NCBI GenBank assembly: GCA_965644495.1
Contig: CBFFSA010000002.1
Coordinates: 1,054,001 to 1,118,000 of the forward strand
Source of the DNA: Perkinsela sp. CCAP 1560/9
Lineage: Eukaryota; Protista; Euglenozoa: Kinetoplastea
Length of the DNA stretch: 64,000 nt
Direction of reading: 5' to 3'
In this document: positions 1-64,000 of the stretch, piece after piece
Layout: each line of letters starts with the position of its first letter
Position numbering within the stretch: position 1 is the stretch's first letter
Made by a program: the position numbers and the translations under genes
The notes under the pieces: generated by a model
The model's database searches: none
Told to the model about the DNA's origin: nothing
The model's input: the letters and a program-made list of their open reading frames with translations, nothing else

Positions 1-660
1 TCCTGCTGAAACTCAATAAAAAGATTTGCCTCATTCACCCAGGAAAAGGTTGTACTATCCAAAGTTTCGACTTCTACAGACTTCGTTGAATTGGAAGGCG
101 AAAGGGCACATGAGTCTTTATCCTGTGCACTGGTAGAGATACAAGAGGGCTTTACCGCGCTAGCATCCACCTTTTCTACGAACTTTGTTGACACCAAACA
201 CAAACTTTCCTTTGTGTTTCGTACTGCATGCAGTCGCCCATTGTATTGGGCTAAACTGTATGGTAGACTCGTGTGTATCAGCAAAAATTTTGGTCTCGAA
301 CCCTCATAGGAGGAAAGCAAGGGAAGAACGGAATCCGTGCAAACGAGACACTTCACTTTTTGGGAGAAAAACGCGTTAATGTTTCGGGATAGCTTTTCCT
401 TTGGCAAGTCAAAGTGACCTAATGTGTGTGTACGCCTCGATGGTGCGCTTTCGTCCTTATCCCTCGGTTCTCCATTTCGGTTTGCCCACTTAACATGTGA
501 TCGACGCATGCATAAAGTGCGTAGCTGGCGACCGATGGCTTCACACTCCAAAGAGGTTCTACAAAATAGAAGAAGACTTTCGCCAAGCGACTGTGCTTGT
601 ACGATGTGAAGCAAAAGTTTTAGACGGACGCATTTTATTCCATAGGAGTCTAGCTCCCGC
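1..660 (-). pseudogene. Frameshifted or partial helicase C-terminal (HELICc-like) coding region running off the window edge
   Basis: Manual translation gives LKLLLHIVQ..LLLFCRTSLECEAIGRQL in one frame. Another frame gives HFDLPKEKLSRNINAFFSQKVKCLVCTD..IHTSLPYSLAQYNGRL and stays open to position 1. Resembles degenerate SF2 motifs IV-VI. Confidence 0.4.
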
Positions 661-1229
661 CCACGTAAGCTCCCATGACGGAACGCATCGATGTGGCAGG
701 CATCGATGTCGGGTGAGTAATTTAAAGGAGACCACCAGTCTACTGTGTATGGGGCATACGGATCTATCTCAATGAATGTGTGAAGTGTCATTGCGCTACA
801 GGATAATATTCAAATGAATCATGTAAACAGAACGTTTCAGTGGTGCAAATCGGCATGCGGTGCTTCATACCAGTAAGTGTGAAACCGTAATGGATAGTAT
901 TTTATGTGAAAAGAATAAAGAACAAAAAAATGAATTTTTAGATTCCACGTGACCCTTTCGATACTGCGATTTTGCTACGATCAATAATAGAGGGGCTGCG
1001 AGTGAAACCTCGTCGAACTTCGTGAAACTTCGGAACCTCGATGAAACCCTCGGTGAAACCTCGCCATAGGACCTTCTGCAAGTCCGCCTTTTTAGAAGTT
1101 TCTATGGGTAACACTGGGTAGCACAGGTTGCACCGGGTAAATTATTAATCAATATTTTTGAAATTAGTACTCTTTGAGATTTCTGAATGCAAAAGAATAA
1201 AAAATAATTTTTCAATCAAACTCCTTAAC

Positions 1230-1724
1230 ATGATTTCCTCCTGTATGGCTATGTCTGGGCAAGATTCTCTTCCGCAGCTTTACTGTACGGAATGTGGAAA
1301 GAAAACGTTTTTTTCGGTGTTGGCTCCTAGGCGTTGTCTCGTGTGTCAAGCAACAGAAGACGCAGCATCTACCATTGTGGATGTGGAGACATACCTGCGC
1401 TGTAGTTACAAAAACGTGCCCGTCACCGCCAACATACATGTATGTCCCGTAAGTACCGCTCCGAAAAATATTGAAGAGATATCCCGCGCATTCAAGGAAA
1501 CGCTGAGTGCCGTGGGTGTCAATGTGGAAAGCGCACAACGGGTTTGCTGCACATACAGCAAATACTGGTTGTGCATGAAACAGCTGACTTCCGATGATGT
1601 AGCTCGGATTCTTTGGCAAGTAGCTACGTACCGCGGGATGCCTGCATTCGCGCATCACGTTTCGTCGCGCTTTATCATTTCAAAACGGCTCTTCATCCTG
1701 ACGACTACCTCAAAAAATACCTAG
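1230..1724 (+). CDS. Hypothetical Zn-ribbon ORF (CTECG..CLVC) inside a repeat-bounded segment
   Basis: Opposite strand to the gene cluster. Flanked by direct repeats GGGTAACACTGGGTAGCACAGGTTGCAC at ~1106 and ~1841. Confidence 0.3.
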   Translation: MISSCMAMSGQDSLPQLYCTECGKKTFFSVLAPRRCLVCQATEDAASTIVDVETYLRCSYKNVPVTANIHVCPVSTAPKNIEEISRAFKETLSAVGVNVESAQRVCCTYSKYWLCMKQLTSDDVARILWQVATYRGMPAFAHHVSSRFIISKRLFILTTTSKNT

Positions 1725-2153
1725 ATCGAGCCCACTATTTTCGACTATTGGCGCCAACCTCCAGGTACTGTCTTCATCCCCGCCACTGCAGAGGTGGTGG
1801 TCGAGAGGCCACCACCAGTGACCTTGCAAAAGTCTTCTCTGGGTAACACTGGGTAGCACAGGTTGCACTGGGTAGCACAGCGTACACAAGATCACACTGG
1901 GTAACTGCAGAATCTCCATAGCAGCCCCGCAATAGAAAACGGCCATTGCTTGGAATTAAAACGATCAAGAAAATATGAATTCTCAACTAGTTAAAGGTGT
2001 ATGCTACTTTGAACTCGACCGAAGACGCTACTGTAGAACCGAGCAGGTTTCACCTCTCTAAAACTAAGACTCGACGTGTTGAACGAATTATGACTGAATC
2101 AAATAAGTTTCTGTGGGGAAGCTTCCCATCTGAAGTACTACACGTATAATTCA

Positions 2154-3461
2154 TTACATGGGAAATTTGTGAAGCAGCAGTGACTCAAAATTTTCCAAAG
2201 CATGCATAGCGTTATCCTTGAGAATCTCAGAGGAAAGTTCCGGCGTCGAGATGTTTCCCACTCCCGAGAGTTCGGGAGTGACCATTTCGAAATTCCTACA
2301 AACGTAACGAGCGACGTGCTGCAAAAAAGGAAGATATGCCCACGACGTGCAAGTATTTTCTTCAATAAAAATCTGGCACATCTCGCTGGGGGACATCGCT
2401 TCACCTCTGCTGCAAGTCTCATTCACGCCTTGCACTAATGTGTGCAGAAAAGCGTTATTTTCCGGAAAAGCGACCCACAGATAAAATTCTTTTTGGGGAG
2501 TCACCAAATGCTGATGTTCGCGAGCCTTCAAAGGAGAGGATTCACTTTTCCTCAAAAAATCGGAATGCGTCTCTAATGTAAGCCACATGACCGGAAGAGG
2601 ACTCTCTTTACGATCACTGCTCTCGTCGATATCACGACGGAGAACCAGGACGTTCCACAAAGCGTCATCCGGGGATTTCGCTGCCTTGCTCGCAATCTTC
2701 CAAGGAAGCGAGTGCATGCCCATGCGGTTGTACTCACGCAGGCAATCCTGTGTGCGTAAAAAATGGAGCAACGCGTTGAAACATTGCAAATTCTCCCTGT
2801 TCGCCGTACTGCATACACTTTCAAGGGATCCCAATGTTTTTTCATCCCGTTGTATTTCGCATGCTGTGCTTCGATCTGCTGTTGTATTCAAAGAATCGCG
2901 CAATTCGCGAGGAGCAGCTACTTCGGAAGCAGAATTATTGGTTAGATTTGGATCGCTAAAAGGAGGACTAAGTTGTGGATTTGACATGTTGGATGCTGAA
3001 AATATTTCAGAGGATGAATCACTGGTTTGTGCAATACTCGTTAGATACATTTCTGATCGATCACACTGTGATTCTTCCTGGGTTTGCTTTTCCTGCCATT
3101 TTTTTATTTCGGATTCCATGGACTGCATAAGATGACAGTAAGCGACACTCATGGATGAAAGAACTTGCAGATCGTGCTCTTCTAAAATAGTGGTTGCAGA
3201 AAGTGTGTTTATAGAAGTATCATCCGCTCGTAGATCAGCATCAGTTGCTACGGATAGAGCAGGTTCATTTTCTGCTTTTGATGAAACGCTATTCTCAATT
3301 GTATTTTCTTTTGGAAAATCTTCGATCGGTTCTTCATGATTGCTTTTTAATGCGCCTGAGGGTAATAAGGGGGTTCGAGTCTTTAATTTTCTTATCGCAT
3401 TGCAGCCAACTTCTCGAGCGCGCTCTATTAATAACAAGGTTTGCTTAATGGCATCGTCCAT
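2154..3461 (-). CDS. Hypothetical protein
   Basis: Long ORF on the cluster strand. First ATG at 3461; no recognisable motif. Confidence 0.6.
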   Translation of the reverse strand: MDDAIKQTLLLIERAREVGCNAIRKLKTRTPLLPSGALKSNHEEPIEDFPKENTIENSVSSKAENEPALSVATDADLRADDTSINTLSATTILEEHDLQVLSSMSVAYCHLMQSMESEIKKWQEKQTQEESQCDRSEMYLTSIAQTSDSSSEIFSASNMSNPQLSPPFSDPNLTNNSASEVAAPRELRDSLNTTADRSTACEIQRDEKTLGSLESVCSTANRENLQCFNALLHFLRTQDCLREYNRMGMHSLPWKIASKAAKSPDDALWNVLVLRRDIDESSDRKESPLPVMWLTLETHSDFLRKSESSPLKAREHQHLVTPQKEFYLWVAFPENNAFLHTLVQGVNETCSRGEAMSPSEMCQIFIEENTCTSWAYLPFLQHVARYVCRNFEMVTPELSGVGNISTPELSSEILKDNAMHALENFESLLLHKFPM

Positions 3462-3646
3462 GAAGGAGTAAAGAAAATAAGGGAGTAAAGAAGATTTAGG
3501 ATGCAAGAATAGATTTCTTATTGCTGACTAGGATAGAAATAAAGATGGTATTAAAAAAAAGGTAAAAAAATGTCTACCAATCGGTTGAGCAATAAGTAAT
3601 TGTTGAACGTGTAAGCTGAGTCAATTCTTTTGAAAAGAAATGTCCG

Positions 3647-4411
3647 TCAAGTTGGATCAAATGTAGGGTCGATAAGAATTCGGTAAGCAGTAATGATTTT
3701 AGCCAGTAAGTACGAGGAAAAAGCTGCAGAAGTGTGAGAATTAACATCGGGTGACACGTCTTTTGAAGAGTCAGACGCGATATTCTTGACAATCGTTTCT
3801 TTAGAACTCTTTGTAATGACACCTTCGTTTGTCGTATGAGTGTCAAATCGTAAAAAGAGAAGCCAACGTCTTAGGGTATCCTCAGCAATGCCTAGTTGCT
3901 TCTTTGAGAGAAAATTTTTCATATAAATTTCGTGCAAATCATAGCGATGACGCAAAAATTCGTCTTGTGAAACCCCTCCCGCATTTAGAGAATAGCAATA
4001 GGCCCTGTATTTCTCCTCTAGTAAAATTTGTGCCCCTTTGCATTTATCACGCTGTGTATTCGATTCAAATTCAATGCCAAGAATTTGAAATGCCTCGGCA
4101 AAAGACATTAAGCTTTGCACATGTTCATCAAAAGAAATTGTTTCCGGCTCGCGCGAGGGCACGTCCTCGTGATCCTTTGAGGAGTCTTCGAAAAACGCGT
4201 GAATTTTGCGCTTCTCACGTCCCTTAAAGCTGGACGCTTTTTCGTCATATGGATAAGAGCTGGAAGCCTGTTTTTGAAATTCCTTACGGAGTGTTTTTTG
4301 TATTTCTGCCAGATGAGCGTCCACAAAAGCTTTGCCTATAATACCAGCAGCCGTAATGGCGAGTCGACCCAAAATGGGCAGAATATGTTTTGCAGGAGTA
4401 CGACGGATCAT
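3647..4411 (-). CDS. PAM16: Pam16/Tim16-like mitochondrial J-like protein
   Basis: AITAAGIIGKAFVDAH, MSFAEAFQILGI and SSYLLAKIITAYRIL match the three conserved Pam16 blocks. Long insertion between the last two. Confidence 0.7.
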   Translation of the reverse strand: MIRRTPAKHILPILGRLAITAAGIIGKAFVDAHLAEIQKTLRKEFQKQASSSYPYDEKASSFKGREKRKIHAFFEDSSKDHEDVPSREPETISFDEHVQSLMSFAEAFQILGIEFESNTQRDKCKGAQILLEEKYRAYCYSLNAGGVSQDEFLRHRYDLHEIYMKNFLSKKQLGIAEDTLRRWLLFLRFDTHTTNEGVITKSSKETIVKNIASDSSKDVSPDVNSHTSAAFSSYLLAKIITAYRILIDPTFDPT

Positions 4412-4605
4412 ACAAAATGCTCAAAGAAGCAAAACCAATATGAGTACAAAGCACGCCTAAAGTAGCAGGATAAGAAGATAGAATTGTTATTTGCAGAAGA
4501 CAGACTTAAAAGCGCCAAAAAATATCTCACAAGAGTTTTTTACTAACAAAGAAATATACAGTGCGAAAGCTAAAGGAGACACAAATTTTAGTGTACCTAC
4601 CAAAG

Positions 4606-5307
4606 TCACAAGATTATAAGTTTTGTGCCATTGACGTTAATCTGATATTTCTCGCAATATTTCTCGACCACGGGATTAATAAATTTAGGCTTTTCAAGAA
4701 CACCCTGCAGTCCCGGATTATTTTGAAGGTGGAGACTGAGTTTCAGGGGAACGCTATAAAAATGAACTAGAGTATCAAATTTATTGTCGTTACAGGATAA
4801 AGATGTCAATGTTAATGGTAGATGACGAAAATCTAGACACCCTGTAAACTGATTGTTTCCTAAGTTGAGGTATGTCATGTTCTGTGGCAAGCAATCAAGC
4901 ACCACGTTTCCTGAAAACATGTTTCTACTTAGAGAAAGGGATGTTAAGCCCTGCGGAAGACGAGTTAGGTTCACACTTCCCTGTAATTTATTTCTTTCGA
5001 TACGAAACTTCTTCAAAGATTGCGGCAAATGTTGCCAATGAAGCCTACCGGAAAAGCCGTTTCCATAAGCATAGAAACTTCTAAGGTGTGGTGGTATGTG
5101 TGACTTGGGATCCCAATAAATTGCGCTGATGTGTATGCCATCGCCACACGTAACGCCTTTCCATTCGCATGCAGGGGTAGAGGCATTCCACGAGGGGAAC
5201 GGATTTTCAATATCTTTGGTCAGTTGTGCTAATTCGAATTCTGGTGGCAGGTTTCCTCTTACTTTAGCGGCACGTTGATGTGGTAACTTTGATGATGAAT
5301 CGTCCAT
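4606..5307 (-). CDS. LRR family protein
   Basis: RAAKVRG-LPPEFEL motif, W..STPACEWKGVTC cap, LPxxLxxLxLxxNxFxG repeats. Confidence 0.85.
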   Translation of the reverse strand: MDDSSSKLPHQRAAKVRGNLPPEFELAQLTKDIENPFPSWNASTPACEWKGVTCGDGIHISAIYWDPKSHIPPHLRSFYAYGNGFSGRLHWQHLPQSLKKFRIERNKLQGSVNLTRLPQGLTSLSLSRNMFSGNVVLDCLPQNMTYLNLGNNQFTGCLDFRHLPLTLTSLSCNDNKFDTLVHFYSVPLKLSLHLQNNPGLQGVLEKPKFINPVVEKYCEKYQINVNGTKLIIL

Positions 5308-6000
5308 ATACTGTATGCAAAAAAGAAAAAATTTTAAATCTGATTGAAATTTAATCTGACCACTTTATTACCGACGACCACTGTATGCGCAATACAAAAG
5401 TTATAGGAAACGTTGCGGTGGTTGTATAACTACCGCTCTACCATCGATTTTTGCAAAAAAAGTGAACAAAAACAGTGAAAATATAAAGAGAAACAGAGTA
5501 ATATAATAGACGAAAAAAATATAAAAGGGGGCCCCGGTGGTCCAAAACTGAAAAAAAAATTTCAAAAAAATGAGGGGTCCATGGGGGGGGCATACGTCGC
5601 GATTTTTTTTTTCGAATTTTCTGCTTTTCAAAATCGAGCGCAGGGAAGTGGTAGAGTAGGCCGCGGCGATAATTTTCCACCCCCCCTGGTACGCGCAGGA
5701 GGGGTCCGACAAGGTCAAAATTTCCGAAAGTTTTAGGGTGACCCAAAAAATTTTTTTTTTGACCCCAAAAAAAGTAAAAATATTATTTTTCCAAAGTCGA
5801 CTTCTAAATCGTATTGGGGGAGTTTGGGACAGCTACGATTCTACGACGTTTTTGTCGACAGATTCGACTCCTGCCCCTACTGGTAAGTCATCCAAAACGG
5901 CAACATTCGGTGTAAAATTTCGCAATTTTTGCCGAAAAATCGAGCATTTACCCCCGAAAAAGGAGATTATTCGTAATCGTTTGGAGATTTTTCTTTTTTA

Positions 6001-6095
6001 GGCTCTTCGTTAAACGCGGTGGTAGTTTTCAATGCGAAGCGCGCGGCATGAGTGACTTCTAAGTTGAAAACAACCACCGCGTTTAACGAAGAGCC
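6001..6095. mobile_element. 95-bp palindromic MITE flanked by TA
   Basis: ~33-bp TIR starting GGCTCTTCGTTAAACGCGGTGG. Second copy inverted at 63425-63519. Confidence 0.8.
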
Positions 6096-6164
6096 TAATT
6101 AATAATATATTTTATTTTATTATACACCTGTGTACCTAATAAGTCCTGTTTATACCTACCAAAA

Positions 6165-7229
6165 TCACAAGATGATGAGTTTTGTGCCACTAACGTCAAC
6201 CCATGCCAGAGTCGCAGGAAAACTGGACTTTTCAAGGACACCATGCAGTTCAGGATTAATGTGAAGCTGGATGAATTCTAGTTTCGGGGGAAGTCCATGA
6301 AACTGAGCTAGAGTATCAAAGTTATTGTCGTTACAGGATAAAGATGTCAATGTTAATGGCAGATGACGAAAATCTAGACACCCTGTAAACTGATTGTTTC
6401 CAAAGTTGAGATATGTCATGTTCTGTGGCAAGCAATCAAGTATCACGTTTCCTGAAAACTTGTTTTAATTTAAAGAAAGGGATGTTAAGCCCTGCGGAAG
6501 ACGAGTTAGGTCCACAATTCCGTGTAAATTATTTTTTTTCAATGCGAAATTTCTCCAAAGATTGCGGCAAATGTTGCCAATGAAGCCTACCGGAAAAACC
6601 CCTTCCCCAAGGATCGAATTTTCGTAGGTGTGGTGATGTTCTCCTGGAATCCCAACGAATTTCGGTGACACGTATGTCATCGACACACGTAACGCCTCTC
6701 CATTCGCATGCAGGGGTAGAGGTATTCCATGTGGGTTAAATTTATCATACCTTTATAAGGCAGAGAATATGCGGATAGGCCTGGGGGGCGCATATGACGC
6801 TGCCCAGACCTATCTTTTACAGACGTTATACCCGTCCTTCTGTCCAAACGGCAGATTCGCGGTTCTGCCAGATAATGAAACTGCCTCGAAGGGCGGTCTG
6901 CATTAGACTTTCTCGACATTTTTCCGCAAGCTTTGTGTCCTCGTCAAAGAGGAGATTGAGGTTTCGACAAGATGTGAGTAACGAGCCGCGGGCTCCCACT
7001 TCGAATACAACAAGGGTCGTCCTAGGGTGATTAATGCGTCGTTCATGGAAGAGAGCATTATATTTACGGGATTTGCCCTCGTGCGCCTGAGACTTTTTTA
7101 GGAACTGAGACTTTTTTAGAACGGATTTTCAAAATCTTTTATAAGTTGTGCGAGCTCAAATTCCTGTGGCAGGTTTCCTCTTACTTTTGCGGCACGCCGA
7201 TATGGTAAATTTGATGATGAACCGTCCAT
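6165..7229 (-). pseudogene. LRR pseudogene interrupted by a LINE 3' fragment
   Basis: ATG at 7229 (MDGSSSNLPYRRAAKVRG). Insertion 6736-7118 falls between codons ENPF and PTW. Further frameshift and stop downstream. Confidence 0.85.
6736..7118 (-). mobile_element. 5'-truncated 3' end of a HERO/NeSL-like RLE non-LTR retrotransposon
   Basis: Translates AHEGKSRKYNALFHER..VFEVGARG..ALRGSFIIWQNR, homologous to the C-terminus of the LINE at 35515-37680. Ends in TCTCTGCCTTATAAAGGTATGATAAA. Confidence 0.8.
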
Positions 7230-7540
7230 GTACCGTATGTAAAAAATCAAGTTACTATCTGAATGCTGTAGAATGGAGGGGATAGTGAACTTCATTAGCC
7301 ACTGTTCTTAGAAGTATACTGTACATTAAGGAGGAATGAGGTAAATTGGCCTGTATTTGCATTTGAACTCATTCCAAATTTTTAGAACGCTTATTTATAC
7401 AACGCAATACAGTACTACTGGTACAGTAGTACCACAGATAGCCCCTACGTGATAGATTCTATAGTAATCTCGTACGTATAGTAACGTTGTAAGTGTCGTA
7501 CCCTTGTATATGAATTCAACCCCTCATCGTTGTTTTCTCT

Positions 7541-8971
7541 TTACAAGTCAGGCACAGTAATGGTGTTCTCCCCTGCAGAGATGCGTCCCCACCTTGGAGC
7601 TACAAATCGCTGACACTCATTTTTTAAATAATTGGCAAACATAAGTTTGATAAAGTTCGAGTAGCGCAGCTCCCGGTCGGAGGCTGTTTTCAACCAATCC
7701 TTGCACGCGTCCTTGGAAAGAAGCGCTACTAAATCCGCCGGGCTTCGTTTCAAATTCTCAGGGAGATCCGAGGAGGGACAGTACACATCCAACCCATCCT
7801 TCGATAACACTGCACTGAGGCGGTTCTCACAAACCATATCCAGCAAATTCCCTAATGAACGCTGTTCCTCCTCGCTCATAAAGCTCCCTGGATGCAACAA
7901 CGTCTCCCCGCGAATCCGACTCAACTCCTCGTACAAAATATGCAGCGGGTCGCGTTCCCCAATCTTATTACTGTGTCGGTTCTCCTGAAACATTCGGTGT
8001 TTAAACTTCAAAATGCTATGGGGCGGGAGCGCTGCCTCCGGACCCTCCCGTTTGGCTTTTCGAAGCACCATACCCTCCGCAAAATTTCCCGGGAGCACAT
8101 AATCCCCCAGACCGACGAGATGGGGAATCACCGTCTGGTACACGTCCATGTTAAACGCGAGGCAGTGCTCCAAGGTGCCGCGCATCATCGGTTTCGCATA
8201 CAGCAGCCCCGGAATTTGTTGCCATATTTTTAAACAATCATCCATAGAGCACGTAATCCACCCCTCCGTGGGCAAGGTGCGGTATTTCAACTCAAACGCA
8301 AAAAAATGCAACGTCGGGGAGTACTGCGGAAAGAAATCATTCTGAATCGGCGCAATGCGGTGCATCTTGCCATTAAACTCGAGCCATCTATCCTCCCCGG
8401 GGGGAAGCCCCGGGTGGGTATACTTGCCCCCAAAGAGCTCCCCAAACAGAATAAACCCCTCAATATTCACCCGGAACCGCTCCCGGAGGAGCTGATCCAG
8501 CAGCGGCACCCACTGTCGCATTTTCCCCGTTAACAGGGCGTAGCCAAAGAAGAACTCATCCTCGCGAATAAAGGTGGACCGTTTCGCGAAGCGCACCTCC
8601 TTTGTGTTCTTATAGGCGTGGAGGCCAAAGTTAGCCCCGTGGACTTTCTCCTGGGCGACCCACTCGTCCCGGTCCTCACTCATGAGACTGCGAAGGAAGC
8701 GCTCCTTCGGCATGTCGAACTCGGTGAACCGGGTGAACTCCGGCGCCTCGGGTTTGGAGCGGGGGGAGGACAAGAGATTGACGGGAGAGGAAGCAGCAGA
8801 AGATAAAGAAGAAGAACCACTTGGGGGCTCAATCGGCAAACTGTCGATGAAACTGGAATAGGCCCGGGGAGGGGGGAGGGGGGTGAGGGAGGAGAGGGGG
8901 AGGAGGAAGCGGTTGAGGGGGGAGAAGCGGGAGGTGAGGGGGTAGGGGGGGTGGAGAGGTGGGGGGAACAT
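7541..8971 (-). CDS. KREL1: Mitochondrial RNA-editing ligase (KREL1-like; REL1 vs REL2 not resolved)
   Basis: EWVAQEKVHGANF (motif I), RFAKRS, GELFGGKY.HP, FPQYSPTLHFFAF, AEGMVLR, RLSAVLSK, KDACKDWLK match kinetoplastid REL. N-terminal presequence-like region. Confidence 0.9.
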   Translation of the reverse strand: MFPPPLHPPYPLTSRFSPLNRFLLPLSSLTPLPPPRAYSSFIDSLPIEPPSGSSSLSSAASSPVNLLSSPRSKPEAPEFTRFTEFDMPKERFLRSLMSEDRDEWVAQEKVHGANFGLHAYKNTKEVRFAKRSTFIREDEFFFGYALLTGKMRQWVPLLDQLLRERFRVNIEGFILFGELFGGKYTHPGLPPGEDRWLEFNGKMHRIAPIQNDFFPQYSPTLHFFAFELKYRTLPTEGWITCSMDDCLKIWQQIPGLLYAKPMMRGTLEHCLAFNMDVYQTVIPHLVGLGDYVLPGNFAEGMVLRKAKREGPEAALPPHSILKFKHRMFQENRHSNKIGERDPLHILYEELSRIRGETLLHPGSFMSEEEQRSLGNLLDMVCENRLSAVLSKDGLDVYCPSSDLPENLKRSPADLVALLSKDACKDWLKTASDRELRYSNFIKLMFANYLKNECQRFVAPRWGRISAGENTITVPDL

Positions 8972-9259
8972 GGGGGAAGAGGGCGAGGAGGGAGGGGAGG
9001 GAGGGTGAGAAAAAGGGATAGAAATAAGGGACTGGGGGAGGGAAGGAGGGTTAGGTGGGTGGGAAGGGAGGTGAAAACGTGGGGGTGGAGGGTTTAGGGA
9101 AAAAACGTGAAGTCAACAATTACTATTAAGAGGGTTGAAACCTATGAAAGGAAAAACCTGGCAAAACCCGCATATTCCTCATTGACGTGGCGAAGGAAAC
9201 TACTTTGTCAAAAACAGTGAAGAACATACTTGATCTCCATCGTGCGCTGCAAAACATTT

Positions 9260-9600
9260 TCGCGCCACAAAAAATGAAAATTTTGAAAAAAATATTTTTC
9301 GAAATACACCCCGAGAAAGGGTTGCCGAGGTCTTGGCGCACATTTTCCACCCCCGTACTCGGGGAACACTCCCCCTGGTATCAACAGGACGGGGCTGCCA
9401 AGTTCGGTTTTTCTGAAAAGAAAGTTGAGAAAAAAGTCAACTTGGCGAAAAACATGGCTTAAAAAACAGCTTTTCAAAATCGTTTCACCTATAGTAGTTT
9501 GAGAGTTTGGGACCTATACTAGCTTTCTACGCCGTTGTTTTCACAAGATGCCCCTTCTTGAAGCCGTGACACGTCTCCCAAAATGACGCCCCCAAAAATA
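9260..9600. repeat. Interspersed repeat; inverted copy at ~63780-64000, diverged relative at ~5640-5880
   Basis: Shared CAGGACGGG..GCCAAGTTCGG..AATCGTTTC..GAGAGTTTGGGACCTATACTAG blocks. Confidence 0.65.
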
Positions 9601-10459
9601 GGTGTCCTGGCAAAACCAGGCAAAACCTAACAGGTTTCAATCCTCTAATGCTAGGGGGGGGCATGGGGGGGCGTTTTTTGAAAATTTCAAAATCTTGAAG
9701 CGTAGGGAAGTGTTAAATCGGTTTTTCCTACACCACTTGCTTCGTTCATTCATTGCAGATTTGTATGGGAGCGATCATGCGTATGGCCAACACAAACGCA
9801 TTACTAGATCTTGGGAAAGCCTAGGCAGAATGGCGAGTCCCTTGTCCGACACGCTGGTGGCCGACGTTCGAATCTGTGGAGGGAGCTCTGAACGATCCCA
9901 GATGGGAATCGTTTACTACGAAAACTAGAATATTTACGTGACTTGAATCGCTACTAATCTATCGTATTGTTGGTAAGTTAATGAAACCCGACGATACGAC
10001 TGTCCTCGCGGTGGTGCGAATGCTTATAAAATGCTGCTGTGGTTGTATAACTCCCTCTCTACATTCGATTGTCGAAAAAAGTCAACAATAACAGGGGGAA
10101 AATAAAAAGGAACACAGTAATATACTAAAGAAAAAAATATAAAAGGGGGATCCGGTGGTTTACTATAGTAGTACAATATAGAAGTCACCACTGCTGGGTG
10201 CTTCACTTTGAAAACTACCTCCGCGTGTAAGGCGACTGAAAAAAAAGAATTCGCCAAAAGATCAAAAATAATTCATCTTTTGGGTAAACATACTGTATTT
10301 ACGGAGACATATACTGTACTGTTTCCCGTAAAAACCTTTGATCCCTATGGGTTATGTATCCTGTGAAGGAAACAAATGTTGTGAACAAAAGCTGAGTAGG
10401 ACCATTTGAAGGCTGAGGCCTTGTATATTGAGATGAAAGTGTAGGTTTTTGTGGAGGGC

Positions 10460-10690
10460 AAAGACCTTTTTTACTCATGAGCGCGTTGATTTTCTGCCCA
10501 ACCAACCCCACGCTGAGCCATCACAACCCGCCCAACTACCCTCACCACGACTAGCCACCCTTACCCGTCCAACCACCCCGCCCGCTCAGCCTCACCAGCC
10601 GATTAGCGTTCCGAGCCAAATCTCTGTTACTGAGGGGGGCTTGACGACATGGAGATATCTGACGGTATCTGGAAACATCTGGGGATAGTT
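10460..10690. repeat. Interspersed repeat; inverted copy at ~49830-50030
   Basis: Shared CAGCCATCACAACCC..ACCCTTACCCGTCCAAC..GCTCAGC blocks. Confidence 0.65.
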
Positions 10691-10889
10691 TTTCATCGTA
10701 ACATCCGGTCATCTACAGACTCTCCAACAAAACTCTCCAATAAGAACGTAATAATAAACCGATGATTTAGACGCGGATTAGTAGACACAATAACTAATAT
10801 TGAAAAAAAACAAAATTATGGACAAACATGTTCATGTGCAGAATGAGTTCTAATTAAGAAATGCGTTGTTGGACAGTGATTTATTTATT

Positions 10890-11242
10890 TAAACCACATA
10901 CCCATTTAACATACCCCCCGGTATGTTATCAAGGTATAGGTATGTTAAGTAGACTGATAATGAAATAAGAAAGATAAGAAAATCACTTTCACAGTTAGAA
11001 CCTGTATCTAAAGATGTACCGCGCGTAGTACTAAATGCCAAAAGGTATCAAAATACATCAAAAAACGCATAAAAGAAACATTTTGTTAAAAAGGTACGTG
11101 ACATTACGGTTGGATTTTGGTACAGTTGCACAAAAAAAGCCGTGGGACGAGGGGGGAGTATGTTAAGTGTCTCAGGCCAGAATAACATACCCCCCCGGTA
11201 TGTTATCCAAGGTATAGGTATGTTAAACGGGTATGTGGTTTA
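10890..11242. mobile_element. MITE with TIR AACCACATACCC(A/G)TTTAACATACC, TA-flanked
   Basis: Inverted termini with subterminal AACATACCCCCCGGTATGTT palindromes. Longer relative at 14088-14979. Confidence 0.75.
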
Positions 11243-11641
11243 ATCAAAATCGGGTCCGGGTGATAGGTGGGGGCTTGAAGGGGTGCAAAGGGGTGAGATC
11301 GCGCCTTGAGTGCAAAAGCTTCCTCGCTTGTTTTCCATTCATGTACGATACAGTAAAAATAACCTAGATAACGTAATACGAATGTAATGTATTATTGAAA
11401 ATCCGAATCTTCCCGTGTGGAAATCCTAAAAATCTTGTCCAGTGAGAAACGGTTAGAGTTTCAGTCCTTTACAATTGTTTCAAAAGAGTCATATGAAAAA
11501 TAAATTCGCTCAACCACCTAGTAAATAAATTTTTATTAAACTCTCCCATAAGCTCCTTGTTTTCTGCAACACTTAGCCGCACCAACCTTGTTGGCAGTGA
11601 ATCTAACCCTGTTATGTGCTCAAGTCGATTGTTGTTTAACG

Positions 11642-12217
11642 TTGTTTATCATGCGCTCTTTGGCGCAGAGATAATCCCCTTAATGCGACGGCCGATATCA
11701 TCGGCACATAATCTGCCCACAACGGATGTCGCCAAAGGGGGTTCGACACGGACTCGGTCGGTAGAGGGGGTCCAGGCAACTCGCCCTCTCTTTACGCAGC
11801 CGGAGGGGCGTACTGCAACCGACTCGGTCCCAGTCGGTAGAGGTGGTCCAGGCAACTCACCACCTCTTTACGCAGCCGGAGGGGCGCACTGCAACCGACC
11901 GCTGCCTCGCGATTATGCGAGGCAGAGTCACGCCCAGTGGTCCTCAAGGGAGGCCACCATGGCGCATAGCTCCCGGGAAGAGACAGGCGCGAGAAGAAGA
12001 AAGCCGGGGAGGGAAGAAAACTCACTCAAGGAGTGAGCCGGGGAGGGGTGAAAAGTCGGAGGTACGTCCCCTACTTCCACGACAAGAGGGACAGTCCCTG
12101 CTAGCCGTCAGCCGGAAACGGGCATTTAAAAGGAAAATGTATGCCGTTTCCGGGAAAAGAAAGGAAGGGCTAGCAAAATGTACCAACAAGGTACAGAAAC
12201 TGTATCTTTATACAGTT
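11642..12217 (-). mobile_element. Candidate SL-RNA-derived SINE, copy 1
   Basis: SL RNA head, ~400-nt body with internal direct repeats, LINE-like hairpin tail ending GCATGATAAACAA. Clean insertion in an LRR CDS; second copy at 21849-22409. Confidence 0.75.
12051..12212 (-). ncRNA. Spliced-leader RNA sequence (exon lacking its first ~9 nt, plus intron)
   Basis: TATAAAGATACAGTTTCTGTACCTTGTTG|GTACA resembles the kinetoplastid SL exon and donor. TGTACC/GGTACA stem spans the donor. Further stems GCTAGCC/GGCTAGC and CCGGAAACGG/CCGTTTCCGG, then a T-run. No clear canonical Sm site. Confidence 0.8.
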
Positions 12218-13116
12218 CACTGCCATGGAAGGAGGAAGCCGACTTAAATCAATGCGACCAGTAAATTCATTCTGACTCAACATGAGCTCTGTCATCGAGT
12301 GTGGTAGTGAGCAAAGATTAAGAGAACCAAAGAGTTCGTTCTGAGAAACCGAAAACTCTGTGAGATTGAGCGGCAGAATGCTCAAATCAAGCGTGCTGGA
12401 AAATGAATTTCCCCATAAATATGCCTCCATTAGAGAACTAGGCAGATGTTGTGTAGCTAAGGAACCATTGAACTGGTTTGCAGCCAGATATAGAAATTTT
12501 AGTTCACGTGGAAGGACATCAAGGGGTAGTTCACCGGTCAAAAAGTTTTCAAAAGTATTCAGATCCAGAACCGATTGGGGCATGTACTTCCAATTTGGAG
12601 CTCCTCGAACTCTCCACCTTTGCCATTCAATATTTGTTACTTCTTCTGGTCTTTTCGAACCTTTACACTGAATCCCAGACCACATGCAAGCTGAGGTTGA
12701 CGAGCTCCATGATGGATCTGTATTCTTTAAGCCAGCTGCAAATCGAGAAAGTTCGATTTCCGGAGGAAAAAGACTTCCAAGCACTTTTCCTCGACGACTA
12801 ATGTATCCTTTAGAACACTGTACATTTGTTTGACTCAAATTTCTTGCTTCCGCTTTATTGTCTGCCATTGATATTACAAAATACGTTAAGAAAGTAAAAA
12901 AGTCTAATAATACAGCTTATTGTAAGACTTTGAAACTTTAACCTGGAAAAATAATTTTTGAAGTGCTTTGGTGTTTTAGGACGCCGGCCAAAGCGTGTAA
13001 GTATAAGTCTCATGTGTAGTAAGATTGAAAATCCCAACGAACAAGCCTTGTCCAGTAAGCGACCACTCGAGATCCTTTACAAAAAAAGGAACAAACTAAA
13101 AAATCGCACAAACAAT

Positions 13117-13944
13117 TTACAATTCATTCAAAAGTGTCATACTGAAACCAAAATTGCGCAAGGGTGTAGGGAATGATGCTCTATCAAACTCTCCGGTGAG
13201 TGCGTTGTTATTGGCAACATTTAGTTCTCGTAACGCTAGCGGCAATGAGTTCAGCCCTGATATATGTTCAATGCAATTATTATTTATATAGAGTTCCTTC
13301 ATAGAAGAGGGGAGGCTGCCTAAATCAATACTGCCCGTAAATGCATTTTCTTCGAAATTGAGCTCCGTCATCGAGTGTGGCAATGTAGTCAGATTAAGAG
13401 AACCAAAGAGTTTGTTGTGAGAAATTGAAAGCTCCGTAAGAGTAATAGGAAGAATGCTCAAATCAAGCGTGCTGGAAAATGAATTTGACCACAAATATAC
13501 CTCAGTTAGAATACCAGGCAGATTTTTTATGTCTAAAGAACCGTTGAGCTGGTTTGAACCCAGATATAGAAACTTCAGTTCACGTGGAAGAAGGTCGAAT
13601 GGTAATTCACCAGTCAAAAGATTTTTAAATATATTTAGATAACACACCGATTGGGGTATGTACTTCCAATTTGGAGCTCCCTGAAGTCCACGCCGATGCC
13701 ATTTGATATTTGTTACCTCTTCTGGCCTCGTAGAATCTTTACACTGAATTCCAGACCACATGCAAGCCGGGGTTGACGAGCTCCATGATGGATCTGTATT
13801 CTTTAAGCCAGCTGCAAATCGAGAAAGTTCGATTTCCGGAGGAAAAAGACTTCCAAGCACTTTTCCTCGACGACTACTGTATCCTTTAGAACACTGTTCA
13901 TTTGTTTGACTCAAATTTCTTGCTTCCGCTTGATTGTCTGCCAT
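13117..13944 (-). CDS. LRR family protein
   Basis: RRGKV..PPEIEL motif, Cys cap, ~7 LRRs, intact ORF. Confidence 0.85.
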   Translation of the reverse strand: MADNQAEARNLSQTNEQCSKGYSSRRGKVLGSLFPPEIELSRFAAGLKNTDPSWSSSTPACMWSGIQCKDSTRPEEVTNIKWHRRGLQGAPNWKYIPQSVCYLNIFKNLLTGELPFDLLPRELKFLYLGSNQLNGSLDIKNLPGILTEVYLWSNSFSSTLDLSILPITLTELSISHNKLFGSLNLTTLPHSMTELNFEENAFTGSIDLGSLPSSMKELYINNNCIEHISGLNSLPLALRELNVANNNALTGEFDRASFPTPLRNFGFSMTLLNEL

Positions 13945-14087
13945 TGGTATTACAAAATGTGTTTGAAAAACAAGCAGCTGATAAGAAATATTTAGACCTT
14001 CGCGTATATTTTAGAAAATGGTGTCCTTAAAATGTTAACGAAGGACATGTGTTACTACTATGACAGTTGAAGCTTACCTTGGTGATA

Positions 14088-14979
14088 TAAACCACATATC
14101 CGTTTAATATACCACCCCGATATTTTATCAAGGTATAGGTGCACGTTCGTTCAGGAAAAATGAAAGTGTTCTCTAGGCTCTGTCCTGGCTCCGTTTTATC
14201 TCATTTTTTTTCGTGCGCCATGCCATAATACGGGACTAGTTCAGAAAAACAGTTTGCGATACTCTTTATTTGTAATGCGTACAACAGAAACATGTTACAT
14301 GCATTTTTGCCCCATTTACCCATTTTGACTGTGTTTTCGATTCATTTTCGAAGCTTTTGTTTAGGAAACAGAGAGCACCAGGGGTCCCTATAGAAAAAAA
14401 CGCGGCAAACTCTTTGCTAGGAGAACGAAATTTCCCAATTTACGATGAATTACGAGGGAAGCCGATTAGAGATGGCGAGAACTTTACTTCATATGTGCAG
14501 CGTATGCGGGAAAGTTCCGAGACTGTAGTTTACCTGCTGTAATCTCCACCAAAGAATCCACCAATGATGGGAACAGCACACATTCTTGGAGAAAATGAAA
14601 AATGATTGTGTTTATGATATATACAAGATCAAGAGGCGTCACCGCCCAATAAAGCTCCGAACGTGCAACATGAGAGCGGGGGAAGCATTCCCCCGAGGTT
14701 TGAAACTTGGTTTACTACCACCGCGCTATTTTAGAGCGCTCTTGGATGCCTTTTGCCACAATAAATTCTGTTTTGATGGATTGATGGAGCTCCAGCCCAC
14801 AGGGCGAGTCGTACTCGAAGGTGGTGGACCAATCTGGATGAGTCTGTGAGCCGTGGGACGAAGGGGGGGTATGTTACAGGAAGGGGGAGTATGTAAGTGT
14901 CGCGGACCAGAATAACATACCCCCCGGTATGTTATCCAAGGTATAGGTATGTTAAACGGGTATGTGGGTATGTGGTTTA
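14088..14979. mobile_element. Non-autonomous TIR element, same termini as 10890-11242
   Basis: TAAACCACATA...TATGTGGTTTA ends. Truncates the adjacent hAT-like ORF. Confidence 0.65.
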
Positions 14980-14989
14980 CAGTACGTTT

Positions 14990-16085
14990 CCATCGATCAA
15001 TATGACGTCTCCCTGTAGTTGAGCAATAGTTGATCCTTGAACCGCATTCCTCATTGATGAGAAATCGCTCACCCACAATGCCCAATCGTCGATACAATTC
15101 GCCAAGTTCGTTCTCAGCCTCCTGCCGGGCCACACGATTGACGGCAGCCCCATCTACTATGAGGTAGGCCCATTTTCGCAGACGTTGCGCCCCTAAACGG
15201 CGGCGAAGATAATCAACAATTTGTGCACCGATCTGGGCACCATTAAATGCGCCATGTTTTTCGCGATACATAGGCGGAAGTACCCAATGATGAGGACCTA
15301 CATAGAGCACCGTTACCATGATGTGTTCACCGAGAACCTGATCCGTGCCTCCGTCCAAAGCAATACACTCGTATTCCAAACAACTCGTAGCTGTCAATTA
15401 ACTCATGTATTTGACGCCATATTTTAGCTTCTAAGACGGACATGTCGGTTTCCAAAGTGCTCACCTCCTTTGGCATTGCCCGTAGAATATCATCTCTCTG
15501 CGCGCTGTACGGCCACCGTTGCCCAATTTGTTCTGCAAAGTGTAATGACGGGGAAATCACTACGCCAAAATTCAAATGGAGTCTTTTCCTCTTGCACTAG
15601 TGTTACTGAATTTTTCGAAGTCCCAGGACAGACATGATTCAGGTGGCGATTGTAAGTAGACTCAGAGTGTGAGTGAAATACTTCGGCACAGCGCCTACAG
15701 CGGAGATGAATAAAATGATTTGATTGATCTCGCAGAGCAAGATCATCACACTTGTTCCTTTTCTCTGCAGAAAGGCAGATGACATCCGCCGTACAGACTT
15801 CATCAACAAAGTTTTCTTTGATCCAGTGGAGCCGGAGCAAGGCGGGCCCTCCCCTCATTTCTTCGAAGTTTGACGGGGGGTCACAAAAGCGACATCCAGA
15901 GTTGTCTGACTCGGAGCTTCCGCCCTACGCTCTGCCAGTGTATTCGCCGCTTCTCGTCGAGCACTAGCGGTCGCAAAAAGTGTGTTTGAATGCTCTGGCG
16001 ACAGTACATTAGAGTTGTTCGGGGAGGAAGATATAAGTGGCAGTTCTGGAACCTCTTCCTGTGACATAACACGTCTTCGACCCAT
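14990..16085 (-). mobile_element. Frameshifted hAT-like transposase relic
   Basis: BED-like CRRC..HLNH finger, IALDGGTD and LIVDGAAVN motifs. Homologous to 43142-44300. Confidence 0.65.
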
Positions 16086-16647
16086 AAGAAATTTAAATTT
16101 TGGATAGAAAGATGAAACTGTCTACATTTTAAAGACGATTGTTCCATGATGAAATACCCTAAATACATAAGGAAAAAAAGATAAGTTGAATATTGCTTTG
16201 TAAAATCGAGTAAAACATTTCTACTGTGTGGCACTGTTTAGCACAAAAAGTGGTTCGCTTGGTTCGCTGGTGGCTCGCTGAACCAATAGCTATGGAGATC
16301 TGCAAAATGCAACAAAAAGTAGCCAAAACGGCCGCATAGGCCAAAATTGGCAGGTGTAACTGTTTTCGTGCCCCCCCTGTATACACCAAATAATAACCTT
16401 TTCAGCAACGTAAGGATGTGGGGCAAAAATCCGTCAAGTGTGCATTCAACTGTATACACAGGACCTGTAGTGACTAAAACGTTTCGATACCCATATTCGA
16501 ATTTTGCAGGTATTACCCCGCCTGTCAAAAATAGGAGTTACCATGCATACGTCAGATATGGTACAAGCCAGATACGAACAACTCTTTGTTCTTTACAGCG
16601 ACGTATCGCCCCCCCCCCCACCCTTCCACTCAACTCTACCCCTTTCT

Positions 16648-17964
16648 TCATGCCACAAACTTCGACCCCGCCTCCAACGTACGCGTTTCTCTCCCCGCAT
16701 CCGGGATCCCCCGGATGCTATCCCCTTTTTCCATCCCCGCTTTCTTCCTCCCCCCCTCCCCTTGCTTCCTCCTCTGGTACTCCCCCCGTGCCTTCTCCCT
16801 CCCCACCCTCTCCTCCTTGGCCCACAAATAGGGCATGTACCACGGTACCCCCTTTAACCGCCCCGCCACACTATCCAGTGCCTTGATCTCCTCCACCCGA
16901 CTCTGGAGGTCCAGCGTGAACGCCTCCTGGTGAAGCGCCCGGACCTCCCGGACCACCCCCCGTGGGAGCTCCGTAGGGGTCGCGGCCCCGCTCTCATAGA
17001 CCCACACGATCTGAGGCAGCCGCCGGGGTCGAAACCTCCGTATCCGTTGCCGTATCTTTCGCAACACAAAGAAGTTGAGGTTGGCGACCCAGGGCTCGAG
17101 ATCGGAGCGGGCCCCGGGGTGGACGGTGCTCCACACGATGTACATCCTCGCGTTGGTGTCGGAGGTGATCACCCGGACCAGGATGAACTGGGAGAAGACC
17201 ATGTGGTCCCCCGGGACCCCGGGGATGGTTTTCCAGTCCCGCCGGAGCCAGTACTCCACGCGACGGGAGTACTCCCGGGCGTTGTAGGTCATGTTGTCCG
17301 GGTGTCGAAGCACGCGGAGGGTTTGCAGGTTGGTGGGGTTAACGCTGTTGTGGTTTCGATTTGCCGTGCTGTTTGTATTGGTGTTGGTTAGGGAAAGCCC
17401 CTCCGTTGTGGGGGCTTGGGGCCATAACGCCCCTTTTCGGAGTTTAGCCGCCATGAGGGGGGTATAGGGTACGGGGGGTGGGGTGTGCTTCCAGGCCTGG
17501 TCCCCGTGGAGACGGAGCGCTCGCTCCTCGAGGGAGGCGCTGGGGTGGGCACTCAGGGGCTCATCGTCCCCTTTGCCTTGGATCGCGTGGAAGGGGAGGG
17601 ATTCGGGGGTACGGAGGGTGTGGGGGGAGGAGAGGACTTTGGCGGGGGTTTGGGTCCAGTGGGAGGTGTGGAGGTTAGGGTAACGTAGACGACGCTCCCG
17701 GATGCGTTGCTGGAGCTGACGGTCGAGTTTTGGAAGACCAAAGCCGGGAAGGCGGAGGCTGGTGTCGAGATCGGAGGTGAGGGGTGGGGGAGGGGAGGAG
17801 GGGAAGGGGGAGGAGGTATTTCGGTGTTGTCGCGACCAGGATCGGAAGGAGGTGCCACGGAGGTCGAGTTTCTTTCGTAAACGACGGTAGTGGAAGTGAC
17901 GGGAAGGGGAGGAGTGGGCTCGATGAAGGAAGGGTGAGGTGAAGGAAGAACCGTGGTGAAACAT
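16648..17964 (-). CDS. Mitochondrial RbfA-domain protein (mitoribosome assembly factor-like)
   Basis: FILVRVITSD..RMYIVWS..LRKIRQRIRRFRPRRLPQIVWVYE fits the RbfA pattern. Presequence-like N-terminus from ATG 17964. Confidence 0.6.
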   Translation of the reverse strand: MFHHGSSFTSPFLHRAHSSPSRHFHYRRLRKKLDLRGTSFRSWSRQHRNTSSPFPSSPPPPLTSDLDTSLRLPGFGLPKLDRQLQQRIRERRLRYPNLHTSHWTQTPAKVLSSPHTLRTPESLPFHAIQGKGDDEPLSAHPSASLEERALRLHGDQAWKHTPPPVPYTPLMAAKLRKGALWPQAPTTEGLSLTNTNTNSTANRNHNSVNPTNLQTLRVLRHPDNMTYNAREYSRRVEYWLRRDWKTIPGVPGDHMVFSQFILVRVITSDTNARMYIVWSTVHPGARSDLEPWVANLNFFVLRKIRQRIRRFRPRRLPQIVWVYESGAATPTELPRGVVREVRALHQEAFTLDLQSRVEEIKALDSVAGRLKGVPWYMPYLWAKEERVGREKARGEYQRRKQGEGGRKKAGMEKGDSIRGIPDAGRETRTLEAGSKFVA

Positions 17965-18289
17965 GTTGAGTGGGATGCGAGTGAGTGAGAACGAGGTGTG
18001 TAATAAATATTTGAATAAATAGCTGTTTTCACTTATTGTACACCCATACTTATCTGTCACTACTTTTCGTGAAAAGGTGACAGAATCAATGAGAGACAGA
18101 GTATGTGAATAAATAACCATACCGTCAAACGTTCTTCTAAGGAACTGACGATTGGGCAGTAGATTGGGCATTTTTAGATACGGATATAGCAGTCTTTGCT
18201 TACATATCCTTGCTTGTACATGTAAACCCCCCTTCATCAATAAGGAACCCCACCCTATGCCACGTGTCCATTTGAGTTGATTTTTTTTG

Positions 18290-18610
18290 CTTTTCGCAGA
18301 TCTCAACACAAAGATCTTGCGCGTGAAGAAACGAGACAAAAAGAAACGAATACGTACATTTTAAAGAAGAATTACCATTTTGTCACCTTTTCCCCGTTGT
18401 TGGCCACACACGGCTCAAGGTGAGAAAAAGTCAAGATCGAATCATACAATAAATATATACAGTAAATATATTCTTGAGATAATTTAGCCCAATCTTTACA
18501 AACGCTTTTTATGAGGTCTTCCTTATTTGAAGTAGTGTACTCATCGACAAGCTCTTGCACCATACTCCATACGGTTTCCATGGATGAAAGATCTGGGGAG
18601 TTCAGTGGCC
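18290..18610 (-). mobile_element. Tc1/mariner transposase 3' relic
   Basis: KNWPLNSPDLSSMETVW..NGEKVTKW. Same family and 3' flank as 57070-57520. Confidence 0.75.
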
Positions 18611-19068
18611 AATTTTTGGCTATGTAGCACCTTCGGTGAATATTCATCGAACGGTTTCGAGACCAGCTTTTGAAAACAAACATTTACATAGAATAAAATT
18701 TATACCTCGTTCACATGTCTGGAGATGCCCGTGTGATGGCAGAGCCCACGAAAGCGACACCTACACTGTAGTTTACGTGTCTGGAGGCAAGGCCTAACTG
18801 TGAGCGTAGCCCACTTCTGGAGGCCCTACTGTGAGCGTAGCTCTGGGACAGAATTATATTTTATGGCGACCCGCGCGCTGGAGCGCGCGGGTCGTGCACT
18901 GAGAACCTATGTCTACCACTTCCGCAGGTTAGTGTATTTTCCTATACTGCGACACCTAGTTTACCTTTTCTGAAATTGTTTCCAAATTGTTGCCAATTAC
19001 TTTCTTCATTTACGATTTGTTAAATAAAACATTGTTAACATACAAAGTTAATTACATTGTAGATTGCG

Positions 19069-19920
19069 TCACTTGTGTACAGTCACCAGCGCACTTTCTA
19101 TTTCCTTCAAAAGAGTCTCATCGAACACAAAATTAAGGAGAGGAGGAAATAATACTTTATCAAATTCTCCGGTGAGTACGTTGTTATTGGTAACATTTAG
19201 TTCTCGTAACGTTAACGGTAATGAGTTGAGTCCCGATACATGTTCAATACGATTGATATTTATATTGAGATCGTTCATAGAAGGGGGGAGGCTGCCTAAA
19301 TCAATACTTCCCGTAAATGCATTGTTTTCTAACTGGAGCTCTGTCATTGAGCGTGGCAATGTAGTCAGATTAAGAGAACCAAAGAATTTGTTGTGAGCAA
19401 CCGAAAACTCAGTGAGAGTTATAGGAAGAATGCTCAAATCAAGCGTGCTGGAAAATGAATTTCCCCATAAATATGCCTCGATTAGAGAACTAGGCAGATC
19501 TTGTGTAGGTAAGGAGCCGTTGAGCTGGTTTGAACCCAGATATAGAAACTTTAGCTCGAGTGGAAGGACATCAAGAGGTAGTTCACCAGTCAAAAAGTTT
19601 TCGAACATATTCAAATCCAGAACCGAATGGGGTATGTACTTCCAATTCGGAGTTCCTCGAAGTGAATACTGGTGCCATTCCATATTTGTTACTTCCTCTG
19701 GTCTCGTCGAATCTAGACAAATAATTCCCGACCACTTGCAAGCCGGGGTTGATGAGCTCCAGGATGGATCTGTATTCTTAAAATCTGCTACAAATCGAGA
19801 CAGTTCGATTTCCGGAGGGAGAAGCGAACTGGACACTTTTCCTCGGCGAGCATTGTAGCTCTGACTGCACTTTGGGTGCTTTGAACCTGGGCACTGTGTC
19901 ATTCTGTGATCGTCAGACAT
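19069..19920 (-). CDS. LRR family protein
   Basis: RRGKV subfamily, intact; ATG at 19920. Confidence 0.85.
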   Translation of the reverse strand: MSDDHRMTQCPGSKHPKCSQSYNARRGKVSSSLLPPEIELSRFVADFKNTDPSWSSSTPACKWSGIICLDSTRPEEVTNMEWHQYSLRGTPNWKYIPHSVLDLNMFENFLTGELPLDVLPLELKFLYLGSNQLNGSLPTQDLPSSLIEAYLWGNSFSSTLDLSILPITLTEFSVAHNKFFGSLNLTTLPRSMTELQLENNAFTGSIDLGSLPPSMNDLNININRIEHVSGLNSLPLTLRELNVTNNNVLTGEFDKVLFPPLLNFVFDETLLKEIESALVTVHK

Positions 19921-20153
19921 TGGTTTTACAAAAGAAACGATTGATTCATATTCGCGCACCTTAAGTACTTTAAAAATCATCTTGTTGCGAAACAAACAGA
20001 CATGTTGTCAAATGTATTCGTTTAACAATGTTTTCGAATCAAAAGAAATATGCATCAGCTAGACAATTGAAAATGCATGCATGTTGAATTCCACGTTTTC
20101 CTTTGCAATCAACCCACTCTAAGTGCTTTCTACGAAGCCCCGAGTCTTTCATT

Positions 20154-21230
20154 TCACCGCAAGTGATACATCCCACTTGGGGTCTGCAGTGCGGACACGT
20201 AGGTCCCGTTTTCTACATCTGGGGTGGACTCGATCCACTGTGTGGGGGTACGGCTGTAAGAACGGAAATAATTCCGCTCCGAGACGCGATACTCAAAATG
20301 ACACCGCCCATGGCGGTCACGAGCAGAGGCACTCTGGAACGGCATTCCACAGTGGTAACATCGTATCCCACGGCTGTCGTTTAAATGCGAAAGGGTCGCA
20401 TGTAACTTCTCCAGAGGGTGGGAATGTGTATTTCCCGTACCTTCGGACAGTAAATTATCCAAATTTATCGGGTCTGTCAATTTGTCCCCCTTTCTTCCCT
20501 CCTGGGCTGACCCTGACGAGGAAGCCGCTTCCCCCTCCCTGGAGATTTCGTTTGCGTACACTATCCGGACGACAGAAGAGGATTCCGCTCCTGTCTTTTC
20601 CAGTTTCTCTTGCTGCTGTTGTTGCTGTAAGGGTTTCAATGTCTTCTTTGTCACCTCCGTAAGACACTGTCGGAACACCTCGGAGAGCCTTGAGCGGACC
20701 TCACCGGGGAGAATCCCATCACTCCACCACGCACGGAGTAAATCCATAAAAGGGAGAAGACAAAGTAATAAGAGAGAGTGTGGTGAAAAAATGGCTGTTT
20801 CTTTTTGTGTTCCAGAAAGCGGCAAACTCGAAAGCAACGCTGTGAGCGTCTCGTAGAGTCGAACCGGGAGAAGCTCATGGAGCCCGTGGTGCAGGGTTTG
20901 ATTAGCTTGGAGCCTCATGTCGTGGGGTAGGGGTAGGGGAGCTGTTTCCCGGGAAGACGTCTCGGAAAGGGTTTGGAGCCATGGTGAACGGAGAACACCA
21001 TCGACGAGACACCAACCGAACCAGTTTGAGGGAAGAGTAAACTCAGGTGGGGGCCGAGAAGGTCGTCGTAGGAGACCGGAGAGCGTCTGGAGTACAGCAT
21101 GGGTGTGACCTTGCAGACAGAGGTCCTCGAGGTGGAGAAGGGCTGCGTGTACGTTGGCTTTGGTCGGTGGTAGGTTTCGAAACTCACGTTCCAGGGCGAC
21201 ACTACTGTTAAAGGGAAGGGGAAGATTCAT
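20154..21230 (-). CDS. PCF11: PCF11-like cleavage/polyadenylation factor
   Basis: C-terminal GIRCYHCGMPF..H...HF..R.Y..TPTQWIE resembles the PCF11 Zn finger. N-terminal helical CID-like region. Confidence 0.6.
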   Translation of the reverse strand: MNLPLPFNSSVALEREFRNLPPTKANVHAALLHLEDLCLQGHTHAVLQTLSGLLRRPSRPPPEFTLPSNWFGWCLVDGVLRSPWLQTLSETSSRETAPLPLPHDMRLQANQTLHHGLHELLPVRLYETLTALLSSLPLSGTQKETAIFSPHSLLLLCLLPFMDLLRAWWSDGILPGEVRSRLSEVFRQCLTEVTKKTLKPLQQQQQQEKLEKTGAESSSVVRIVYANEISREGEAASSSGSAQEGRKGDKLTDPINLDNLLSEGTGNTHSHPLEKLHATLSHLNDSRGIRCYHCGMPFQSASARDRHGRCHFEYRVSERNYFRSYSRTPTQWIESTPDVENGTYVSALQTPSGMYHLR

Positions 21231-21349
21231 CTAAAAAAACAGTTTAAAGTTTTATAGATTCATAAAAACAATAAACGAATGTTCCAGCGCGTGTAATATT
21301 TTTTAATCCTCCAACCAGTATACGTTAAAATCAAAAGGCAGTTCGAAAA

Positions 21350-21850
21350 ATGACTCCCGGGATCCCTCCTCCCCTCTCTGCTTCTTCTCCTAGGTCCTCT
21401 CGACACCGGTCGGTAACCCGAAGACCCCCACGTTCCATCTCTCCTCGGAGCCGCTCCCGGAACAGAGCTCGCACCCCTCAGGCGAATGCTCCTGCTCCGA
21501 TACTGAAGAAAGCGTCAACCGTCTCCTTTGCACCTTTCCCCCCGGCTAACCTCTCCTCTAAGCCCTTCTCCACCGTCACCCGCATGGGCGGTAGTGACAC
21601 TGTGGCCCGAGACGAAATGGACAGCGACGGCCCGCCGCCCGGTGAGCGGTCGTTATCCCTACCCACAATGGCACAGCAGTTCAAATCCATGGACGCTGTC
21701 CGCCTCAAGCTCCTTCCTGCCCGAACCGGCTCAAATCGCTTTTCCGCGGAGACAGGAAGATGCGCAGTCACCTTATGGCTGGCTGTGACCCTCAGCGCCG
21801 AACACGACGTAACATCAATGATGGAGAAAGAGGCCCGTGAACGTCGGTTT
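21350..21850 (+). other. Pro/Ser/Arg-rich truncated ORF, possibly the 5' part of the CRE element
   Basis: Plus strand and GC-rich like the CRE. Joins in frame (ERRF|TLEAVW) to the Zn-finger ORF if 21851-22413 is removed. Confidence 0.4.
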
Positions 21851-22409
21851 GTTTATCATGCGCTCTTTGGCGCAGAGATAATCCTCTTAATGCGACGGCC
21901 GATATCATCGGCACATAATCCGCCCACAATGGATGTCGCCAAAGGGGGTTCGACACGGACTCGGTCGGTAGAGGGGGTCCAGGCAACTCGCCCTCTCTTT
22001 ACGCAGCCGGAGGGGCGTACTGCAACCGACTCGGTCCCAGTCGGTAGAGGTGGTCCAGGAAACTCACCACCTCTTTACGCAGCCGGAGGGGCGCACTGCA
22101 ACCGACCGCTGCCTCGCGATAATGCGAGGCAGAGTCACGCCCAGTGGTCCTCAAGGGAGGCCACCATGGCGCATAGCTCCCGGGAAGAGACAGGCGCGAG
22201 AAGAAGAAAGCCGGGGAGGGAAGAAAACTCACTCAAGGAGTGAGCCGGGGAGGGGTGAAAAGTCGGAAGTACGTCCCCTACTTCCACGACAAAGAGGGAC
22301 AGTCCCTGCTAGCCGTCAGCCGGAAACGGGCATTTAAAAGGAAAATGTATGCCCGTTTCCGGGAAAAGAAAGGAAGGGCTAGCAAAATGTACCAACAAGG
22401 TACAGAAAC
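21849..22409 (-). mobile_element. Candidate SL-RNA-derived SINE, copy 2 (exon remainder at 26262-26283)
   Basis: About 8 differences from copy 1 over ~560 nt. Same 3' boundary in an unrelated flank. Confidence 0.75.
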
Positions 22410-25400
22410 CTTTACACTCGAAGCCGTTTGGACGCTGCACGACACCCACAAGTCCATCGAGGAGCGTATCTATCTCATTAATGAAGGGTGTCTGGTTTGC
22501 TCCGAATGCGGCATTACGCAGCCGCATATTGTCTCCCTCCAGGCGCATCGCATCAAGGTGCACGGGCCGAAACGCCTAAGGGCTGCGTCACGGGTCCTGC
22601 TTCGGGAACACTCCCCGGAAGCCCTCAGGATCAAGGCCGATCGCTTCTCCTCCTTCATGGCTCTATATGAGTTCTGCACGATGGAGGCCCACCTCCAAAG
22701 GGCACAGGCGAGTGCGATGGCTGGAGGCCCACCCTGGCCCCAGCCCACCTTTCGTTCTCCCCCTCATCCCACACCTTTCCCTGGGATAGCGACGAAGCTA
22801 ATTCCCTCGCAGGCTACACCTGCACCGCCAATCAATCCCCAGGTCGACTCTGTTTCAGAACCCTTCAAGATCCTACTCGATCTCGGGCCGGAGCGAGCCG
22901 GATATGCCACTATCCCCTGCCCCCCGGACTCCTCTTTCCAAGCTTTCCTCGGCACAGTGGGGAACACTTTAGGGGTCCCTGGGGAAAATCTCCTCCTCAA
23001 AGACAGTGCTGGCGAAACCACCCCTATCACAGATCGGGAGGGCCTAGATCGCGCTCAACGAGTAGCGGTCAGCCTGTCCCTACCCCCGTAACAACGAGGC
23101 GGCCGTTATTTGGGTGTACGATGGGTCCATGCACGGGTTCATTAATGCCCCCGGACTACAGGCGGCCCACAACATCCCGGCCGGTCTGAGTGAGATTCTC
23201 GGTATTCCCCCAGTGCTGGCTGGAGCTTGGAAACCTCGTGAATACGAGGAGGGTGTGCTATGGTGTTTCCTCCCTACAGAAACCCTAGTCAGCGAAACGG
23301 GATGGACCGCCCGGGTTGTCAAATGCAATCTACGCAGGGGATGCATCGGGGCAAACCCTGGCCCCAGACACAAGAACCGAGAGTCGCTGACCTCATCCGC
23401 CCCCCAGCCCCGGCAGGCACCGAGCGAGACTCCGAGTGCCCTCCTCCAGGAGCCCGACACCCCTTCCCCCAGCAGGGAAGGAACTATCATGGAAGGAATC
23501 GAGGCTGTGACCTCACCGCAACGCCCTCCTTTCCATGCATCTTCCTCCCATTCTCCGCCTCCGTACTCCCACCGCGCAGGGACGGACCCCCCCGACATGG
23601 CCCCCAGCGCCACGCCCCCTCATACCCAAGGCGCGGTCACTGAGCAGGGTAACGTCACGCCTTACCCGGACAGCCTAGCCCAGCTCCTCGATAGGGGCTC
23701 ACTACGTAAACTGTACGCAATCCAATGCCCCGCGTGGAAAGACTACATTAAGTCTATCTGTAGCGACTTCTTGGGGAAGTCGCAGGAAGGGAAGACCAAA
23801 ATCGCCTGGGATCTTCTTCTCGGGGTTAAACGGTTCCTGTTTTTCCCCGAGGACAAGCTGTCCCAGAGGTAGTTGGCGAGGGAGTTACGGAAACGGGCTC
23901 ACCTAGAGGGGTCGGAATCCATCGCTCCAACTCCCCTCCTCACCAACAGTTTCCCCCGTTCTGTTATCAAACGGGTTACCGAGCTGATCCGGGCGGGGGC
24001 TTTCTCGAGGGCGGCTAAAATCTTGGAAGCCCCCCTCGATCCGCCGGCAAACCCGGCTACAGCGGGGGAACAGGTGAAACGCCTCCACCCTACGGGAGGT
24101 CCCCCAAGTTCGTCCCCCAAGTTCGTCCATGACAAGGAAAGTCATGGACCCCTCCCGTCGGCGGCAGATGTTGTCCGTAAGGCAACTAGCCTTGCGCCGC
24201 TTAGACCGCCAGGCCCGTCCAGATGGACCAAAGAACTCCTGGTCCCCATCCTCCAGGAGGATGACCCGAGGGACGTGGTCACTTGGATCATCCAAGGGAT
24301 CCTCACGAACTCCCTCCCTCCCACGATGAGGGATTTCCTCGCGGGAGCCAACCTCAAGCTCTTTAACAAGCCTGGGGCCCCGGTGGGACATCACTCCTCG
24401 TACAGGCCCATTGCCATGGGGGAGGTCATCCTGAAGCTCGCGGATCTACTAGCCCTTGAACAGGTCAGAGACCACCTCCCAGCTGTGTTTCAGGGCCTCC
24501 AATTCGGAGCCCAATACACTCAAGGATGCGAGCAAGTCGTGTATGAAGTGAGAGATCACTTCCGCGACAGACCCGATGAGGTGATCGTGGCGGTCGACCT
24601 GGAAAATGCTTTTAACAGCATTTCCCGCGCGGCCATTTTCCGAGCCTTGAAAAGGTACCAGAACCTTTTCCCTATGATCGGGATTTCCCTTTTCGGGTAC
24701 GGGACCCCTAGCAAGATCCACCTGGGGGAGGGGATTGCCGTCCCTAGCTCCCGGGGGGTGAAACAAGGGGACCCGATGGCGCCCATCCTTTTTGCCTTAG
24801 GGATACAGGGCGCCATCTCGGCCGTGGCGGCTAAATACTCTGGCTGTCTAAAGCTATGGGCATATCTGGATGATATAACCATAGACGCGGAGCCCGGGGT
24901 GTGCGTAAATGCCCTTGGCTCCATGGAAGCGGAGATCAAGTTTTTGGGCTTAAAGGTCAACACGGCCAAGTGCATGGTGGCTACCCGCCACCCGGACTTG
25001 TACTCGGTCTTCTCGGGGAGCAGGATGCAACATGCTCCGGGGGGGTTCAAGCTTCTGGGGGCGTATATTGGCGCCACGGAAGCAGTTGAAGAGGGATAGG
25101 TCCTATCGAAGGTTCCCAAGGTCACAAACTTCTTGGGTAAGCTGAAGGACTTACCCAGACAGTGCGCCCTTCCCCTTCTTCGCCTATTCGGGAGCCCCCG
25201 GTGGAACTACATAGTTCGTATGCATGAACCGGGGGTGACCAAAAAGGCAAACCTTCAGGTAGACGCGGCCATCACCGCATGCTCCTAAACCTTAATCGGG
25301 GGGATGGGTGCAATAGGAACGACGCCGTTCGCAAACAAACTTTTTACGGCGGACTTCCTGGGCACCATCCCCTTCGAAGACAAGGCGGAGGACATGCAGG

Positions 25401-26261
25401 CCAAAGCCGTCAAGGCCTTACAAGGCCGACCCCCTGGCACCCCAGCCAGGGAGCAGCGACGTGCTTATGGGGCGGCGGCTATGGACAAGGCACCGTCGGC
25501 CACGCATCTGGTCTGCATGCGACAGATTCAGAACACCCACTCCACCAAGTGGATGAACGCGTGGCCGAACAGGCCGGAGTACTACATGCGGGATCCCGAA
25601 TGGGAGACCGCCGCTAGGCTCCGGTACATGGTGGCCCCCACCTCCGAACCTGAGATCCAATGTGTGTGTGGCGCAGCCCTCAAAAACGAGGATTTCTACG
25701 TCCATGCCATGGATTGCAAAAAGGTTCGTAACAAGACTCAGGCCTCTCGCCATAAGGGGGTTAAGGAAACCTTCAGGAACCTACTGATCCAGTACGGATT
25801 CTCCCCGGACCTAGTCGAACCTAGGTTCGACAACGGGCGGGGACCGGACATCTGTTTCCTTTTGGGGCGGAAGCTCGTCCTCGTAGACGTGACGGTGGTG
25901 AACCCACTGGCACCGTCTTATGTGGACAAGGAGGCAGCAGACTCCTCCTTCACCGTGAGACAGGCCGAACGCCTCAAAAGGCGTACTCACGAAGAAATGG
26001 CGGGGGCCAGGGAGATGGACTTCTTCCCGCTGGCCTTCACCACTTACGGTGTCCCCGGCCCCGAGACCCTCCAGTTTCTTAAACTGGTTGCTCGAAAGGC
26101 CACCGGAGAAAAGAATGGTTGCCTCAGCCACTTCATCATGGCAATTGGGGTAGCCATCCAAAAGGGGAACGCCCAGATAGCGCACGCCGCGGTACGAAAT
26201 TGGTACCGGCGGGGCGTGCGCTAACTGGGCAACGGTGAGGAGGAAAAAAGAACAAAAAAAA
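22410..26261 (+). mobile_element. CRE-clade (SLACS/CZAR/CRE-like) non-LTR retrotransposon, degenerate
   Basis: C2H2 finger CSEC..H....H; RT motifs YRPIAMGE, DLENAFNSISR, GVKQGDP, YLDD; CCHC plus RLE (RHKG, PDI, VDVTV, FFPLAFTTYG). A-rich tail followed by antisense SL exon. In-frame stops at ~23870, 25097 and 25286, plus a frameshift. Confidence 0.9.
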
Positions 26262-26290
26262 ACAGAAACTGTATCTTTATAGCTGTATCT

Positions 26291-26725
26291 TTATGCTTCG
26301 CTCAGTGCACCAGGAAGATTATGTGTACATAGTGGACCACTGTGCATGTTTGAACCTAGATATATAGACTTCAGGTTATGTGGAAGAAAATCAAGTGGAA
26401 GTTCACCCGTTAAAAAATTGGCAAACATATTTAGATGCTGCAACGACTGAGGTATGTATTTCCAACCGGGGGTTCCTTGAAGTTGAAGTCGCTGCCATTG
26501 AATGTGCGGTACATCGTCTGGTCTAGTCGAATCTTTACACTGAATTCCAGACCACATGCAACCCGGAGTTGATGAGTTCCACGTTGGATTAATGTTCTTT
26601 AAACCTTCTGTAAATCGAGAAAGTTCAATTTCTGGGGGAAATGAACCAGATACTTTTCCGCGACGACGGCTGTAGCTCTCGGCATCTTTCTGCTTTATAT
26701 GCGTTTTTGCGACTTGATCGTCCAT
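26291..26725 (-). pseudogene. 3'-truncated LRR gene fused to SL sequence
   Basis: RRGKV subfamily. Ends at HNLPGALSEA, directly abutting duplicated SL exon sequence; C-terminal half absent. Confidence 0.8.
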
Positions 26726-26903
26726 ACTAAATATGAAATGCTACCTCAGCATAAAATGATATTATTTTGCTACACTTTGTGATATCTTTTGATTCATTTG
26801 TGATATCGCCAAAAATTAATTTATTTTACCCTTTCATCATGCTTTTTTTACATAAGCAAACAAACAAAGGAGGCTGCAACCCTCTTCTGCTAAAAATAAC
26901 TGT

Positions 26904-27024
26904 ACCGTAGAAACGGAAATTAAGGAAATTTAAAAATTAGAAAATGTTAATTAAGAAAAAATCTTTTCCTTCCGAAAAAATTCCGTGTCACAATGAAACC
27001 TTCCTTAATTTCGGTTTCTACAGT
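26904..27024. mobile_element. Small MITE
   Basis: GTAGAAACGGAAATTAAGGAA ... TTCCTTAATTTCGGTTTCTAC inverted ends. Confidence 0.55.
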
Positions 27025-27118
27025 ATTCTAAAAAAACAGTAAAAATCTTGCAACCCGCAATCATCTTCGAGTGGGGAGAGAAGGTCGCCATCAATAGGCA
27101 TAGTTCATATTTTCTCCG

Positions 27119-27994
27119 CTAACATATGCTAATTTTATCATCGTGCTTAAATTCAAAAAGTGATTCGGGAAGGGTTGATCTATTGACCTCCCCGTAAAGT
27201 TCCAAATTGCCGTTCAAAAGCAACGTATTCAATTGTTTTGGCAGATTGTTGAGTAGAATCCACCCAGAAAAAATGTTGTTATTTAAGCGCAATGACAATA
27301 ATGAAAGCGGCAGCTTGTCTAGATTCAGAGACCCGGTAAACAGATTGCGTGATAAATCAAGTATAAACATCTTCCTAGGAAGTGCCGTTAAGTTTATATC
27401 GCCTGAAAGAAGATTCCCTTGTAATTCTATAACTTCTAGGCATTTCGACAAATTCACCAAATCGGCACTTCCTGTAAATTGATTGATGCACGCGGATACG
27501 TCTATTAAATTATTCGGCATGCCTATGAGATCTAGAGACCCGTGAAATAAGTTATTACAAACATCAAAATGTGTGATTTTCGAAGGCAACAAATCCAACT
27601 GTAGAACTCCTTGAAGATTGTTACGCAATGCGTAAAACCTGCTCACAGTTCGGGGCATATATTGCAGCGCCAAGGTCCCCTCCAAGGCCATGTCACGACA
27701 ACTAATTTCGGAGACGTCGATGCCGTTCTTGCAGGTTATGCCTTTCCATTTACACGCAGGTACGGACGCGCTCCAATTAAGGAGTGAATTCGTGATATTT
27801 GAGAAAAGTCGCGCAAGTTCCTGCTCTTGTGGCAACCCTACACCCCGTACTTTAGCGGCGCGTGTGTAGTGCGTTGTGGTCAGGGGTATTGCGCCCGGAT
27901 TAGGTACATTTGCTCGCGTAAGCTGCAGAACATCTTCGTTTGACTTTAGTCTATTGTGGGGGAGCTGTTGAGTATCTGAGCAATGAGAGAGCAT
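27119..27994 (-). CDS. LRR family protein
   Basis: RAAKVRG..LPQEQEL, Cys cap, ~8 LRRs. Confidence 0.85.
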   Translation of the reverse strand: MLSHCSDTQQLPHNRLKSNEDVLQLTRANVPNPGAIPLTTTHYTRAAKVRGVGLPQEQELARLFSNITNSLLNWSASVPACKWKGITCKNGIDVSEISCRDMALEGTLALQYMPRTVSRFYALRNNLQGVLQLDLLPSKITHFDVCNNLFHGSLDLIGMPNNLIDVSACINQFTGSADLVNLSKCLEVIELQGNLLSGDINLTALPRKMFILDLSRNLFTGSLNLDKLPLSLLSLRLNNNIFSGWILLNNLPKQLNTLLLNGNLELYGEVNRSTLPESLFEFKHDDKISIC

Positions 27995-28480
27995 TAGAAT
28001 CAATGCGATTCTTCGAGTAAAAAAGCAAGAACGATTTCGTTAGAATAAGTAAGATTGTAGTAGAAAGAGGCATGTCAAATTCGGATAAGGAAACTCCGAA
28101 TGCTTTATTGAGAAGAAAAGAAACGAAATTTACGAAATAAGGGTCAAGATGTAGCAAGTGCATGAATTCGGCAACATGTGCGTAAAGGAGGTATCAAACT
28201 CGTATGCCTAAAGTTTTCAATATAAAATGGTGTAATACCTCATTACCGTGGGGATCGCCTCATCTTAAGGCATCGCTCGTATCGTTCGTGATGGGAAGCA
28301 CTTCGTCCACCATTTGTTTCCTTACTCTTGCGTACGTTATACTTTTTTTTTAAACCAATCACCGCAAAATCAGTCCTCACACCATCCTTATTCGCAAAAA
28401 ACGAGCAAGCTTGTCTCTTTCTTGGAAAAATCAAAACACCTTCTTCCTCGTCCTCCACTACCCAACCCCCCCTCTCCCCC

Positions 28481-31400
28481 TTACCCCCACCCAATCCCCT
28501 CACTCATCCCTCTCCTTCGCCGTGTCTTTTGCACAATCTCCCGTTCGAGGCCATACACCGGAACCGGCTCCCCGAGCCGTGTTTTTGTCCCCCCTCCCGC
28601 CTCTAGCGGGTCTCCGGGGACCATATCCCAATGCGAGAAGGTCCCGACCCCAAACGCACTCCCCGCTCGAGGGGAGACCGTTTTAAGCCGCACCTCCGTC
28701 TCCAGCCCCACACTCTCCATCACCGGCACATCCGCCGTGAGACACCACAGCGGGGTCCCGGGGACTCGACCCTCCGCCCGCACCTTACCCCGACGGGCAC
28801 GAACCAGGGCGTGGATCGTCTCGGTGTCGTTGTGGTTGTTTTGTTTACCACGAGTCGATTGGGGTAACCCCCCCTGAACCGTATTCGTGTTTGGATTATG
28901 CCTACTCCCACTACTACTACTCCCTTTATTAGGTAAAGTAGAAGTGGAAGAATCCAGGGCGGCTAACCCATTCCCCATCACCTCAAACCGATAAATCGGT
29001 TCCATTAACCTTGGAGAGGCACGGAGGAGGGCTCCCCAGATCGCATCCCGTGTCCCGGGGAGGAGTAGACCCCGGGGAAGGGAAGGTCCCGAGTAATAAG
29101 GGGCAGAGGATAACGAAGAGCTCCCCGCTCCTCCTCTACTCCTCGTTGTGTTATTCCCCTCGTTCATCTCCAAGCCGTGGAGGGATACCATCACCCCATG
29201 GAGAGGGGACCCGCAAAGGGGCCCCTCTCGACAGGCCCAGAGAAACCCCTCGGTGAGAAGGGGTTTGTGGGCGTCGAGTGCGGGGGAGAGGGAGACATAG
29301 GAAGAAGAGGAAGAGAAAGATGAGAGAGTAGAAAAAGGGGATGAAAAAGAGGAGGGCTGCATGACTTCTGCAGGTGCATTGGTGTTTTCTAAGGTACTCG
29401 TTGTTTTTGTTTTTGCTGCTTTAGAAGATGAGGAGGTAGGGGGTGTTGGGACGGCAAAGACCGCCCGGTTAATGAACACGTTGGGGCCATGGACGGGGTC
29501 GGGCGCCCAGGTCCAGATGTGGTCCAGGGTGAGGGTATCCCAGTGGTAAGTGTTCGCGAGACGTTCACGGGGAATTGGCCTGTGGCGGAGCTCCTCAAGC
29601 AACGCGGAGGGAAGGGGGGATACGGAGAGGGAGAGTTTTGGGAGAGACCCTGCTGAGGAGGTTGGTGATGATTGCGAATGGGGTGGAAGCGTTTCCGTGT
29701 TCCTTTCTGTGGGAGCAGCCCCAAGAGAGTGGGTATAGGGTCGGGAGGAGGCCACCTCAATTGTTTCTCGAAACGCAGCGGTGGGGTAGTTGACTTTGAT
29801 CTCAATTTTGCCATAGCATTCGCGGAGGTCGCGCAGCACTGTGTCCAGGTAGAGTTCCCCAGGTGCCGTGAGGACGATCTCCCCGGTGTCCTCGGTCTCG
29901 ATTCGAAGACAAGGGTACATGAATGAGGCACACAGCAGGGCGTGCTTCAGTTCAGCATGCTCATCCGGACGCAAGGCCTCAACACCAATTTTAAACACAG
30001 GCAGCGAGCGCAGGTGTCGTAGAGGGTTGAACAGAGAATCAAGTTTTGACGTGTCACTTGCGCAGTGCTCGTTTCCATTTCGGGACCCAACAAAATTCTC
30101 AAACATGAATTGACGTAGTTTTTCAGGAGAGCGGAGGGAAGATAGAATGCCATTCGGATGTGGCCAACAGCTTAGTACATCCGACGTAAGACCTTGAAGG
30201 TGAACAAGGACCCCGCACTTGGCCTCGGGTAGGGGCACTACCCCAGAGGGGGTCGTGATGAGGAGAGCCTCGACAGTTAGCATTGTGAGAGCTGCCTCAC
30301 TAGACTGTGATCCCGACCAAGCGCCTTCTGCCTCCTCATTGTTCCGCTCCAGTACTTGTTGAACAGAGAAGACGTTCAACTGGTCCCCGAGACGTACGGA
30401 GCCGCGCAAAACGCGGACCACAGGGTAGAAAAACCTGTCATCTACGGCGGCATTGTGCTGCGGGAGGTGCGTGTACTTCACTAGCTGTAGCACCGCAGGA
30501 GAGGGATTGTCAGACTCACGTAGACCCAATCGTTTGGATGGACAGGAAAAGAACTCACGCGTGGCGTCGCCCAGAGCGGAAGTTAAAAACGGTATGCGTG
30601 CTCGGTTGGATTTTAAATCCTCAAGATTGGCAATTATTGTTGTGGCCGTTCCGTAAAAGAATCGCTGTAAACAAGCGCGAAGCAGTTCCGGTGTCTCCAT
30701 GCGTAGTTCATCGTACGTCAAAGCAGGTTGCAGGTCCAGTTTCGCAGTTAAATCCACAGCGTCGGTTTCCACCACAGTAGCCATCATTTTATAGATCGGC
30801 TCAAGTATAAAACGTACAAAAGAAGGTTGTAATGTTTCATCCGTTAGCACAGACTCCTCTTCCGAATGCACCAGCGCGTGCTTCGAGGAATTGTAGTACC
30901 ACGGATCCCAGAGCTGAGCGGCAAATTTCTTCGCCGACAGCGCCCCAAATCGAGACTCCCTGGCATAGGCTTCTTTTTCTTCTTCACTCTCGGGAGCAGC
31001 ACCCGCAGAAAACCCACTTCGACGCGTGCGTGAAAACGAATTCAAGTATTTCTTCGCAAAACTCGGCAACGTAAACAACCACTGCTGGGAGGTACTTCCA
31101 AACACCACATTCCCCGCCGCCGGATCCAGCCTCGGCGTCCGCTCCGCCTCCCACCCCGGCTGCTTCCCCAAAATCTCATTCACCGTATTCACCACATACC
31201 GAATCTTCGCAAACGCATCCACCGGCGGCAAATGCAGCTCCAGCACCAACCTATCCATCTTATTCACCACCACCAAAAGCGGCAGCCCGTGCTCCACCGC
31301 ATGCCCCACCCACCGCTCCCCTTGCGGCCGCACCCCCTCCGCGACATCCACCACCAGCACCACCCCATCCCCCGCGGCCACCCCGCCCCCGAGCCCCGCG

Positions 31401-32047
31401 TCCTCCCACACCCCATGCCCCGGGGTATCCATAAACTGGACCGGGAAGGCGCCCCCCGTGTGCCCGCTGTGGAGCAGCGTCGTGAGACAGTGCGTGCCTG
31501 AGGAGACCCCTCGAGCGGTCTCCTCAAGCCGCATGTCCAGCGCCCGGGGCGTGCGGTGGGGGCAGTGGGGCTCCCCGCGCGCCCGGGCGTGCTGCCGGGC
31601 CAGGTGACGCTGGGCCCCGGGCCGGGTCGGGGGGAGGGGGAAACGGGGGGAGAGCAGCGCGGGGTCGAAGTGGAGATAGGGGTGGAGGGTGAGGAGGTCG
31701 CCGAGGGAGGTCTTGCCGTGGTGGAGATCCCCGACGAGAGAGAACACGCGGAGGGAGGAGGGGGAGGGGAGGGCGAGGAGGGACTCGGCAAGGAAGGTGT
31801 CGGGGGTGGGGCCGGGGGTGGTGGTGGACTCGGGGAGGGAGGCTCTCCAGTGTTGTGTTTTGGTGGGGTGAAAGATGGTGGAGGGCCCGGAGAGGGGGTC
31901 GGCGAGGAGGGAACGCTCGATGGGTTGGGTGTCGCCTTGGGGAATGATGATCTCGACGTTTTCGTCGTCGGTGGTGTGTTGGAGCGATAGGGTGTTGGTG
32001 CGGGTGGCGACGAGTGCGCGCTTCGAAGGATTTGTTGTTTGTTGCAT
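28481..32047 (-). CDS. EFTUD2: U5 snRNP 116-kDa GTPase (Snu114/EFTUD2)
   Basis: GDLHHGKTS, DTPGH, NKMDRLVLELHLPPVDA, GELYLDTVLRDLR, REGPLC, HWDMVPGDPL, KTRRRRGM. Confidence 0.9.
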   Translation of the reverse strand: MQQTTNPSKRALVATRTNTLSLQHTTDDENVEIIIPQGDTQPIERSLLADPLSGPSTIFHPTKTQHWRASLPESTTTPGPTPDTFLAESLLALPSPSSLRVFSLVGDLHHGKTSLGDLLTLHPYLHFDPALLSPRFPLPPTRPGAQRHLARQHARARGEPHCPHRTPRALDMRLEETARGVSSGTHCLTTLLHSGHTGGAFPVQFMDTPGHGVWEDAGLGGGVAAGDGVVLVVDVAEGVRPQGERWVGHAVEHGLPLLVVVNKMDRLVLELHLPPVDAFAKIRYVVNTVNEILGKQPGWEAERTPRLDPAAGNVVFGSTSQQWLFTLPSFAKKYLNSFSRTRRSGFSAGAAPESEEEKEAYARESRFGALSAKKFAAQLWDPWYYNSSKHALVHSEEESVLTDETLQPSFVRFILEPIYKMMATVVETDAVDLTAKLDLQPALTYDELRMETPELLRACLQRFFYGTATTIIANLEDLKSNRARIPFLTSALGDATREFFSCPSKRLGLRESDNPSPAVLQLVKYTHLPQHNAAVDDRFFYPVVRVLRGSVRLGDQLNVFSVQQVLERNNEEAEGAWSGSQSSEAALTMLTVEALLITTPSGVVPLPEAKCGVLVHLQGLTSDVLSCWPHPNGILSSLRSPEKLRQFMFENFVGSRNGNEHCASDTSKLDSLFNPLRHLRSLPVFKIGVEALRPDEHAELKHALLCASFMYPCLRIETEDTGEIVLTAPGELYLDTVLRDLRECYGKIEIKVNYPTAAFRETIEVASSRPYTHSLGAAPTERNTETLPPHSQSSPTSSAGSLPKLSLSVSPLPSALLEELRHRPIPRERLANTYHWDTLTLDHIWTWAPDPVHGPNVFINRAVFAVPTPPTSSSSKAAKTKTTSTLENTNAPAEVMQPSSFSSPFSTLSSFSSSSSYVSLSPALDAHKPLLTEGFLWACREGPLCGSPLHGVMVSLHGLEMNEGNNTTRSRGGAGSSSLSSAPYYSGPSLPRGLLLPGTRDAIWGALLRASPRLMEPIYRFEVMGNGLAALDSSTSTLPNKGSSSSGSRHNPNTNTVQGGLPQSTRGKQNNHNDTETIHALVRARRGKVRAEGRVPGTPLWCLTADVPVMESVGLETEVRLKTVSPRAGSAFGVGTFSHWDMVPGDPLEAGGGTKTRLGEPVPVYGLEREIVQKTRRRRGMSEGIGWG

Positions 32048-33199
32048 ACTGGGATTGAAGTAGAAAAAGACACAGCTTTATGAAAATTTTAATGAATTAA
32101 AACACTGTCCGGGTGAATATTCCTGGTAGGAATATTAAGAGGGTAAAGGAATACTACGAGGTATAGGAATATTAAAAAATTAGCAGAAAAGGACCAAACG
32201 TTTTTTTGGATATTATAATTTTTGGATATTAGGATATTAAGCTGAATTAGGATAATAGTGAAGGTGAGTAAGGATAATAAGCTGAAAAAGGCCGAATTAG
32301 GATACTCATCCAATTAGGGTATTCATCCAACGTTACTAAGTATAACATCCTAATTCAGAAAATGTTTATGGATTGAAGGCTTATTCACTTCACTTCCTTC
32401 ACTTCACTTACAGTAAAAGTCACTATTCTGAGAGTAAAAATGAGAATTGGGCTGTCAACGCTCAGTTGGTAAAAATAAGGATGAAATGGTAAAATGAGAA
32501 TGGGGCTTTGACTTTTAATGTCAACGTTCAACTCCAATACAACCAAAAAATGAGAATGCAAAATAGCAGTTCTTTTTCAGTGGGAATCTGCTACATCTGT
32601 TGCTTCGTATCTCCCTCGCCTCTTTATACCTGGATTAATATAATTCTGAGTTTAGATTAAAACTTACGTCGAGCAAACGTGGTACAGAACCCGTCATTAA
32701 TTGCGGTGGTTGTATACAGTGGTTTCAGTTGATCTTGCCCCCCCTCGGAATTTTGATTTTTTTGATCCGTTTTTGATCATCTTTGCAGCATTGGAGAGAT
32801 CTCGTTCCCCTAGCGAAGCACTTTGCCGCCATTTTTTCATACAAACTCCCTGGTGCCCCCGGGGTCCAAAAAATACTGTTTTTTGGACGTGTTATGTGTA
32901 CACAAACATTTTTTGCCACATTTTCCCGATTTTCTGTATATTTTGCACATGTAAGTACGAGTGATTGTGTTCTAAATTGATAATTTGAAAGCTCTATGTC
33001 TAGTACCCTCTCTATTGCCTAAGTTAATTTAGTCAACACCTCTACATTATGCAGACCAGACCCTCTAACCCCAAACAGGGGGGGTACGTACAAGGATGGA
33101 ACGACACAAGAGAAGACAATCCCCCAATACCAAGCTGCAGAAACCGTAGGTGGTATGGGGGGAAGGGGGTAATGGCTTGGATGGGTATTAGTGTAGAAC

Positions 33200-33731
33200 A
33201 CGGATTTTTCTTTCAATTCACGGGCTTGCTTAAATCGGATCTAATCCAGCATGTGACATTGTTGGTCGCTGCACAGGTGTTGACACCACTTCCGCGTCGC
33301 AAGATTAGAATATGGATGACAGCCTTCTTATTGCCCAAACCTAAGAAGAAATTGATGGCATACACTGAACGATATCCAGGACATGGTACCAGTACCTTGT
33401 TGTCTTATTTTCTTTCGTTCTTGGTCGCCCATGGCCCGTTCACCCATTCCGGGGGAAGAAGAACCCCGCGCCGCTGCGCCTGCTGCCCTCTACACCCCCC
33501 ATCCCCGCCATTCTTTGTGTGCAGCAGTTGCTATAACGTCCTTCCAGTTGCCGTGCATTGATTTCATGTGTTCAATAAGCGCCGAATGAGATCGCTCTGC
33601 AGACTTGTGGCTTTGGAACCATATCTTTCATTGGATCATGGACACTTCGTACACAACCAATAAATAGAATTTCCAGGGTTACGCACAAACTACCACTCTA
33701 TTAATTGATCGCCATCAACGCTTCTTGACAT
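33200..33731 (-). mobile_element. BED-finger transposase relic
   Basis: YWLCTKC..SALIEHMKSMH across frameshifts and stops. Confidence 0.4.
33392..33510 (+). other. Inserted 5' fragment of a trans-spliced mRNA
   Basis: SL 3' end GTACCTTGTTG joined to a pyrimidine-rich 28-nt UTR and ATG at 33431. Confidence 0.5.
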
Positions 33732-34074
33732 GTGAAAAGATAGAAAATAATATGGCTGAAAATACGAATCGTGATGCGTATAGAAAGTTGGATTAGCAGT
33801 TGTAATAATCTATTATACTACTGATTATACTACTATAATAATTATTTAATAATGATTATTATTAAAGAAAAAAATTATTTATAATTCTGCTACTATGTGA
33901 AAATGTTACTTCTAATAATATCCTCTAACTGAAGCAAAAAAAAATCAAGATAAAGGTCCTTGGCGCTTCCAGGCGCTCCCACCCAGAGTCACCCCTCTGA
34001 GAACCACGTGCTCCAAGCTTTAAGTTCTTGCCACTCCGCCACAATATTTATTTAAAACTAACACTAACATGTAT

Positions 34075-34830
34075 TTAAAAATGCCATACGTTGGAATCAA
34101 AGACGTATCGTAAAGGCAAAAAGCACCGGTACGACCCGCGCTTGGGCAGTATCTTAATTTGAGTTCCCTCTACTTCGGGTGTGGAATGAAACCATATCGG
34201 ATCGTATTCACCACTTAAATTCTGATTGTGGTCCAACCTTAACGAGATAAGGCGGGAGAGATGCAAATCTACAGGGCCCGAGAAATGATTGTGGGACAAA
34301 TCCAAATAATACATGCCCTGTAGTGCCCCTAAATACAGACTTCCCGAGAGCATATTATGACTTAAGGTTACAACCTGAACATCGGGGGGCAGCATGCGTA
34401 GCGAGATGGGCCCATGCAACTTGCAGTGACCAAGACTGAGATGACCTAAGGACGGCGGCATTTCCTCCAAATTTAGAGTGCCATCAAAGTTGTTAAAGCT
34501 GCTTTCAAAATTCAGAATATTAATCGGTAACAAATGTAGATCGATTCCTCCCGTTAGCCTATTAAGATTAAGATTTAAATGAGTACACATTATACTTGAT
34601 AAATGTGTCCAAAGAGGAGTCCCGGTGAGAAACTGGTCAGACCATCCAATTGCATAAATTTCTCCTTTTTCATTACACTCAACCTTATCCCATTCGCAAG
34701 CGGGAGTATCCGTATTCCAAGAGGGATGATCGTTCTGTATGTCTTGTAAGAATTGGGCCAAATAGTATTCATCTGGTAGATTCGCCCGCGCTTTGCCGAC
34801 ACGGGGGTGTGGAAGTAACGGATCTGACAT
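34075..34830 (-). CDS. LRR family protein
   Basis: RVGKARANLPDEYYL, TPACEWDKVEC cap, LRRs. Confidence 0.85.
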   Translation of the reverse strand: MSDPLLPHPRVGKARANLPDEYYLAQFLQDIQNDHPSWNTDTPACEWDKVECNEKGEIYAIGWSDQFLTGTPLWTHLSSIMCTHLNLNLNRLTGGIDLHLLPINILNFESSFNNFDGTLNLEEMPPSLGHLSLGHCKLHGPISLRMLPPDVQVVTLSHNMLSGSLYLGALQGMYYLDLSHNHFSGPVDLHLSRLISLRLDHNQNLSGEYDPIWFHSTPEVEGTQIKILPKRGSYRCFLPLRYVFDSNVWHF

Positions 34831-35271
34831 GTGGATTAGTATACTAGTACGTAATATAAATTTCACTACAGTGATTGAAACGAACAGCAACTAATGAATC
34901 CGTATGTTATATTTGAGTAGATAAAATAAGTGTGCTGATCAATATCCAGAATACCAAACGTCTGTTTCGGTAATAATACCGTGTGAATGAATGAAAACAC
35001 ATATTCTGAATATGTTGTTCACTTCAATATGATAATCACTTCTTTTTGAGTCTTGAACAAAACGTGTTGCCTACGGACTACTCGTGTTGCACTACAAATT
35101 TTTGAATTATTTTTCAGTTCCTTTTTATCTCCACTCTTTGGTACAGTTTATCAAACTAAGTTTAATCTCCGACTTTCCTTCATTACTTTTCGGAGAGTGC
35201 GCGAAAACGGGAGGCACATCCCAATTCGTCACATTACACATAACCCATTATTAGTCGCGTAACCTAACTTC

Positions 35272-35514
35272 TCAAGTTACATTTATTCCCGTCTCAGAAG
35301 TAAACAAACCATGTCGAACAGAATCTGGTAATTGCGATTTCTTGACCTCTCCGTGAAGACCTGTATTGTTGCTCAAAACAAGAGTTTTCAGTCCGCAGGG
35401 CAGACGCGTCAATTCCACATGCCTCGAGAATGTATTCTCCTGCAAGCAAATACCTCCTATCGTCAACGGAAGCTGTGAAAGATCGAGCGCACCGGAAAAC
35501 GAATTATTCGCTAA
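35272..35514 (-). pseudogene. LRR C-terminal fragment downstream of the LINE tail
   Basis: LANNSFSGALDLSQLP..TGINVT*. Confidence 0.75.
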
Positions 35515-37680
35515 TTTTTGTTTATCATGCAGTATGACTGCAGAGATTGTCACCTAAGAAAATACACGTAAATCATGTATAAACCCCGCACAAAACGGGT
35601 TTCCCTTAAGCTTTTCATCATCGCTATATGCTGGCTTCCGTCCAGCTCGGGTTATCGCGGTTTTGAAAAATCGCGAAACTTCCTCGTATTGCTCTTTTGA
35701 CAAGCTTCTGTCGACATTGCGAGGCGGTGGCCTTGTTACCTCCGAAAAGTGAGTTGAGCGCTCGCGTAGAGGAGTTGAGCTTCCCTCTGGCCCCCACTTC
35801 GATGACAAGAAGAAAGGTTGCCGGGTTAGTCATTTTCCTTTCGAGAAACAGATTCCCGTACTTCCGCACTTTTCATGTGAGGATAAAAAGTTTTCCTCCC
35901 ACGGAGAAGTGAGCTCAAGTATGAACTCAGTACCATTATGTAGCTTGATCCACCCATCAAGTCTAAGGGCCGTGTCCTGTTGACTTAGCCATGTTGGGGG
36001 GTTTCGGTAAAGAGAAAGATCAAAGTGGTACTGCGCTGTTTCTGGGGATGCTCTTACGGCATCTGCGATAGCGTGGAGTATAAGATCATGGCGGAACGTG
36101 TAGCGGCCCTGTTCAAGGGCCACCTTGCACCCTGTGAGGACATGTCGAACTGTCTGCACCTCCTCATTGCAAATGGGACACTTTGTGTCCGTGTGCGTAC
36201 TTAGACCCCAACGACGCAGTGCTGAACGAGTAGGTAGTGGTGTTTGGGTCAACACAGATGCAGTAAACCGGGAGAGTGCCTCACTGTTGATGTTACATAC
36301 CGCAACAGCAAAGTCTTTCGCAAGTTCGTCCTCAGTGGCCATACGGAACCACTGTGCCGCTATGGGAGCCCGTCGTTGCAGGGATTCGGAAAGGTGTCGC
36401 TCGTATTCACTCTCAATGAACCGCCGTGTCGCCACACGGTCTTCTCGTCGGTCGTACAGTTCAACTACTGGTTGGACGTGTCCCGTTGAGCGCTTGTGCA
36501 GTTCCCTGCGGATGCGGTGTCTTAAAGCCTGTTGCACAGCCGGGTCACGTGATTTCTGCATTTGCTCGACCAGTGTACTCCTGCAGAGTATCCACAGCTT
36601 TGAGAAACTAGTTAAGGCCCACCCCCGCTCAGAATAGAGAAGTTCGCTGGTTGCAGTTTTGGCCATATTCACCCATTTCCGAATGTGTGTAGTCGCAAGC
36701 TTTTGCAGCCGCAGGATGAAATTCAGTGTGATTCCCGGATTTACCGTCAGAACGTAGCGTAGACGGGAAATAATGACGTTATTGTAGACCCAGAGGCGGG
36801 CGGGCGTATCCATGGCACTTTCAGATACGTTGGTAAGCCAGTGGCGTAGTTGTGTACGGAGACTCTTGAACAACACTTTCCCTTGTTGGGCTCCAGGCGC
36901 TAGCGTCATGCCCAGAAACTGACTGCCTTTGTCGCAAACGTGGGGTATGCTTTCGCCGCCGGCACGGATGTGCGGTCTGTGGGTTTTGTATCCTCCATCC
37001 GCTACAGCCATATACTGAAGCCGACATTTCTGTACATTTAGCCGCATGCCTAATCTGGCGAGCACCTTTACCAGGGCGTTAGTAACATGCTGCATTTCTT
37101 CGGGTGATTTGGTAATGACGGCAAGGTCGTCCGCAAACGCCTTAAGGAATGAATCTTGCCCGCCCCATGTGATGCCATATCCTGGAAAGCTGGATCGAAG
37201 GTACCTTAAAACTACCTCCATCGCAAGGTTGAATAGCACAGGAGATAGGGTGTCGCCTTGAAGAACGCCTCGTTCAACGGGAATGTGGTTAGTCAACCCC
37301 TCAGCACACTTGACTCGGAGAGAAGCACTGGTATAGAGGGAGTGAACATATTCGATGATAATCGGCGACACCTTTGCCCATTGTAATACTTGGAAGAGGA
37401 TCGAGTGTGGAAGAGAACCAAAGGCGTTTTTCAGGTCGAATTGACCCAAGCAGTATTGCCGTTTGTGCTGCCTCTGAAAATCCAGCAGTTTACAAAGCGC
37501 TTGCGTGTGTTCAATGGTTCCATTGACATTGGGGAGAAAGCCTTTTTGTATGGTCGTGTCGATGATCCCTGTGCTGTCAGCGTGACTCAGAAGTTTGTGT
37601 CCTATGATTGAGTGGAGTAGCTTCCCCAGACAGCTGGTCAGGCTGATAGGGCGCCAGTTCGACAGTTTATCACACAAATT
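35515..37680 (-). mobile_element. HERO/NeSL-like RLE non-LTR retrotransposon, 5'-truncated
   Basis: RT motifs WRPISL, QKGF, DLKNAFGS, GVLQGDTLSP, FADD; CCHC KCPIC..HVLTGC; RHD, LELTSPWEEN, EVGARG. One frameshift near 35870; hairpin tail. Confidence 0.9.
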
Positions 37681-37702
37681 CCGTTTTTTGCTCTATTTTT
37701 CA

Positions 37703-38055
37703 TAAAGGGGGGGTTCGTCAATTATTAACAAACTTGTTTGTTAATAATAGACGATTTGTTAATAATAGATGAAATAATACCCACCTTTTCAATAATAGAT
37801 CAACTTTTCATCTATTATTAACAATCGACCTTTCAGGCTTGTTTTAGGCTTGTTTCCTACCCTTTCCCCACGAATAACACCACTTTTACGAAAAAACGCT
37901 CCGTGAAAGTTGGTTTTAGCGAATTTTCCTTTAAGGAAGCTGCGAAAAGTGAAGGAAATTAATTCTTGTTCATAATAGATGAATGTTAATAATAGATGAA
38001 ATAATACCATTGTTAATAATAGATGGTTGTTAATAATAGACGAACCCCCCCTTTA
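37703..38055. mobile_element. MITE with GGGGGGTTCGTC termini and internal TTAATAATAGA repeats
   Basis: Inverted ends. Lies at the truncated LINE 5' end. Confidence 0.65.
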
Positions 38056-38985
38056 GGTAAAAAGATGTCATTTTTTTTGGTCAACTTTCGGGTCACCGAG
38101 GGGGCACCAGGGGGTCTCTATAAAAAAAAGGCGGCAAAGCTCTTTGCTAGGGGAACGAGATATCTCCAATGCTGCAAAGATGAGTTAAAAAAAGTCAAAA
38201 TTCCGAGGGGGGACAGGATCAACTGAAACCACTGTATACCGTTCTACCCTCAATTATTGAAAAAAAGGGAACAAAAAGTACGGTACCCCACTCGTTATCT
38301 GTTACACCACCCCCTGGTTATCTTTCACTTTTTGGCTTTTCGATTGCAGTTACAACAGATTGCAGTTATTGATTTTCGATTGCAGTTACAGTTGTAAATA
38401 TGGGGTGGGGTCTAAAATACATGTATGTAAAACGTTTTTACATATTTTGGAAAATAATAGCCCATTCGAGAGCTCTCACATAGCCCTTTTGTGGAATCTA
38501 TATCGTTTCTCGTGCTTTTACACACAACGCATTTTAGAGTAATGTTTTTGCATATTTTTGCAACTTTCTAGAAAAACTTGACGTTTTTAACTCACTTCAA
38601 GCTCTAACTGATCTCGTTAGCCTCATCGTCCCCTTCATTGCCTCCAACACTATCGTCTGTGCGGTCTTCTTCCAAGTAATGGGTTTACAAAGGGAAAAAA
38701 ACCAGGGCGACGTAAAGAAGTAGTGGAAAAACCCAGTAAAACTTTATAATTATTTACAAACTAAACATGATTCATCGCTAAACGTGATTCATCGCTTTGG
38801 TGAAACGTTTCACCACATCTATCTTGTAAATTCTCGTTTATTTATCTCGTTTTTTTGTATAAAGATGAAAAGTTTTGGAAAGATTTTGGGAAAATAAATC
38901 AGAAAAATTTTATTCCGCTAATTGTTATTCTGTTGATAAAAACTTCGACGGTAAATCAGCATGTAAATTATTCAGTCTAGCATAC

Positions 38986-39669
38986 CTACCGGATTGTGAG
39001 TTTTGTACCACTGATATTAATCTCAGTCCCAGTCGCAGGAAAACTAGATTTCTCAAGAACACCCTGCAGCTCAGGATTATTTCGAAGCTGGAGGAATACC
39101 ATACTCAGGGGAAGGCTATGGAACCGAACTATAGCATTAAATTTATTGTCGTTGCAGTATAACTTTGCCAATGTTAATGGTAAATGACGAAAATCTAGAC
39201 ACCCTGTAAACTGATTGTTTCCTAAGTTGAGATATTTCATAGTCTGTGGCAAGCAATCAAACACTACGTTTCCCGAAAGCATGTTTTTATTGAGATAAAG
39301 GAGTGTTAAGCCATGCGGAAGACGAGTTAAGTCCACACTTCCATGTGCTCGATTTATAGAAACATCAAGGGTCTCCAAGGATTGCGGCAAATGTTGCAAA
39401 TGAAGCCTACCGGAAAAACCGTTGCCGCAAAGAGACCTTGTTCTTAGATGTGGCGGCAATGTTGTTCTCCGACTCCAACGAATCTTGGAGATGTGTATGC
39501 CATCGGTGCAGACAACTCCTTTCCACTTGCACGCAGGGGTAGAGGTGTTCCATGAGGGAAGCGGATTTTCAATATCCTTGATCAATTGTGCCAGTTCGAA
39601 TTCCTGTGGCAAGTTTCCTCTTACCTTTGCGGCACGTGAATATGACAAATTCGGAACTGTATCGTCCAT
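38986..39669 (-). CDS. LRR family protein
   Basis: Close paralog of 4606-5307 and 6165-7229. Confidence 0.85.
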   Translation of the reverse strand: MDDTVPNLSYSRAAKVRGNLPQEFELAQLIKDIENPLPSWNTSTPACKWKGVVCTDGIHISKIRWSRRTTLPPHLRTRSLCGNGFSGRLHLQHLPQSLETLDVSINRAHGSVDLTRLPHGLTLLYLNKNMLSGNVVFDCLPQTMKYLNLGNNQFTGCLDFRHLPLTLAKLYCNDNKFNAIVRFHSLPLSMVFLQLRNNPELQGVLEKSSFPATGTEINISGTKLTIR

Positions 39670-40191
39670 CTGCAGAAAATGCTTTTTTTAAAAAATTCAA
39701 ATCAAGTGGTCGTCTGTATGCAATGGTGCACTATAGTGGCACACTATTGAAGTTATTGTAATAGGTTTCGCGAGGTTTCACCGAGGTCTCACCTGCATGT
39801 AAACGGTGTTACATGATAACATACCCCCGGCATGTATCCTGTTACAGGTATGTTAACTTTCATGCCACCAATCTCATATTGATAAAAAAATTGATAAGAA
39901 TCAACAGCACGATACATAAACAAAGTAGCCACTCATATTAATATGAGGCCTTAATTATTTATAAGGACCAAATTGCGTTTATTTTGTTCATTTTTTGGCT
40001 TCTCAGGAGTAATCATCGAGATCCCGCCATAAAAAAGGTATGCTTATCGCACTACGAGAACAAAAATCACGAAAAAGCGATAAAGAAACGCACTTTTTTA
40101 GAGGGAAGAAACGTTTGGCCCGCACTATACAGGGCTATACTACTGACATAGTATAGCGCCACTATATGATATAATATGAGAATTAACAGAA

Positions 40192-40785
40192 TCAAAGCTC
40201 TTGAATCTGTGTACCTGTAATAAAAACGCAAAAAGTAATTTGCAGGTTGTGTGGCAGATCCGACCGTACAAGATCACCTCTAAGTCTAGCATTCCACTTT
40301 AGGTCAAGATACGTCAAGTCCTTAGGGAGGGAAGCGAAATCTACCACCCCTTCAAAGTCGTTGTCATTCACACAAAATTCGCTCAACATGGATGGAAGCC
40401 TATGAAAAGTTTGCTCGCCGTAAAACTTATTATTCCCAATTCGAAACTTTACTAATCCTTGAGGGAGTTCGTCTAATGGAATAAGACCCGTAAGCTCGTT
40501 CCACGAGAGATTTAAATCCGCGAGGGTAGGCGGCAGACATCTCCATTGAAGAGTGCCAAGAAGTCCTTTATTGCGCCAATAAATACCAGCGACTTTGGAA
40601 TCCTCAACACAAACAACACCTTGCCACTCACACACAACTGTGTTAGTCTCCCAACTGGGATGAGGATTACGGATCTTCTCTATGAGCTGCGCAAAGAGAT
40701 ATTCCTGCGGTAGGGACGCACGAACTCTGCCCAAACGGGAGGCCGTGTATTTTGTGTCGGATGAAAAAAACTTTGTAAGGAACAT
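40192..40785 (-). CDS. LRR family protein
   Basis: RLGRVRASLPQEY motif, Cys cap, LRRs. Confidence 0.85.
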   Translation of the reverse strand: MFLTKFFSSDTKYTASRLGRVRASLPQEYLFAQLIEKIRNPHPSWETNTVVCEWQGVVCVEDSKVAGIYWRNKGLLGTLQWRCLPPTLADLNLSWNELTGLIPLDELPQGLVKFRIGNNKFYGEQTFHRLPSMLSEFCVNDNDFEGVVDFASLPKDLTYLDLKWNARLRGDLVRSDLPHNLQITFCVFITGTQIQEL

Positions 40786-41634
40786 GTAGAAAACAAGAAA
40801 ACGTTAATAAAGACTTTAGTAGAACCTTTTTAGTACTTTATTGAGGGAGTTACGGCATCCAACTCGCTTACTAAGGTTAATTCGGCGAGATTAAGTGGCT
40901 CCCGAAACTCACATGGTGTACTCAGCTACCCGATGCTACCCAGTGTTACATAGTGCTACTCTGTGTTATCCAGTGGTACTCGGTGTTACCCAGCACTACC
41001 CAGAGGATCCCCTTGGATGAGGGTGGAAGGCAGTGAGGAAGACCCCTCCTGGACAAATACGGTTTTAAAAGTGATTTCCGATAAAAAAATCTCAGTGCTT
41101 TTTGAGCGAAAATACGCAAAAATGACCCCATTTTCACGCGAAAATCGGCATTTTTTGAAATCCCTGATTTTTCCCACCGAAAACTGCCCATCCTAAAACA
41201 TGCAACGTTGCGAGAGCTCTTGAAAGCGCTATTATTTTCCAAAATTGGACCGTTTTACGATTTTTAGACCCCCGCACCATGGAATTTTTACTCTTGTATG
41301 TTGTTTCGCACCTCCCTCGCCCCTTTGTGCCTGGATTAATATCAGGAAAAAAAGTTCAGGATTACACAAAGAAGGAGAAATGAAAAGCAAAAAAGGAACA
41401 TCAGTTCACTTTTCAATAGCACAGGATCGGAAGAAAAAATCGTCAAAAAAGCAGGTTACTAGTCAGGATACAAAAAACACCTATGCTACACCCTTTTGTA
41501 TTCGTACCCGACGGCAATATTTTACTTTACCCATAGTGAATACACCGTAGCGTCCCACCTCGTACGGATCCTACTCCGTCACAAAGCGCGCGCAACGCAC
41601 GTTTCCGACCCCCGCCCCCGCCCCCTCCCCCCTC

Positions 41635-42480
41635 TCACCTCACAAACCCAAACCTCATACACCCCCCCCTCACCCTCTGCATCACCCCCACCCCCCTCTC
41701 CCCACACTGCCGCACCACCTCCCGCGTCGCCCCCCCCTCCGTGGCCACCACCAACCAGGGGCGGTCCCTGCACAGGGCAAACATGGCCTCATACCGCCCC
41801 GCGGCCCCCCTGTTGTCCTTGTGCACCTTCGTGGTCCAGAACTTGATGAAGTCCACGTACTGGTGGGGGAGACACAGGGCCTGGACCCCCGCGAGCCCCC
41901 CCGTGCCGCCGAGGAGCCCCATCACGAAGGCCACGGCCCTGTGGTGGGGGGAGGTGAGGATGCCGTCGAAGTGGATCGCGTTGTGCTGGGTGTACCCGAA
42001 CGGGTTGGTGGCGTTGTACTCCCGTAGGGTGTCCATCTCTTTGGAGCGTAGAAGGAACTTGCACTCGACCGGGTCGTAGCGGTCGGAGAGGGTGAAGGGG
42101 GAGTGGGGGAGGGCGCAGAGGGAGAGGACGGCCTCGAAGGCGCGGGTGGTGCGGGTGCGTCGGGGGTAGAGTTGGTAGGTGGGAGGGTCGGAGGGGGGGA
42201 GGGGGTGGATGGATTGGAGATGGGTGAAGGAGGTGACGTGGAGGTCGTGGAGGGTGGGGTCCGGGGAGGTGATGGGGGGAGGGGAGGGATTTTCTGGGTT
42301 GTTGTTGTTGTTGTTGTTGAGATTGTGATGATAGTTGCCGTTTTTTTGGAGTAGAATCATACCACTGGCTTCGAAAGCGGAGAAGGAGCGTTCATGGACA
42401 CGTTGGGGGTAGAGTCGGAGGTTCGCGTCAATGAGTTGGAGTTCTAAGGCAGCGAGACAGGGTCCGGGACCGCCAGCCAT
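41635..42480 (-). CDS. Hypothetical protein
   Basis: GC-rich ORF on the cluster strand, composition like the housekeeping genes. Confidence 0.65.
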   Translation of the reverse strand: MAGGPGPCLAALELQLIDANLRLYPQRVHERSFSAFEASGMILLQKNGNYHHNLNNNNNNNPENPSPPPITSPDPTLHDLHVTSFTHLQSIHPLPPSDPPTYQLYPRRTRTTRAFEAVLSLCALPHSPFTLSDRYDPVECKFLLRSKEMDTLREYNATNPFGYTQHNAIHFDGILTSPHHRAVAFVMGLLGGTGGLAGVQALCLPHQYVDFIKFWTTKVHKDNRGAAGRYEAMFALCRDRPWLVVATEGGATREVVRQCGERGVGVMQRVRGGCMRFGFVR

Positions 42481-43141
42481 GGGGAAGGGAAAGGGAAGGG
42501 AGACTAAAAGAGGCGGGAAAAAGGGATTGAATTTTAGTGTATTGAAAAAACGTTATGTTGAAAACATACCTTTGAATGAATGCGTACTACTGCACTGTAC
42601 GCTACATTTTGCGTGTTTAATGTATTTTTTGGACAAAGGTTCAATTTACTCATAACATGCTGCTTAGCATACAAAGAGAATAATAAAAAGTTTCGAGAAC
42701 GTCTCTGTTTGCACTTGATTGAATACCATATCCAGTGCACCAAATATCTATTTTTAGAAATTCACTGCTAGTTTTATTCTACTACAATCCTATTTCTAAA
42801 CCACTGTCCAGTTTAAGGTGCCCATGACCAGTTACTGTGTCGGGGGGACACAGTGAGTAATTAGCGCACTATGCCCGATCTTCCCACCGCACTTTCAAAC
42901 TCCCGTATCAGAAAGTTTATCGTCGAGGTAGATGTTGGTGACACGATTGCAGTTCTCTGGTCTTCGGATAAGGTGCCCCGAGGGGAAATGTGGAAGGGAG
43001 TCGTTAAGACATACCTACGTGGTAAATGAACCAATAAACTATGGTTTATTTACCGTTAACCACTTAATACTCTATCATTTCTTCACAATATTTTCACATT
43101 ACAACACACACGGATTGTTTTTACCCTTCTTTCCTTTCCTA

Positions 43142-44300
43142 TGGCTAGAAAGAGAAAACAATAATATACACCTGGTGAGCTTGAAGCCCCAGTTTCAAGT
43201 ACCCGTAATGAGGAAACACCTGTCACTGAATTATCACGACTGTCGACTCGGAAGGACCGACGTGATGCAGACAGTAGACTCGAAGAAGTTTTAGCAGCGT
43301 CGCCGACTCCAGCAGCTGCTCATGCAGCAACAGAGCTTCTGAGAAGTCGAAGTAGACCCAAAGAAGGTCCAAAACAGCGAATTCGTCGAGGCCACTCTCT
43401 CCTGACCAGCCCAACGGTCCTTGCCAACTCGCAAGACGAACTATGCTCCATGAAAAATGCCGAGTGCATGGCAAAAAAACACGATCATAGTGATGTTTCA
43501 ATGCGAGACCAAATGCAGCAGCACGTGCACTTGAAGTGCAAGAAATGTGGACACACTTCTCACACATCAACGCAATCTGCGCTGACAACCCACACAAAAG
43601 TATGTAGTGCTCTGGACGCTCGTGTGCCGTCAGAAACGCCCGATGTAGGTACCGAAATTACGGCCTCCCAGTTTGCGCATACGATTTTCCCCCAATTAAT
43701 TTCTACAACTCCTATCCCTCTCTCTGTCTGTATTCGTTAATTCCGCAAGTACGAGGAGGCGCGTCCCGAGGTTTCAAAGGCAAAAATGATAAATGTTTTC
43801 CCCAAGGACGTGCGCACTATTCAACATGACGTGAGAATTCTTGCACATTGTGTGTGGGTAAACATTCGCGAGACCATAGACGATCACGAGATATTTGGGC
43901 TTGCGATTGATGCTGGAATCGACTCCGTGCTGCACGAACATGTCTTGGTTGCTGTTATTTATGTGGGGTCGCACCGGTGGCTGACTCCACCAATGTATCA
44001 TCCAAAGTTTGGCGCCTTTAATGGGAAAGACACGGCAGAGATACTTGTTTCAGAGCTTCAGCGATGTCTTCAAAGGACTAGAATAGCGAAGCTTGCGTAC
44101 CTGGTTGCTGATGGATGCGCCGTTAATCACATAGCTAGAAAAGAAGCACATGACGCATTGAGACAGGCGTTTGAAAGCATTACCCCGCTGGGCGATTCTG
44201 ACTGGAACGCCTTTTATGCCAGCTTTATAATGACGCAGCCTCAGATTGTGCTCCTTCCTTGTGTAGGTCACTTACTCAACAATATTGCCAAGGATAAGTT
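43142..44300 (+). mobile_element. Disrupted hAT-like transposase
   Basis: CKKC..H finger, LAIDAGID, LVADGCAVN, LPCVGHLLN (CxxH). Confidence 0.65.
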
Positions 44301-44792
44301 GCGAGTCACAATATGTGGTAATATTGCGGTAATATTCGTACGTCCAGAGCTCCGATTTATGGTATTTCTTCTCCGTATCTGAGATATTTTTCTCTGGTTT
44401 TTTCTCAGCATTCAACAAGTGAAATACTTTTTTCGTCCACAGCAACGGTTTATTGTACTATTATGCACTATGTATTGACGTCGGAACTGGGTTCTGTGGT
44501 TTAAACCAGTGTCGTGTAAGTCCTTGAAGTTGTCCTCCAAGTATCTCTGTCAATTCAGAATAATGATGAAAATAGCCACGTTTAGTATTTTTTTTGTTAC
44601 ACTACAGTCTATTAGATTTTATTCGTATATTCGTGTTTCTTTTCTTACATCATAAACCAATGAAAAATATGTGAGGAAGCATTTATGCGCGGAATGCGAG
44701 ATCTCGACTCCTTCCACTCCTCAACTCACTTTTTCGCCCCCTCGACTCAAATTTCGCTCAGGATAAGCATCCTTTCACCTCTACTAATTAAA

Positions 44793-44950
44793 CTATGCAT
44801 GTTATTCTCAACTCCTGATGCGAGTCCTGTATGCATGCGGTACGCGAGTCCTGTATGCATGTTATTCTCAGCTCCTGATGCGAGTCATAATATTCTTTTA
44901 TGGCATGTGCGCATGTTATTCTCGGCTCCTGATGCGAGTCATAATATTGT
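44793..44950. repeat. Three imperfect tandem copies of GCATGTTATTCTCRRCTCCTGATGCGAGTC
   Basis: Seen directly. Confidence 0.8.
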
Positions 44951-46322
44951 TTTATGGTATACCTTCCAACGTAGCTATTCAAATCATGTAATATTGTTAT
45001 TATCATACATCGTTTAGCGGCGAACCAACATGGTTTACCGCTCAGTGAAATGGTTTATTTGGTGGTTTATTGGTTAGTTTACCACATGTTAAGAAGGTGC
45101 AAAAGAAAAGATGTCTATGATATTCGACTACGGAAAGTTCGGCGAGCTCACTCTTCCTCCGACGAACGTAACGGTTCATTGCCTAGAGAAGTTACCTTTC
45201 GACTCCTATTCAAGTGCTATGGAGCGGGTGGAAGGTAGGGAGAAGGGAACATTCGAGCCCCTAGAGCTGAGAACAAACGGTATTTTTATCAAGGGCCCGG
45301 TGGGCGCGCGGGATCGTAGTTTCCTAGAATTTGACGCTCATCTTTGCCGCTGCTTTGGGGTAGGGGCGTCCGAGAGGAATGCCCCCCGGTACCATCAAGA
45401 CGAACACAGGAAGAACGATCTGCTGTTAGCATTTCTGGATTGGATTCGGAACTCCATGAAAATGGGTGTCCTGTGGAAATCCGAAGGAAATTTGGCAGTC
45501 GGCGACAACATCCCTGCGGCATTAGTGGCATACACCCCTTAAAGGATAACACTCCCCCCCCCCCTTCGTTTTTGCGTCGTGCAAGCTTTTAACCTAATTC
45601 CTTCGGCATTCGATAGATCTCGAAATTTGTCGTATGTTTGCCGAAGGAATCAGCGTGAAAAAACTCAAGAGAAAGAAAAGAGATTAAAAATACTGGTCGA
45701 AAATCGCCATTTTGACGAAGCACCATACTATTTCCTAAAAAAATAAGTTTATGCCCGATATTCATCCTTTTAACCAATGACAAAACATTTCTCTCGGCCT
45801 CGGAACCTTCACTATGGACCTATTACTTATGATATGCGTGTAAAAATTGTTATGGAGTGCAATAAGTTACTGTTCATCAGCAAAGTGGCAAAAATACTAA
45901 AAAATGACAAAAAAACTGTGTGAAAATAAGTGAAAAATTACGAAAATATAGATTCTGTAGAAAACGTGTGTAAGATAGTGTAAGGATCACACAGGTTACT
46001 AAATTGACGGTTTCGATGCACTTTAGAGTTTCTTTCATGAAAAAATTGTCAATTTTTGGAGAAAAAATTGTCAAAAATCCATGTAATATTTTTTTTTGAC
46101 CCCAACCCGGCGTTTGGTTTTATGCGAACTAAACTGAGCTAAAAATAGTGGGAAACGCTCTACTTTTTTATTCTGCACATTCTTAAAAAAAGATGAGCTC
46201 TCAACTCCACCTGTACGAAAATTAAGGGGGGGACTGCTATCCTTTGAGGGGTGTATACGATTCGATATCAACATGGGGACTGCCGCGTATTTGCACAAGC
46301 GCTTGAGGAAATTCGGAAGAAA

Positions 46323-48270
46323 GTCTAAAATTCGTAAAAGTTGTCCAATTTTGGAAAATAATAGCGCATTGGATAGCTCTCACAGAGTTATATGCTTTAG
46401 GATAGGTAGCTCCCGGGGTTTGGGGGGTACCCCCCTTTCATGTAAGGGTCAAAAACACATATTGCAATACTTTAGTGGTGTCAATAATTTCTTTAATTTG
46501 CATTGCAAAAGACAATTAGTAACCACAGTGCCCCCCGTTCCGACTAATAACAATTTCACAACGCTTCCTGAAACTCTTCAACGTTTTCTGAACCGTTGCA
46601 GAGTGGGTCTGTTTCAATTTAAGGAAAGACCCCTCAATAGCGGCTTCCAGTTGCTGTCGATTTCGGGGTCGAAGAAGATTTTTGTCTGTGTCCATCACAG
46701 ACCAGAAGATCGCTCCAGCTATCTACGCCGTAAACAAGGTCATACCCCTCGTCGATAAGCTTAAGAGCCACATCCAGGAACGCAGGGGTAACCACCGTCG
46801 AAACACGCTCTCGGGATGCCGTTAACATGTCACGGCACCCGCACCCTTATCTGTCATAGAAACTCGCACCCTTATCTGTCATAAATGCACCCTTATCTGT
46901 CATACTGCACCCTTATCTGTCATACTGCACCCTTATCTGTCATACTGCACCCTTATCTGTCATACTGCACCCCTATCTGTCATACTGCACCCTTATCTGT
47001 CATATAAGCCGCACCCTTATCTGTCACACTAAGGTGCACCCTTATCTGTCATAATGCACCCCTATCTGTCATAATGCACCCTTATCTGTCATAATGCACC
47101 CTTATCTGTCATATGCACCCTTATCTGTCATAATGCACCCTTATCTGTCATACTGCACCCTTATCTGCCATAATACATTTTTTGTTAATTTTCTGTGAAT
47201 GACGGTGGAAGGTAGAGTCAGCACACGCATCGATTCAACTCATCGGTCGCATATCGCATTGTTATATCTCTTTCATTCTTTTTCGCGTCCACAGCTCCGG
47301 TTTTTTCTCTCTTTATGATATCTAGACCTTGTCGTATCTGGGATTTCTGTGGTTTGTCTCGGTGTCGTCCAATACAACTGATCATCACCTAGGGCTTCGC
47401 AAATTGCTTCCCACGAACTCAGCGTCACACTTTGACGTGACTCATTGGCCCGGCCGACCCCTCCGTGCGTTCAGCCTCTCATATTCCCCAAAACAACTAC
47501 CACCTTCCCCCCATTTATCAGGGGTCGCTCGCGCGACACCCGCTAAATAGGGGGGGAAGGTGGTAGTTGTGGGATATGGAGGCCTCTCGCAACTCCGGGG
47601 CCTCACCGGAACCACAATTGAGGTTACCTATTTTTTACGTTAACTGTGTAGCAAAATTGTAAATTTTTGGAAGGGGTTGAAATTTTTTTTTAGGGGTCGA
47701 TTTTTTTTTAGGGGTTGAAATCTTTTTTAGGCCTTGAAATATTTTTTAAGGGGTCGACTTTTTTTAATCGGTTTATGACAGATAAGGGTGCGGCTTATAT
47801 GACAGATAAGGGTGCATTATGACAGATAAGGGTGCCGCGTTTATGACAGATAAGGGTGCGAGTGGGTACCCGTAAGGGTAAAACGTTCAACCCAACGTTT
47901 TACAGTGTACTCATGAACACCAAAGTGCTGTGCCGTAGCGGAGTATGATCCTGTGCGCTCGTATTCCGCCACCAAGAATGCGGTGGCTCTCTTTGACGGG
48001 GGCGGGGGAAGAATACGATCTATCGCTCAGTACTCCACGGGAAGTCCTCGAGCAAGCGCGCTTTTGGGGCATTTTCTAGTAAAAAATGTAATTTCTGCAA
48101 GGGAAAAAAGCGAAATATGGTATTAAAAAATATGTGCGTTAAAATTGCAGGATTTTAATGCGCCTAAAACATACAACTCTGTGAGAGCTATCCAATGCGC
48201 TATTATTTTCCAAAATTGGACAACTTTTACGAATTTTAGACCCCCCCCACCTTTAGACCCGCACCCCTGT
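46323..48270 (-). mobile_element. Internally deleted Tc1/mariner-like element
   Basis: ~70-nt inverted repeats at 46323-46395 and 48170-48241. HTH start MPQKR..TAQHFGVHEYTVKRWVERF; C-terminus RPRNRQQLEAAI..NGGHCGY. Relative at 57754-58050. Confidence 0.7.
46836..47864. mobile_element. Non-autonomous CACTA/CMC-like element
   Basis: CAC(C/T)CGCACCCTTATCTGTCATA termini, 2-bp GG duplication. About 16 left and 4 inverted right subterminal repeats of GCACCCTTATCTGTCATA. Confidence 0.75.
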
Positions 48271-48889
48271 AGAGGATCTTTAAATTGAATGAAGGGAATG
48301 ATGAAGGGGATGGTCGAGGGGATAACGAGCTCCGACTCTTATTTTCCAATTTTGACCGTAGAACTCCACGCAAAACCATTAGCCTAAAAGCAGAACAGAA
48401 AAACAATTGAAGTTTCGCTTTTAATTTAATAAATGTTTCATTTTGTTTAGAAAGGCGACAGATAACTAGGGGGGGGGTGGTCGACGAAAAAAAATATTCG
48501 AAGTGCCGAAAAGCGACAGATAACTAGGGGGTACAGTATTACATTTTGTTTACTTTTTTAACATTTTAAAATGAGTTGGAAATAGCGGGAACGTGCAGAT
48601 CCCGAAATTCTGAACGACAAAGTGGTGCATAAACCCCCATAGGCCCTCACGTGTAAAACAAAATGGGGGATGACTGATTCGTTGGGCGGAGTTTATTGTT
48701 GAATGTAATGCAAACAGATAGTGGCAGACGGTGGCAGATAAAACCATGCACTTCTGCAGTACATCCATTGGAAGTAACACAGGGATCATCAACTTTCATG
48801 TCGAAAAAACTCAAAAGTTTCTTTCGAAACGAATTTCTCTTTAATCCCTGTATCTGTGATGTGAACTGACAATTTGGAATGCTTCCGAC

Positions 48890-49451
48890 CCAATATACTG
48901 TGATCCAACTCCCCAAAGAGATTCTCATTGTCTCGCAAGCCTAACTCTCAAAAGTTTGCGGGGAGAGCCTCAAAGTGTACCTCTCCGCTAAATTGATTGT
49001 AATCGAGCCACAGCGCCTGTAGCTCACAAAGCAGAAAACGGAGCTCTACGGGACCGCTAAGCGAGTTGTGATGAGCACGGAACCATATGCATTTATAGGG
49101 TAAATTTTCCAGCGGAAGGCGTCCGGGTAGCCTATTGTCTGGGACGTAAATACCATTCACGGGGAGCGTAGCCAGATGTTCCCAACACAAAGAACCGCGC
49201 AAATCAAGGTATCCCCAGTTTATATCAAACGATTCTTCTTTTCTCTCAAAGGATATACCTTTCCACTCAGCAGCGGGCGTGTGCGTATTCCACGAAATAT
49301 CTGGGGTTTTGATATTTTTTTATGAATTTTTCGAGATCGTATTCCATCGGAACAGAATTGCCTCGTACCTTTTTCGGGCGCGTTTCCTCCATCAGTTTGA
49401 GAGTCACAGGCCTTGATTAAGCCCAGAGGGTATTGACGCGAGGGAATCCAT
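48890..49451 (-). pseudogene. LRR pseudogene
   Basis: KKVRGNSVPMEYDL..WNTHTPAAEWKG plus LRRs, with frameshifts and stops. Confidence 0.7.
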
Positions 49452-49536
49452 TCAATAAGATGGGTTCATCGATTCGAGACTGTAAACCAACCTGACTTAT
49501 TGAAGGAGATAAAAACCTTCATAAAACTCAAAGTAT

Positions 49537-49733
49537 AAACCATGCTAAAGTGGACGAGAGAGACACTAAAGGCACCTTTGGAAAACCACCACAAAACTGG
49601 AAAGGTATTTACCGTTAAAGATCCTTTTGTCACATCAGAATACCGTACTACAAACCGGGAGATACCGTTCCAGTTTTGTGGTGGTTTTCCAAAGGTGCCT
49701 TTAGTGTCTCTCTCGTCCACTTTAGCATGGGTT
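49537..49733. mobile_element. Foldback MITE with ~65-bp near-perfect arms
   Basis: CCATGCTAAAGTGGACGAGAGAGACAC... and its reverse complement. Confidence 0.75.
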
Positions 49734-51066
49734 ACTCCTCCTCTCATTGATTTTTATAAATATAAATTATAACAAAAAAGAAAATTTATATTTATAATTA
49801 TAATTATAAAAATCAATGAGAATGATTTCCAAAGATACCGGAGACCCGCCAGTAAGAGACCCCCGGTAAGAGGGATTGGCTCGGGAGGCTGGCTGGTTAG
49901 TGGAGCTGAGCGGGCGGGGGTTGTTGGACGGGTAAGGGTGGGTGAGCGGGGTGAGGGTGATTGGGAGGGTTGTGATGGCTGTGATACGAAGTTGTCTGGA
50001 CAGAAAATCAATGCACGCATGAGTAAAAGAGGTCTTCAACAGAGCGGGAAACCGAGTTAAACTCGCTTTCGAAGACGTGTGTGCGATAAATGTGACATAA
50101 CGGCTACTTGTAGAAGGGGGAGGAGCATTTAAACAAAACAACCCAGGCTAAAGTGGAAGACGGAGATACTCGTCCTTGCGCCTCCTCCTTCCTCTAAGGT
50201 CTTGAGCGTCACGAGGATGTATGGGATGTATAGGATCGGGGTCACGAGGATGTATGGGATGTAGTCACGAGAAAATACTGGTGACATACATAGGTACGCG
50301 ACTTGACAATAATTGCAGGGACTTTGGTTTCTGAAATCCCTTATCGCTCTGTCTTAGTCGGAATGTGGAGTGCTGGGCCCAGGTGCCACCTGGTCTTACC
50401 TCCGAACCAACCCCAAACGTTCGTGCTACATGACCCTCGATCAGTCAACAAACCTCTGTTGAACGGCCGAGCCGTCAAACGCCGATATGAAGCTCTATAG
50501 ACAAAAAAACATTTATTTTTGAGGCAATAAAAGGAATACTTTATTACACAGAAGAAAATATTTAAAATGTATTTCAAAACTCACCTGACACGAAATCAGG
50601 CCACAAATCGGGCACGACGAATTAACCTACGGTACTGAGGGAGTAGTATCTCCATCAATATTTTTAAGTATGTCCTAAAAGCTTTGTGAGAACAAAATTG
50701 GATTTATAAATTTCACAATTTTTATAATTTTTTTTCGAAAATTCTGTCTTGCCATTTATAAAAATCAATGAGAGACAGAGTATATAGCCATCGAAACATG
50801 CTCCCTATGACCCCTTACAGCTTCCCACGCGAGGAAGTCGTCGTCGCCGCGGCAAAAAGACAAGGATCCGCCTTCTGCCTTTTTGCCATGCGCCTCCTCC
50901 TTCCTCTAAGGCCTTGCGTGTCACACACTTCCAGGTAAAGTTTGGCCTTTGTAGGTGTATTACCGGAACAGGGTGGAGAAATATCGAATGAAACCAAAGC
51001 GTATACACTTATATCAGGCTCCAAACTCTAAAAAATCGGTCTAGGAGCTGATTTGGGAAAAATGCA

Positions 51067-51243
51067 ACTGTCCCCCCCGTTTAAGCGCACCTCGTTTTCC
51101 GTCAAAAGTGCGCTTAAACGGGGGGTCTGAATCAGCATATAAAAAAAAATTGGCACCGCTTCGCGGCGCCGCGATCTCCTCCTCAACTCTATGTGCGCTT
51201 AAACGGGGGGCGTCTGACCGGGTGCGCTTAAGGGGGGACAGTA
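51067..51243. mobile_element. MITE with GTGCGCTTAA repeats
   Basis: ACTGTCCCCCC..TTAAGCGCAC / GTGCGCTTAAGGGGGGACAGT ends. Confidence 0.55.
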
Positions 51244-51678
51244 TTTTTTCACTTTCACCCATAAATTTTCAGGTTTTGTTTTTCGAAATTTCAACAATTG
51301 TTATGATCGTATTCATTTATCCCAACGAACCCTAGCCCCTAACTCCGCGGCGGTACCAGTCTTGTACCGCGGCGGTACCAATCTTGTATTTCAAAAATTG
51401 CTATGATCACCCTGGTGGGGAGGGGGGGGCAGGGGGTACCCATCGGAATTGTTGAAAAACTAGTGATCTTGTCACTCAATTCGATTCATACGTCTTTGTA
51501 AACATTTTTTTCGAAAACTCACCTGAAACGATATCGGGCCACAAATCGGGCATGAAATCGGGCACGACGAATTAACCTACGGTAGCGAGGGAGTAGTATC
51601 TCCCTCAATAACTTATTTACTTATAGTAGCGGTTCTTGAGATGCCCCTTTCTAAGAGTTGACTGTATTTAATAGCATG

Positions 51679-52542
51679 TTAAACTGCCTCAGGTTCAATT
51701 ACGCGAATATCTGTTCCTGCTCGTTCGAAGTACACACCGGGAAGGAATGTCTTATCGAATTCTCCACGCAGATACGAGTTGTGAGAGACATCGATCCAAG
51801 TCAAGCCGACTGGGAGAGATTTAAAATATAAACAACCCTTAAAATTATTGTTGTCTAAAAATAAACTCTCCAAGGATGAAGGTAGATGACGAAAATCAGG
51901 CGTCCCACTAAATTCGTTCTCCCCTAAGCTTAGATTCGTCAACGTAGACGGCAAAAGGCTGAGATCCACCTCCCCCAAAAGATTATTACCCCGCAGTATT
52001 AGACGTTCCAATTCTCCGGGAAGAGCCGTGAGATCAACCGTGTTCTCGAAGTTATTCTTTTCCAAATAGATTCGCTTGAGATGAGAAGGTAAGTGACAAA
52101 GGTCGAGACTACCTGTAAAACGGTTGTGTGAGAGGTCAAGTAAGAGAAGGGTTTCGGGCAACGTGTCTAATTGTATGGAAGACGTCAAATTATTGTAAGC
52201 CACATCAAACGTGTGTACGGTTTCGGGAAGATACTTGAGCTGCAATGAGCCCTGTAATGACCCCCCAAGGTGAGCCCTCCAATTTATCTTTATCACATTT
52301 TGCTCCTTGTCATCACAGGATACACCCTGCCAGTTGCGTGCAGCTACCGATGTGGTCCATGTGACATGGGGATTGGTGATATTACGAATGAGACGCGCAA
52401 GATTGTACACTTGTGGCAACTGTGTCGACCGTATTTTACTTGAGCGAGTACCCTCAACACTTTCCTTTTCGAGAAAAGAGCCATCGCCTTGCTTTAGACG
52501 TTTAGTGGGAGGCTCTTGAACGTCAGACAGGTAAATTTTCAT
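51679..52542 (-). CDS. LRR family protein
   Basis: RSSKIRSTQLPQ motif, ~8 LRRs. Confidence 0.85.
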   Translation of the reverse strand: MKIYLSDVQEPPTKRLKQGDGSFLEKESVEGTRSSKIRSTQLPQVYNLARLIRNITNPHVTWTTSVAARNWQGVSCDDKEQNVIKINWRAHLGGSLQGSLQLKYLPETVHTFDVAYNNLTSSIQLDTLPETLLLLDLSHNRFTGSLDLCHLPSHLKRIYLEKNNFENTVDLTALPGELERLILRGNNLLGEVDLSLLPSTLTNLSLGENEFSGTPDFRHLPSSLESLFLDNNNFKGCLYFKSLPVGLTWIDVSHNSYLRGEFDKTFLPGVYFERAGTDIRVIEPEAV

Positions 52543-52739
52543 ATTAGCACAACTGAAAGCTAACAACGTTTAAAATGACAGAATTTATTTATTTTACTTC
52601 TTTCCGACAAAGTTTACCTAATTCGCGCGAAAAAATATTCACATTCTTAAACTTGCAATTCCGTTCAGCTAGACTTTATTTTTCTAAATTGATTCAAATC
52701 AGACAAATAAACTACCCTATTCAATTCTGATTTACTACG

Positions 52740-53354
52740 CTATGTAATTTTGATTCCAGTATTGGTTATAGGACGATAGGAAAGCTTTTTGGGAAGTTCA
52801 TCCAAGACCATTTCACCAAAAAGACCCGAATTGTCACGTAGAGCTAAAGTTATAAGATTAGGCGGGAGATGAGAAAAATTAACAAACCCACTGAGCAAGT
52901 TTTCCGAAAACAGCAGCTCGTGCATATTTTCCGGCAAATGGCACAAGTCAATTTCACCTTCGAATTTGTTGTATGATCCGTTTAATATATTCAAATCAAG
53001 CGGTAAATTCGAAAGATAAAGTGTTCCCTCCAGTTCATTCTTAAATACACTAAAAAACGTGAGAGTGTTCGGAAGTTCTTCCCATCGTACTTCACCCTTC
53101 AACCTCTTTTCCTGACAATCAAATCTTGTAATAGCCTCCCCAGAACAATGTACACATTCCCAAGAACAAGCGGGTTTGCTCTCGCTCCAGGAACGAAGGG
53201 GATTTTTAACGTTTTGAAGCATGCGAGAAAGTCGATATTCCTCTGGTAAAGACGCGCCACGTACCTTTGCTGCTCGCCTCGGTGCATCGTCTTTAGATTC
53301 TACGCTCCATGCGACACAAAAAGCAAAGAAGTAAAATTCTGCCCCAACATTCAT
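52740..53354 (-). CDS. LRR family protein (possible N-terminal hydrophobic segment)
   Basis: RRAAKVRGASLPEEY, Cys cap, LRRs. Confidence 0.85.
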   Translation of the reverse strand: MNVGAEFYFFAFCVAWSVESKDDAPRRAAKVRGASLPEEYRLSRMLQNVKNPLRSWSESKPACSWECVHCSGEAITRFDCQEKRLKGEVRWEELPNTLTFFSVFKNELEGTLYLSNLPLDLNILNGSYNKFEGEIDLCHLPENMHELLFSENLLSGFVNFSHLPPNLITLALRDNSGLFGEMVLDELPKKLSYRPITNTGIKIT

Positions 53355-53606
53355 CTCTGTAGTAACTGGTTCGATAGGATTGAAGGCAAATTTCAATGAG
53401 GCTAGGAAAAAGTGGTATTGTAGAGAAGTTAAAAAAATGAACGTTAGAACGCATTCTTCCTATCACGTTTGGTAATCGAACGTTTACAGGTAATATGATC
53501 AAATTCAGTGATTGTGATCTGATGTTCTAAGCCGTGTTAGAGGGAAGAGATCGTTTTTATGTACGAACTGTGTGTTGAAAGTGTAATTCGCAAAAAAAAG
53601 ATGTAA

Positions 53607-54560
53607 CTATTTTGAAGCATCGTCCACGGTAATTTTTGTTCCAGAAGTAGTAATCTTGTAAAGCTTAAGCGTATCTGGCAACTTCGATTTAATTATCACT
53701 CCACGAAGGTTTGCATTTCCGGACAATCTAAGATCTTCCAAGCCGTAGGAAATTTGTCCCAAGTCAAGAGTACCACGAAATTCATTGTCATTCAGGTAGA
53801 GCGCGTTGAGTGACTTAGGTAATCCACTCAAACACAATTCTCCAGAGAACTCATTGTTTCGAAGAGCGAGAAACCGAAGCATTCCCGGGAGCTGATCCAA
53901 ACACACGCTCCCAAAAAACGCATTGTAGCCCAGGTTCAGGCAACTAAGCTGCGCAGGAAGCGAAGTTAAATCCGGCATGCCTGTGAGACAATTCGACTGT
54001 AAGGCGAAAAGTTCCAATAATTTCGGAAGACTTGTCAAGCAGACCTCCCCGGTAAACTTATTGTTAAGAAGATACAAGAATTTCATACTTTCCGGCAGAC
54101 GCGTGAGATCGAGATTTCCACTAAACGAGTTGTGGCTAAGACTGAGTGTCTCCAACGGACGTGGTAAGTCCGTCAGACTTGCCGAACCACGCAGACCGTT
54201 CCCCTGTATTGTGCATTCCACAAGGGTACGTGGTAGGTAAGACATACGTAGCCTCCCACGTAAATATTGCCCCACCCAGGAGATTTTTTCAACTCTGCCA
54301 CTCTCGTTGCACTCGGCACCAAACCACTCACACGCCGGGGTGTCTCGAGTCCATCCCGCGTGGGGGTATGTGATGTCTCGGACAAACTCGGCGAGCTCAA
54401 ATTCTTGAGGTAAATTGGTGACTTTTGAGGCCCGATATCGGCCCCGAGACGCGACCTGCGACGACAGGTGATTCTGATGCTCTTTGGTTGAACCTTCCAG
54501 AGACTCGACGGCATCTTTGAAAAAGGCAACGTACGCCATTTTGATAGCCAAAACCATCAT
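53607..54560 (-). CDS. LRR family protein
   Basis: RASKVTNLPQEFEL, ~9 LRRs. Confidence 0.85.
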   Translation of the reverse strand: MMVLAIKMAYVAFFKDAVESLEGSTKEHQNHLSSQVASRGRYRASKVTNLPQEFELAEFVRDITYPHAGWTRDTPACEWFGAECNESGRVEKISWVGQYLRGRLRMSYLPRTLVECTIQGNGLRGSASLTDLPRPLETLSLSHNSFSGNLDLTRLPESMKFLYLLNNKFTGEVCLTSLPKLLELFALQSNCLTGMPDLTSLPAQLSCLNLGYNAFFGSVCLDQLPGMLRFLALRNNEFSGELCLSGLPKSLNALYLNDNEFRGTLDLGQISYGLEDLRLSGNANLRGVIIKSKLPDTLKLYKITTSGTKITVDDASK

Positions 54561-54868
54561 TTTGCTATCAAGCGAATGATAAAAAGGAATTGATTGTTTT
54601 TCGTTTTTAAGAATTGAAAAAGGTGTGGTATATTTCGTGGTTGTAACACCTTAACATAGCCCATAGATTGAGTCATATCAATTTGGTTTTATTCAGCTGA
54701 GCTGTGTTTTCAGGTAAACTAATTTCAAGTTTTGTTTTCTAAATTCCGAGCGCTCAGCTCCTTACTCGAATAAAAAGTCCTTAGTATCGGTTACTTGTAT
54801 CCTTAGTATGTGTATTACTTGCCAAACAATAGCTGTCTTGCAAAGTAGCAGCTTTTAAGCTTTACAAA

Positions 54869-55705
54869 TTATAGCTTAATCAAAGCGGGAAGCGTAGTGG
54901 GTGTAATCTTTGTAAAGTTGTTCGAAAATAACTTTAAACGTCCCAACTTTACAGGCAAGGTATCCAGCTGAATATGACCTGTAAAGCTATTATCCGACAG
55001 ATCTAAAGAATATAGTTGCTTGGGAAGTCTTAAAAGATTAATTTCGCCACTAAATTTATTACCATTGAGCCACAAATATTTTATTTTTGGTGGGAGCTGC
55101 GTCAAATTTACATGACCTTCAAGCATATTTTGAGAAAGATAGAGCCCTTCCATAGGAAGGGAAAGATGTGCTAGATCTATATCTCCCGATAGCTTGTTTC
55201 TCGAAAGTGCCAGACTTTGTAAAGCGCAAGGAAGCATCGTTAAGTCAATCGTACCAAAAAAGTTATTCGACGAGGCATAAAGGGATTTTGTAATGGAAGG
55301 CAATGAGGCGGTAGCAAACTCACCTTCAAACGAGTTGTCTTGAATCACAGCTTCTCCAAGCCCTGGAGGAAGAAGAGCGGTAGGGAAAGCACCAGAGAAA
55401 TAATTTTCTGCTGCGTCTAAGTAGGTAGCCGTTGACGGACAGTGTTCCCATACTAAAGTTCCTTTAAGTCCTTTATCGCGAAACCAGATATCAGTGATTT
55501 CCCCCTTTTCATTGCAGGTCACACAATTCCACGTGCATACAGGAGTTCCTTCTTTCCAATCTTCAGGCAGCTCGACTAATTTTGAAACAAAAAGGAGAAA
55601 TTGCATCTCTGGGGAGAGAATTGCCCCACGTACTTTACTAGCAGCGTTATATCGAGCTTGTAAAGGATCTACCGCGTCTGTAATCCGTGTTAATTTCAAA
55701 ATCAT
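54869..55705 (-). CDS. LRR family protein
   Basis: ASKVRGAILSPE, Cys cap, ~9 LRRs. Confidence 0.85.
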   Translation of the reverse strand: MILKLTRITDAVDPLQARYNAASKVRGAILSPEMQFLLFVSKLVELPEDWKEGTPVCTWNCVTCNEKGEITDIWFRDKGLKGTLVWEHCPSTATYLDAAENYFSGAFPTALLPPGLGEAVIQDNSFEGEFATASLPSITKSLYASSNNFFGTIDLTMLPCALQSLALSRNKLSGDIDLAHLSLPMEGLYLSQNMLEGHVNLTQLPPKIKYLWLNGNKFSGEINLLRLPKQLYSLDLSDNSFTGHIQLDTLPVKLGRLKLFSNNFTKITPTTLPALIKL

Positions 55706-56639
55706 GGGGAAATAAAATTGTATCGCTGAAATACTTTTGCGGTAGTCACGTTGTTTAAAGGTCTTTACTTTTTTGTGCAATATAGAATCACTCCTGCTGC
55801 GAAAGCAAAAGTGTACAGATATGCATCGTTACTTTTTCTGACTATGAAATCACTGATTATGATTCGCTAAACGAACCAAAAACGAATTTCGCTCTTTGTA
55901 TCTCCATTTTTTCATTGTCTTGACCAATACATACACCACGAACACAAAAACAACGTGTTTCCATGATTGGTGAATCACAAATAGATTTTCGTAATGATGA
56001 GTTTCCTATGGCTTGTGGTACGTCGAAAACGGTCTTCGCCACGAAGCAAAGCACCTTCTTATGAAGCGGAAGTTTTAAATAAGCATGCTTTTTTTTCGAT
56101 CTGCTTATCAGAACAATGCAAACACGATCAACACAAAAAACGAAACGTTATCTATTGCGAATTTCCTCTACTGCGGATTACGGGCCGATGAAAAAGTTAC
56201 TTTCTGAACAAGTTGCTTTCTGAAGAAAGTCACAAGACAAAAATGAGCTTGCCCAAGACATGATCCACTCCGTTCTTGTTACCGAGAAAGCTGTATTCCA
56301 GGTGAAACTGAACCAATGTTCGCACTTTTTTCAATGTGGTAAAATTTTTACCTGAACGTTTTATCGCTCCTTTCTTTTAGAGGGGTGGACCGCCAAAATC
56401 ACGATTCCTTGGCGCACCCGGCCGCACCCGCTAAAGCTAAGCTATTTCAATGGGCGAAAATACTTGGCAAATTTTTCGACACCTGAGCGTCCGTTTTGAG
56501 TCCGTATGGTCTGAACTTCTTTTGTGTTTTTGACATGTTGCTTTCCTTTTGTCACGAGGTCACAAGCCGAGGGGGAAGCAAACTTACCCCAGGAGAGTGA
56601 GCCTGTGAGGGATGAAGGGGTAAAGTATCGACAACAGGA

Positions 56640-56810
56640 AAAGTCCAGAAAATTCGCCCCAATCTAGACACGTATGTAGACGATATTAACTTGGCCTCCG
56701 AAAACCCGAATTCCATTGTGAAGGCCTTCGAGAGGCTACACACGCTGGTCACTTGGCTGCTCGCTGCTCAACTTGTCTACACACGCTGCTCACTCTTGAA
56801 CAAGCCTTAG
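56640..56810 (+). pseudogene. Possible reverse-transcriptase relic
   Basis: TYVDDINLASENPNSIVKAFERL resembles the non-LTR RT YxDD region; short. Confidence 0.3.
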
Positions 56811-57069
56811 TGTATGCCACTGACCATGAGCATTAGTACCATCTAACCGAGAAGCTACGAAGCGAGCTCGAGCCTATTATTCAATATGAAAAATGTGGCT
56901 CTGTTAAATGGAAAACTGCCCTGGCAAGGGCGAAAAAGCATAAAAGTTTTTCCGAGTTGTAATTCGTAGAGGAGTCAAACGTTCCTTTTCCAGCATATGA
57001 ACCCCTCCGCACCAATAAGGCACCCACCCTTAACTTTTCAGCCAAATGTCCGTTTGGGCTGATTTTTGT

Positions 57070-57520
57070 TGCATTTTGCAGATCTCAACATAAAGACTTT
57101 GCGCGTGAAGAAATGAGACAAAAAGAAACGAATATGTATATTTTAGAGAGAGATTACCATTTTGTCACCTTTTCTCCGTTACTCGCCACACAAGCTTTGA
57201 GGCGAGCATCGAAGCTCAAAACCGAATCATAAATATAACCTTGAGACAATTTACGCCAAGCTTTACGTACGCTTTTTATGAGATCTTCTTTATTTGTCGG
57301 ATTGTATTCATCTACAAGACTTTGTACCATGCTCCACACGTTTTCTATTGGTGAGAGATCGGGGGAGTTAGGCGGCCAATTTTTCAATAATTTCATTTTG
57401 TTGTCGTCAAGGTACGCTTCTGTTTCCTTCGCAGTGTGAGGTGTTGCCCCATTTTGCTGAAAAATACAGTTTGGGGTGAATGATACTTTTTTTAATGTTT
57501 TAATGTACGAAACACATGTA
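57070..57520 (-). mobile_element. Tc1/mariner transposase 3' relic
   Basis: FQQNGATPHTA..WPPNSPDLSPIENVW..NGEKVTKW. Confidence 0.85.
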
Positions 57521-57524
57521 AAAA

Positions 57525-57706
57525 ACGCATGTATGTGTGCACACGTCGGGCACAGCCGGTGGGAGGGGGAGGGTGGTTCGAACTCCGAGCCACAGTATGC
57601 ACAGAACAATAGACCCTTGAGGGGGAGTTCTGCCATGGGGGGAGAGATTAAAGAAGGAAAGGACAAAATAAGTCAACAAGGTACAGAAACCATATCTTTA
57701 TCGTTA
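57525..57706 (-). pseudogene. SL-capped mRNA 5' fragment encoding an RPA12-like Zn ribbon
   Basis: TAACGATAAAGATATGGTTTCTGTACCTTGTTG, 37-nt UTR, ATG at 57636: MAELPLKGLLFCAYCGSEFEPPSPSHRLCPTCAH. Product identity is tentative. Confidence 0.7.
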
Positions 57707-59055
57707 AAGAATTATTCAGTTTTTAGCTGTTTTTCAGTCAATATTAGCACTATATGCCCCAGCAACGGATTCGTTCCCGAACCTCACGTGGTGTACTCAG
57801 CGGCCGGTCCTATTCCTCGCCCGCACGGGTGATACCAAGTCACCGTATGCTTCTTGTCTCAGATTATCTTGAGACAGGGTCGTATTCTCGGACAGCCCAA
57901 AAACTCGTATTCTCGGACAGCCCAAGAATCGGGCTGAATTAGTATCGGCCATTGAGATAGAGTTCGAAAGATTACAATCCGAACGCAAGCAAGAGTGTAT
58001 TAACACAATGAGCAGTTTCCGCAGGCGTTGCCGCATTCCGCAGGGCTAGTTACCTTATCGCAACCACTTGGCCAAGCCTCATGCGCCATAACGGTTTTCC
58101 ACTTTCTGTAAGACCACCCCTGGGGAGTCGATACGTATTTCTTAGCATGAAAAGCGAATTTGTTTTAAAAATACATTCAACTTATATATATTTTTCGAAA
58201 TGACCTAAAGACATACATCTCCGCAGTACGGTACTTCGTACTAAACGTAGTACGGACCCCGTATTTCGTACTAGTACGTACTAAGTACCGTACTGCTGCG
58301 AATGAGTGCTCATGAGAGCATGCATGCTGGGTACTATTCGTGTGGCGTAAAGTTCGGCTTCCCTTCACACGACATAGCCATTTGAACAGCGTCAAGTTTC
58401 TCCTTATCAATTCGAAGATCGCAGTGCTTACGATGTTGATAATGATTACGAGTTATAGTTTTTTTTATGAGTCTTGCAATGAGATTCAAAATGGCAGCCA
58501 GGGGCCATGCATTTGTAATGACATTCATGCCCCATACCGCCAACGGGCATTGCATCATGGTCGTGATGACAATTTGCCGAGCAACGTACGACAGCAAAAA
58601 GGGGAACCGCCCCCTCTCGCATTAGAACGCTAAGCGGCGTTGCGTGATGAGTGCGAGAGACAGTTCTTTCGGGAGTTACCTCGCTTCCATCCTGTTCACC
58701 TCGGCCTGATTTCCTAGACATGGTGCTGGAGAAAAGTGAATGAAAATTCAAAAGAAAATGCTATAAGTAACGGAAGAATAAATTATTTTAAGTAATGCGA
58801 TCCCAACATTGTTTTCCAGTGAAAAAGATGAGCTTTTCTTTAATTGAAATTCGTAGTCAAGGTCCCACTTTGGCATAAAATATTTTTCAAAATGTATGAA
58901 GTACGTACTATCCGTACTAAGGAGATGTATGTAAAGACAACGGGAACGTACAGATCTCAAAATTTTGCACGATAAAGTGGTGCGATAACCCCCCTAGCCC
59001 CCCTCGTGCGAAAAATAAGGGTGGGTGCCTTTTTGATGCGGGGGGGTTTAAAACC

Positions 59056-59935
59056 ATGCAAATTTATACAGATGGTTCTGTATTGCCGATGGAGGGCACG
59101 AATGAAATTCGAAGTGGTATCGGAGTTGTGGTGTTAAAGCCCAGGCTTAAACCTGTACGAATATCTGTACCTCTAGACTCTGAGACAATTGAGCGAGTCG
59201 AAATAATAGTCTTTCAGCAGGCCTTATTTTGTTTGACCTCCACGTCTCCCACCCTCGTACAGCAATCAAACGTATTTAATACTGTTAACGGGGTGGGAGC
59301 GGAGGTGCTGGACAATACGGGCCTGGATGCGTGCGGATTGGTGAGTGGGGTAGGGAGTGAAGGAAGGGAAGCATGAGAGGGTTAAGGAGATTACTACCCC
59401 AGCCGAGACACTCCGAAGTACACCCATGACAAATGACGAAGTTCAAGCGAAGATACTCGAAATATCACCAGCGTTGGAAACGAATGAACACAAGATACAG
59501 TAAGGGTGGACTGGTATGCAGAGACAGTAGGACCAACACAGCAAGTTTCAGTTCCCCGCCGCCGCGCACGCCGAGCCCCCCTATCACGCAACAATCCCAC
59601 CCTCCTTCGCCTCTGCCGCCACCTCTGCCGTTGCCTATACCACCACATGCTCTCGACACTCCCGAACTATGCCGGCAAGAAGGCAAGGGGTCAAGGAACA
59701 CTGCTTTTGGCAGTGTCGGGGCGTGGCGAACCCAACCCTCCTAGCTAATACAGCTTCCCGCAGCGGACTTTAAGTCTGCGCGTTAGCTGGATTAAGAGAC
59801 CTTTCATCGGCTCTGCGCTGCAATCCTTTTTAGGTCTGCGCGCGAGCCGTATAGGTTGGAGCTACCTCGGCTCTCTCCGAGGAGGATACACCCCGTTTGT
59901 GGGGTCTTTACCTATGACAGCATCATCATCGTCAA
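59056..59935 (+). mobile_element. RNase H-bearing (Ingi-like) LINE relic
   Basis: IYTDGS..SGIGVVV RNase H start. Structured 3' region ending in (CAT)n. Confidence 0.45.
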
Positions 59936-60115
59936 AAAAGAATTATAAATTCAAAAAACTTATAATTTATACATATAATTCCTTATGGAGGGGAGAGTAT
60001 TCTCATCTATTATTCGTAAAAGTATTGTACGTTCTTCGTTCAATCCCATCATAAAATTGCTCAACTCCTGAGGTACTGAATATCTAGGGGTGATAGTTTT
60101 CGGGGCACTGTATTC

Positions 60116-60490
60116 TACTTTGGTTTCAATTGAATTCCCCCCCCCCCCCCCCCCCCCGCGGAATTTTGAGTTTTTTGTCAGCTTTTTCTCATTTTTACAA
60201 ACGAGAGATCTCGTTCCCCTAGTGAAGCGCTTTGGCACCTTTTTTTCATAGAGACCCCATAGTGCTCATATGGTGACCCGAAAAACAGCCAAAACAAGAT
60301 TTTTGATAAATACGAACCTTGGAAGGAAGCCCAAAACCATGTGTTTTGGACCCAGGGGGCCCCTACAAAAAAAGGGCAGCAAAGCGCTTCACCAGAGAAA
60401 CGAGATCTATCCAGTGCTGCGAAAATGAGCAAAAACAGATAAAAAAACTCAAAATTCCGCGGGGGGGGGAGATACCTTGAAACCACTGTA
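60116..60490. mobile_element. MITE of the CAGTGGTTTCA family
   Basis: Long inverted arms homologous to 32717-32880 and 38090-38234. Confidence 0.75.
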
Positions 60491-60646
60491 CTTTGTGCCG
60501 CACCCTACCGCACCCGGACGCACCCGCTCGCACCGAGCCCAGACCACCCCTCTTATTATGAATCATGGTTCTGCACATTAATTTTATATAAGCATTGTAT
60601 TTTTTAAATTCATTAGTACTTGTTTATTGCTCTTTTCACCTTTTAA

Positions 60647-61559
60647 TGACGTGCACTGGGTGCGGTGGGTTCTCGTGCCGTTCGAAACTTACGATCAGAA
60701 GAATTTCTTCCTGGAGTGAGAATCAATGTCTGGACTGGATGAAAAACCACTCTAGTGGCGCAGAAAGTTATTTGGTACAAAAAAAATCACCGAGCTCCGC
60801 ACACCATGGCATTAGTGGGGAATAAATGGGTCTGCACCAAGCAATGTAAAGGGAGGTACGGACCTATGGGGCCGCTGTTGCCCAGCAAGAGCCAGCGAAG
60901 CGCTGAACAGACTCTCCTGTACATCGTTTTGTACTCTAGGGGTGGGCGCCATGCATCTTCAGTGGCGGAAACGGAGTTAAGCGAAAAAACGGTGATCAAA
61001 TTGCGTCAATGGCTGGATTCCCTCATGGCCACAGCGCATGTACGCCGACGAGTTCGACTGCGATCCAAGGTGACCACAATGCAATACGATGAAACTTTTT
61101 TTTTCTGTCCGAAAGAGGGGCGGCTGCCATCGAGCAAAACGTGTTCACCAAGATGATAATCAAATTGCTCAGACGATAGCGGTCACGACGAGGGACAACA
61201 CATTATCTGAAATTCTCATGGAATCTGTTCCAAATCGAGCATCTCAGAGTCTTCTTCCGAACATCCAGACTCTAGCTTCGGGGAATCGTACAAAAATTTG
61301 GACCGATGTTGCCCGCCATAATTTGTCTCTCCGCGGCAAATATAAGTGGGAAAGTGTAAACCACAAGAGACAGTGGGTTACGAATGATGGTGTGCACACT
61401 AATACTGTGGAGTGCGCTAACTCCATGGTTAAGAAGCGACTAAAGCGGGACGGCAATGTTCTAGGCCGGAAGTTGGAAAAGAGGGGGGATCGAATACAAG
61501 CATACGCAGAGGTATGCACCGGAAGTTTGAAGGAGCACTGCGTATGCCTCCATTTGTAA
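60647..61559 (+). mobile_element. Merlin/IS1595-family transposase, frameshifted
   Basis: WVCTKQC finger, QYDETFF, IWTD, VNHKRQWV..GVHTNTVE. Frameshifts fall at homopolymer runs. Confidence 0.8.
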
Positions 61560-61876
61560 GAAGTAATCAAGTTTAAGTGGAGAAAAGTTTAAAGTGTAAG
61601 CAAAAAGGGACGTAAAATTTTGAAAATTCATAAATTTGCGAATATTGGTTCAGTTTAACCGTATTCCAGAAAGAAAAGTAGCTCGCAACCTTTACAACTC
61701 AAAGTGAACGGTTTCACTACTTTAGTTGCAATAGTTTCGTGTTAACAATAGTTTCTTAACGACGGTTAACAATAGTTCTTCCCATTTTCAACCAGCTTAC
61801 ATCGTATGGAAGACCGAACTGCACTACGCCGTATCTTCTGTACCCTTGGACACGACCTCCTGCCCTTGATTGCTCT

Positions 61877-63340
61877 TTATAAACAGATCCAATCCTCCTG
61901 GGGCAGCGCTCTCCGCTGTTCACGGTAATCGACATCCGTGTCCTCCAGCTCCCGATCGTACTGCCCCTGAAACTGTTGAAACTCCGGTGCGAAGATCCGA
62001 CCCCCGATCATCTCGTGGATTTGATCCAACGAGGTCTTATCAAGATATCGTGGGGGGAGGAACAACACACGAAGGTGGACATTCTCCGGGGAACACCCCA
62101 TGAGATGAGACACTCGCCGCGCAATCCCCTCCCGCTCTCGGAGCTGGGGAATTTGCACTTGGCGCTCATAGGGGTTCGGGGAAGCGATAAGAACCAGTGT
62201 GGCAAGAAACTGAAGATCTCGAGAGGCTTCGGGAAGATATTTTGGAGGTGGAGGTAATGGTGAAGTGGAAGAGACGGAGAAATCAGGGCTACCGTTTGGT
62301 AAAGAAGCGCTCCCAGCTTCTGTATCTTTTTGTACAATGTGGAGAAAACGTGTAAGGGAGGGACTGTAACGCGTCGAGGGGCTGGGAGTTGCATACAACA
62401 CTTCACGCGCGTTTTGGAACAATATCCCGTCCGTTGGGGAATCGATGTCCACCGAGAAAAGCGTGAAAGGCCGACTTTCCGAGGTATTAGTAACTTCTGA
62501 ACCATTTCCACTCTCATTTCCTGCCCCATCCGCCACTCCTTTCCTCAGCGTGGTGTTATATTTCGACCGGAGGTTCAACCGGAGATACCGAGCCAGAGCT
62601 CGGGCATATCCCCCGCCAGTTTCCCCCGACTTAGGTTCATACCCCAGAAAAGCATAATAAATATCCATTTCCGGAAGATTCGTCAACAAAAACTCTGCGG
62701 CTGACCGAAATGGATTACTTCGGTCCCATATCACCTCTCCACTCGACTCCTCACGGCGAATCACATTCCGGAACGCCTCATTAAACGAATTCATGCGAAT
62801 CAAACCATACAAACAACACAGTCGGTCAAGTAAAAACGCATCATCTGCTCCGGATGCTTCTAAACGGGTCCATGCTGCTTTAACTTGTCTTGCCATATCC
62901 ACCTCCCCATTCCACCGCAGTTCTGTGAGTTTTTCCTGAATTTCTTCTCTCCCCATTTGTGAAAATTCTTCTCGACCTTTTGCCGGGAATAATCCTAAGC
63001 TCTGATTCAGCAGCTTCACATCATCCAATGATCTCTCTCTGCGAGCGGTGTGCGCGGCCCACGACTCACGTAGCATGTCCAGCTGCTCTAGCCACGGTTC
63101 CCTCTCCTCCTGCTCGCTCATCAGGCTAGGGGAGAGTCGAAACATCCAGCGGGATTGGCGCCAACGCCCGAGGTGGTCCTCGAGGTGTTCTAATAATGGT
63201 ACAATGGCCTCCGTGAAGGCACGGAAATTCGAACAGTGGGCTTTTGGGGTTTGGTAGCGTTGAACCGCCTCGGTATGGGTGAGGGGGAGAACAGCAAAGG
63301 ATGCAAAGAGACGACGTGGGGTAAGGAAGAGAGATTTCAT
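61877..63340 (-). CDS. Hypothetical protein, probably mitochondrial
   Basis: 487-aa ORF with presequence-like N-terminus MKSLFLTPRRLFASF. Confidence 0.7.
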   Translation of the reverse strand: MKSLFLTPRRLFASFAVLPLTHTEAVQRYQTPKAHCSNFRAFTEAIVPLLEHLEDHLGRWRQSRWMFRLSPSLMSEQEEREPWLEQLDMLRESWAAHTARRERSLDDVKLLNQSLGLFPAKGREEFSQMGREEIQEKLTELRWNGEVDMARQVKAAWTRLEASGADDAFLLDRLCCLYGLIRMNSFNEAFRNVIRREESSGEVIWDRSNPFRSAAEFLLTNLPEMDIYYAFLGYEPKSGETGGGYARALARYLRLNLRSKYNTTLRKGVADGAGNESGNGSEVTNTSESRPFTLFSVDIDSPTDGILFQNAREVLYATPSPSTRYSPSLTRFLHIVQKDTEAGSASLPNGSPDFSVSSTSPLPPPPKYLPEASRDLQFLATLVLIASPNPYERQVQIPQLREREGIARRVSHLMGCSPENVHLRVLFLPPRYLDKTSLDQIHEMIGGRIFAPEFQQFQGQYDRELEDTDVDYREQRRALPQEDWICL

Positions 63341-63424
63341 GTAAAGGAGACGAAAAAATTCAGAGTTTACGGAAAGTTTAAAACTTTCAAAAAAGTAGTT
63401 AAAAGTATTTTATTAACCTATTTA

Positions 63425-63519
63425 GGCTCTTCGTTAAACGCGGTGGTTGTTTTCAACTTAGAAGTCACTCATGCTGCGAGCTTCGCGTTGAAAACTACCA
63501 CCGCGTTTAACGAAGAGCC
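63425..63519. mobile_element. 95-bp palindromic MITE (copy of 6001-6095)
   Basis: Same TIR, TA flanks. Confidence 0.8.
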
Positions 63520-64000
63520 TAAAAAAGAAATTCGGCCTGGAAAGCTAAAGAAAACACAAAGATTACAGCCAAAATTAGCCGATTTTCGGGCAAAAATGGG
63601 GTGATTTTTGCGTATTTTTGCTCTCAGAGGGCTAAATCCGACATTTGCGTGCGGGAAAGCACTCGTAGGCGTGAACGAAAGCCTACTGAACGTATTGGGT
63701 AGAGAATGCGACTCCAACCATACCATTCTTTCGACATAAAAAGATCCCTTTGGGTCCGAAAATTACTTTTTCGCACTTTTTTGGTCAAAAATGGGCCATT
63801 TTGGGATGCGTGCCACGGCTAGAAGAAGGGGTATCTGCCGAAAACGACGGTGTAGAAGGCTAGTATAGGTCCCAAACTCTCAAAATACAATAGGGGAAAC
63901 GATTTTGGAAAAATATTTTTTTTACCATTTTTTTCGCCAAGTTGAATTTTTTTTCAATTTTTTTTTCCGAAAAAATCCGAACTTGGCGGACCCGTCCTGC

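Follow-up and report, generated by a model that had tools for sequence, protein, structure and literature searches.

A dispersed SINE-like retroposon with a spliced-leader fragment at its 5' end in Perkinsela sp. CCAP 1560/9

The window analysed here, a 64,000-nt stretch of the Perkinsela sp. CCAP 1560/9 genome, contains an LRR gene on the minus strand that is interrupted by a non-coding unit of 570 nt. This unit begins with a piece of the spliced-leader (SL) exon and ends in a hairpin-bearing tail, and a second copy of it lies within a LINE of the opposite orientation. We refer to it as a SINE. The features of the interrupted gene and of the two copies are the following:

12218-12868, minus strand: upstream part of the interrupted LRR gene, based on the ORF list, a weak Pfam LRRNT_2 match and the empty-site contig
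12212-12217, minus strand: 5' junction with six additional bases (AACTGT) that neither the empty site nor the flank contains
11642-12211, minus strand: SINE copy 1, a non-coding member of subfamily A, 570 nt long, with ~16 further dispersed copies that are 97-100% identical
12184-12211, minus strand: 28-nt SINE head, covering SL exon nt 11-38 without any difference from the true SL gene
12101-12183, minus strand: 5' structured domain of the SINE body, in which, according to single-sequence folds, a GGUACA arm closes a hairpin with the leader and a long hairpin follows
11744-11899, minus strand: two tandem 76-nt repeats in the SINE body, detected as self-matches
11642-11672, minus strand: SINE 3' tail, consisting of ATCTCTGC, a 5-bp hairpin and GCATGATAAACAA, constant in all subfamily A copies
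11400-11641, minus strand: downstream part of the interrupted LRR gene, where the frame resumes as L-N-N-N-R-L-E-H after the insert
21849-22414, minus strand: SINE copy 2, delimited by alignment to copy 1 (locus L009), antisense in a broken plus-strand LINE whose RT ORF lies at 23873-25099 on the plus strand

Read on the minus strand from 12217 to 11642, the sequence runs through the six junction bases, ATAAAGATACAGTTTCTGTACCTTGTTG, a GC-rich body and the terminal ...ATCTCTGCGCCAAAGAGCGCATGATAAACAA. The upstream ORF (12170-12868) extends into copy 1. An empty site for this copy, of the kind that an earlier, sequence-only reading of the locus suggested looking for, was found in the public run X2, where a contig joins position 11639 to position 12218 through six other letters. 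The empty site is in frame, and the LRR repeat is restored (...M-A-V-L-S-L-N-N-N-R-L...). The presence of these six letters indicates that the target lost 6 nt upon insertion of copy 1. That reading was thus correct in stating that an LRR ORF is interrupted, although the loss amounts to two codons and not to about one. Copy 1 shows no target-site duplication; its junctions display the 6-nt deletion together with the extra bases. A small target deletion and extra junction bases are usual for R2-type insertion. The motif N-x-[LF]-x-G was found downstream of the insert, starting 10-13 nt away, in 11-12 out of 29 SINE copies, and a LINE insertion in the window occupies the same LRR register and is likewise followed by N-x-[LF]-x-G. 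SINE and LINE insertions are located approximately 10-13 nt upstream of the Asn codon in the LRR motif N-x-L-x-G.

The two copies in the window are ~98.6% identical and share the 3' end ...GCATGATAAACAA in unrelated flanks. Copy 2 begins at SL nt 12, hence is not 5'-truncated, and carries a 5-nt deletion inside the leader. A search of the 21-Mb assembly retrieved 47 SINE matches distributed over many contigs, 40 of them near full length, and pattern counts across the genome gave 76 SINE-type tails and ~70 heads. The 3' end falls on an identical base in every copy. The 5' start corresponds to one leader base in nearly all of them, behind a few bases that are either unrelated or duplicated from the flank. 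Two subfamilies were observed: A, with 97-100% identity to copy 1 and the terminal sequence GATAAACAA, and B, with ~87% identity to copy 1 and the terminal sequence GAACATCAA. Their alignment revealed a mosaic, in which the central ~300 nt (columns 170-470) are near-identical, whereas the 5' and 3' domains (columns 38-170 and 470-560) have diverged. At two loci, L017 and L018, an A-type 5' domain is joined to a B-type tail, suggesting modular exchange between element RNAs. The tandem repeat of the body (query coordinates 319-398 versus 395-474, 89% identity) is present in every copy.

The ORF list contains no ORF belonging to the unit, and a tRNA scan detected no tRNA in it. Rfam searches, performed with the whole window at the gathering threshold and with the unit in E-value mode, returned no relevant family, ribozyme, SL or R2 element. 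Nor does the unit have a Pol III small-RNA head (tRNA, 7SL or 5S) with an internal promoter, its head being SL exon nt 11-38. The SINE is a real, recently active, non-coding and dispersed retroposon. Most of the anatomy proposed by the sequence-only reading is borne out by these results: a ~570-nt non-coding unit with a common 3' boundary, a head that lacks the first nucleotides of the SL exon and otherwise matches it exactly, and a repeat-containing body. The genome-wide search further showed that the unit is not confined to the two copies known to that reading.

The LINE-type hairpin tail is likewise confirmed, and the proposed mobilisation of a non-autonomous element by a putative RLE (R2/NeSL-like) LINE is supported by the shared tail and the LRR register. 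The candidate partner is the LINE of the window mentioned above, for which we distinguish:

35518-37677, minus strand: 3' half of the candidate partner LINE, with an R2-like RT ORF, a frameshifted C-terminus, a 3' UTR and the tail
35830-37677, minus strand: R2-like RT ORF of this LINE, with Pfam RVT_1 and zf-RVT matches
35518-35547, minus strand: LINE tail, ATCTCTGCAGTCATACTGCATGATAAACAA, built on the same frame as the SINE tail

Among solved proteins, the best relatives of its RT are R2 proteins (E=4e-26), and a putative RLE motif was read by eye in the frameshifted C-terminus. The 3' end at 35518 consists, as in the SINE, of ATCTCTGC, a 5-bp hairpin and GCATGATAAACAA; the last 13 nt equal those of subfamily A, and the sequence of the hairpin stem differs between the two tails. 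The SINE thus shares its 3' end with an autonomous LINE over ~30-40 nt, and the similarity between both elements is confined to this stretch. An intact copy of the LINE, 98% identical, is located at C1:2073388-2078400 and combines a 1624-aa frame with a head of SL nt 11-38 and the same tail. Tail variants are found on other LINE lineages, with the subfamily B type at C7:465168. The intact LINE copies, as well as C7:465168, C8:577320 and C19:15568, are known through pattern matches only. Two other candidates were discarded. The LINE at C39 (L031/L034) is SL-headed but belongs to another family and has a different tail. A cluster with subfamily B type tails at C1:392.5-412.4 kb is not a LINE but a ~5.2-kb segmental repeat with non-coding elements. 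In this cluster (L043 and L044, C1:392500-412400), which comprises ~5.2-kb segmental tandem repeats and contains a 200-N gap, each element has its final ~107 nt in common with SINE subfamily B; a spacer of 20 nt and then a partial leader, TTTCTGTACCTTGTT, come after it.

The true SL exon comprises 38 nt, namely AACTTTAACG plus the 28 nt of the SINE head, and ends in ...GTTG. The 19-mer at its 3' end has 489 exact copies in the genome, with many unrelated sequences downstream. The joins of these relics fall exactly at the end of the SL exon, including those onto LINE 5' UTRs. One SL-headed LINE 5' UTR, AATTATTT..., lies at C39 ahead of a 1191-aa ORF and a second type reads ATTTGTACTAAC...; further non-coding families are also among the partners. 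Leaders nested in leaders were found at C17:79165 and C2:1477508. Exact joins of the exon end to non-intron sequence, and the presence of the SL on many unrelated sequences, are the features by which relict SLs are recognised, and both were found here. As the exon end of the relics abuts many unrelated sequences, the SINE head is best read as mature, spliced SL that was part of a retroposed RNA. By analogy, the relic pattern is the signature of reverse-transcribed trans-spliced RNA. In other families, 349 relics have a leader that goes back to nt 9-10 and in most cases to nt 3, and A-runs often precede them. These relics extend past nt 11, which indicates that the nt-11 start is a property of the hairpin-tailed families.

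We consider it likely that R2-like LINEs are parasitised by the unit, a non-autonomous retroposon of SINE type whose head derives from the mature SL on a trans-spliced template. In the proposed mechanism, the LINE protein, equipped with RT and a putative restriction-like endonuclease, would recognise the tail and nick the LRR site, where the SINE RNA would be copied by target-primed reverse transcription. The head would originate from the mature leader on the trans-spliced template RNA, not from the SL RNA gene, and the LINEs and hundreds of other retrocopies in the genome would have gained their heads in the same way. The first 10 nt of the leader would usually not be kept by the R2-like machinery. 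The leader may be regained at every cycle or may be carried as a fixed 5' module.

Some copies carry a longer leader. The complete SL (nt 1-38) is present with two mismatches at L015 and with three at C8:577320, SL nt 3-38 are found at C19:15568, and L001 is also among the copies with a longer or full SL with errors. Remnants of the form AACT occur in L006 and in copy 1, where the first four of the junction bases AACTGT equal SL nt 1-4. Given that rare copies keep SL nt 1-10 with errors, templates can apparently carry, or acquire, a fuller SL. These leaders fit templates with a full leader, the first 10 nt of which are usually lost by the R2-like machinery, but they could also stem from occasional RT jumps onto another SL-bearing RNA. 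Their garbled nt 1-10 are compatible with RT difficulties near the 5' end, in line with the suggestion of the sequence-only reading that the missing nucleotides would fit RT arrest near the modified cap.

Longer leaders are harder to reconcile with the possibility that the 28-nt head is inherited as a fixed 5' module without renewal in each cycle, an alternative that we regard as unlikely, yet deserving serious weight. Read-through transcripts would in that case be processed, or transcription would begin, exactly at SL nt 11, and the module would have the role of a 5' handle, comparable to Pr77 in trypanosomatid retroposons or to the 5' RNA that the R2 protein binds. A template starting at nt 11 cannot encode the SL nt 1-10 seen in several copies without a jump to another RNA, and neither a ribozyme nor a known RNA family was detected in the Rfam searches. 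The sharp nt-11 start in most of the 29 copies and in the intact LINE copy, in contrast with the ~349 relics of other families described above, nevertheless argues for such a module. So do the conserved helix that includes the head and the stuttered partial heads upstream of some copies, which are expected with a template ending at nt 11. It is further favoured by the outcome of a pattern search of the assembly, which identified no AG-acceptor or SL-less source locus for the body; the pattern of a non-T base followed by GGTACATTTT[GC]C gave only two matches, both unrelated to the family. The same outcome weighs against our preferred reading, in which the body should have a source with an acceptor at the junction.

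Returning to a head acquired from the mature leader, a further proposal, which we find doubtful, is that R2/CRE-like LINEs and SINEs use the host SL as their own 5' end, with read-through transcripts being re-leadered at the relic end. In Perkinsela, some SL-like pieces adjoin retrotransposons and TG 'acceptors' are frequent (PMC5601477). The last two bases of the relic are TG, and this dinucleotide could, by analogy, be a re-used acceptor, which would turn any copy into a possible source furnished with a host cap. CRE, SLACS and CZAR insert between nt 11 and 12 of the 39-nt SL exon (PMC5814959, PMC12278014). The 28 nt downstream of that insertion point equal the head length found here, a coincidence to be taken as a lead only. 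The sharp 28-nt boundary would then correspond to the cut position of these elements, and it could stem from an action of the element's own nuclease or protein on the leader during integration.

The sequence-only reading had instead taken the unit for a descendant of the SL RNA gene, in which the exon, a GT donor and a diverged intron are fused to a LINE tail, and whose source would be unspliced SL RNA or an SL read-through master locus. We consider this quite improbable on the basis of the true SL gene, a 297-bp tandem pair at C1:661.3 kb. There, the exon is followed by the intron GTATGAGAAGCTTCG, the post-exon sequence being GTATGAGAAGCTTCGAACTC..., and the RNA folds into the canonical three-hairpin SL RNA. 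The locus (L032, C1:659500-663500), with its two 297-bp units, is the sole gene-like SL RNA locus in the assembly. Only seven loci carry the true SL intron, and the full exon with gene-like upstream sequence is restricted to the C1 pair; the others begin at nt 2-3 or are truncated and, therefore, look like retro-copies of unspliced SL RNA. The SL intron is also visible in the read data as a loose end at the exon boundary. A metagenome scan with the SL alone recovered one contig, the environmental Ga0316204_10168667 (L045), which contains a true SL gene with the same 38-nt exon and the same intron start. Both this gene and that of the assembly run into GTATGAGAAGCTTCGAAC after the exon, suggesting that a close relative of the organism was present in that sample.

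The local alignment of the 259 nt that follow the exon with the SINE body scored 16, the mean of the shuffles being 18, and 283 out of 300 shuffles equalled or exceeded the observed score. Likewise, neither the intron nor the spacer showed similarity to the body. With no alignment above shuffles, the bases after the SINE leader are neither SL intron nor SL monomer. The comparison with the true SL array repeat, another check put forward in the sequence-only reading, ruled out that the unit is the array monomer, which is 297 bp long and matches it in the exon alone. Because the sequence after the leader differs from the SL intron, which is conserved in the environmental relative, the element does not appear to be built from unspliced SL RNA. 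The description of this region as GT donor, intron stem-loops and T-run consequently fails. An identical SL piece also heads LINEs and other retrocopies in which the next bases are not GT, at odds with an unspliced head. No SL-promoter master locus was found in the assembly: the upstream sequence of the full-SL copy at C8:577320 is unrelated and not SL-gene-like, and L015 lies inside an LRR gene.

The SINE unit folds far better than shuffles (z -6.4), and two compensatory pair changes, A-U to C-G and U-A to C-G, distinguish subfamilies A and B in the 5' hairpin; both results count in favour of our preferred reading. Some features of the folds speak for descent from SL RNA: the leader UGUACC pairs with GGUACA, as it does in stem-loop I of the true SL RNA, and a second helix is formed by ACAGUUUC and the downstream GRRACUGU. 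The body also begins with GTA, as the intron does. The 6-bp TGTACC/GGTACA stem that had been taken to indicate a true SL RNA is indeed present, but the SL-RNA-like hairpin made by the GGTACA arm reflects mimicry or chance and does not testify to origin; the predicted leader/body helices recall stem-loop I by resemblance, not homology. Retro-copies of unspliced SL RNA do exist, at L033:1576-1700 (C2:801575), C1:410085, C20:10948, C25:23939 and C49:34390, containing the exon from nt 2-3 and the real intron. They show that genuine SL RNA has been reverse-transcribed in this genome, though in another element. In two of them, an A-rich linker is followed by a common element, GCGGAGGTGGCGGAG.... The Perkinsela SL gene has been described with a 38-bp exon and a 468-bp 'intron' (PMC5601477), close to the size of the SINE unit. 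A very old SL RNA origin of the body may be envisaged, given that it starts with GTA and pairs with the leader as the real intron start does.

Head-to-tail chains were also observed, either of a LINE tail followed by a SINE head (L018:1455-1510 and L020:1455-1510) or of a SINE tail followed by the next SL head (L011:2072-2115 and L022:2070-2080), which suggests template jumping or insertion into tails. The commonness of these chains (L018, L020, L011, L022) and the GTA microhomology between the starts of body and intron would suit a chimera, in which the LINE RT, copying an unrelated structured RNA, jumped onto SL RNA or the 5' end of an mRNA and the fused product became the amplifying template, as in U6-L1 chimeras. 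This is very unlikely: like every other SL-headed family, the SINE is joined precisely to the end of the exon, which splicing explains better than a jump does, and a jump into unspliced SL RNA should often keep intron bases.

A head gained from the mature SL finds partial parallels in known systems. In Perkinsela sp., a 38-nt SL exon has been reported, together with a single intact SL gene locus and over 500 SL-like pieces (PMC5601477, Supplementary Note 1.3), and the pieces were interpreted as SL genes in decay and as SL introns copied via cDNA (PMC5601477). Our observations agree with that report in the exon length, in the abundance of SL pieces beside a sole SL gene locus, in the pieces near retrotransposons and in the similar repeats in LRR-type proteins; the SL-headed LINE and SINE families, their tails and the LRR target are not described there. 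As in the relict SLs of dinoflagellates (PMC5585692, PMC12014239), a DNA copy of the SL lies 5' of reverse-transcribed trans-spliced RNA, and nested partial leaders occur in both. The dinoflagellate cases, ascribed to mRNA recycling, are cellular retrogenes, whereas here LINE and SINE families amplify in a kinetoplastid-type host, and in the R2-like families the final 28 nt of the leader are all that is left.

The resemblance to R2 LINEs and SIDEs involves an RT that is closest to R2, site-specific insertion with loss of a few target nucleotides, additional and variable bases at the 5' junction, the absence of poly(A) and a short element that shares the 3' end structure of the LINE. Whereas R2 targets rDNA, the elements described here insert at one position of the codon register in a large family of LRR genes, and their 5' end is an SL piece instead of a ribozyme-processed co-transcript; unlike a SIDE, the SINE does not have an internally deleted version of the window LINE as its body. 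CRE, SLACS and CZAR are kinetoplastid RLE-type LINEs linked with the SL (PMC5814959, PMC12278014). They reside inside SL genes, whereas the present elements contain an SL piece themselves and are inserted in LRR genes or other DNA. Autonomous and non-autonomous retroposons that share a short 5' signature are known in ingi/RIME and L1Tc/NARTc, with Pr77 (PMC8190864, PMC5814959). However, Pr77 belongs to APE-type LINEs, which encode it themselves as a promoter and ribozyme, and the signature here is the host SL on putative RLE-type LINEs.

The elements described here constitute a retroelement family with host SL sequence as a constant 5' end, aimed at one codon register of a large LRR gene family. 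They connect the turnover of genes of a surface-type family with trans-splicing and with the site specificity of R2-type elements, and they make it testable whether an R2-like RT stops 10 nt short of the kinetoplastid cap structure.

Several minor observations concern the SINE and the SL. A shorter relative of the unit appears in high-depth contigs of three runs, with joints at 11732-11918 and 11950-12010; in place of 185 nt of the unit, one of the 76-nt repeats among them, it has 26 different letters. The metagenome scan recovered no SINE head/body junction, no RNA run was found to contain the unit, the runs analysed being contigs throughout, and a literature search with the SL sequence gave no match. 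The leader part of the SINE has ~10 times the contig depth of the body, and the SL array may be collapsed or relics may be in excess. A LINE RT match is located at C1:663750, 2 kb from the SL gene locus. Within the window, two stacked partial SL heads, ATAAAGATACAGCT and ATAAAGATACAGTTTCTGT, occupy the usual LRR site at 26262-26294 on the minus strand and directly adjoin the A-rich 3' end of a plus-strand LINE (~20100-26262); a search for the remainder of the minus-strand element beside these heads did not find it. Another SL-headed retrocopy lies at 57154-57706 on the minus strand. Its SL-bearing part (57665-57706) contains SL nt 3-38 with two mismatches, followed by a short 5' UTR and a 170-aa ORF beginning MAELPLKGLLFCAYCGSEF....

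Follow-up and report, generated by a model that had tools for sequence, protein, structure and literature searches.

The window, by which we mean the whole 64,000-nt stretch of DNA analysed here from Perkinsela sp. CCAP 1560/9, encodes an RNA-editing ligase homologue (E 8e-58 to PDB 1xdn) and is rich in DNA transposons and MITEs, which is unusual for kinetoplastids; one TIR element (46323-48241) encloses inverted 20-bp tandem arrays at 46846-47212 and 47776-47859. In the genome searched (21 Mb), the spliced leader (SL) is 38 nt in length, the SL RNA gene has the canonical intron start GTATGAG and lies in a 297-bp tandem unit, and SL-like sites number 676. Together with this leader, the ligase homologue and the intronless genes mark the host as a kinetoplastid; it has no close relatives among sequenced organisms, none turning up for its Snu114 protein, and its SL was absent from the papers searched. 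At 35516-37671 on the minus strand lies a 5'-truncated copy of a LINE, family D, which encodes a reverse transcriptase (RT), a CCHC knuckle, and a restriction-like endonuclease (RLE), is interrupted by one frameshift near 35870, and ends in a terminal hairpin (35515-35547, minus strand) made up of CTCT, a 6-bp stem, ATGA, and a short A-rich end. Leucine-rich-repeat (LRR) coding sequence forms the 3' flank, that is, the target, of this copy (35271-35515, minus strand). A second LINE insertion on the minus strand (6736-7118) comprises the last 359 bp of family C, with a terminal hairpin at 6737-6768 (minus strand) and ~24 extra bases at the 5' junction. The same kind of hairpin terminates two copies of an SL-headed non-coding element, subfamily B. 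Copy 1 (11640-12217, minus strand; hairpin at 11641-11673, minus strand) sits inside an LRR gene and is headed by nt 11-38 of the SL exon (12184-12211, minus strand). Copy 2 (21847-22409, minus strand; hairpin at 21848-21880, minus strand) has its SL split by a broken CRE/SLACS-like element (22410-26261, plus strand), which is inserted antisense in the SL exon, so that the 5' part of the SL lies beyond it at 26262-26281 (minus strand). An earlier note on this DNA had described these four tails, and place, strand, and letters were verified for all of them.

The CRE-like element has an A-rich end and a 7-bp duplication flanks its insertion in the SL copy of the non-coding element; SL-headed retrocopies thus create fresh landing sites for SL-specific elements. 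Because its end has no terminal hairpin, we rejected it as the driver of the non-coding elements and used it as a negative control; its RT is 25% identical to that of LINE D. Elsewhere in the window, Tc1/mariner-like transposase sequence lies behind the SL-headed 5' end of another element (57665-57702, minus strand; 56994-57384; 18219-18617).

The window copy of LINE D is 99.2% identical to a full-length, SL-headed copy (L031) of 5.0 kb with a single ORF of 1613 aa, and the LINE C fragment is 98.9% identical to a full-length copy (L042), family C being 4.7 kb in length with a single ORF of 1528 aa. The proteins of both families contain an RT, a CCHC knuckle, and a C-terminal RLE, the architecture of R2-group (RLE) non-LTR retrotransposons. 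The best PDB match of the LINE protein is R2 (716 residues, E 6.5e-32), and a Pfam search of the protein returned only RVT_1 and zf-RVT, with neither APE endonuclease nor RNase H. We do not assign these LINEs to the R2 clade proper: their flanks are dispersed and not 28S rDNA, and an Rfam search of the window, where no LINE 5' end is present, was negative. The N-terminal halves (L031, 1453-3000; L042, 3190-4750) contain three to six C-x-H-x-C-x4-C-x-H-x-C-C-K repeats without a Pfam match, probably a zinc finger that binds the target or RNA. In other samples, distant RT homologues (P0006, P0008, P0010, P0015) have a C-terminal ubiquitin hydrolase (UCH) domain. Across the genome, the endonuclease region has 153 matches, many at 45-80% identity, and at least ten LINE variants with 40-70% protein identity bear the tail. 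On contigs 1-4, 29 of the 35 LINE endonuclease C-termini are followed by a tail in a tally made by hand, counting any tail pattern within ~120 bp downstream, and the remaining six match no pattern used. All LINE ends examined at the level of the full sequence carry the tail; the other families were judged from coordinates and short pattern matches. A separate array (G000:C53 22236-38372; L034-L036) consists of four 5.37-kb tandem units, each with a short LINE D end and, after the tail, a 20-nt poly(A) that sets it apart from dispersed copies.

The SL-headed non-coding elements, here termed passengers, comprise four subfamilies (A, B, E, and F) of ~570 bp, all with the tail. Searches of the window with ARAGORN and Rfam gave 0 matches each, that is, no tRNA, 7SL, or 5S head with a Pol III promoter; the passenger head is an SL exon, which sets the element apart from classical (Pol III) SINEs. 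Comparison of A with B, E, and F revealed a 290-bp head that is 77% identical and upstream tails that are unrelated, which suggests that tails may have been exchanged between subfamilies. We considered two sources for the passengers and rejected both. An origin from the SL RNA gene does not fit, as the true intron starts GTATGAGAAG while the element continues GTACATTTT, and the two share no more than a GTA start; an internally deleted LINE C or D (a SIDE) does not fit either, as the SL alone matches full-length C and D and there is no common UTR. Deletion of an unsampled parent LINE is a possible origin. An old relic of the passenger head (~80% identity) lies at 56564-56624 of the window (minus strand), and at four loci (L049, L051, L068, and L076) passengers are inserted immediately after a LINE tail or another passenger's tail, in head-to-tail stacks.

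B copy 1 is absent from runs X2 and X3, which have the same species label and six other bases in its place, implying that at least B has moved recently; the LINE C insertion is absent from one X3 contig, on which one side has diverged like a paralog. None of the RNA sequencing runs searched for the element contains the SL-headed element. The nearest homologues do not count as independent species: all lie in one ENA assembly (ERZ24900291) that carries identical passenger elements and therefore comes from the same or a very close organism.

In LINEs C and D and their relatives, a truncated SL forms the start and is followed by a short UTR; passengers A, B, E, and F start with the same SL. Tail-bearing copies start mostly at SL nt 10-13 (mode 11), a figure to which the search contributed some bias but with which the loci selected by tail agree; in six other SL-headed copies the start is at SL nt 3-4 instead. 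Retrocopies of the SL RNA itself (exon plus part of the intron, with an A-rich end and no hairpin tail) start at SL nt 3-4 (L055 1500-1600; L001 near 2934, minus strand). Traces of re-splicing are visible in some copies: in L009 and L010 the junction with the SL is an AG lying 15 nt inside the head, and in L008 it is the AG within an older SL. In B copy 1, a stretch of the head with approximate limits of 12068-12102 (minus strand) is complementary to nearly the whole 38-nt SL. The passenger head thus pairs with nearly all of the SL (duplex z about -5 to -7.7), including nt 2-10, and because these nucleotides are missing from the genomic copies, the pairing implies an RNA with a full leader. 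Among the LINEs, the UTRs of C, I, and J contain perfect SL complements of 11-14 nt (z -2 to -7), and D is without a clear complement. Anti-SL stretches (window 12068-12211; 5'UTRs of L041, L075, and L076) lie 3' of the leader in passengers and in several LINE families and cover or adjoin the AG inside the SL.

At empty paralogs in the window, the 3' junctions fall within ~6 nt of ATGATAAA, and there is no target-site duplication at two empty sites. Of 56 distinct LINE and passenger insertions, 14 have a 3' flank that reads as LRR in register, compared to a background of 2.7% and after removal of one TA-repeat false match; the LINE D copy of the window is among the 14. LINEs and passengers accordingly have in common three signs of the machinery that inserts them, namely the lack of a target duplication, an SL start near nt 10-13, and an LRR 3' flank.

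The terminal hairpin is tightly linked to element ends. The strict pattern TCTCTGC-N4-20-GYATGATAAA has four matches in the window compared to 0.00 expected, and 60 in the genome compared to 0 for the reversed control; a relaxed pattern has 270 matches genome-wide compared to 22 in the control (roughly 250 relaxed matches), and background in the relaxed patterns is 8-45%. Thirty strict-pattern loci fall into four groups, i.e. LINE families C and D and the ~570-bp non-coding subfamilies A and B, and within each group similarity extends upstream of the motif and ends directly after it. For analysis of covariation, we assembled 15 tail variants (ten LINE, four passenger, and one short C-like copy), which share nothing beyond CTCT, ATGA, and an intervening stem with a U-A closing pair. 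The earlier note had called TCTCTGC and GYATGATAAA conserved; the CTCT..ATGA core is indeed invariant, whereas the rest varies and even the GC after CTCT covaries. It had also proposed that the inner stem co-varies, and this held: 94.3% of the stem cells are paired compared to 67.9% in shuffles, in a set of related variants from which the structure was itself derived, with changes on both sides in 22 cells compared to 6.2 in shuffles and in five of the six stem pairs. Slid registers are all paired at less than 58%. When arms were swapped between variants, the observed 47 of 48 pairs compared to a mean of 29.8 and a maximum of 43 in 20,000 swaps. Both the shuffle and the arm-swap controls leave the relatedness of the variants in, the variants spanning 40-70% protein identity. 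The covariance model that the earlier note had suggested building matched only the four element ends in the window and, in 202 kb of selected loci, element ends only. These data support selection on the tail for pairing, and they place it at the 3' ends of the LINEs and the SL-headed element and almost nowhere else.

The tail extends further upstream than the hairpin. In each 3'UTR examined, the sequence folds into an outer helix, P1, that encloses a hairpin, P2, with a CG-7nt-CG core, with or without a third hairpin, P3. In LINE D, P1 surrounds P2 and P3 in a three-way junction (35551-35611, minus strand; P2 core, CG-7nt loop-CG, at 35587-35597, minus strand), and in LINE C, which has no P3, the P2 core (6789-6799, minus strand) sits atop a 12-bp P1 helix. 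In an RT tree built without references from named RLE clades such as R4, NeSL, and HERO, the only supported groups were D+G+H, all with P3, and I+J, both without P3. The claim that upstream sequence is unrelated is correct for the letters of the upstream 60-80 nt but not for the structure, as fold and loop motif are common to the tails. The P2 loop has the consensus TYNNDKG, and the P2 motif, which was defined on the analysed sequences and then tested genome-wide, occurs 18-47 nt before CTCTGC 171 times compared to five in the control; before CTCTA there are 94 matches compared to 43, a background that is largely one repeat. The motif also marks LINE families left out of its definition. Exceptions are the abundant subfamily E with a 6-nt loop, LINE N without P2, and both B copies in the window, each with one substitution in the P2 core (copy 1, 11714-11724; copy 2, 21921-21931; both minus strand) that is intact in most other B copies; consequently, either P2 is not strictly required or those copies are dead. 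From 5' to 3', the order is P1 with P2, optional P3, the linker CTCT, the terminal hairpin, ATGA, and a few A-rich bases, and this arrangement, which lies within ~6 nt of the true 3' junction, ends nearly all LINE families as well as the SL-headed non-coding elements. The complete signal is thus probably a two-part RNA structure of ~90-110 nt, of which the terminal hairpin would be the 3' half.

The R2 protein requires a structured 3'UTR for target-primed reverse transcription (PMC13586686; PMC3414825). In the reading that we favor, with a probability of roughly 0.7, the tail belongs to a bipartite RNA signal at the 3' end that serves target-primed reverse transcription and is common to the whole LINE group, and the LINE protein is predicted to bind this tail and to move the passengers in trans. 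RNA of an element would be made by polycistronic transcription and trans-splicing; the LINE protein would read the single-stranded invariant letters (CTCT, ATGA, and the P2 loop) together with the shape of the stem and nick the target DNA, in many cases an LRR gene at a single register; reverse transcription would begin at the A-rich end and copying would halt near SL nt 10-13. The non-coding elements would mimic the signal and be mobilised in trans, probably by several LINE families and not by one. For the earlier proposal that the hairpin is the recognition signal of the RT, position at the 3' end, selection for pairing, and rarity elsewhere are all as expected; the putative signal is larger than the hairpin then described, and its role is a prediction from sequence. 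We also considered that the structure may mainly set or protect the 3' end of the RNA, either through polycistronic cleavage or by conferring stability without poly(A), with an RT of relaxed specificity starting there, and such a role would likewise lead one to expect structure at the end. This reading would agree with most copies ending 4-9 nt past ATGA without poly(A), as a polycistronic system then needs precise 3' processing, and with the presence of SL-headed copies of other RNAs in the genome. However, the start at SL nt 3-4 and not 10-13 in the six other SL-headed copies hints at another enzyme, the LINE D array has poly(A) after the tail, and R2-type proteins need their 3'UTR (PMC3414825); we therefore regard this explanation, though the main rival, as unlikely, while noting that a role in 3'-end formation and one in RT recognition are not mutually exclusive.

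Alternatively, the inner stem and loop might serve as a code that pairs each passenger subfamily with one LINE family of the same hairpin, and the earlier note had held that the tail identifies the partner family. In line with such a code, the LINE at G000:C1:3746459-3747212, whose 1637-aa frame is uninterrupted, carries a terminal hairpin that differs from the one in subfamily A by a single base, and D is the nearest to subfamily B among the ten LINE tails compared (25 identities in ~32 nt, upstream z 3.5), further families being seen by pattern match only. However, the former LINE differs from A upstream, where the P2 loop of A matches other LINE families; none of the LINE ends on contigs 1-4 has the stem of B, E, and F; and inner stems differ freely even among close LINE families. 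We consider such a code improbable. The expectation that one LINE would match the SINE tail more closely was not borne out, in that the best of the ten matches (D to B) is weak, and extended 3' identity of a passenger to one LINE was not found among the ten LINE variants compared. Identification of a single partner likewise fails, given that the tail is found in ten or more LINE variants (40-70% protein identity) and that the inner stem of the SL-headed element occurs at no LINE end on contigs 1-4. Because no LINE examined matches a passenger tail throughout, the tail, as far as these comparisons indicate, points to the LINE group and not to one family. Finally, the reading that unrelated hairpins resemble each other by chance or that the motif is a general feature of the genome, for which one might cite an invariant core of only eight letters and the 8-45% background of the relaxed patterns, is already refuted for practical purposes by 0 expected matches in the window, 0 strict matches in the reversed control, the position at element ends, and the covariation.

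The principle of tail sharing has long been known in animals and plants; it is the setting here that is new. R2 and R2 SIDE of Drosophila willistoni have a common 3' fold with compensatory changes, and as in that system (PMC3414825) a single-ORF RLE LINE is accompanied by a ~530-570-bp non-autonomous partner that has the 3' RNA fold in common and is not transcribed by Pol III. R2 SIDEs, however, are 64-81% identical to both parent UTRs, carry an HDV ribozyme, insert into 28S rDNA, and end in poly(A) (PMC3414825), whereas in our system the sequences in common are limited to the SL and short motifs, no ribozyme match was obtained, the dispersed insertions favor LRR sequence, and the head is an SL. 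Stringent-type SINE/LINE pairs have 3' stem-loops in common (PMC3747384), and pairs such as eel UnaL2/UnaSINE and maize ZmSINE2/3 resemble our system in the 3' stem-loop, the variable compensating stem, and the conserved flank and loop letters; in those pairs, the SINE head is of the tRNA (Pol III) type, a SINE is nearly identical to one LINE over 50-100 nt, and partners are mostly of the CR1/L2/RTE type (PMC3747384), while here we find no tRNA head, no single matching LINE, and an RLE-type driver. Among kinetoplastids, CRE/SLACS/CZAR of trypanosomatids are likewise RLE-type non-LTR elements tied to the spliced leader, but CRE inserts in SL exons, has a poly(A) end, and makes target duplications (PMC12278014), whereas in these LINEs, which are dispersed, the SL forms the element's own 5' end and the RT is only 25% identical to that of the CRE-like element in the window. 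The ingi/RIME, L1Tc/NARTc, and SIDER elements are also pairs of autonomous and short non-autonomous retroposons, but with an APE endonuclease, a common 5' 77-nt promoter/ribozyme, and unspliced transcripts (PMC8190864, PMC3383444), in contrast to the RLE, the common 3' structure, and the SL head found here. As in SL-tagged retrogenes of dinoflagellates, DNA copies start with a leader remnant and leaders are occasionally stacked; those retrogenes are host genes (PMC5585692, PMC6050394), whereas here the leader heads active mobile elements. In Diplonema, gene models have been annotated as R2-type RT, and the text alongside these models describes no such system (PMC10161547). A literature search that left out most subscription papers and Repbase returned no report of an SL-headed RLE LINE with SL-headed passengers.

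As a tentative and broader model, we speculate that the passengers represent a promoter-less, SINE-like class that lives on trans-splicing. Each generation would be excised from a polycistronic transcript of the host and would receive a new capped SL at its old leader copy or close to it, the head would fold over the whole leader and so block translation or mask the AG in the old leader, and the two-part tail, exchanged between subfamilies, would hand the RNA to any member of the R2-like LINE group. With at least ten LINE variants and the passengers' four subfamilies, the tails offer a natural covariation series from which to study the RNA signal of an RLE-type RT beyond animal R2, and a signal of ~100 nt is compact enough for direct testing and relevant to R2-based gene insertion. 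To the four clades (INGI, CRE, TATE, and VIPER) reported for trypanosomatids and Bodo saltans (PMC12278014), these elements add a fifth kind of retroelement, with activity recent enough to be polymorphic, and they show how, in a genome with trans-splicing, a non-autonomous element can do without a Pol III promoter.
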